Assembly (NCBI GenBank): GCA_040383445.1 | Contig: JBEIDM010000001.1 | Span: 1-38,544 of the forward strand | DNA length: 38,544 nt | Direction: 5' to 3' | From: Candidatus Methylopumilus sp. | GTDB taxonomy: Bacteria; Pseudomonadota; Gammaproteobacteria; Burkholderiales; Methylophilaceae | Shown here: in pieces, positions 1 to 38,544 of the stretch | Layout: the number at the start of each line of letters is the position of its first letter | How positions within the stretch are numbered: the first letter of the stretch is position 1 | Made by a program: the position numbers and the translations under genes | The notes under the pieces: model-generated | Databases searched by the model: none | Told to the model about the DNA's origin: nothing | What the model saw: the letters and a program-made list of their open reading frames with translations, nothing else

Positions 1-611
1 ACAGCTTGAGCACCCGCAGCAATTTGCGCATTCAAATATTGAATCACGGTTTGTGCGGTCGTTTCTAAAATATGGTGCAATAAATCAGGACGGGCATAAG
101 CCATTTTTTTGATGTTCAAAAAGTCGGTACCGCCCTTGCCTTCAACCATGTAAGTAGCGAGCGTCCAAGGACTTCCTGAAAAGCCAATCAGCGGCACGCG
201 ACCATCCAGTGTTTTGCGAATTTGGCTCACTGCGTCAAACACGTATTTCAGTTTTGCCATATCAGGCACTTCTAATTTCTGAATGTCCGTTTCTTGTTGA
301 AGCGTGCGTTCAAATTTAGGGCCTTCACCTTCTTCAAAATAAAGTCCTAAGCCCATTGCATCAGGCACGGTCAAAATGTCTGAGAATAGAATCGAAGCGT
401 CGAGTAATGGATAGCGATCTAAGGGCTGAATTGTCACTTCGGTTGCGAAGTCTGGATTCTTGCAAAGCTGTAGAAAACTACCTGCTGTTTTACGGCTTTC
501 ACGATACTCAGGTAAATAACGTCCCGCTTGTCGCATCATCCATACAGGGGTGTAATCTGTTGGTTGGCGCATGAGTGCTTTTAGAAAAGTATCGTTCTTT
601 AACATCGTCAT
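1..611 (-). CDS. hemE: Uroporphyrinogen decarboxylase, 5' part; runs off the window's left edge; absent from the ORF track
   Basis: Manual minus-strand translation from ATG at 611 gives [37 protein letters not shown]..., containing the HemE [15 protein letters not shown] signature. Confidence 0.95.
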
Positions 612-643
612 TTTTTGTCTTTAAATAGTGTAATTCAATGATG

Positions 644-673
644 AAAAAAGGGTGCTAAGCACCCTTTTCTTTT
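644..673. terminator. Intrinsic terminator hairpin after gltD
   Basis: AAAAGGGTGC-TAA-GCACCCTTTT inverted repeat with A/T tracts, just past the gltD stop. Confidence 0.85.
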
Positions 674-681
674 ACGCTAAA

Positions 682-2109
682 TTAGCGAGGTAATTTAGAT
701 GAGCCCATTAAGAACTCATCGACTGCTCTAGCACATTGACGGCCTTCGCGAATCGCCCAAACAACCAATGATTGACCACGACGCATATCGCCAGCTGCAA
801 AGATTTTAGCTTTAGAGGTTGCGTAACAACCTTCGCCATCTGTGGTTGCTTTAGCGTTACCGCGGTTGTCTTTTTCCACGCCAAACGCATCGAGCACTTT
901 TTGCATTGGACTGACAAAGCCCATAGCAAGCAAGACCAAGTCTGCTTTGATAGTGAATTCAGTCCCTGGAATTTCTTCCATTTTGCCGTTTTTCCACTCA
1001 ACCTTAGCGCCTTTAAGCGCTGTGACTTTACCGTTTTCACCAATAAATTCTTTGGTTGTCACAGACCAGTCACGCTCACAACCTTCTTCGTGTGAACTTG
1101 AAGTGCGAAGTTTAAGTGGCCAGTTTGGCCAGACCATTTCTTTATTTTCTTTTGCTGGTGGTTGAGGCATCAATTCAAATTGCGTAATGGATAGTGCGCC
1201 ATGACGGTTAGATGTACCTACGCAATCAGAACCAGTGTCACCGCCGCCAATCACAACCACATGTTTATTGGTCGCCATGATTTGATTAGGAATCGTGTCA
1301 CCTGCCACCACTTTGTTTTGTGGTGTTAAAAAGTCCATCGCAAAGTGTACGCCATCTAATTCACGGCCAGTAGCCGGTAAGTCGCGTGGGTGCTCTGCAC
1401 CTCCAGCTAAAACCACAGCATCGAATTCTTTTGTGAGTTGATCAGCGCTCACATTTTCACCAACGGTTTGATTCACACGGAATTCAACACCTTCGGCTTC
1501 CATTTGTTTGATGCGACGGTCGATATGACTTTTTTCGAATTTAAAGTCAGGGATGCCGTAACGTAACAAACCACCAATACGTGTTTCTTTTTCAAATACC
1601 ACCACATTGTGACCAGCACGAGCCAATTGCTGCGCTGCTGCCATACCCGCAGGGCCTGAGCCTACGATGGCAATTTTTTTGCCAGTTTTATGTGATGGCG
1701 GTTGTGGAACTACCCAGTTATTTTCCCAAGCTTTATCAATGATCGCGTGTTCAATTGATTTAATACCAACTGCATCGTCATTAATGTTGAGCGTACATGC
1801 TGCTTCGCAAGGTGCTGGACAGATACGACCAGTGAACTCTGGGAAGTTATTGGTTGAATGCAATACATCAATCGCACCGCGCCAATCTTGTTGGTAAACC
1901 AAATCATTCCAGTCAGGAATAATATTGTTGATTGGACAGCCTGTTGTACAGAATGGAATGCCGCAATCCATGCAACGTGCGCCTTGAATTTTAGCCTCTT
2001 CATCGCTGAGATGAATGACGAACTCTTTGTAGTTTTTAACGCGATCAGTGACAGGCAAATTTGCCTCTGAAAGACGTTCATACTCCATAAAACCGGTGAC
2101 TTTACCCGT
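682..2109 (-). CDS. gltD: Glutamate synthase small (beta) subunit; start either at ACG 2109 or at ATG 2088
   Basis: [11 protein letters not shown] and GRICPAPCE Fe-S motifs, GSGPAG FAD motif, GGGDTG NADPH motif; the typical N-terminus GKVTGF lies in frame upstream of the ORF-track start. Confidence 0.96.
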
Positions 2110-5100
2110 TATGCAGCTTCCTTCTTAGCAGCAGCGGCCAACTCTGTGAGGGCACGCTTATATTCATTTGGCATCACTTTAACAAACTTAGTTCTCATGT
2201 TCGCCCAATCTGCACGAATTGCTTGAGCACGTTCACTGCCTGTGTAGGCAATGTGTTTATCAATGAGTGCTAATAATGTTGTTTCGTCGGCTTGATTTAA
2301 GTGGTTAACGCTACCAGGGGTAAACGTTGAAGCTGGCTCAACTTTTTCGAGTGAAACCATGCCCATGTTGCAACGTTTGTTGAACATGCCATCTTCGTCA
2401 TACACGTAAGCCACACCGCCAGACATACCAGCAGCAAAGTTAAGGCCAGTTTGACCTAGCACCACTACTGTACCGCCAGTCATGTATTCACAACCGTGGT
2501 TACCAACGCCTTCGACGACTGCACTTGCACCTGAATTACGGACACAGAAACGTTCGCCTGCGACGCCGCGGAAATAACTTTCGCCTGTGGTTGCGCCGAA
2601 CATCACGGTATTACCAGCAATCACGTTTTCATGTGCGATACCGCGGAAAGCTTTAGGTGGTTTAATCACAATACGACCGCCACACAAGCCTTTACCAACA
2701 TAGTCGTTACCCTCGCCAGTCAGTTCTATGCTGATGCCATGTGCCAAGAATGCGGCAAAGCTTTGACCGGCCGTGCCAGTTAACTTAATGTTAATCGTTT
2801 CGTCTGGTAAACCTGCATTGCCATAAATGCTTGCCACTTGATTAGACAACATGGTGCCGCATGTACGGTTAGTGTTGGTAATCGGCAAGTCAATATTGAC
2901 CTTCTCGCCTTTTTCTAAGGCTGGCTTAGCAAGCGCGATAAGCTGATTATCCAGTGCGTGTTTTAAACCATGATCTTGGTTTTCATTGTGATGCAATGAA
3001 ACTTCTTCACCCACTTTAGGCTGGTGGAATATCTTAGTGAAATCCAAGCCCGAAGCTTTCCAGTGATCCAAGCCTTTTTGCATATCCAATAAATCAGCAC
3101 GGCCGATTAAATCATTAAATTTGCGTATGCCCATTTCAGCCATCAGTTCACGCACTTCTTCAGCAATAAAGAAGAAGTAATTCACAACGTGCTCTGGTTG
3201 ACCAGTAAAGCGTTTACGCAATTCAGGATCTTGTGTTGCCACACCTACTGGACAAGTGTTGAGGTGGCATTTACGCATCATGATGCAGCCTTCAACAACA
3301 AGCGGCGCTGTTGCAAAACCAAACTCATCGGCACCTAGTAATGCACCAATCAGTACGTCACGACCTGTTTTCATTTGGCCGTCAACTTGCAAGATCACAC
3401 GACCACGCAATTGGTTAAGCACTAAAGTTTGCTGTGTTTCAGCCAAACCAAGTTCCCACGGCGTACCCGCATGTTTGATCGATGAAATTGGTGAAGCACC
3501 AGTACCACCGTCATGACCAGCCACAACAATGTGATCTGATTTTGCTTTTGCTACACCAGCAGCAACAGTGCCAATACCCGTTTCTGATACCAATTTCACA
3601 GAGATTTCAGCTTTTGGATTTGCATTTTTCAAATCGTGAATCAATTGTGCTAAATCTTCGATAGAGTAAATATCGTGATGCGGCGGCGGTGAAATTAAAC
3701 CTACGCCAGGTACTGAGAAACGTAACTGTGCAATATATGGGCTGACTTTGTGGCCTGGTAATTGACCGCCTTCACCAGGTTTTGCACCTTGTGCCATTTT
3801 GATTTGGATTTGGTCTGCGTTTGCTAAATATTCAGCAGTCACACCGAAGCGACCTGAGGCCACTTGCTTAATTTTTGAGCGCATTGAATCGCCTGCTTTA
3901 AGCGCAATGTCTGTTTCAATTAAACTCGCACCAATCACTTCAGCCATTGAGCTGGCTTTGGCTACAGGAATGAAACGTTTAGGATCTTCGCCGCCTTCGC
4001 CAGTATTTGATTTGCCGCCAATGCGGTTCATCGCAATCGCTAATGTTGCATGAGCCTCAGTTGAAATAGAACCTAAAGACATCGCGCCTGTAGCAAAACG
4101 TTTAACAATTTCTTTTGCTGGTTCAACTTCATCTAAAGGCACAGGTGCGCCAGCAGATTTAATGTCGAACAAGCTACGCAAAGTCATATGACGACGACTT
4201 TGATCGTTGATGAGTTTTGCGTATTCTTTGTAAGTGCTTGCTTCGCCTGTACGGGTTGCAAGTTGTAATTTAGAAATGGATTCAGGTGTCCACATGTGTT
4301 CTTCGCCACGCACACGGAAAGCATATTCACCACCCGCTTCAAGTGCATTCGCAAGCACTGGATCTTCACCAAACGCATTGTTGTGCATATTGATCGCTTC
4401 TTGAGCAACTTCGCTTAAGCCAATGCCTTCAATGTGCGTTGCAGTACCTGTGAAGTATTTTTCAATAAATGCTGTGTTGAGACCAATTGCTTCAAAGATT
4501 TGTGCGCCGCAATAAGATTGGTAAGTTGAAATACCCATCTTAGACATGACTTTATGTAAGCCTTTGCCGATCGCCTTCACAAATTTCTTATTGCTTTCGT
4601 AAGTGTCGTTACCCACTAAATCAGCAATAGTTTGGAATGCCAACCAAGGACAAACAGCTTCTGCGCCATAGCCGGCAAGCAATGCAAAATGATGCACTTC
4701 GCGTGCAGAACCAGTGTCTACTACCAAGCCAGTGCTGGTGCGGAGGCCGGCACGCACTAATGATTGATGCGTTGCTGAAGTCGCAAGTAACGCAGGAATT
4801 GCTAAGCGATCCTTACTGACATTGCGATCCGACAAGATTAAAACATTGAAGCCATCGTGGACTGCTTTATTAGCGGCAACACAAACGGATTCAACAGCTG
4901 CTTCCATGCCACGTTTACCTTGCTCGGCAGGGTAAGTAATGTCCAATGTCAGTGTGCGATATTGGTTTTGTGTAAAGGTGCTAATCGCTTTAAGTTGTTC
5001 TAATTCTTCAAGCATTAAAACAGGCTGACTTGCCTCTAAACGCATTGGAGGATTGGTTTCATCAATACCAAGTAAATTAGGTTTTGGACCAATAAATGTC

Positions 5101-6737
5101 ACCAATGACATCACTAATTCTTCACGAATTGGATCGATAGGTGGGTTAGTCACTTGCGCAAATAATTGCTTGAAGTAGTGATATAAAACTTTTGGTTTGT
5201 TTGATAACACTGAAAGTGCTGCATCATTACCCATAGAGCCAGATGCTTCTTCGCCGCTTGCAATCATAGGTTGCATCACAAACTTGATATCTTCTTGTGT
5301 GTAGCCAAATGCTTGTTGGGTATCTAACAAGCTAGCAGCCATTTCAACTTTTGCATCAACACTTGGTAAGTCGCTTAAGTGATAGCGAGACTTCTTCAAC
5401 CATTCTTGGTAAGGCTTCGCTTTTGCTAATTCTTGTTTAACTTCTGCATCATCAATAATGCGACCTTGCTCTAGGTTAATGAGCAACATTTTGCCTGGCT
5501 GAAGACGCCATTTTTTTACGATTTTTTCTTCAGGGAAAGTAAGCACGCCCATTTCCGAAGCCATCATCACATGGTCATCGTCAGTCACTAAATAGCGCGC
5601 TGGACGCAAACCGTTACGGTCTAATGTTGCGCCAATGGTTGTGCCGTCTGTAAATGCAACCGCTGCTGGACCATCCCATGGTTCCATCAATGCTGCATGA
5701 TATTCATAGAATGCACGTCTGTCGTCATCCATGAGTTTGCTAGCATTTTCGTTAGACCATGCCTCTGGAATTAGCATCATCATTGCGTGTGGTAATGAAT
5801 ATCCGCCAGCGACAAGCAACTCAAGTGCATTATCAAATGCTGCAGAGTCAGACTGACCTTCAACAATCAATGGCCATAATTTTTCTAGGTCTTCACCCAT
5901 TAACGCTGAACGCATTGATTCATGACGTGCCGCCATCCAATTGATATTGCCTTGCACGGTATTGATTTCACCGTTGTGCGCAATCATGCGGAATGGATGT
6001 GCTAAATCCCAAGCAGGGAAAGTGTTGGTAGAGAAACGTTGGTGCACAAGTGCTAGTGCAGAAACCATTGTTTCATCTTGCAAATCTTTGTAATAAACAC
6101 CCACTTCATTGGCAAGCAACATGCCTTTGTAAATGATGGTTTTTGAAGACAATGAAGGGAAATAGAACTGTGCTGAATCGTCTAATTTAAGGGCACGAAC
6201 TTCATGTTCGATACGTTTACGAATCACAAATAATTTACGCTCGAAAGCATTTTGATCTGCTAGCTTTTCATTGCGACCAATAAATACTTGGCGCATTTCT
6301 GGTTCAACATCTTTAGCCGCTTGAGCGATATTGCTATTGTCGCGAGGAACATCGCGCCAGCCGAGTAAGATTTGACCTTCTTCGTGAATGATACGAGCAA
6401 CAATAGACTCACAGGCTTCACGGCCGTTTTTAGTCTGAGGTAAGAATGCGGTACCGCAAGCGTATTCGCCTAGGGCTGGAAGCTTAATTCCAAGTTTCGT
6501 CGCTTCTTTGCGCATGAACGCATCAGGCATTTGAATCAAAATACCTGCGCCATCACCCAGTTTTGGGTCATAACCTGTTGCGCCACGATGCGTTAGGTTT
6601 GCAAGAATCTGCAAGCCTTGTTGCACAATCTTGTGGCTCTTGTTTCCCTTAATGTGGGCAACAAAACCTAAACCACAGGCATCACGCTCGTTAGAAGGAC
6701 TATATAAACCTTGTTGCTCTGGCATTCCGCTGCCCAT
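2109..6737 (-). CDS. gltB: Glutamate synthase large (alpha) subunit
   Basis: 1542 aa; [10 protein letters not shown]-terminal nucleophile Cys, [42 protein letters not shown] [3Fe-4S] motif. Confidence 0.98.
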
Positions 6738-6743
6738 TCCTAT

Positions 6744-6835
6744 CCCTCGTCATACTGATAAAAACGGACACCAAATCGAGGGTTTTGGTGTCCGCTAACC
6801 CCGTCTATGCTTGATTGTTGTGCCAACCAATCAGC
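6744..6835 (-). promoter_or_regulatory. Structured gltB 5' leader: terminator-like hairpin with U5 tract and an anti-SD loop
   Basis: Perfect 11-bp stem 6765-6775/6784-6794 followed on the mRNA strand by UUUUU (6760-6764); loop CCCUCG is complementary to CGAGGG at 6744-6749; second hairpin at 6809-6835. Confidence 0.55.
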
Positions 6836-7025
6836 TCACAGGAATATGTAAATTAAGCCGCTAAATTAATAAGTCATTTCAATTCTTGGTAAATCAATTG
6901 AAAAATATCGACATATTTTGCGGTGAAACCTTGTAATTCTACTGTCATTAGCCTTTAGCTTCAAGCTTTGCGCTTAAATCTATCTCTATTTTTAGTCTTC
7001 AAGATATGCCCCAGATTTTACTGAT

Positions 7026-8311
7026 TTAGGCTTTTAATTTTGCAAAGCTCTTTTTGGCAGCTGCAATCGTCGCTGCAATGTCTTCTTCAGTATGTGCTGC
7101 AGACACAAATCCAGCTTCAAACGCTGATGGAGCAAGGTAAATGCCTTCGTCTAACATGAAATGAAAGAAGTGATTAAACGCCTCTTTATCTGTCTTCATA
7201 ATCTCATCAAAGCTGGTTGGAACGGTTTTGCTGAAATAAAGGCCAAACATGCCGCCCACTGATTGCGTGCAAAAATCAATGCCAGCTTCTTTGGCGGCAT
7301 CGCTTAAGCCTTGCATTAGTTTGTGAGTGCTTGCGCTTAATTTGTCATGAAAGCCAGGCGCTTGAATCAGTTCTAATGTTTTCATGCCAGCAGCAACCGC
7401 CACTGGATTGCCTGACAATGTGCCCGCTTGGTATACCGGCCCAACAGGGCTAAGCATTGCATGATGTCAGCACGGCCGCCAAAAGCACCTACTGGCAAGC
7501 CACCACCTATTACTTTGCCTAAGGTCGTCATGTCAGGTTTTACATTGTAAAGCGCTTGAGCACCGCCTAGAGCAACGCGGAAGCCTGTCATAACTTCATC
7601 AAAAATTAATACTGCACCATGCTTAGTACATTCTTCACGTAAAGTTTCCAAGAATCCTTTAATCGGCGTGACGAGGTTCATATTGCCAGCCACCGCTTCA
7701 ACAATAATGCAGGCAATTTCATCGCCAATTTCGTTGAATAAAGTTTTAACACCTTCGATATCGTTGTAATTCAGAGTGAGTGTGTGGGCTGCAACTTCTG
7801 GTGGTACGCCAGCTGAGCTTGGTGTGCCAAATGTCAGCAATCCTGAACCTGCCTTCACTAAAAGTGCATCAGCGTGGCCGTGGTAACAACCTTCAAATTT
7901 GACGATCTTGCTGCGACCTGTAAAACCACGCGCAACACGAATCGCGCTCATGGTGGCTTCAGTGCCCGAGCTGACAAGACGAACTTGTTCCATGCTTGGT
8001 ACCAGTTTTTGGATCATTTCTGCCATGTCTAATTCACGTGCAGTTGGTGCGCCAAAAGATAAACTATTACCAGCGACTTCACGCACGGTGTTAATCACCT
8101 CTGGATGCGCGTGGCCTAAAATCATTGGTCCCCATGAGCCAATATAGTCGATATATTGCTTGTCATCCTCATCCCATAATTTAGAGCCTAGACCGCGTTT
8201 AAAAAATACTGGCGTACCGCCTACAGAGCGGAAAGCGCGCACTGGTGAATTAACACCACCAGGGATGAGTTTTTGAGATTTTTCGAAAAGGCTTTGGTTT
8301 CTTGAAGTCAT
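7026..8311 (-). CDS. hemL: Glutamate-1-semialdehyde 2,1-aminomutase, split by a 1-nt frameshift near 7447-7449 (probable sequencing error)
   Basis: [20 protein letters not shown] and [13 protein letters not shown] in ORF 7382-8311; [15 protein letters not shown] in ORF 7026-7457; adding one C to a C-run restores ...CLAPVGPVYQ... Confidence 0.93.
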
Positions 8312-8331
8312 GGTTGTGTGCTCTTAAAAGC

Positions 8332-8970
8332 TTAAAAAATAGATGAAAATTGTTGCGCTGTAGCCCGAATTTTATCGTTCTCTTGTTTAAATAATTCGCC
8401 AATTACCGCAATAGCGTCAGCACCTGCTTTTACAACGGATGCGGCATTTTCTAGTGTAATGCCTCCTATGGCAACGCTAGGAAGATTAAGTTTTTTTGCT
8501 TGTGTAAATAAATCCAGTTCCGCGCCTGGTGCATTTGGTTTTGTGCTTGATGGAAAGCATGCACCAAAGGCTACGTAATCCGCCCCTGCTTTTTCTGCCG
8601 CTTCCGCTCTAGCAAATTCACCATAACATGAGACGCCAAGTATCTTATCTTCGCCAATCATGTTTTTAATTGCGGCGATATTGCCATCATCTCCGCCAAT
8701 ATGAACGCCATCTGCATTAATTTCTAAACATAATGTAACGTGGTCATTAATAATCAATGGAATCCCGTGTTTTCTACATACTTCTAGCAAGGCTAGTGAT
8801 TGCTTGATACGTAATTTTTGGTCAGCGACTTTGTTACGGTATTGCACCACGCGTGCGCCACCCAAGATGCTCGCTTCAACCATTTCACATAGAAGGTCGG
8901 TCTCGACTAAGTCCGGAGTGATTGCATAAAGTCCTGCAATCTTAAATTCACGGCAATGTGCTTCTAACAT
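8332..8970 (-). CDS. thiE: Thiamine-phosphate synthase
   Basis: GLYAITP, VQYRNK, LIIND, ADGVHIG, SSTKP and AIGGIT motifs. Confidence 0.93.
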   Translation of the reverse strand: MLEAHCREFKIAGLYAITPDLVETDLLCEMVEASILGGARVVQYRNKVADQKLRIKQSLALLEVCRKHGIPLIINDHVTLCLEINADGVHIGGDDGNIAAIKNMIGEDKILGVSCYGEFARAEAAEKAGADYVAFGACFPSSTKPNAPGAELDLFTQAKKLNLPSVAIGGITLENAASVVKAGADAIAVIGELFKQENDKIRATAQQFSSIF

Positions 8971-8977
8971 GTTGCGA

Positions 8978-9805
8978 TTATTCGTTTTCTTCTTCGCGCG
9001 CCCAGAACATACGATCAGGAATATGCTGCCCCATTCCAGGACGGAAACCTGCTTTTAATGTCTGCCATGTATATTCCTGCGCCTCTAAAACTGCCTCTTC
9101 CATCGTAAGGCCATGAGCGATACAAGCAGCAATTGCTGAAGTGAGTGTGCAGCCAGAGCCGTGGTAACTGCCTGGCAAACGTTCCCAGTTGTATGCTTTA
9201 ATCAAACCACCTTCACCATATAAAGTATTGACTACGTCATTAGAGCGCTCATGTGTGCCAGTGATAAGTACATATTCAGCACCCATGTCTAATAAGCGTT
9301 GAGCACTTTCATCGAGTGATGCATTTTCTGCTTCGTCTGAATCATCGTTGTAATAAGCTAAGCGACGTGCTTCGATGCTATTTGGTGTTAGTAACGTTGC
9401 TTGCGGAAAAAGCAAATCAATCATCGCGGCTTGTATATCATCGGTTGCAAGTTCATCGCCACGACCAGATGACAATACGGGGTCAATTAATAAAGGCGTA
9501 TCTGGATAATCCGCCATAATTTCGGCAATGACGGCCACATTCTCTACGCTACCCAGCATACCAATTTTGAAAGCCATCACTTGCATATCTTCTAAAATAG
9601 TACGCGCTTGTTCATTCACCCAATCCGCATCAAACACCATGATATTTTCAACGCCGACGGTGTCTTGCACAGTAATTCCCGTCACCACTGAAAGTGGATG
9701 GCAGCCAATGCTAGCAAAGGTCAAAATGTCAGCTTGTAAACCTGCACCGCTACTTGGGTCGGTGGCTGCGAAAGTCATCACTGATGGAGGCATAAGATTT
9801 GTCAT
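8978..9805 (-). CDS. thiD: Hydroxymethylpyrimidine/phosphomethylpyrimidine kinase family protein
   Basis: DPSSGAGLQADI, KIGMLGS, DPV, LTPN and YHGSGCTL ribokinase-fold motifs; adjacent to thiE. Confidence 0.88.
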   Translation of the reverse strand: MTNLMPPSVMTFAATDPSSGAGLQADILTFASIGCHPLSVVTGITVQDTVGVENIMVFDADWVNEQARTILEDMQVMAFKIGMLGSVENVAVIAEIMADYPDTPLLIDPVLSSGRGDELATDDIQAAMIDLLFPQATLLTPNSIEARRLAYYNDDSDEAENASLDESAQRLLDMGAEYVLITGTHERSNDVVNTLYGEGGLIKAYNWERLPGSYHGSGCTLTSAIAACIAHGLTMEEAVLEAQEYTWQTLKAGFRPGMGQHIPDRMFWAREEENE

Positions 9806-9946
9806 GAATATAATTGATTGGTAATTTAAGTGATGAGCGAAGAGGAGATTTAAAGTTTACATTTTAGCTTAAAAGCTGGTTGTTATTAGGAGATTTTGTT
9901 TTAAACCAGATCAATCATTTTTTGCGATTTATAAAGGCAGTTATTA

Positions 9947-9976
9947 TTGACATAACTATATGTTTTATAGTAATAT
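9947..9976 (+). promoter_or_regulatory. Putative sigma70 promoter of the islet genes with an overlapping palindromic operator
   Basis: TTGACA (9947-9952)-N18-TAATAT (9971-9976); ACTATA-N5-TATAGT palindrome at 9955-9971 fills the spacer. Confidence 0.55.
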
Positions 9977-10109
9977 TATTAGTGCATAAAGAGTTGGAAT
10001 AACCATGCCAACCTGTCTTAAAAGATAAGGTGGAAATTAATAATGCGGTAGTGATATGAACACTACAATTTCTAAGTCATGGTGTTCCTAAATTTATAAA
10101 GGAGTCACT

Positions 10110-10697
10110 ATGAATGCCATCAATACTATTCAGAAAATAATTCAATCTCGATGTAATGAGTTAAATATTACTTACAAAGAACTCGTTATAAAAACAGGAT
10201 ACTCAAACGTCTCCGTCGGTCTTAAGCGACTCAACCAATTATTCAACAATGATTATCAAGCATCAGCTGGATTAATTGAAAAGCTACCTTTAGCACTTAA
10301 CTTGTCAGTAGCAGAAATTAATCAAGCAATTATTTGTTCTAAATTGGAACAAAAAGCTGAGCAAGATGAAATTGACCGATTGTGGTTTAGACCTAATGTG
10401 TTAGCCAGAACTGAACAAAGAGGTAGACCTAAGCAAATTTTCATTGCCGCCATTCTCAATGCAAACCAATATATCGCTCATGACTTTCCTGCTGATTTAC
10501 ATGTTTCTGAGTACAAACGTTATGCGTTAAATTTTTATTATTCAAATGCTGAGCGTGTTGATGCGTTCTTTTATGCGCCTGTTGATATCGCGATTAATTA
10601 TTCATACGAGCATTCAGAAATTATTACACTTGCAGGTGACCATATTGAATATCTAAATAAGCATGAAAGTGTAGGTAAGTTGACTTATGAAATTTGA
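10110..10697 (+). CDS. Hypothetical protein, 195 aa, with a possible N-terminal XRE/Cro-like helix-turn-helix
   Basis: SD AAGGAG upstream; IIQSRCNELNITYKELVIKTGYSNVSVGLKRLNQL resembles an XRE-type HTH pattern; AT-rich codons. Confidence 0.7.
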   Translation: MNAINTIQKIIQSRCNELNITYKELVIKTGYSNVSVGLKRLNQLFNNDYQASAGLIEKLPLALNLSVAEINQAIICSKLEQKAEQDEIDRLWFRPNVLARTEQRGRPKQIFIAAILNANQYIAHDFPADLHVSEYKRYALNFYYSNAERVDAFFYAPVDIAINYSYEHSEIITLAGDHIEYLNKHESVGKLTYEI

Positions 10698-10896
10698 TTA
10701 TTCAACTAATCCACCAACAGCATGGAAAGTTGAAGATGGAGATTGGGTTCCAGTTGATAACCGTGATGTGATGCAGTGCACTGTTTGTCAGAAGTATTTT
10801 GTAAATACAAATTTGTTAAACAGGACACCTATATGCAGTACTGGATGTCATTTAAAAATGATCGAGAACTTGAGAGCTAATGAAATGAAAATCTAA
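10687..10896 (+). CDS. Small hypothetical protein, 69 aa, with a CxxC...CSxxC putative zinc-binding motif
   Basis: CTVC-x13-CSTGC; overlaps the upstream gene by 11 nt; stop codon is 1 nt from the tRNA CCA end. Confidence 0.55.
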   Translation: MKFDYSTNPPTAWKVEDGDWVPVDNRDVMQCTVCQKYFVNTNLLNRTPICSTGCHLKMIENLRANEMKI

Positions 10897-10897
10897 T

Positions 10898-10971
10898 TGG
10901 AGCGGATGACGGGAATCGAACCCGCGTATCGAGCTTGGGAAGCTAGCGTTCTACCATTGAACTACATCCGC
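10898..10971 (-). tRNA. tRNA-Gly (anticodon CCC)
   Basis: Reverse complement GCGGATGTAGTTCAATGGTAGAACGCTAGCTTCCCAAGCTCGATACGCGGGTTCGATTCCCGTCATCCGCTCCA: 74 nt, 7-bp acceptor stem, TTCGATT T-loop, encoded CCA. Confidence 0.96.
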
Positions 10972-11011
10972 ATTTTGGTGTGGTTTTTCTGCGATTGCGC
11001 GCAAGCTGTGC

Positions 11012-11041
11012 ATTCTACGCATGAGGGTGTTGGCATGGCAA
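11012..11041 (-). promoter_or_regulatory. Putative sigma70 promoter of tRNA-Gly
   Basis: Minus strand TTGCCA-N18-TAGAAT about 40 nt upstream of the mature tRNA. Confidence 0.6.
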
Positions 11042-11148
11042 ACAGTTAATGAACGAAATGCTGTGATAGCGTTTGCTAAAGAACCTTAAATCTAAGAAAA
11101 TACGACAACAGTAAAATTGTTGTTATTCATTATTTTTCACTTACTATT

Positions 11149-11370
11149 TTGGTAAAAATTCAATTGATTCAAATCACCATCAACGGCAAAGCAAGAGAGT
11201 TCGAAGCTACTATTTCTACATTGGCTGATTTAGTTGAGACGCTTGGCTTGACCGGCAAACGTTTAGCCATTGAACGCAATGGTGAGATTGTGCCTAAGAG
11301 TACTTTTGCAGAAGTGTCTTTGCAAAATGGGGATAAATTGGAGATTGTAGGCGCGGTTGGTGGAGGATAA
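11149..11370 (+). CDS. thiS: Sulfur carrier protein ThiS (exact start uncertain)
   Basis: ITING, AIERNGEIVP, GDKLEIVGAVGGG C-terminal GG; directly upstream of thiG. Confidence 0.93.
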   Translation: MVKIQLIQITINGKAREFEATISTLADLVETLGLTGKRLAIERNGEIVPKSTFAEVSLQNGDKLEIVGAVGGG

Positions 11371-11400
11371 AAAGCGTGGCGGTTAAGGACAGATCATCAA

Positions 11401-12186
11401 ATGAGCACAAACACATTAAATATTGCGGGTAAATCTTACAATTCACGTTTGTTAGTGGGTACGGGTAAATATAAAGACTTCACAGAAACGCGCGCGGCGA
11501 TTGATGCTTCGGGTGCGGAAATTGTGACGGTTGCTATTCGTCGTACAAATATCGGCCAGAATTCAGGCGAGCCTTCGTTGCTTGATTATTTACCACCAGA
11601 AGAATTTACTTATTTACCAAATACCGCGGGTTGTTACTCAGCGGATGATGCCGTTCGCACTTTACGTTTAGCACGTGAATTATTGGATGGCCATAAGCTG
11701 GTGAAGTTGGAAGTGTTAGGTGATCCTAATACTTTATATCCGAATGTGATTGAGACGATTAAAGCCGCTGAGGTGTTGGTGAAAGATGGTTTTGATGTGA
11801 TGGTGTACACCTCTGATGATCCGATTATCTGCAAGCAATTAGAAGAAATTGGTTGTTGTGCGGTGATGCCTTTAGCCTCATTGATTGGCTCTGGCATGGG
11901 GATTTTAAATCCTTGGAATCTACAAATTATTATTGAAAATGCGCAGGTGCCAGTGCTGGTGGATGCTGGTGTCGGGACTGCTTCGGATGCAGCGATTGCG
12001 ATGGAGCTTGGCTGTGAAGGTATTTTGATGAATACCGCGATTGCTGGTGCACGCGATCCTATTATGATGGCTTCAGCAATGAAGAAGGCTGTTGAAGCTG
12101 GCCGTGAGGCTTTTCTGGCAGGGCGTATGGCGAAAAAATTGTATTCGGCTTCACCAAGTTCACCAACCACGGGCATGATTACCTAA
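11401..12186 (+). CDS. thiG: Thiazole synthase
   Basis: [25 protein letters not shown] and [11 protein letters not shown] motifs. Confidence 0.97.
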
Positions 12187-12191
12187 AACTT

Positions 12192-12575
12192 ATGAATTCA
12201 CAGCAAACATACGAATGTTTAGTGACTGTTAAAACCCAGTATTTGGCGGATCAGTCAAATATTGATGCATCGCAGTATGTTTTTTCTTATACGATTCAAA
12301 TTACCAACACCGGTAAGGTGGCGGCGCAGTTAATTAGCCGGCACTGGGTGATTACGGATTCTGCTAATAAAGTTCAAGAGGTGCGCGGTTTGGGTGTGGT
12401 TGGTGATCAGCCTTTGCTTGAACCCGGTGCTTCTTATGAATATACCAGTGGCACGATGTTGAATACGCCAGTTGGAACCATGCACGGCACTTATCAATTT
12501 ACTGCAGTCGATGGTACGCAGTTTGATGTGCCTATTTCTACTTTTACATTAGCAATGCCTAGAGTGTTGCATTAG
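12192..12575 (+). CDS. apaG: ApaG (DUF525) protein
   Basis: QLISRHWVITD, VRGLGVVGDQP, YEYTSG and GTMHGTY motifs. Confidence 0.95.
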   Translation: MNSQQTYECLVTVKTQYLADQSNIDASQYVFSYTIQITNTGKVAAQLISRHWVITDSANKVQEVRGLGVVGDQPLLEPGASYEYTSGTMLNTPVGTMHGTYQFTAVDGTQFDVPISTFTLAMPRVLH

Positions 12576-12583
12576 GTCTGTTA

Positions 12584-13819
12584 ATGAATATTCGATTTTC
12601 TTTTGTTATTCTCGTTCTATTTCTAAATGCCTGTAGTTTTTGGTCTACAAAACCTATACCTCCAGCAGAACCGGTTTCACCACCACCAGCGCCGGTAGTC
12701 ACCCCAGCTAGCCCCCCAGTCACTAAAGCGCCAGAAGCTGCCAAGCCTGAGGTGCCCAAAATTGCTGATTATAGTTTGCTCAAATCTGCACAGTGGAGTG
12801 ATTTAGATGGTATTGCAAAAGATGACGTAACTAAGGCTTGGCCAGCATGGGTGTTAGGTTGTTCTGCACTAAAAGCAAAGTCCGCATGGCAAGCTGTGTG
12901 CACTGAAGCTGAACAGTTAAAAAATCCAAGTAAGTCAAAAATTCTTGAGTTTTTCAAAAAGAATTTTTCAGTTTATCGCGCCACAAATGTGGATGGCACT
13001 GAGTCAGGTTTAATCACTGGTTATTACGAACCTATTATTAAAGGCAGTCGAACTAAACGAGATCAATATCAACATGCACTTTATACGCGCCCCGATGATT
13101 TAATTACGGTAGAGCTCGCGAGTCTATTTCCAGAGTTAGCGAACAAACGTGTTCGTGGTCGAGTAGTTGGAACAAAGTTAATTCCTTATTTTAATCGGGC
13201 CGAAATTGAAGCAGATAACTCACCGCTTCAGGGCCGTGAATTTGTTTGGGTGGATGATCAAATTGATTTGTTCTTCTTACAAATTCAAGGTTCGGGGATG
13301 GTGCATTTGGATAATGGGGAAAAAATGCATATTGGTTATGCCGATCAGAATGGGCAACCTTATCAATCTATCGGGCGTTTGCTGATTGATCGAGGTGAAA
13401 TCACGGCTGATAAAGCCTCTATGCAAGGTATTAAAGATTGGGCTAAAAAAAATCCAACTAAATTGCGTGAGTTATTGAACGCTAATCCAAGCTATGTTTT
13501 CTTTAGAGAGCTTCCGCCAGGCCTTCCTGGACCGCTAGGGGCCTTGGGTGTGCCAATTCTTGCTGAAAGAGTAGTTGCGGTTGATCCAAAATTCGTACCA
13601 CTAGGTGCCCCTATATTTTTATCTACCAATCAACCTTTTACTAATAAACCGCTTCAACGATTAATGATGGCGCAAGATACCGGCGGTGCAATTAAGGGTG
13701 GCGTGCGGGCTGATTTTTATTGGGGTGCTGGTAATGAAGCAGGAAAGCAAGCTGGTGCGATGAAGCAAAGCGGAAAGATCTGGGTTTTGTTGCCTAATGG
13801 CTTTACGTTTCCGAAGTGA
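12584..13819 (+). CDS. mltA: Membrane-bound lytic murein transglycosylase A (lipoprotein)
   Basis: Lipobox LNAC, Pro-rich linker, TGYYEP, FFLQIQGSG, NPSYVFF and AQDTGGAIKG 3D-domain motifs. Confidence 0.94.
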   Translation: MNIRFSFVILVLFLNACSFWSTKPIPPAEPVSPPPAPVVTPASPPVTKAPEAAKPEVPKIADYSLLKSAQWSDLDGIAKDDVTKAWPAWVLGCSALKAKSAWQAVCTEAEQLKNPSKSKILEFFKKNFSVYRATNVDGTESGLITGYYEPIIKGSRTKRDQYQHALYTRPDDLITVELASLFPELANKRVRGRVVGTKLIPYFNRAEIEADNSPLQGREFVWVDDQIDLFFLQIQGSGMVHLDNGEKMHIGYADQNGQPYQSIGRLLIDRGEITADKASMQGIKDWAKKNPTKLRELLNANPSYVFFRELPPGLPGPLGALGVPILAERVVAVDPKFVPLGAPIFLSTNQPFTNKPLQRLMMAQDTGGAIKGGVRADFYWGAGNEAGKQAGAMKQSGKIWVLLPNGFTFPK

Positions 13820-13838
13820 CCATTAATTAGTAGGCAAT

Positions 13839-13865
13839 AAAAAAGGAGCCTTAGGCTCCTTTTTT
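13839..13865. terminator. Bidirectional intrinsic terminator between convergent mltA and pqqA
   Basis: AAAAAAGGAGCC-TTA-GGCTCCTTTTTT. Confidence 0.9.
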
Positions 13866-13879
13866 GTGAATCTTTAAAA

Positions 13880-13951
13880 TTACTTGTTCATTACGTACAT
13901 AGTAACTTCAAAGCCAAAACGCATTTCTGTAGCAGCTGGTTTAGTCCACAT
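13880..13951 (-). CDS. pqqA: Pyrroloquinoline quinone precursor peptide PqqA (23 aa; below the ORF-track cut-off)
   Basis: Manual translation [23 protein letters not shown], with W-x-K-P start and the E-x-x-x-Y core (EVTMY); SD AGGAG upstream; own terminator. Confidence 0.96.
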
Positions 13952-14055
13952 AGTAATTCTCCTAAGTATTATTTCGCGTTGTCTAGTGACGTTGCGGATG
14001 TATGAATAATACGCTGATCGAAAAACTTAGCACTATCCTTAGTCATTAAAGATAC

Positions 14056-14072
14056 CTAATGATTTTCATTAG
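14056..14072. promoter_or_regulatory. Palindromic putative regulator-binding site upstream of pqqA
   Basis: Perfect CTAATGA-TTT-TCATTAG, with extra TCATTA half-sites at 14043-14048 and 14074-14079. Confidence 0.5.
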
Positions 14073-14076
14073 ATCA

Positions 14077-15465
14077 TTAATCTTCAATCCCTAATTCTTG
14101 GATCTTTCTAGTGAGTGTATTTCTACCCATACCAAGCTGCGTCGCAGCTTCAATGCGTCTTCCGTTGGTATGATGCAACGCTTGGGTGATTAAGATTTTC
14201 TCAAATTCTCGTGTGCGGGTATCAAGTACATTTTGTTCTCCGCGGGCTAGCGCATTGAATACTTCTGCGGCCAATGCTTCTTGCCATGAGGTCGCACTTG
14301 AGGATTTTGTTGAATCATCTTTTAACTCGGGCGGTAAATCAGCAACATCAATATTTTGGCCTGGTGCCATTACTGTTAGCCAGTGACATACATTTTCTAA
14401 TTGCCGTACATTACCACTCCAGCCCATGGTGGCGAGGTAGCGTAAAGCCGCCGGTGTAGGTTGTTTTGCTTCTACGCCTAGTTCTTGCGCGCTGTGTTGG
14501 AGGAAGTGTTTTACTAGCAAAGGAATATCTTCTGGTCGTTCACGAAGCGCAGGCAAGCGAAGACGAATCACGTTCAAGCGATGAAATAAGTCTTCACGAA
14601 ATAGACCTTGTTTCACGCGATCTTCTAAATCCTGATGTGTTGCTGCGATAATCCGAACGTTGACTTTAACTGGTTGATGTCCGCCAATCCGATAAAACTG
14701 ACCATCACAAAGTACACGTAGTAAACGTGTTTGTAAGTCGGCTGGCATATCGCCAATTTCATCTAAGAATAGTGTGCCGCCGTCAGCTTGCTCAAAGCGT
14801 CCACGACGAGATGCTTGTGCGCCCGTAAAGGCTCCTCGTTCATGGCCAAACAATTCGGACTCTAGTAAATCTTTAGGTATGGCTGCCGTATTGATTGCAA
14901 TAAATGGCTTGTCTGCCCGCGGACTATGGCGATGCAAGGCGCTTGCAACTAGCTCTTTACCTGTTCCTGATTCGCCATTAATGAGTACAGTTGCATGTGA
15001 GCGACTCAGACGGCCAATTGCGCGAAATACTTCTTGCATGGCGGGTGCTTGGCCAATAATTTCTGGTGTTTCTTCAGCTGCTTCCGTCTCATGTGTTTGC
15101 CGTTGACTTTCTTCTACTGCGCGGCGAATTACGTCAATTGCCTGATCAACATCAAATGGTTTTGCTAAGTATTCAAATGCACCACCTTGAAAAGCAGCGA
15201 CCGCACTTTCTAAGTCCGAATAGGCAGTCATGATGATGACGGGTGTATCTGGAAGTTTTTGTTTAATGTCTTGTAAGAAATCTAAACCAGATCCGTTTGG
15301 CATGCGAATGTCGCTGACAATGACTTGTGGTTGTTCTTTTGTAAGGGCTGCCATTGCTTCCGGTACAGAAGAAAAAGTTTTGAACTCTAGTTCTGTGCGA
15401 GCAAGCGCTTTTTCAAATACCCAGCGTATTGATTTGTCGTCGTCAATAATCCAAATTGGTTTCAT
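14077..15465 (-). CDS. ntrC: Nitrogen regulation protein NR(I), sigma54 enhancer-binding response regulator
   Basis: Receiver domain (DDD, SDIRMP), GESGTGKE, GAFTGA, C-terminal HTH LGMGRNTLTRK; downstream of ntrB and glnA. Confidence 0.97.
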   Translation of the reverse strand: MKPIWIIDDDKSIRWVFEKALARTELEFKTFSSVPEAMAALTKEQPQVIVSDIRMPNGSGLDFLQDIKQKLPDTPVIIMTAYSDLESAVAAFQGGAFEYLAKPFDVDQAIDVIRRAVEESQRQTHETEAAEETPEIIGQAPAMQEVFRAIGRLSRSHATVLINGESGTGKELVASALHRHSPRADKPFIAINTAAIPKDLLESELFGHERGAFTGAQASRRGRFEQADGGTLFLDEIGDMPADLQTRLLRVLCDGQFYRIGGHQPVKVNVRIIAATHQDLEDRVKQGLFREDLFHRLNVIRLRLPALRERPEDIPLLVKHFLQHSAQELGVEAKQPTPAALRYLATMGWSGNVRQLENVCHWLTVMAPGQNIDVADLPPELKDDSTKSSSATSWQEALAAEVFNALARGEQNVLDTRTREFEKILITQALHHTNGRRIEAATQLGMGRNTLTRKIQELGIED

Positions 15466-15489
15466 GATATGTCTGTCCGATTAAATTGT

Positions 15490-16596
15490 TTATTGCTTAA
15501 TTGAGATTGTTTTCAGGGCCGTGCTTTCGATGGGCAATAAAATCGTAAAGCATGTGCGGCCAGGTTCACTTTCACATTCAATCATTCCGTGATGCTGTGT
15601 GATGAAAGTTTGCGCTAATGTTAGTCCAAGCCCAGATCCGCCTTCACTGCCAGTAACCAATGGGTAGAAAATACGATCTCGGATATCAGCTGGAATGCCA
15701 GGGCCGTTATCGATAATTTGTAATTTAATGGCTACGCGGTAACGTTTCTTAGCTAAGGTTACTTGACGTTCTGCGCGTGTTCTTAAAGTAAGTTCGGCAT
15801 TCTTTTGCCCGCTTGTATGCATCGCTTGTGCGGCATTACGTGCAATATTAAGTACGGCTTGTATTAGTTTCTCACGATCACCAATAATGTCTGGGAGGCT
15901 TGTATCGTAGTCACGTTTTACTCTAATCGTTTGAGAAGAGTTTTGTGGGGACTCTGCTAACAATAAGCTTCTGACACGCTCAAGCACTTCATGAATATTG
16001 ACTGGCTCATATTTTGGTACGCGATGAGGCACCAGTAATCTGTCCATCAAAAGCTGTAAGCGATCGGCTTCCTTAATAATGACTTGGGTATATTCTCGAA
16101 GACTGGCTTGTGGTAGTTCATGCTCCAGTAATTGTGCTGCGCCACGAAGGCCGCCTAGTGGATTACGGATTTCATGTGCGAGGTTTCTTAGAAGTTCGGT
16201 ATTAGCTTGTTGGTGAATCAGCATGCGTTCTTCACGTGCAATTCGAAGTTGCTGATCCATTTGTTGAAATTCCAGTACTAAAGCTGCTGGTGGTTGATCA
16301 ACTGGCGTGACAGCGCAAGTCACGGCCAATGAAGTCTGTTTGGGCGTACTGATCGAGAACTCATGCTCGCGGAACGGGCTGCCTGTGCTTAATGCATTTT
16401 CTACTGCAGAGAATAAGATATCGCAGCCAGGAAATACTTTGGCAATAGATATGCCAATAATTTGTCTTGCGCTGAACGCAAATAGGACTTCTGCGCCTGG
16501 ATTGGCGTAGGTGACTTTATGCTCGTCATCTAAAAGAATGACGGCTGTCGCAAGATGTTCAAGTCCTGCAAAAGAAGAAGGGGTTTCTTGTACCAT
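15490..16596 (-). CDS. ntrB: Nitrogen regulation sensor histidine kinase NR(II)
   Basis: PAS-like N-terminus, LAHEIRNPLGG H-box, DNGPGIP and GSGLGL boxes. Confidence 0.96.
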   Translation of the reverse strand: MVQETPSSFAGLEHLATAVILLDDEHKVTYANPGAEVLFAFSARQIIGISIAKVFPGCDILFSAVENALSTGSPFREHEFSISTPKQTSLAVTCAVTPVDQPPAALVLEFQQMDQQLRIAREERMLIHQQANTELLRNLAHEIRNPLGGLRGAAQLLEHELPQASLREYTQVIIKEADRLQLLMDRLLVPHRVPKYEPVNIHEVLERVRSLLLAESPQNSSQTIRVKRDYDTSLPDIIGDREKLIQAVLNIARNAAQAMHTSGQKNAELTLRTRAERQVTLAKKRYRVAIKLQIIDNGPGIPADIRDRIFYPLVTGSEGGSGLGLTLAQTFITQHHGMIECESEPGRTCFTILLPIESTALKTISIKQ

Positions 16597-16607
16597 GTTC
16601 TCTAATA

Positions 16608-16623
16608 AGCAACCCGCGTGCCA
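16608..16623 (-). promoter_or_regulatory. Sigma54 (-24/-12) promoter of ntrB
   Basis: Minus strand TGGCAC-GCGGG-TTGCT, a perfect consensus match. Confidence 0.85.
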
Positions 16624-16686
16624 AGCACGAATTTTCCGTAGATGATGTAAATATAAGTACTAATGTACTCTTTATCAGCAACAATT

Positions 16687-16703
16687 TGCACTATTTTAGT
16701 GCA
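16687..16703. promoter_or_regulatory. NtrC-binding site upstream of ntrB
   Basis: TGCACTATTTTAGTGCA matches the TGCAC-N7-GTGCA NtrC consensus; identical to the site at 18376-18392. Confidence 0.85.
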
Positions 16704-16752
16704 TTTTATTGTGAAGTGTTTCTGGTGTTGTTGCTAGCCTTAGGTGGCGGAA

Positions 16753-16785
16753 ATAAAAAAAGGCGGGTTAACCCGCCTTTTTTAT
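16753..16785. terminator. Intrinsic terminator after glnA
   Basis: AAAAAAGGCGGG-TTAA-CCCGCCTTTTTT. Confidence 0.9.
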
Positions 16786-16801
16786 CTGCTGATTAAACTA
16801 A

Positions 16802-18211
16802 TTAGCAGCTATAGTACATACCAAATTCAATTGGATGTGGAGTCATACGTAAGTTGTTAACTTCACCCATCTTCAATTCGATGTATGCGTTGATCCAGTC
16901 ATCAGAGAATACACCGCCACGAGTTAAGAACTCACGGTCTTTATCGAGGTACTCAAGCGCTTGTTCTAATGATGAACAAACTGTTGGGATCAATGCATCT
17001 TCTTCTGGAGGAAGATGGTATAAGTCTTTAGTTGCAGCTTCACCTGGGTGAATCTTGTTTTGTACGCCATCAAGACCAGCCATCATTAAAGCACTGAATG
17101 CTAAGTATGGGTTGGCTGTTGGATCAGGAAAGCGAGCCTCAACGCGGCGTGCTTTGTCAGAATGAACGAATGGAATTCGGATTGAAGCAGAACGGTTTTT
17201 AGCTGAGTAAGCTAATTTAACTGGGGCTTCAAAGCCAGGTACTAAGCGTTTGTAAGAATTAGTACTTGGGTTGGTAATTGCGTTCAATGCACGAGCATGT
17301 TTGATAATGCCGCCGATGTAGTAAAGAGCAAAATCGCTCAAACCAGCATAGCCGTTACCAGCAAACAAGTTTTTGCCATCTTTCCAGATGGATTGGTGAA
17401 CGTGCATACCTGAGCCGTTATCACCAGCGTATGGTTTAGGCATGAAAGTCGCTGTTTTGCCATATGCGTGAGCAGTATTTAAAACAACGTATTTCAAAGT
17501 TTGCGTCCAGTCAGCACGTTTAACTAATGTGCTGAATTGTGTGCCGATTTCACATTGACCGGCACCAGCCACTTCGTGGTGATGCACTTCAACAGGAATG
17601 CCCATTTCTTCAAGTGTGATACACATAGCAGAACGTACGTCTTGCAATGAATCGACTGGAGGTACTGGGAAGTAACCACCTTTAACAGCTGGACGGTGAC
17701 CAGTGTTACCACCTTCGAATTTGTCGTTAGAAGACCATGGGGCTTCTTCTGAGTTAATGCGCACTGAGCTACCGCTCATGCTCACGTCCCATTGAACTGA
17801 ATCAAAAATGAAGAATTCTGGTTCTGGACCAAAATAAGCAGTATCACCGATGCCGCTTGATTTTAAGTAAGCTTCGGCACGTTTTGCTACGCTTCGTGGG
17901 CAACGGTCGTAACCTTTACCATCTGTAGGATCAACTACGTCACAAGTTAAAATCAGTGTAGGCTCGTCCATGAATGGATCGATGTTTGCTGTGTCTGGGT
18001 CAGGCATCAATTGCATATCAGATGCTTGAATACCTTTCCAACCAGCGATTGAAGAGCCATCAAATGCGTGGCCTTCAGTGAATTTGTCTTCGTTAAATGC
18101 TGAAACAGGCACAGTAACGTGTTGTTCTTTACCACGAGTGTCGGTGAAACGGAAATCAACGAACTTAATATCGTTGTCCTTCACCATCTTCATTACGTCG
18201 GCGATTGCCAT
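16802..18211 (-). CDS. glnA: Glutamine synthetase type I
   Basis: [38 protein letters not shown]; adenylylation region [10 protein letters not shown]. Confidence 0.98.
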
Positions 18212-18267
18212 TTGAGTCTCCTAATTACAATTAGAAATTAACAATTTAAAACTAAGCCATTTTTATT

Positions 18268-18283
18268 AGCAGGAATTATGCCA
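18268..18283 (-). promoter_or_regulatory. Sigma54 promoter of glnA
   Basis: Minus strand TGGCAT-AATTC-CTGCT with GG-N10-GC spacing. Confidence 0.8.
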
Positions 18284-18345
18284 GCTATAAAATTAGGATT
18301 TTCTTATTTTCACACAGATAGTTACAAAAGAAAAACAAAACAAAA

Positions 18346-18392
18346 CGCACTAAAATAGTGCGAATGCGTTACATTTGCACTATTTTAGTGCA
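18346..18392. promoter_or_regulatory. Tandem NtrC enhancer sites for glnA
   Basis: CGCACTAAAATAGTGCG (18346-18362) and TGCACTATTTTAGTGCA (18376-18392), 30 bp apart, upstream of an A-tract spacer and the sigma54 site. Confidence 0.88.
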
Positions 18393-18474
18393 ATTATGCG
18401 ATTGCTTCTAAATGTCGCTATACTTTCAAACATCTTGGATTATATCCAAAAACACACTCATAAAAGGTGAAGTC

Positions 18475-18930
18475 ATGGAAACTCTCTCTCAAATTTTACA
18501 AAAAGCTAAACAACGCGCAGTTGAATTGAATCTTCCATACGCTGGGGCGCTTACTCCTGCAGAGACTTTAGCTGTGTTGGAACACACAAAAAATGCTAAA
18601 TTAGTTGATGTAAGAACGCGTGCAGAATTGGAATTGGTTGGGCGTGTACCACAGGCAACGCACATTGAATGGGCGTTTTATCCAGGCATGGTCGCTAATC
18701 CAGATTTCGCTGAGCAAATCAAAACACAGTTAGATTCAGAATCCTTAGTAATTTTTATGTGTAGAACTGGTGGTCGATCACACAATGCAGCCGTTTTAGC
18801 AGCGCAATTAGGCTTCACCGAAGCCTACAATATGCTCGAAGGTTTTGAGGGTGAATCAACACCTGATACCAAGCAGCGTTGTAAGATCAACGGTTGGAAA
18901 GCTGCTGATTTGCCTTGGACAAACGCTTAG
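18475..18930 (+). CDS. Rhodanese-like sulfurtransferase (start placed at METLSQ)
   Basis: LVDVRT, active-site CRTGGRS, YNMLEGFEG, GWK; SD AAGGTG before ATG 18475. Confidence 0.88.
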   Translation: METLSQILQKAKQRAVELNLPYAGALTPAETLAVLEHTKNAKLVDVRTRAELELVGRVPQATHIEWAFYPGMVANPDFAEQIKTQLDSESLVIFMCRTGGRSHNAAVLAAQLGFTEAYNMLEGFEGESTPDTKQRCKINGWKAADLPWTNA

Positions 18931-18949
18931 ACCTGAAGCAGAAGATTTA

Positions 18950-19786
18950 ATGACAGATTTTTACGCCGTCATTGGCAATCCAATTTCTCATAGTAAATCG
19001 CCAATGATCCATCATGCGTTTGCTGAATTAACACGTCAGGATATTCAATACGAACGTGTAATGGCTCCTTTAGATGGATTCGCTGAAACAGTAGGCAGTC
19101 TAATGGCGCAAGGCTTCAAAGGTGCAAATGTAACAGTGCCATTTAAGCTTGAGGCTTTTGAAATAGCGAGCCAGCTTACTGAACGTGCTCAAGATGCTGG
19201 CGCTGTTAATACGCTGATTTTTACCCCACAAGGTATTATTGGAGATAATACCGACGGTGTTGGCTTGGTGCGAGATATCACTGAAAATATTGGCGTGTCA
19301 CTAAAAGGTAAGCGTGTTCTGTTGATTGGTGCCGGCGGCGCTTCAGAAGGGGTATTGCATCCTATTTTGGCTGCACAGCCAGCCATGTTGATTATTACCA
19401 ATCGCACCTTAGACAAAGCACTGAATATGGTAAAGCGTGTTGAGGCGCGAGATGAAATGGTTTACGTTTCGGTTCAAGCGCATGCGTTTGATGACTTACA
19501 AGACCAGCAATTCGATATTGTGATTAATGCTACTTCAGCAGGTTTAACAGATAGTCAATTGCCACTACCAAGTACCATTTTTGCACCTAATGCTTTGGCT
19601 TACGACATGATGTATGGACGTACTACGCCATTTATGGCATTCGCCCAGCAACATGGAGCATCTGTGTTTGATGGTTTGGGCATGTTGATTGAGCAAGCGG
19701 CGGAAGCTTTTTATCTCTGGCGCGGTGTGCGTCCAGACACATCTCCAGTGATTGAAATGTTTAAACAGGCGCAGCCTAGCGCATGA
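18950..19786 (+). CDS. aroE: Shikimate dehydrogenase (start placed at MTDFYAVIG)
   Basis: GNPISHSKSP, GANVTVPFK, GAVNT, GDNTDG, GAGGA and DGLGMLIEQAA motifs. Confidence 0.96.
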   Translation: MTDFYAVIGNPISHSKSPMIHHAFAELTRQDIQYERVMAPLDGFAETVGSLMAQGFKGANVTVPFKLEAFEIASQLTERAQDAGAVNTLIFTPQGIIGDNTDGVGLVRDITENIGVSLKGKRVLLIGAGGASEGVLHPILAAQPAMLIITNRTLDKALNMVKRVEARDEMVYVSVQAHAFDDLQDQQFDIVINATSAGLTDSQLPLPSTIFAPNALAYDMMYGRTTPFMAFAQQHGASVFDGLGMLIEQAAEAFYLWRGVRPDTSPVIEMFKQAQPSA

Positions 19787-20475
19787 CAACTAAGCAATTT
19801 TTATGGCGTGGCCTGAAGTGGTTTTTACTTCTCTTAATCGTTTATCAACTTTGGATTTTTATTCACATTTGCTGGTGGATTAATTTCAATCCTTCAACCA
19901 GTGCATTTATGGAAGATCGATTGGAAGTCCTTCAGGAAAAAAATCCTAATGCGGCATTAAAGCATCGATGGGTTGCTTATAAAAACATCTCACCTAATCT
20001 CAAACGTGCATTGATTGCCGCAGAAGATGCAAAGTTTGTAGATCATGAAGGTTTTGATTGGGAAGGCATAGAAAAAGCCTACGAAAAAAATCTTAAAAAA
20101 GGGAAAGTAGTTGCAGGTGGTTCAACGATCAGCCAGCAGCTCGCTAAGAATTTATTTTTATCTACCAAGCGAACGCCATGGCGCAAATTAGAAGAAGCGA
20201 TGATTACCGTCATGCTTGAAAGCACCATGAGTAAACGTCGTATTTTTGAAATTTATTTGAACGTCATTGAATGGGGTAATGGCATCTTTGGTGCGGAAGC
20301 CGCTGCGCGACATTATTTTGGAACAAGCGCCAAAAACCTATCATCAGAACAAGCAGCCAAATTAGCAGCAATGGTGCCAAATCCTAGGTACTACGATAAG
20401 CACCAAAGCGCCCGAGGCCTTAATAGAAAAACCGGCATTATTCTCCATCGGATGAATAGCGCTGCCATTCCTTAA
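19783..20475 (+). CDS. mtgA: Monofunctional biosynthetic peptidoglycan transglycosylase
   Basis: [35 protein letters not shown] and [12 protein letters not shown]51 motifs. Confidence 0.95.
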
Positions 20476-23285
20476 AGCATCGCTTTTAGATATTTCCCAG
20501 TGTAACTTTCAGGGCAGTTTGCAACAGTCTCAGGTGTGCCTTGTACAAGCACGGTACCACCGCCATCGCCACCTTCTGGCCCCATATCAATCAGCCAATC
20601 TGCTGTTTTAATCACGTCTAGATTGTGCTCAATAATGACAACAGTATTGCCTGCATCACGAAGTCTATGAATGACATCAAGTAGTAACTGAATATCAGCA
20701 AAGTGCAAACCAGTCGTCGGTTCATCTAGGATATAAAGCGTGCGGCCGGTATCTCGTTTTGAGAGTTCGAGTGCTAATTTCACACGCTGTGCTTCACCAC
20801 CAGAGAGTGTCGTCGCAGATTGTCCAAGCGTAATGTAGCCCAAGCCAACTTCTAATAGTGTTTTAAGTTTTCGTTGGACTACAGGCACCGCATTAAAAAA
20901 CTCATGTGCTTGCTCAACCGTCATCTCTAAAATTTCTCGGATGTTTTTACCTTTGTAATGAATCTCTAAAGTTTCGCGGTTATAGCGCTGACCTTTACAT
21001 ACATCACAAGGCACATACACGTCAGGCAAGAAGTGCATTTCAACACGTAATACACCATCGCCTTGGCAAGCTTCACAGCGTCCACCTTTGACGTTGAATG
21101 AGTAACGACCAGGACCATAACCACGTGCACGACTTTCTGGCACCCCAGCAAATAAATCACGAATCGGGGTAAATAAGCCTGTGTAAGTAGCAGGGTTTGA
21201 ACGTGGTGTTCTGCCAATTGGGCTTTGGTCTACATCAACGACTTTATCGAAAAACTCTAAACCTTCAATGCCATCAAAAGGCGCTGGCTCAGTTGAACTG
21301 CCATATAAATGCTGAGACACAACACGGTATAGCGTGTCATTAATGAGGGTTGATTTTCCTGAACCAGAAACGCCTGTCACGCAAGTTAATAGCCCGACTG
21401 GCAACTCCAATTTAACATCTTTTAAATTGTTACCCGTTGCGTGGAATAAAGAAAGCCAGCGTGCAGGATCTGGTGCATGACGTTTTTTATTATAGGTAAT
21501 CTGTTTTTTACCACTTAAGTATTGGCCAGTAACAGAGTTTGCGTTTTCTTGAATTTCTTTTGGAGTGCCAGCAGCAACGATATTACCGCCATGCTCGCCA
21601 GCACCTGGTCCAATATCGACCACATAATCTGCCGCCATGATGGCGTCTTGATCATGCTCAACCACAATCACGCTGTTTCCAATGTCGCGTAAGCGCATCA
21701 AAGTTTCGAGCAATCGATCATTATCGCGTTGATGTAACCCAATAGATGGTTCATCTAATACATACATCACACCGGTTAAGCCAGAGCCAATTTGCGATGC
21801 TAATCGAATACGTTGCGCCTCACCGCCTGACAATGTTTCTGCTGAACGGGAAAGTGATAAGTACTCCAAACCAACATTGGTGAGGAATTTTAGACGGTTG
21901 CTAATTTCTTTCACAATCTTGTCAGCAATAGCAAGCTTTTGTCCATGCAGTTCAATGTTCTCAAAGAATGTTAGTGCTTGCTTCAAAGGCACTTCACATA
22001 CTTCGTGAATGTTTTTCCCGCCAACTTTTACGTGGCGCGCTTCAGTGCGTAAACGCGTGCCAGCACAGGAGGGGCAAGTTTGTGAGTTTAAGTATTTTGC
22101 GAGTTCTTCACGAACTGTGCTCGAGTCGGTTTCGTGATAACGACGCTGTAGATTATTTAAAATTCCTTCGAAGCTATGTTTCTTTTGGAAGAAAGAACCA
22201 CGTTCATTTAAATATTTAAATGCGATTTCTTCTTTGCCGCTGCCGTTTAATAAAATGTTTTGAATATGCGCAGGCAGTTCTTCAAAAGTTGTCTCTAAAT
22301 CGAAACCGTAATGCTCAGCCAAACTTGAAAGTAATTGGAAGTAAAATTGGTTGCGTTTATCCCAACCCTTAATCGCCCCCGCAGCGAGTGAAAGATGGGG
22401 GAAAGCAACGACACGTTTAGGGTCAAAAAAGCTCATTTGCCCTAAGCCGTCACATTTTGGACAAGCGCCCATTGGGTTATTAAATGAGAATAATCTGGGC
22501 TCTAATTCTGCTAATGAATAATCACATACAGGACATGAAAATTTTGCTGAAAATAAATGTTCTTTGTTAGTGTCCATTTCTACAGCAACTGCTTTGCCTT
22601 CAGCCAAACGTAATGCAGTTTCAAATGACTCAGCGATGCGCTGTTTCATATCCGCGCGGACTTTTAATCTATCGACAACAACATCAACAGAGTGCTTAGT
22701 ATTTTTGGTGAGTGTTGGCGGAGACTCTAATTCATAAGTTTCGCCATCCACACGAACGCGAACAAATCCTTGTGCTTTTAACTCCTCAAATAAATCGACT
22801 TGTTCGCCTTTGCGTTCGCGTACGACAGGCGCCAAAATCATCAGCTTTGTTTCTTCAGGGAGAGCAAGAACACTATCTACCATTTGTGAAACGGTTTGCG
22901 CTTCCAATTTATTGCCATGTTCAGGACACTCGGGGTCGCCGGCACGTGCGTAAAGTAGACGTAAGTAATCGTGAATTTCTGTCACGGTACCCACTGTTGA
23001 ACGTGGATTGTGTGAAGTGGATTTTTGCTCAATAGAAATCGCTGGAGATAAGCCCTCGATTAAATCAACATCAGGTTTATCCATACGCGCCAAGAATTGG
23101 CGAGCGTAAGCTGAAAGTGATTCTACATATCTGCGTTGACCTTCGGCATAAAGCGTATCAAACGCTAATGAAGATTTTCCTGAGCCAGAAAGCCCTGTAA
23201 TCACAATCATTTTGTTTCTTGGTAAATCCAAAGAAACGTTTTTTAGATTGTGCGTACGGGCACCACGAATGCGTATGTATTCCAT
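20472..23285 (-). CDS. uvrA: Excinuclease ABC subunit A
   Basis: [23 protein letters not shown], two LSGGEAQR signatures, zinc-finger CxxC motifs. Confidence 0.98.
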
Positions 23286-23428
23286 TGATATTTTTGAACC
23301 TAAATTAATTAACTTATTTAAAACATCACCTTATTAGGTATCGCTTCAGAAGTCTTTTTACACGCCCCGCATGAAAGCCGGGCAACCTGTTAATATACGC
23401 AATTTACGGCTTTAAGTTAATCTATTTC

Positions 23429-24829
23429 ATGTCATCAGCATCAATGTCATCAAAAACTAACATAGAAAAAATGTCCGCTATTGAATTGCGTGCAAGTACA
23501 AGTCTTGCATCTATTTACGGTTTGCGGATGTTGGGTATGTTTCTAATCCTACCTATCTTTGCTATTTATGCATCAACGTTGCCAGGTGGTGATAGCCAAT
23601 TAATGATTGGTTTGGCATTGGGCGCTTATGGCCTTACACAAGCAATTTTTCAATTACCCTTCGGTATGGCTTCTGATCGTTTTGGTCGTAAGCGCGTCAT
23701 TTATGTGGGCTTGGTTTTATTTGCAATTGGTAGTCTAGTCGCTGGTTTAGCAGATGATTTAAGCACAATTATTTTAGGTCGCAGTATTCAAGGTGCTGGT
23801 GCAGTTTCTGCTGCCGTAACAGCACTAGCCGCAGACTTAACCCGTGAAGAGCATCGCACTAAGGCCATGGCCATGATAGGCACAACGATTGGGATTACTT
23901 TTGCCTTGTCGCTTATTCTTGGCCCAGTGCTGAATCAATGGATAGGTGTGCCAGGTATTTTCTTGCTGACAGGTGCGTTGGCATCGGCTGCAATTTTTGT
24001 GGTGAAGTATGTGGTGCCTGATCCTGTTAGCAGTCATTTCCATTCTGACGCCCAAGCACAAACAGGTAAGTTAAAAGAAGTGCTGAAAGATAATCAGTTA
24101 TTACGTTTGAATTTTGGAATTTTTGCTTTGCATGCAGCGCAAATGGCCATGTTTGTTGTTGTGCCTTTTGCCATCAATCAATCAAGCAATTTAACTACCA
24201 ATCAACATTGGCTGATTTATCTTCCAGTACTTTTGCTATCTTTTGTGCTGATGGTGCCTGCCATTATTATTGGTGAAAAACGTGCAAAATTAAAACAAGT
24301 GTTTGTTGGTGCGATTGCTTTGATGTTGGGCGCACAATTATTGTTCGCTTTTTCAATCGCTCATTTCTGGGGCATCGTATTTTCATTGGGTGCATATTTC
24401 ATTGCCTTTAATATTTTAGAAGCGACACTTCCATCAATTATCAGCAAAATTGCACCGGCCGCGTCTAAAGGCACTGCGATTGGCGTTTATAACACTACGC
24501 AATCACTCGGTGTTTTTGTGGGCGGTACTGCAGGCGGTTATTTGGCACATCAATATGGCAATTCAATGGTGTTTGTTTTTTGCAGTGTATTAATGGGCTT
24601 ATGGTTAATATTTGCATTGAGTATGAAAAAGCCACCCGCAGTTAAGAGTAAAATGTATCATCTTAAAAAAATCAGTGCTGACCAAGCTAAAAAATTAGCA
24701 GTCGCATTGAGTGGTTTAAAAGGTGTCCGCGAAACAGTCGTGTTAGCCGAAGAAGGTGTAGCGATTTTAAAAGTGGATATGCAGCAAGATTGGGACGAAG
24801 CTGCCGTGCTGAAATTAATAGGAGAGTAA
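23429..24829 (+). CDS. yajR: MFS transporter, YajR-like (with C-terminal soluble extension)
   Basis: LRMLGMFLILP, GMASDRFGRKRV MFS motif A, many hydrophobic segments; uvrA/MFS/ssb arrangement. Confidence 0.85.
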   Translation: MSSASMSSKTNIEKMSAIELRASTSLASIYGLRMLGMFLILPIFAIYASTLPGGDSQLMIGLALGAYGLTQAIFQLPFGMASDRFGRKRVIYVGLVLFAIGSLVAGLADDLSTIILGRSIQGAGAVSAAVTALAADLTREEHRTKAMAMIGTTIGITFALSLILGPVLNQWIGVPGIFLLTGALASAAIFVVKYVVPDPVSSHFHSDAQAQTGKLKEVLKDNQLLRLNFGIFALHAAQMAMFVVVPFAINQSSNLTTNQHWLIYLPVLLLSFVLMVPAIIIGEKRAKLKQVFVGAIALMLGAQLLFAFSIAHFWGIVFSLGAYFIAFNILEATLPSIISKIAPAASKGTAIGVYNTTQSLGVFVGGTAGGYLAHQYGNSMVFVFCSVLMGLWLIFALSMKKPPAVKSKMYHLKKISADQAKKLAVALSGLKGVRETVVLAEEGVAILKVDMQQDWDEAAVLKLIGE

Positions 24830-24832
24830 AAA

Positions 24833-25321
24833 ATGGCATCAGTGAATAAAGTGATTTTAGTAGGTAATCTAGGCCGCGACCCAGAAATGCGCTATATGCC
24901 TAATGGTGAAGCAGTTTGTAATTTCAGTATCGCAACAACAGATAGCTGGAAAGACAAAAGCGGTCAAAAACAAGAGCGTACTGAATGGCACAATATTGTG
25001 ATGTATCGCAAGCTCGCCGAAATTGCTGGTGAATATCTTAAAAAAGGTCGTCCTGTTTATGTAGAGGGTCGTTTGCAAACGCGCAAATGGCAAACTAAAG
25101 AAGGCCAAGATCGTTACACAACAGAAATTATTGCTGACCAAATGCAAATGTTGGGTGGCCGTGATGGTGGCGGTAGCAATACTTATGAAGTGATGGATGA
25201 AGATCAAAGCATGCAGTCACGTCCTCAGCAAAGCGCTGCACGTCCTGCACAATCAGCACCAGCTTCAGCGCCTGCTAGCGGTGGTGATTTTGATGCGTTT
25301 GAGGATGATATTCCGTTCTAA
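24833..25321 (+). CDS. ssb: Single-stranded DNA-binding protein
   Basis: [25 protein letters not shown], acidic tail DDIPF. Confidence 0.98.
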
Positions 25322-25337
25322 GTGTTGGAATTGAATT

Positions 25338-25372
25338 AATAAAAAAGCCCGCAATCAGCGGGCTTTTTTATT
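25338..25372. terminator. Bidirectional terminator between ssb and the TolC-family gene
   Basis: AATAAAAAAGCCCGC-AATCA-GCGGGCTTTTTTATT; overlaps the TolC-gene stop codon. Confidence 0.9.
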
Positions 25373-27167
25373 TAAAGTCTAAATTGCTATAACCCAGCAC
25401 CGTGCCGGTAGCATAAGCAGTATCAATGATTGAAACTTGATAATCGCTGACGGCACGCACTTCTTTAATTTGCGCTTCACCAAGTCTTGTCAGCGTTTCT
25501 AAGACTTCGGTCATTGTTCTTATACCTTCGTTAAATTGCTTGAGTTCGGCCTCGTAGTTGAGGCCAGCAATCACAACTTGTTGTCTTGCAGCGAGAATGC
25601 GCTGCCAGTTATTTTCAACTTGGTCGAGCGCATCATAAATTTCTTTTTTAACAGTTAATGTTTGTAGCTGTTTGGTCGCAAGTCTTTTGTTTCTTTGTTG
25701 GACGGCATATTCAAGGCGTGCTTTATTTGCCTCATTAGTGAATGGCATTTCAAAACTAAGGCCAATAGACCAGTCGTTAAATTGTCCGTTGAGAATGTTT
25801 TGATAACTATTACCAAAGTTATTGGCGGTAGATGACAATGCGCCATATTGATAATCTAAACTAAATAAAGGAAGTGTTTGATTTTCATAATATTGAATAT
25901 TAACGGCATCCGCAGCTAATTTAAGCTCTAGTTCGAGAAGCTCTAATCTTCCATTGAGTGCTTCGTTCAATAGTTTCTCACGATCAAATTCGTAACGGAC
26001 TAAATTTGGTTCGGTGATGGTATTGATGATGTTGGGTTGTCGATCTTCTTTTTACATGTCATTCATAAAAAAACGAAGTTGACGCTGTGCAAGTTTCAGA
26101 TTGGTCTCTGCAATAATCAAAGCTTCCATTCTGTCGGCCACACCGATTTCAGCTCTGTTGAGTTCAATAGCGGCTGTAAGTCCCTCGCTTACCCTACGTT
26201 TCACCATGTTCAGATTTTGGATGGCGAGTTGGTATTGTTGTTTTCTAACGTCTAGTTGCGCCCAGGCTTCGTATAAGCTCCAATAAGATTTATCGGTGAG
26301 TGCGATAATTCGAATGGCTTGAAGTTTTGTTTTAAGTTGAACCGCTTGTTTATCAAACTCGGCAACGCGGATGCTTGCTTCGTTTACATCTCGGCCAGCG
26401 TTACGAAGTAGAGGCTGACTGATTGAGAAACGTAATGCACTTCGATATTCTTCAGTATTAAATGCCCCACCATTTTTTTTACTTTCTAATGGTGAGCTTA
26501 GCGTCACTGAACCACCTGTTCGGAGTGGAACCCTAACGCCTGCGGCAATATCGACTGAGCGAATATTCTGTTCTAGCGTGGTGAGTTTGGCCTCTTGCCC
26601 ATTGATTGAATCTTTGGATGTAAAGGAGACGTTATCTTCTGATATTTGAGGAGTATCTCGGTTGGTTTGTCTTGCATAAGCAAAAATGATGTTATCAAAC
26701 TTCGCTTGTTCTTGCCTGAGCGTTGCTCCTGCAATCGCTGGGTCAATTCTAGCAACCTCAATGCTGAGATTATTTTTAAGTGCTTTCGTTCTAATATCTG
26801 CAATGCTAAATGCATTTGCTAGGTTTTTATCGAACACTGATTCTGCCAGCGAGTTTTTATCTGTCTCTTCTATCGCTTGCTTTAAATCTATTCTTATTTT
26901 TTGTGTTTGTTTTTCTTTTTTTTGTTGGTACTCATCTAAGGATTTTTTTAAATCTGTTGCTGGCCCTTTAGAATAATCTTCAGGCTTAAAACCATTAGTC
27001 TGTTCAAGTGCTGCATTGGCTTTTTGTTGTGCGATTTTTGTAGCACTTTGTTCTACAGTTTCAGCGTGACTTAACACATGACTAAAAAATAAAGCTGCGC
27101 AGACTAAGGGAAATAAAGGGCTAATGTAGGGATTAGCTGTCAGTTTTTTAACGTATGACTTCATCAT
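25368..27167 (-). pseudogene. TolC-family outer membrane factor (599 codons) interrupted by one in-frame TAA at 26052-26054 (real nonsense mutation or base error)
   Basis: ORFs 26052-27167 and 25368-25970 share a frame and are joined by an open 27-codon spacer (KEDRQPNIINTITEPNLVRYEFDREKL); signal peptide, ISQPLLRNAG and helical OEP-like repeats. Confidence 0.8.
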
Positions 27168-28480
27168 TTTTTGTTTTGTGTAATGCCTTTAGCATGTTCA
27201 GAGTCGACAGGAATTCTAGGCGGGAAGCCGTTAAATATCCGCCATAACTCGTAACCAATGCTGACGTTTTGAAGCATGATCCAGCCTTTAGTACTTATGC
27301 CTTGTCTTAAAAAGCGTGCTTGTGGCCAAGTTTGCTCTTCAGGGTCTGGTATGACCATGACTCTAAAATTACCTGTACCGTTATCAACAGGATCTACAAA
27401 TGCTACGCGGCCACCAAATGTTCCGACACGCACTTTTGCCCAGCCTGGGACTTGTAATGCTGGCCATCCTTCAAACTCCAATCGGACCTTACTATTTTTA
27501 GAAATCAGGGGCGCATCTCGGCCATCGACCATAAGCTCAACCGCAGGTGCGTTGGTGCTTGGCTGGATCACTAAAAGAGGTTGGCCTTGAGTGACGATTT
27601 GTGATGAGGAATTAAATGGCAAGCGAAACACAACGCCATCGCGTGGCGCCAGCACCTTTTGGGTATCTTGACGTGATAGTGAAATTTCGGAGCTGGTCAG
27701 CGAGTTTTCAGAATCCATGACTTCCGCATAAATCTTATTGATCACAGCAGTAGTCGATTCTAAATCAGCTTGAGTATCGGACTGAATTTGACGGATGTCA
27801 GCACTTGCCGACTTTGTTTCAGCAAGTGCTGATTGATGCTGTGCTTGAGCACTGCCAAAGTTTCGCTTGGCAACTTCATAGTCGCGTTCCGCGACCTCTG
27901 CATCACGCTTTGAAACCAATCCATCTTCAAGCAAGCGTTGTAAACGTTTTACTTGAAATTGCGCAGTATCTAAAGTTGCTTGAGCTGAACTCATGGCTTC
28001 AGATGCCGCGCGAATTTTTTGTTCAGCAACGTCTCGTCTAAATTGGGCTGCAGATATTTTGGCATCTCTGGCTATTCTGAGATTTTTTTGTTGCATTTGA
28101 TAAGACTTCAGTTCGTCTTTTTTTGCCTGTAATCTGCTTGATAAATTATCGCGTTGTGATTCGATGCGTGTTTTAAACTTTGGGTCAATGTCACGCATTT
28201 CTAATAACAAATCTCCGGCTTTGACTGTCGACGCCTCTTGAACATGCCACTGTGCAATCATTCCCTGAATTGGCGCATCAATGGTTTGCACCCTTTCAAA
28301 AGGAGCAAAAGCAGTCACTTTACCAAGTGCAGTAATATTTTGTTGCCAAGGTAAAAACAAGGCAAAAACAGGAATAATAAAGAATACCCAAACTAAAATT
28401 TTAAAAAATCGATTTACGATTTCAGGCGTTTCACCAAGTCGAAGTGTTGGCTCGAAAAGATGTTTTTTGTTTTTATGCAT
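27164..28480 (-). CDS. HlyD-family membrane fusion (periplasmic adaptor) protein
   Basis: Single N-terminal TM helix, lipoyl-like halves (IDAPIQG..VKAGDLLL; VLAPRDGVV..VTQGQPLL), long coiled coil; ATG 28480 overlaps the ABC stop. Confidence 0.9.
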   Translation of the reverse strand: MHKNKKHLFEPTLRLGETPEIVNRFFKILVWVFFIIPVFALFLPWQQNITALGKVTAFAPFERVQTIDAPIQGMIAQWHVQEASTVKAGDLLLEMRDIDPKFKTRIESQRDNLSSRLQAKKDELKSYQMQQKNLRIARDAKISAAQFRRDVAEQKIRAASEAMSSAQATLDTAQFQVKRLQRLLEDGLVSKRDAEVAERDYEVAKRNFGSAQAQHQSALAETKSASADIRQIQSDTQADLESTTAVINKIYAEVMDSENSLTSSEISLSRQDTQKVLAPRDGVVFRLPFNSSSQIVTQGQPLLVIQPSTNAPAVELMVDGRDAPLISKNSKVRLEFEGWPALQVPGWAKVRVGTFGGRVAFVDPVDNGTGNFRVMVIPDPEEQTWPQARFLRQGISTKGWIMLQNVSIGYELWRIFNGFPPRIPVDSEHAKGITQNKK

Positions 28481-30116
28481 TTTGTTGCTCAACTTGATTT
28501 AGGTTTACTGTTTTGTCAAAACGTTTTGCAATGTGCTCAAAGCGAGTAGTGACTATCAACATCCATTCTTCCTGATGTTGTTTAAACATATTCATGACAG
28601 CGTCTAACTCTACTTCGTTAAAGCCATCAAGCAGCCCATCAATAATCATGATTCCAGGGCTTGCAATGCTCGCTCTGGAAATCATTAAAAGCTTCAATTG
28701 ACTACTTGATAGCGGTGAGCCTGAGGCCATAATAGGGGTTTCGATTCCAGCTGAGAAACGACTGAAGTCATCTGCCAAGCCAAGTTCTTTAATCATCGTA
28801 TTGATTTTTGTCAGTGGGATTTCACGGCCAAGGCAAATGTTTTCTAATATAGTGCCATGGGCAATTTCAATGTTTTCTGCAAGCCCCATCAAGTTTCTTA
28901 CGGCGTCATTGTTAATCTGTCTAAGATCGATTTGATTAATAGAAATATGCCCAGCACTTGGAGTACGTAGTTTGGCGATTAGTTTTATTAGGGTCGATTT
29001 GCCTGAACCTGGTTCTCCAAGAATAGCTAAGCTTTCTCCTTTTTTTAAATCAAAATTAATATTTTTGAGAGGTTGAATGTATCGGTTGTAGGCAAAATCG
29101 ACACCCACTACTTTTAGTGAGTCTAGTTCAAGTTGGTCTACTCCATTGTTGCCACTATGTTCTTGTGGAATGTCTTCAAGGACTCCAATTTTGTCCAAAG
29201 CAGCAAGTAGATCATAAAAGTAATCAAGTTTATTAACCAAGCGAACGAGGGCGGTTAACACTCCAAAAATAATCAGCTCTGCTGCGACAAACTGACCGAG
29301 ATTAATTTCGCCTTTGATAACTAAGCCACCACCAAGCGCTAAAAGCCCGGTTCCCCCAATTGCATAAATTAAGGCAACACTGATGTTTTGCCAAAGCAAA
29401 ATATTGAAATGCTTAGTGCGTGTTTGAATGTAATGATTGATATGTTGGTGCGTCTGTTTTGCTGCGCGCTCCTCACCTTGATAAAACTTAAAGGCAAATA
29501 TATTTTTTGCAATATTTTCTAACCAAGAAGCCATTTCAAATTTAGCTTTAGATTCTTTGATGGCAGTTTCAGTGGCATGACGGCCGACAGAGCGGACAAT
29601 AAAGAACAAAAAGCCAATGATGACAAAAATAAACAAAGAGAAAAATGCGCTATAAAAGATCAGGATTAGACTGCCGATCAGTATTTGCAGTAAGGAAGTT
29701 AAACCCATCGTTAAAAGGGTTGCGGCGGATTTTTGTACTGTGCTGACATCAAAAAAGCGATTGATCAGTTCAACCGGATTTTCACGGTCATAAAGACTAA
29801 TTTCAACACCTCTTGCATTTTGTGCTGTTTGAATTGCGGTGCGAATAAATATTCTGCGTTGAATGAGTTCAACAATGTAGGACTCAAATACGTACAAGGC
29901 CCCTGATAGCAAGAGGAGTAAGAAAAGAATAAGGCTGACAATAAAAAGTGGCTGAAGTACAGAACCCATGGTGACGATGTTGACTAATGCCTGGACAGAA
30001 ACTGGGGTGGCTATACTGATTAATCCATAACCAAAAATAAGTACTGGCAAGATTTTTAAGTCGTGCTTTTCAAGCTTTAGTAGATTAATTAATCTTGATA
30101 TTGGGCTGAGTGTCAT
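28473..30116 (-). CDS. Type I secretion-like ABC exporter (TMD+NBD, no peptidase domain) with a degenerate nucleotide-binding domain
   Basis: Multi-TM N-terminal domain (GEINLGQFVAAELII); Walker A GEPGSGKS; LSSSQ, IMIIDG and IVTTR in place of LSGGQ, hhhhDE and the H-loop. Confidence 0.88.
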   Translation of the reverse strand: MTLSPISRLINLLKLEKHDLKILPVLIFGYGLISIATPVSVQALVNIVTMGSVLQPLFIVSLILFLLLLLSGALYVFESYIVELIQRRIFIRTAIQTAQNARGVEISLYDRENPVELINRFFDVSTVQKSAATLLTMGLTSLLQILIGSLILIFYSAFFSLFIFVIIGFLFFIVRSVGRHATETAIKESKAKFEMASWLENIAKNIFAFKFYQGEERAAKQTHQHINHYIQTRTKHFNILLWQNISVALIYAIGGTGLLALGGGLVIKGEINLGQFVAAELIIFGVLTALVRLVNKLDYFYDLLAALDKIGVLEDIPQEHSGNNGVDQLELDSLKVVGVDFAYNRYIQPLKNINFDLKKGESLAILGEPGSGKSTLIKLIAKLRTPSAGHISINQIDLRQINNDAVRNLMGLAENIEIAHGTILENICLGREIPLTKINTMIKELGLADDFSRFSAGIETPIMASGSPLSSSQLKLLMISRASIASPGIMIIDGLLDGFNEVELDAVMNMFKQHQEEWMLIVTTRFEHIAKRFDKTVNLNQVEQQNA

Positions 30117-30144
30117 CGTGTTTCGTTTCTTTGATGGTACTTAT

Positions 30145-31059
30145 TTAATTTTTAGATGATAAATAGTTATTTAAAATTTCATCGTCTTCACGTTCAAACA
30201 ATTTGTTAAATAAATCAGATTCAATATGTCTTTCCATATGAACCGCATAAAAATGTTCAAATAAGTTAGGTATCGTGCAGTACTCCTGCAATGATCCATT
30301 TTTTATTTCATCTTGCACGACAACTTTTGGCATGAGTGCGATACATGCTGAATCTCGAATTAATAAGCGCAACGCTGGCATATCGTTAATTTCCGCCATG
30401 ATTTCGTAATTTAAACTATTTTCATCGCAATAGGTATCAAACATTGCGCGCACCTCTGTGCCATGACCTGGTAAAAGAAGCTGATGTTTTTCTAAATCTA
30501 ATTTGATATCAAATTCTTCGTCTTCAGGGCGCGGTTGTCCTATGATACTTAATTGTTGTTTGGCAATTTCTCGCGTTTTAAAAGGATTATTCACGCTAAT
30601 GATTGGTCTATGATTGCTTAGCATGATATCGAGTTGGTATTTTGCTAATTTATTAAGCAATTCAGTTTGATTGCCAGAGTCTATGACAAGCTCAATATCC
30701 TGATGCGCTAATAGTGGGCGAATGAAGTTTTCAACAAAGTTTCTGGATAATGACGAAACAATGCCAACTCTAAATGTTTTTTTATTTTTTTTGTTATGTC
30801 TTAGGACGCTGGTGAGTTCATTGCCTAAGCTAAATATCTTGTTAGCGTATTCAAGCGTCACTTGCCCTGCTTCAGTCAGCTTTAATGCTCTGCCTTCACG
30901 ATCAAATAACTCAGTATCTAAATGATGTTCAAGCTTTTTGAGTTGGGTAGATAGCGCTGATTGAGATACTAACAAAATCCGAGCTGCCTTCACGAGATTG
31001 CCTTCGTTCGCAATAACCCAGAAATAATAAAGATGGTTGTAATTTAGTTTTTGCATCAT
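30145..31059 (-). CDS. LysR-type transcriptional regulator, NhaR-like subfamily
   Basis: LNYNHLYYFW..EG..AA..L.VSQSALSTQLKKLE wHTH, LTEAG; 304 aa. Confidence 0.92.
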   Translation of the reverse strand: MMQKLNYNHLYYFWVIANEGNLVKAARILLVSQSALSTQLKKLEHHLDTELFDREGRALKLTEAGQVTLEYANKIFSLGNELTSVLRHNKKNKKTFRVGIVSSLSRNFVENFIRPLLAHQDIELVIDSGNQTELLNKLAKYQLDIMLSNHRPIISVNNPFKTREIAKQQLSIIGQPRPEDEEFDIKLDLEKHQLLLPGHGTEVRAMFDTYCDENSLNYEIMAEINDMPALRLLIRDSACIALMPKVVVQDEIKNGSLQEYCTIPNLFEHFYAVHMERHIESDLFNKLFEREDDEILNNYLSSKN

Positions 31060-31065
31060 TTGTTT

Positions 31066-31111
31066 ATTCTCTTTAAAAGAATTAAAAATATTTAATATCT
31101 ATTTTACAGAA
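31066..31111. promoter_or_regulatory. Two tandem LysR boxes (T-N11-A) in the divergent lysR/sbtA intergenic region
   Basis: ATTCT-N7-AGAAT (31066-31082) and TCT-N7-AGA (31098-31110), cores 30 bp apart. Confidence 0.7.
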
Positions 31112-31175
31112 CATTCAGAATATAAGACAATAAAAAAGTTCATGATGTTTTAAAAAAATTGAAGAAATATAAAAA

Positions 31176-32150
31176 ATGGAATTAAATAATTTATTAACGC
31201 CCTCAGTCTTGTTCTTTGGATTAGGTCTTATGGCGCAATTAATTCGCTCAGATTTAAAGCTACCGACAGAACTCACAAAATCGATTACGATTTATTTACT
31301 CATTAGTATTGGTTTGCATGGGGGTAGGGAATTGGCACATACCTATTTCTCAGATGCGATTCCTTCGATTGGGGTGGCTTTTCTTTTAGGCTTCACCATC
31401 CCCTTAATGGCTTACTTGGTGATACGTAAACTTGGAAAAGTAGATGCATTTAATGCTGTAGCTATTGCCACACATTATGGCTCTGTCAGTGCTGGTACCT
31501 TTTTAACTGCCTTAGCATTTTTAGAGATACACAAAGTCAGTTTTGAGTCTTATCCAATCATTATGTTGGCCATCATGGAAACTCCAGCAATTTTAATTGG
31601 ATTGCTTATGGTATTTTCGATTAGATCTAAAACAACAACTGAAGAATTCATGGACAAGCAGGGTATGAAGGGTATCGTCAGAGAGGCATTTACTAATGGC
31701 AGTATTTTGCTCCTGTTGGGCGGCATGTTAATTGGATACTCAGGCACAGATAAAAGTATGGTGAATATTCAACCTTTCTTTGATCAGCTATTTTATGGGG
31801 TGCTTTGTATCTTTTTATTAGCCATGGGTATGGAAGCAGGTAAAAAGCTCAATGACTTTAAACAAGCTGGATTGTTTCTAATTTGTTTTGGAATTGGAAT
31901 GCCTATATTGGGCGGTGCAATTGGAGTCACTCTAGCGACTTTCGTTTTACACTTTTCAATAGGCGGTGCAACCTTGGTGGGTGTTTTAGCCGCGAGTGCA
32001 TCTTATATCGCGGTGCCACCGGTGATGCGCATGGCGGTGCCGGAAGCAAATCCATCGATATATCTCACATTAAGTTTAGGCGTCACATTTCCATTTAATG
32101 TTGTGATCGGTATTCCTTTGTATTATCACTTAGCTCAAGCATTGGCTTAG
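31176..32150 (+). CDS. sbtA: Sodium-dependent bicarbonate transporter family permease (SbtA-like)
   Basis: About 10 TM segments; RSDLKLP, YLLISIGLHGG, HYGSVSAGTF, ASASYIAVP and SLGVTFPFNVVIGIPLY family motifs. Confidence 0.92.
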   Translation: MELNNLLTPSVLFFGLGLMAQLIRSDLKLPTELTKSITIYLLISIGLHGGRELAHTYFSDAIPSIGVAFLLGFTIPLMAYLVIRKLGKVDAFNAVAIATHYGSVSAGTFLTALAFLEIHKVSFESYPIIMLAIMETPAILIGLLMVFSIRSKTTTEEFMDKQGMKGIVREAFTNGSILLLLGGMLIGYSGTDKSMVNIQPFFDQLFYGVLCIFLLAMGMEAGKKLNDFKQAGLFLICFGIGMPILGGAIGVTLATFVLHFSIGGATLVGVLAASASYIAVPPVMRMAVPEANPSIYLTLSLGVTFPFNVVIGIPLYYHLAQALA

Positions 32151-32160
32151 AGGAGATAAA

Positions 32161-32454
32161 ATGAAAAAAGTAAAACGCGTTGAAATTGTGGTTGAAGCTT
32201 TAGAAAAGCAGGCCATTATTGACTTATTGAAGGCTAACCAATTAGAACATTACACCTTATACAAACATGTTGCAGGCCATGGTGAGCGGGGGATGCGAGA
32301 TGATCAGGTGTTTGGTGATAAGTTTGAAAACGTAGCCTTTGTATTAGCCTGCCCTGAAGAAAGTATTACCAAGCTGATTGAATCAATTCGGCCTGTCCTC
32401 AAGAAATTTGGCGGCATTTGTTTAGTTTCAGATGCCCAATGGGTCATTCATTAG
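32161..32454 (+). CDS. sbtB: P-II-like signal protein SbtB
   Basis: 97 aa; KRVEIVVE, YT...AGHGERG T-loop entry, GGICLVSDA; directly after sbtA with SD GAGGAG. Confidence 0.88.
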   Translation: MKKVKRVEIVVEALEKQAIIDLLKANQLEHYTLYKHVAGHGERGMRDDQVFGDKFENVAFVLACPEESITKLIESIRPVLKKFGGICLVSDAQWVIH

Positions 32455-33245
32455 TCTAGGCGGTAATCAATAATCAATGGCGCATGGTCGCTAAAGCGTT
32501 CGGCCTTGTAAATCTCACATTGACTGGCAGTATTGCCAATGCCTGGCGTGGTGGCTTGGTAATCAATTCGCCACCCTACGTTTTTATCCCAAGCTGCGCC
32601 GCGATTGCTCCACCATGTGTAGCATTCATCGGTCGTGTCTGGATGTATTTTTCGATAAGCGTCGACCCAGCCTAGCTTGCCGAAGATGTCTGTCATCCAG
32701 GCGCGTTCTTCAGGTAAAAAGCCAGAATTCTTTTTGTTGCCTTTCCAGTTTTTAAGATCAGCTTCTTGGTGGGCAATATTCCAATCTCCGCATACTACGA
32801 CTTCGCGCCCACTGGCTTTAAGTGCTTCAAGGTGAGGGTAAAATCTTTCCATGACACTGAACTTCACTTGCTGTCTCTCTTCGCCGCTTGAGCCGGACGG
32901 TAAATAGAGTGAAACAACACTGAGTTTTTTACCGTTTATATTTTCAAATTGCAATTCGATATAACGTCCTTCAGCGTCAATGTCGGCATGGCCTAGTCCA
33001 ATAATTACATTGTCTGGTTTGTGTTTGGTATAGATTCCTACGCCGCTGTAACCTTTTTTTTCGGCGTAGTGAAAGTAGCCTTGGTATCCATTGGGCGTCT
33101 GCATTTCTGGCGTCATATCAGCTTCTTGTGCTTTAAGTTCTTGTAGGCAAATGAAGTCAGCATTTTGCTTTTGCATCCAAGGTAAGAAACCTTTATTCAC
33201 TGCGGAGCGGATGCCATTGAGATTTGCGGATATAATTCTAAGCAA
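32451..33245 (-). CDS. xth: Exodeoxyribonuclease III family AP endonuclease
   Basis: SANLNGIRSA, LQELKA, KKGYSGVG, GDWNIAH, YTWWSNRG, GWRIDY and SDHAPL motifs. Confidence 0.93.
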   Translation of the reverse strand: MLRIISANLNGIRSAVNKGFLPWMQKQNADFICLQELKAQEADMTPEMQTPNGYQGYFHYAEKKGYSGVGIYTKHKPDNVIIGLGHADIDAEGRYIELQFENINGKKLSVVSLYLPSGSSGEERQQVKFSVMERFYPHLEALKASGREVVVCGDWNIAHQEADLKNWKGNKKNSGFLPEERAWMTDIFGKLGWVDAYRKIHPDTTDECYTWWSNRGAAWDKNVGWRIDYQATTPGIGNTASQCEIYKAERFSDHAPLIIDYRLD

Positions 33246-33277
33246 GATAATTCCTTAAAGTTTTTAGAAGATTCTAG

Positions 33278-33925
33278 ATGACGACACAGACAGATTTTAC
33301 AGCGCAGTTTATCGATTTTGCCATTAAAAAACAGGTGTTGCGCTTTGGTGAGTTTAAAACAAAAGCTGGCCGCTTAAGCCCTTATTTTTTTAATGCAGGT
33401 TTATTTAATGATGGCGAGAGCCTCATGAAATTAGGCGAATTTTACGCGGCCGCTATTTTAAAGTCAGGCGTAAAGTTCGATATGTTGTTTGGCCCTGCCT
33501 ACAAAGGGATTACATTAGCCGCGAGTATTTCAATTGCGTTAGCGCGTCAGGGTCATAACTTTCCTTATGCTTACAATCGTAAAGAAGCAAAAGATCATGG
33601 TGAAGGCGGCACGATTGTTGGTGCGCCATTACAAGGTAGAGTGTTGATTGTGGATGACGTGATTTCTGCGGGTACTTCGGTACGTGAATCTGTTGAGATG
33701 ATTAAAGCTGCAGGTGCGATACCAGCAGGTGTGGCGATTGCGATTGACCGCCAAGAACGGGGCTTAGGCGCCTTATCCGCCGTGCAAGAAGTTGAGAAAG
33801 ATAGTGGCATGCCTGTGATTAAAATCGCAACTTTGGCTGATTTAATTCAGTTCTTAGATGGTGCGGGCGACTTGGCAGAGTTTAAGTCGGCTGTGCAGGC
33901 TTATCGTGAGGCGTACGGCATTTAA
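33278..33925 (+). CDS. pyrE: Orotate phosphoribosyltransferase
   Basis: [31 protein letters not shown] and [13 protein letters not shown] motifs. Confidence 0.97.
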
Positions 33926-33934
33926 CGGGATTAG

Positions 33935-33973
33935 AGAAATAAAAAAGGCGCATTAAGCGCCCTTTTTATTTCT
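33935..33973. terminator. Bidirectional terminator between pyrE and gatB
   Basis: AGAAATAAAAAAGGCGC-ATTAA-GCGCCCTTTTTATTTCT. Confidence 0.88.
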
Positions 33974-33984
33974 AAGTATCTAGA

Positions 33985-35427
33985 TTAAGCACCAAGTTTC
34001 TTTTTCAGAATCTCGTTCACTTGCGCTGGGTTGGCTTTGCCTTTTGAAGCTTTCATCGCTTGACCAACTAATGCGTTGAACGCCTTTTCTTTGCCGGCTT
34101 TGAACTCTTCAACCATAGCAGCGTTCGCTGCAAGCACTTCATCTACAATCGCTTCAATCGCGCCAGTATCTGAAACTTGTTTTAGGCCTTTGCTTTCGAT
34201 AATGCTGTCGGCATCGCCTTCACCAGACCACATTGCTTCAAATACTTGTTTAGCGGCATTGTTAGAAATCGTGCCGTCCTGAATGCGTTTAATCAAACTT
34301 GCTAACGCGCTTGGCGAAATGGGCGATTCAGAAATTTCTTTGTCGTCAGCATTGAGTTTTGCAGAAACGCTACCCATGACCCAGTTGGCTGCAAGTTTTG
34401 CATCACAACCAGCATCAACAGTTGCTACGAAATAGTCCGCAGTTGCACGTGAGCTAGTGAGTGCGTTTGCATCGTAATGTGCTAAACCATATTGAGCTTC
34501 AAAACGTGCTTTCATTGCTTCAGGCAATTCAGGCATCTCGGCTTTAACTGTGCTGATGTCGTTTTCTGAAATGGCGAGTGGCAATAAGTCAGGATCTGGG
34601 AAGTAGCGGTAATCATTTGCTTCTTCTTTGCTGCGCATGGCACGTGTTTCGCCAGTATCTGGGTTAAATAGAACAGTAGCTTGTTGAATCGTACCGCCAT
34701 CTTCCAACGTTTCGATTTGCCATTGTGTTTCGTACTCAATCGCTTGTTGCATGAACTTAAATGAGTTTAAGTTTTTAATTTCGCGGCGTGTGCCAAGTTT
34801 GTCAGAGCCTTTTGGGCGGACTGAAACGTTGACGTCACAGCGGAAACTGCCTTCTTGCATGTTGCCATCGCAAATGCCTATCCATTGCACTAAATCATGT
34901 AGTTTTTTAGCGTAAGCGACAGCTTCAGCTGCTGAGCGCATATCTGGTTCTGTCACGATTTCGAGCAGTGGTGTACCAGCACGGTTTAAGTCGATGCCTG
35001 ACATGCCTTCTTGCGCGCCGTGCACAGACTTGCCCGCATCTTCTTCTAAGTGAGCGCGGGTAATGTTGATGACTTTTTCGTAAGCCTTATCACCAGTGCC
35101 AACTTGAATCATCATGCTACCTTTACCGACGACTGGTAGTTCGTATTGGCTGATTTGATAGCCTTTAGGTAGGTCAGGATAAAAGTAATTCTTACGTGCG
35201 AATACTGAGCGTGGTGCAATATCAGCGTTTACCGCCAAGCCGAATTTAATCGCGCATTTCACTGCTTCTCTATTTAAAACAGGGAGCACGCCAGGCAGAG
35301 CTAAGCTCACTACACAGGCTTGTGTATTAGGCTCTGAACCGAATTCAGTCGAAGCACCGCTAAAAATTTTAGTTTTGGTTTGTAGCTGGGTATGTGTTTC
35401 CAGCCCAATGACGACTTCCCATTCCAT
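33985..35427 (-). CDS. gatB: Asp/Glu-tRNA amidotransferase subunit B
   Basis: [33 protein letters not shown] and [10 protein letters not shown] motifs. Confidence 0.98.
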
Positions 35428-36895
35428 TATTCAATTCCTTCTGGCATTTGTGTGTGCCAATCTGTGACTTTTTGATAAGTATGGCCTGCATTAAGCATGC
35501 GTGCTTCATCAAAATAATTACCGATAATTTGTAAACCGACTGGTAGTTTTTTACCATCTGCGCTTGGCGCGAATCCAGCTGGAATGCTCATGCCTGGCAA
35601 GCCTGCTAAGTTGACCGCAATGGTGAAGATGTCTTGTAGATACATCGAAACTGGGTCATCTGCTTTTTCACCTGCTTTAAAGGCAGTTGATGGTGCAGTC
35701 GGTCCCATGATGATGTCGCATTGTTTGAATGCATTTTCAAAATCTTGAGCAATTAGGCGGCGTATTTGTTGTGCTTTTAAATAGTAAGCATCGTAATAGC
35801 CAGCGCTTAGTACATAAGTGCCAATTAAAATACGACGTTTAACTTCTGCACCAAACCTTCTGCACGGCTCTTGCAGTACATGTCCATTAAATCACCATAC
35901 TCTTTGGCGCGGTGACCATAGCGAACACCATCAAAGCGAGATAAGTTACTTGAGGCTTCAGCTGGTGCAAGGACGTAATAAACAGGAATAGACAGCATAG
36001 TGTTCGGTAAGCTGATATCAACAATCTCGGCACCAAGTTTTTTATACTCGGTAATCGCTTCTTGAACTACTTTGGCAACGTCTGCCCCTAAGCCTTCAGC
36101 AAAATATTCTATTGGTAAGCCCACTTTTAAGCCAGCTAGCGGCTTGTTCAGGTCACGCGTGTAGTCTTCTTTTTCACGGTTTAAGCTGGTGGAGTCACGT
36201 TTATCGAACCCTGTGATGACGTTCATCATCAGCGCCATATCTTCACACGATTTTGCCATTGGGCCGGACTGGTCTAGGGATGATGCAAATGCAATCATGC
36301 CAAAACGAGAAGCAAGGCCGTAGGTTGGTTTTAAGCCTGAGAGCCCACACAATGAAGCTGGTTGGCGAATTGATCCGCCAGTGTCAGTGCCTGTTGCTGC
36401 GGCACACAAGCGTGCCGCAACCGCAGCTGCGCTACCACCTGAGCTACCGCCAGGAACGCGACTTCTGTCCCATGGGTTTTGTACTTTGCCAAAATAGCTG
36501 GTCTCGTTAGATGAACCCATCGCGAATTCATCCATATTGGTTTTGCCTAAATTGACAGCACCTACGCCATCAAAGCGCTCAATAATGTCTGCATCGTACG
36601 GACCAATAAATGTTTCGAGCATTTTTGATCCGCAAGTCGTGCGCCAGCCTTTCGCAACAAAAATATCTTTTTGAGCAATTGGTAAGCCAGTCAGCGCTGA
36701 AGCCTTGCCAGCGGCGAACATGGCATCTGCATGTTTTGCTTGCGCAAGTGTTTTGTCTTTATCTAGCGTAATGAAGGCGTTGATTTCAGGATTAAGCCTG
36801 TCAATGCGATTCAAATACTCTTGCGTGAGTTCAACGCTAGAAATTTCTTTGGCTTGGAGCATCGCGCCAAGTTGTTTTAAGCTTTTATTAATCAT
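35427..36895 (-). CDS. gatA: Asp/Glu-tRNA amidotransferase subunit A, split by a 1-nt frameshift near 35853-35855 (probable sequencing error)
   Basis: [37 protein letters not shown]; adding one T restores [30 protein letters not shown] and joins the 35427-35708 ORF; start MINKSL at 36895. Confidence 0.94.
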
Positions 36896-36902
36896 TTGGG
36901 TG

Positions 36903-37190
36903 CTATTCGATGACTTTAGGAACGAGGTACAAACCATCTTCAACCGCTGGAGCGATTGATTGGAACAGTTCACGTTGGTTGGTTTCTGTGACGACGTCAT
37001 CACGCAGACGTTGAGTTACGTCTTGTGAATGCGACATGGGAACAATGCCGTTGGTGTCTACCGCTTGCATTTGTTCGATGAGGCCAAGAATACCTGTGAG
37101 CTTAGTAAGTGTTGCATCCGCTTCAGCATCGCTGACTTCAATGCGTGCCAAATGGGCAATACGTTTAATATCTGCACTGTTAAGTGACAT
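36903..37190 (-). CDS. gatC: Asp/Glu-tRNA amidotransferase subunit C
   Basis: [17 protein letters not shown]...LRDD...YLVPKVIE; first gene of gatCAB. Confidence 0.95.
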
Positions 37191-37258
37191 TTCTCTTCTC
37201 AAATCTTAAAATTTGTTTGGATATCAGGTATTATAACTTGATTTTATGCGACATCTAA

Positions 37259-38353
<1,095 letters not shown>

Positions 38354-38380
38354 TTTCTAAAGCAGCATTTGCATCTCAGG

Positions 38381-38418
38381 ATTGCTGGCCTTTGAAATTT
38401 CAGGCCGGCAATTTTTTT
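38381..38418 (+). terminator. Terminator-like hairpin between mreB and mreC
   Basis: ATTGCTGGCCT...AGGCCGGCAAT stem followed by a T run. Confidence 0.7.
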
Positions 38419-38457
38419 AATTAGTTTGTTTTAATAAGGTAAACAGAACAGGGCTTA

Positions 38458-38544
38458 ATGGAATATCAGCAGTCGCCAAAGTTTTTTGTTCGCGGCCCTA
38501 GTGCTTTTGCTAGGCTGATTATGTTTGCTACGCTTTCATTATTG
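38458..38544 (+). CDS. mreC: Rod shape-determining protein MreC, 5' end; runs off the window's right edge
   Basis: MEYQQSPKFFVRGPSAFARLIMFATLSLL resembles betaproteobacterial MreC N-termini; position directly after mreB. Confidence 0.8.
   Translation, partial: MEYQQSPKFFVRGPSAFARLIMFATLSLL

What the first reader, a model, noticed from the sequence alone, without database searches (positions are those of the whole stretch)
25368..32454. Candidate undescribed inorganic-carbon module: LysR plus a cargo-less T1SS-like tripartite system divergently paired with sbtA-sbtB
Seen: lysR, ABC, HlyD and TolC genes are tightly linked on the minus strand (28-nt gap, then 8- and 4-nt overlaps), back-to-back with sbtA-sbtB across 116 bp holding two LysR boxes. 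The block is AT-richer than its flanks, sits between housekeeping ssb and xth, and encodes no RTX or peptide cargo, carbonic anhydrase or RuBisCO. Established: SbtA is a Na+/HCO3- symporter regulated by the PII-like SbtB in cyanobacteria; ABC/MFP/OMF trios span both membranes. Inference: one LysR co-regulates bicarbonate uptake and a trans-envelope conduit under low CO2 or high pH. The conduit could export a distant substrate (e.g. a carbonic anhydrase), expel a counter-ion, or act as a gated channel. I recall similar trios near DabAB/SulP/carbonic anhydrase loci but cannot verify that here, and I know of no characterised function.
Basis: partly seen in the sequence, partly recalled or inferred. 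Interest (0 to 1): 0.8.

Follow-up and report, generated by a model that had tools for sequence, protein, structure and literature searches.

The report
Carbon-uptake cassette with motor-dead exporter
A freshwater methylotroph carries a 7-kb add-on block joining a predicted bicarbonate importer and its regulator to a three-part envelope-spanning export machine whose ATP-splitting residues are missing; relatives of this machine sit beside three different carbon-uptake systems, so it likely helps cells gather inorganic carbon without burning ATP.

Summary
Observation confirmed: lysR-ABC-HlyD-TolC (minus strand) lies back-to-back with sbtA-sbtB, with the gaps and overlaps as stated. The TolC stop codon is not seen in four other runs, which read a sense codon there. 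Four of five congeners join ssb directly to xth, so the block moves as one unit.

Not in the finding as given: the ABC protein is a pseudo-ATPase. None of 116 family members keeps Walker A, catalytic Glu and His together, yet the gene is under purifying selection and its membrane domain carries an invariant Glu280. It fails type I secretion membership.

The carbon link is real but partial. Related trios sit beside SbtAB or DabBA in Methylophilaceae (5 of 33 genomes), beside DabBA in a distant family (18 of 30, four gene orders), and beside a Nitrosomonas carboxysome operon. Most Methylophilaceae copies and most distant ones have no such neighbour, and none of 46 LysR-less copies tested carries the LysR box.

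Best reading: a likely ion-gradient-driven small-solute conduit, repeatedly recruited to carbon-uptake loci. Substrate and direction are unknown. No description was found in ten literature searches.

The parts
25341..25369 (.). Inverted repeat with A and T tails between ssb and the OMF gene; likely bidirectional terminator and left boundary of the block
   Evidence: Seen in the sequence; not flagged by the terminator scan; homology to congeners ends at about 25373
25368..27167 (-). TolC-like outer-membrane factor, 599 codons, with a long N-terminal extension; one in-frame stop at 26052-26054 in this assembly only
   Evidence: Pfam OEP in both halves; one reading frame; sense codon in 4 of 4 runs
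27164..28480 (-). HlyD-like periplasmic adaptor, 438 aa, with family-specific C-terminal motifs
   Evidence: Pfam HlyD_3; TIGR01843 78.7 bits, below its cut-off of 208.65; invariant columns
28473..30116 (-). Type IV ABC exporter half-transporter, 547 aa. Degenerate NBD: Walker A kept; no Q-loop Gln, no LSGGQ, no catalytic Glu, no His switch. Invariant Glu280 in TM6
   Evidence: AlphaFold model pLDDT 91.9; TM-score 0.89-0.90 to PCAT1 and HlyB
30145..31059 (-). NhaR-like LysR regulator; orthologues are divergent from sbtAB or dabBA across Methylophilaceae
   Evidence: NhaR model 160.8 bits, below its cut-off of 219; contexts
31067..31081 (.). Conserved dyad TTC-N9-GAA, predicted primary LysR site
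   Evidence: 12 of 14 spacers; held-out spacers score 15-34 against a background maximum of 6.8
31097..31111 (.). Second, imperfect LysR site 30 bp from the first, predicted activation site for sbtAB
31176..32150 (+). SbtA-family predicted Na+/bicarbonate symporter
   Evidence: Pfam Sbt_1 E 2.4e-113; hit to Synechocystis SbtA 7cye; 2 of 4 reported bicarbonate-contacting residues kept
32161..32454 (+). PII-like SbtB-type protein, 97 aa, with no C-terminal cysteine pair
   Evidence: Pfam P-II; nearest solved structure is the PII-like 5d4n; translation

Best explanation
The block is an accessory inorganic-carbon cassette in which a LysR protein likely switches on a predicted Na+/bicarbonate importer (SbtA-SbtB), and an ABC/HlyD/TolC trio lacking ATP-splitting residues likely forms an ion-gradient-driven small-solute conduit across both membranes that would support carbon uptake. 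Shown: the gene anatomy, movement of the block as a unit, loss of catalytic motifs across the family, purifying selection, invariant polar membrane residues, and repeated linkage to SbtAB, DabBA and a carboxysome operon. Predicted: a homodimeric membrane domain with Glu280 at the dimer interface. Inferred: the dead NBD is a scaffold or nucleotide-sensing gate; Glu280 couples H+ or Na+; the cargo is a small ion or solute rather than a protein. I commit to export of the ionic or alkaline load that goes with carbon accumulation (about 60:40 over an inward bicarbonate route). The trio has a more general envelope or pH role and is recruited to carbon-uptake loci rather than confined to them.
For: Unit: 4 of 5 congeners have an empty ssb-xth site matching the block ends. 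Dead motor: among 116 aligned ABCs Walker A is intact in 60, Walker-B Asp-Glu in 4, a signature-like motif in 3, and none has Walker A, Asp-Glu and His together. Identity is higher in the membrane domain than in the NBD in 5 of 5 genomes, the reverse of an MsbA-like control in 5 of 5. dN/dS is 0.05-0.22 for the NBD and 0.04-0.10 for the membrane domain in the 5 of 7 unsaturated pairs. Glu280, Tyr155 and Tyr301 are present in 116 of 116. Membrane-domain dimer score 0.73, best control 0.00, contacts agree at least 92%, pLDDT at least 78; the mark was reached by 20 of 30 solved self-pairs and 1 of 23 single chains; the pass may reflect likeness to solved exporters. Precedent: the LmrA membrane domain acts as a secondary-active transporter through a TM6 glutamate (PMC6155054, passages). 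Linkage: family f52 has the trio in 30 of 81 genomes; 24 of 30 have DabA against 16 of 51; 18 of 30 within 10 kb; four gene orders. Methylophilaceae show both the divergent and the co-operonic layout with sbtAB, and the co-operonic layout with dabBA. The two lineages fall in different major clades (27% ABC and 33% HlyD identity) and use non-orthologous LysRs. The Nitrosomonas sp. ANs5 trio follows cbbR, opposite cbbL-cbbS-csoS2-csoSCA. Phylum of G522: DabA in 12 of 21 trio genomes against 6 of 100.
Against: Most copies have no carbon-uptake neighbour: 28 of 33 Methylophilaceae genomes, 14 of 15 class-wide hits, 17 of 18 distant loci, 6 of 6 plasmid regions read out of 21 hits, and 20 of 20 loci fetched from the G522 phylum, apart from a DabA fragment in one. 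15 of 33 trio genomes had neither SbtA nor DabA detected. There is no significant co-occurrence with SbtA alone (p=0.22). 0 of 46 LysR-less trios carry the box. Most SbtA and DabA loci lack the trio, so it is not needed for uptake. In the window's layout the trio lies on the lysR arm, which in typical LysR systems is autorepressed rather than induced (general knowledge). Kin are not independent, and no negative-control gene family was run for the co-occurrence counts. Glu280 was not aligned to LmrA E314. No substrate evidence exists.
Confidence: 0.48

Rival explanations
1. The trio is a general envelope exporter (lipid, glycolipid or metabolite, working without ATP hydrolysis). Its position next to carbon-uptake genes reflects shared regulation by pH or salt stress, or hitch-hiking on one mobile cassette, not a role in carbon uptake.
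For: Most copies stand alone in housekeeping contexts. LysR plus trio persists after loss of the transporter in L102, L008, L009 and L110. No box lies upstream of unlinked trios.
Against: Linkage recurs with SbtAB, a second SbtA type with DUF6671 (L103), DabBA in two clades and a carboxysome operon, with different LysRs and reshuffled gene orders. That is hard to get from one hitch-hiking event.
Confidence: 0.27
2. It is a type I secretion system for a protein encoded elsewhere (for example an extracellular carbonic anhydrase), driven by ATP binding alone, by the proton-motive force, or by a catalytic ABC partner in trans.
For: The fold is closest to PCAT1 and HlyB; the gene order is HlyB-HlyD-TolC-like; Walker A is kept in the Methylophilaceae clade; some relatives have longer ABCs with an N-terminal extension (L087 and most G522-phylum loci).
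Against: No RTX-repeat ORF and no closer partner half-transporter were found in the 83%-complete genome. Both the Walker-B/His side and the signature side are degenerate, unlike one-site-degenerate heterodimers such as TmrAB (PMC8277102, passage). Walker A is lost in 56 of 116. The genome's beta-CA shows no obvious export feature on inspection.
Confidence: 0.15
3. The system is a decaying relic: the ABC has lost function and the TolC gene is a pseudogene.
For: In-frame stop in the OMF gene in this assembly; degenerate NBD; patchy distribution (0 of 8 congeners).
Against: 4 of 4 runs read a sense codon; dN/dS is far below 1; the same degeneracy is kept across phyla with invariant membrane residues.
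Confidence: 0.03

Closest known systems
Type I secretion and peptide-export ABC systems: HlyB-HlyD-TolC (PDB 8dck, 7sgr), PCAT1 (4ry2, 8vox), ComA
   Same: Three-gene ABC, adaptor and outer-membrane-factor layout; type IV exporter fold, TM-score 0.89-0.90 at 20-22% identity
   Different: No catalytic Glu, His switch, Q-loop Gln or LSGGQ; no C39 or C39-like domain in this protein; no cargo gene; below every type I secretion NCBIfam cut-off; membrane domain more conserved than the NBD
LmrA of Lactococcus lactis (ABC exporter with a secondary-active membrane domain; PMC6155054, passages read)
   Same: Homodimeric type IV exporter; ion-coupled transport that depends on a TM6 glutamate facing amide residues; ATP binding rather than hydrolysis can start ion flux
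   Different: LmrA has a working ATPase and no adaptor or TolC; residue equivalence to Glu280 was not tested
Cyanobacterial SbtA-SbtB (PDB 7cye family; PMC8352866, passages read)
   Same: Sbt_1 transporter followed by a PII-like gene; TM4 and TM9 crossover segments align
   Different: Host is a methylotroph; only S114 and S324 of the four reported bicarbonate contacts are kept (Y140 and S327 are not); the PII-like partner lacks the C-terminal disulfide; regulated by an NhaR-like LysR
DAB (DabAB) inorganic-carbon pumps of Halothiobacillus neapolitanus (10.1101/476713, passages read)
   Same: DabBA replaces SbtAB under the same LysR in Methylophilaceae relatives and neighbours the trio in family f52
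   Different: The preprint's main text has no mention of TolC or efflux; no Dab was found in this genome
E. coli NhaR (Na+-responsive LysR)
   Same: Best NCBIfam hit for the regulator, E 3.9e-47
   Different: Below the family cut-off (160.8 against 219); linked to carbon transporters, not nhaA

Membership tests
Type I secretion system (HlyB/PrtD/PCAT type) | Linked ABC, HlyD-family adaptor and TolC-family genes | tested here: met
Type I secretion system (HlyB/PrtD/PCAT type) | Type IV ABC exporter fold | tested here: met
   AlphaFold model and Foldseek, TM-score 0.89-0.90
Type I secretion system (HlyB/PrtD/PCAT type) | Catalytically complete NBD (Q-loop, LSGGQ, Walker-B Glu, His switch) | tested here: not met
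   Only Walker A and the Walker-B Asp are kept; 0 of 116 relatives complete
Type I secretion system (HlyB/PrtD/PCAT type) | Score above curated family cut-offs (TIGR01846, TIGR01842, TIGR03375, TIGR01843) | tested here: not met
   134/725, 99.5/510, 132/693 and 79/209 bits
Type I secretion system (HlyB/PrtD/PCAT type) | Protein cargo with RTX repeats or a double-glycine leader | tested here: inconclusive
   None in the block; no RTX-repeat ORF in an 83%-complete genome; peptide leaders were not searched
Heterodimeric ABC exporters with one degenerate site (TmrAB, TM287/288) | A partner half-transporter supplying a consensus site | tested here: inconclusive
   No second ABC in the operon in the loci examined; other genome exporters are far more distant; a partner in trans is not excluded
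SbtA Na+/bicarbonate symporters | Pfam Sbt_1 over full length with an adjacent PII-like gene | tested here: met
SbtA Na+/bicarbonate symporters | Bicarbonate-contacting residues of Synechocystis SbtA (S114, Y140, S324, S327) | tested here: inconclusive
   2 of 4 kept, read off the alignment with residues
SbtA Na+/bicarbonate symporters | Measured Na+-dependent bicarbonate uptake | not testable with these tools
   Needs an assay
NhaR | Score above the NF008284 cut-off | tested here: not met
   160.8 against 219

The most novel reading that the evidence does not exclude
This is a member of an unrecognised, multi-phylum class of trans-envelope transporters: an ABC-fold protein that has become a pure ion-coupled carrier or gated channel, docked to HlyD and TolC, and serving as a missing outer-envelope component of bacterial CO2/bicarbonate acquisition shared by SbtA-, Dab- and carboxysome-based systems, for example a direct bicarbonate inlet through TolC.
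Probability: 0.25. Interest if true: 0.92.

Novelty: new variant of a known kind. Interest (0 to 1): 0.72.

Why it matters
Two open questions become testable. First, can an ABC-fold exporter work in nature with no ATP hydrolysis at all? LmrA showed ion-coupled transport by an engineered truncation; this family would be a natural, conserved case joined to a TolC tunnel. Second, known bacterial CO2-concentrating parts act at the inner membrane or in the cytoplasm; a trans-envelope part recruited beside three unrelated uptake systems would be a new component, relevant to carbon economy in freshwater methylotrophs and to CO2-concentration engineering. The same layout exists in a cultured non-pathogen, Methylotenera mobilis 13 (L023), where sbtA, sbtB and the trio lie head-to-tail on one strand.

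Tried and rejected
Plain T-N11-A counting as evidence for LysR boxes: rejected as chance-level in this AT-rich spacer and replaced by footprinting.

OMF pseudogene reading: rejected.

Expression: RNA runs are held only as contigs. They cover parts of the block in four further runs and all of it in X15, but cannot show transcription, strand or level, so they were not used as evidence.

Sigma-70 and terminator scan: no more sites than in shuffles.

Regulon membership of unlinked trios: not found.

Alphaproteobacteria class search found only its centre genome (1 of 251, six candidates scored per genome); treated as low-sensitivity, not as absence. Nitrosomonadaceae: 1 of 81, so the carboxysome case is a single event.

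DUF6671 was not found in this genome, but the control rang nowhere. The ESM Atlas gave only generic HlyD clusters.

The full-library profile search never ran, so the family's range is sampled only through.

Literature searches for a description of the trio or its carbon link gave no relevant hit by listing or abstract; one search found the LmrA precedent. Subscription papers and all supplements were unseen, and transcriptome or fitness tables there could mention these genes.
Full report
OBSERVATION. The host is a Methylophilaceae genome by its closest named relatives; the assembly is 1.2 Mb and 83% complete. The block is the most AT-rich 7-kb stretch tested (0.393; 0 of 128 windows as low). 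The OMF gene carries one in-frame stop, but contigs of 4 of 4 public runs from 3 studies read a sense codon. The window also holds a split hemL-like and a split gatA-like gene, and two runs show an inserted base in the latter, which fits assembly noise. In 4 of 5 congeners searched, ssb and xth are joined within 6-82 bp, and the missing part matches the finding's ends. The block is therefore gained or lost as one unit. 0 of 8 congeners in the family sample have the trio; three carry a different SbtA (about 40% identical) with a CbbR-like LysR elsewhere.

THE REGULATOR. The LysR is NhaR-like but below that family's cut-off. Its orthologue is divergent from sbtAB or dabBA in the trio-linked loci and in 7 of 16 further SbtA or DabA loci fetched. 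A dyad at 31067-31081 is present in 12 of 14 orthologous spacers (1-6% in shuffles), with a second site about 30 bp on. A matrix from 9 spacers scored the 7 held-out transporter spacers at 15-34, against a maximum of 6.8 in 300 random genome windows; the two transporter-less spacers L008 and L009 scored 15.2 and 5.6. The two boxes are real, and the LysR is by context a carbon-uptake regulator. 0 of 46 trios without this LysR had the box in the 400 bp around their ABC start (best 12.4).

THE ABC IS A PSEUDO-ATPASE. Alignment to PCAT1 shows Walker A intact, but no Q-loop Gln, a degenerate signature, Gly in place of the catalytic Glu and no His switch. I aligned 116 ABC proteins: the window's, plus the best hit per locus from L001-L125, dropping those under 480 aa or under 120 bits and two duplicate loci. 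Walker A is intact in 60, Asp-Glu in 4, a signature-like motif in 3, a His in the switch region in 13, and none has Walker A, Asp-Glu and His together. Identity to the window protein is higher in the membrane domain than in the NBD in 5 of 5 test genomes (0.28-0.48 against 0.18-0.33). The genome's MsbA-like exporter shows the opposite in the same 5 (0.25-0.35 against 0.50-0.60; best hits, orthology not checked). Both domains are under purifying selection in the 5 of 7 pairs that were not saturated. The model (pLDDT 91.9, pTM 0.84) is a complete type IV exporter nearest to PCAT1, TM287/288, TmrAB and HlyB. Invariant or near-invariant membrane residues include Pro38, Gln42, Asn46, Asn119, Gln144, Tyr155, Lys192, Gln275, Glu280 and Tyr301; PCAT1 has Asn at the Glu280 position. 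The membrane domain folds as a homodimer with Glu280 among the interface residues: score 0.73, best control 0.00, contact agreement at least 92%, pLDDT at least 78; the mark was reached by 20 of 30 solved self-pairs and 1 of 23 single chains; the pass may come from likeness to solved exporters.

IS THE CARBON LINK REAL? Methylophilaceae, 121 genomes: trio in 33, Sbt_1 in 27, DabA in 19. Five of 33 trios lie within 10 kb of a transporter (four SbtA, one DabA). Either transporter occurs in 18 of 33 trio genomes against 24 of 88 others (p=0.009); DabA alone 12 of 33 against 7 of 88 (p=0.0004); SbtA alone 10 of 33 against 17 of 88 (p=0.22). Of the 62 close loci, 8 have sbtAB, 2 dabA, 1 a carboxysome operon, and 30 place the trio directly after amtB; many contigs are short. 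Layouts seen: sbtBA | lysR-trio (window, L003-L006, L125); lysR | sbtAB-trio (L010, L023, L032, L035); lysR | dabBA-trio (L045; L047 partial); and trio converging on DUF6671-sbtA | cbbR-like (L103).

In a class-wide sample 15 of 399 other genomes had the trio and one was carbon-linked (165 ORFs scanned, short ORFs and most trio genes left out). I then sampled that genome's family, f52, chosen because of this hit. The trio is in 30 of 81 genomes and DabA in 40 of 81; 24 of 30 against 16 of 51; 18 of 30 lie within 10 kb, and the other six with DabA have it on another contig. Eight linked loci examined show four gene orders, including both the divergent and the co-operonic layout. The six DabA-less trios had no SbtA, SulP or beta-CA hit nearby. 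The f52 and Methylophilaceae trios are 27% (ABC) and 33% (HlyD) identical, sit in different major clades of a midpoint-rooted FastTree (99 rows; near-duplicate and short rows left out), and use LysRs that match only in the DNA-binding domain. Nitrosomonas sp. ANs5 has the trio after cbbR, opposite cbbL-cbbS-csoS2-csoSCA, the only case in 81 genomes of its family. In the phylum of G522, DabA occurs in 12 of 21 trio genomes against 6 of 100, but is adjacent in only one, plus a fragment in another. Six of 21 plasmid hits were read, from Bacteroidota and Sphingomonadales, and none had a carbon-uptake gene. All p-values overstate because kin are not independent, and no control family was run. Conclusion: repeated, apparently independent recruitment to carbon-uptake loci, but not an obligatory partnership.

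MECHANISM. SbtA is predicted to import bicarbonate with Na+, gated by the PII-like protein as in cyanobacteria (PMC8352866, passages). Only 2 of 4 reported bicarbonate contacts are kept, so substrate identity rests on family membership and on its interchangeability with DabBA under the same LysR. A methylotroph needs bicarbonate for anaplerotic and biosynthetic carboxylations (general knowledge); the genome also has a SulP plus beta-CA operon. For the trio, protein secretion by the standard cycle is unlikely without hydrolysis. A relaxed NBD with an invariant membrane glutamate is the pattern expected of a secondary carrier or gated channel. LmrA's membrane domain works this way through E314 in TM6 (PMC6155054, passages); equivalence of the two glutamates was not tested. 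I put 0.48 on an ion-driven small-solute conduit that supports carbon uptake, 0.27 on a general envelope exporter that only shares regulation or mobility, 0.15 on secretion of a distant protein, 0.03 on decay, and leave the rest unassigned. Direction and substrate are inference only.

COMPARISON AND NOVELTY. It looks like a type I secretion system but fails two defining tests (complete NBD, family cut-offs), so I do not file it as one. Ten literature searches found no description of this trio or its carbon link. What I saw of papers: passages of 10.1101/476713, PMC6155054, PMC8277102 (first 300,000 characters held), PMC8352866 and PMC13187645; a term search with no hits in 10.1101/2023.08.10.552651; listings and abstract starts for the rest; no supplements. 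Earlier AI notes of this scan report a similar dead-ATPase trio in other phyla, and two mention carbon-uptake neighbours. They are unchecked leads, not support; I had noted the degenerate NBD before reading them. Verdict: a new variant of a known architecture, interest 0.72.

Noticed in passing
window 7026-8311 (-) and 35427-37003 (-): The hemL-like aminotransferase and the gatA-like amidase are each split into two ORFs; two runs show an inserted base behind 35852, so the second is probably an assembly error.
   Followed up: partly
L128 (G000:C12) 3697-8117 (-): A second carbon-uptake locus in the same genome: a SulP-like gene, beta-carbonic anhydrase, then what looks on inspection like a TonB-dependent receptor, next to the isc cluster.
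   Followed up: partly
L097, L103, L118-L124, L173, L002: DUF6671 (PF20376) recurs beside DabBA and beside SbtA; no paper in the library names it. Candidate uncharacterised carbon-uptake accessory protein.
   Followed up: partly
L160-L164, L168, L103: Methylophilaceae have a second SbtA type (37-40% identical to the window's) divergent from a CbbR-like LysR, with no SbtB hit beside it.
   Followed up: partly
L007-L062 (30 loci): The trio lies directly after gcw_chp-glnK-amtB, another PII plus channel pair, mostly behind a terminator-like hairpin; in L045 a lysR|dabBA cassette sits between amtB and the trio.
   Followed up: partly
L118, L120, L121, L122, L124: A small PII-like gene lies between dabA and DUF6671 with no SbtA nearby; its target is unknown.
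   Followed up: no
window 26052-27167 (-): The OMF has a charged N-terminal extension of about 120 residues before the first OEP domain and is about 590 aa in Methylophilaceae against about 470-490 aa in distant relatives; the HlyD hairpin is likewise about 92 residues longer.
   Followed up: no
L100, L101: In two genomes of family f61 the ABC and HlyD genes occur without an adjacent TolC gene, upstream of gatCAB.
   Followed up: no
L001, L103, L099: An aquaporin-family gene lies near the trio in L001 and L103, and a bestrophin gene near it in L099.
   Followed up: no
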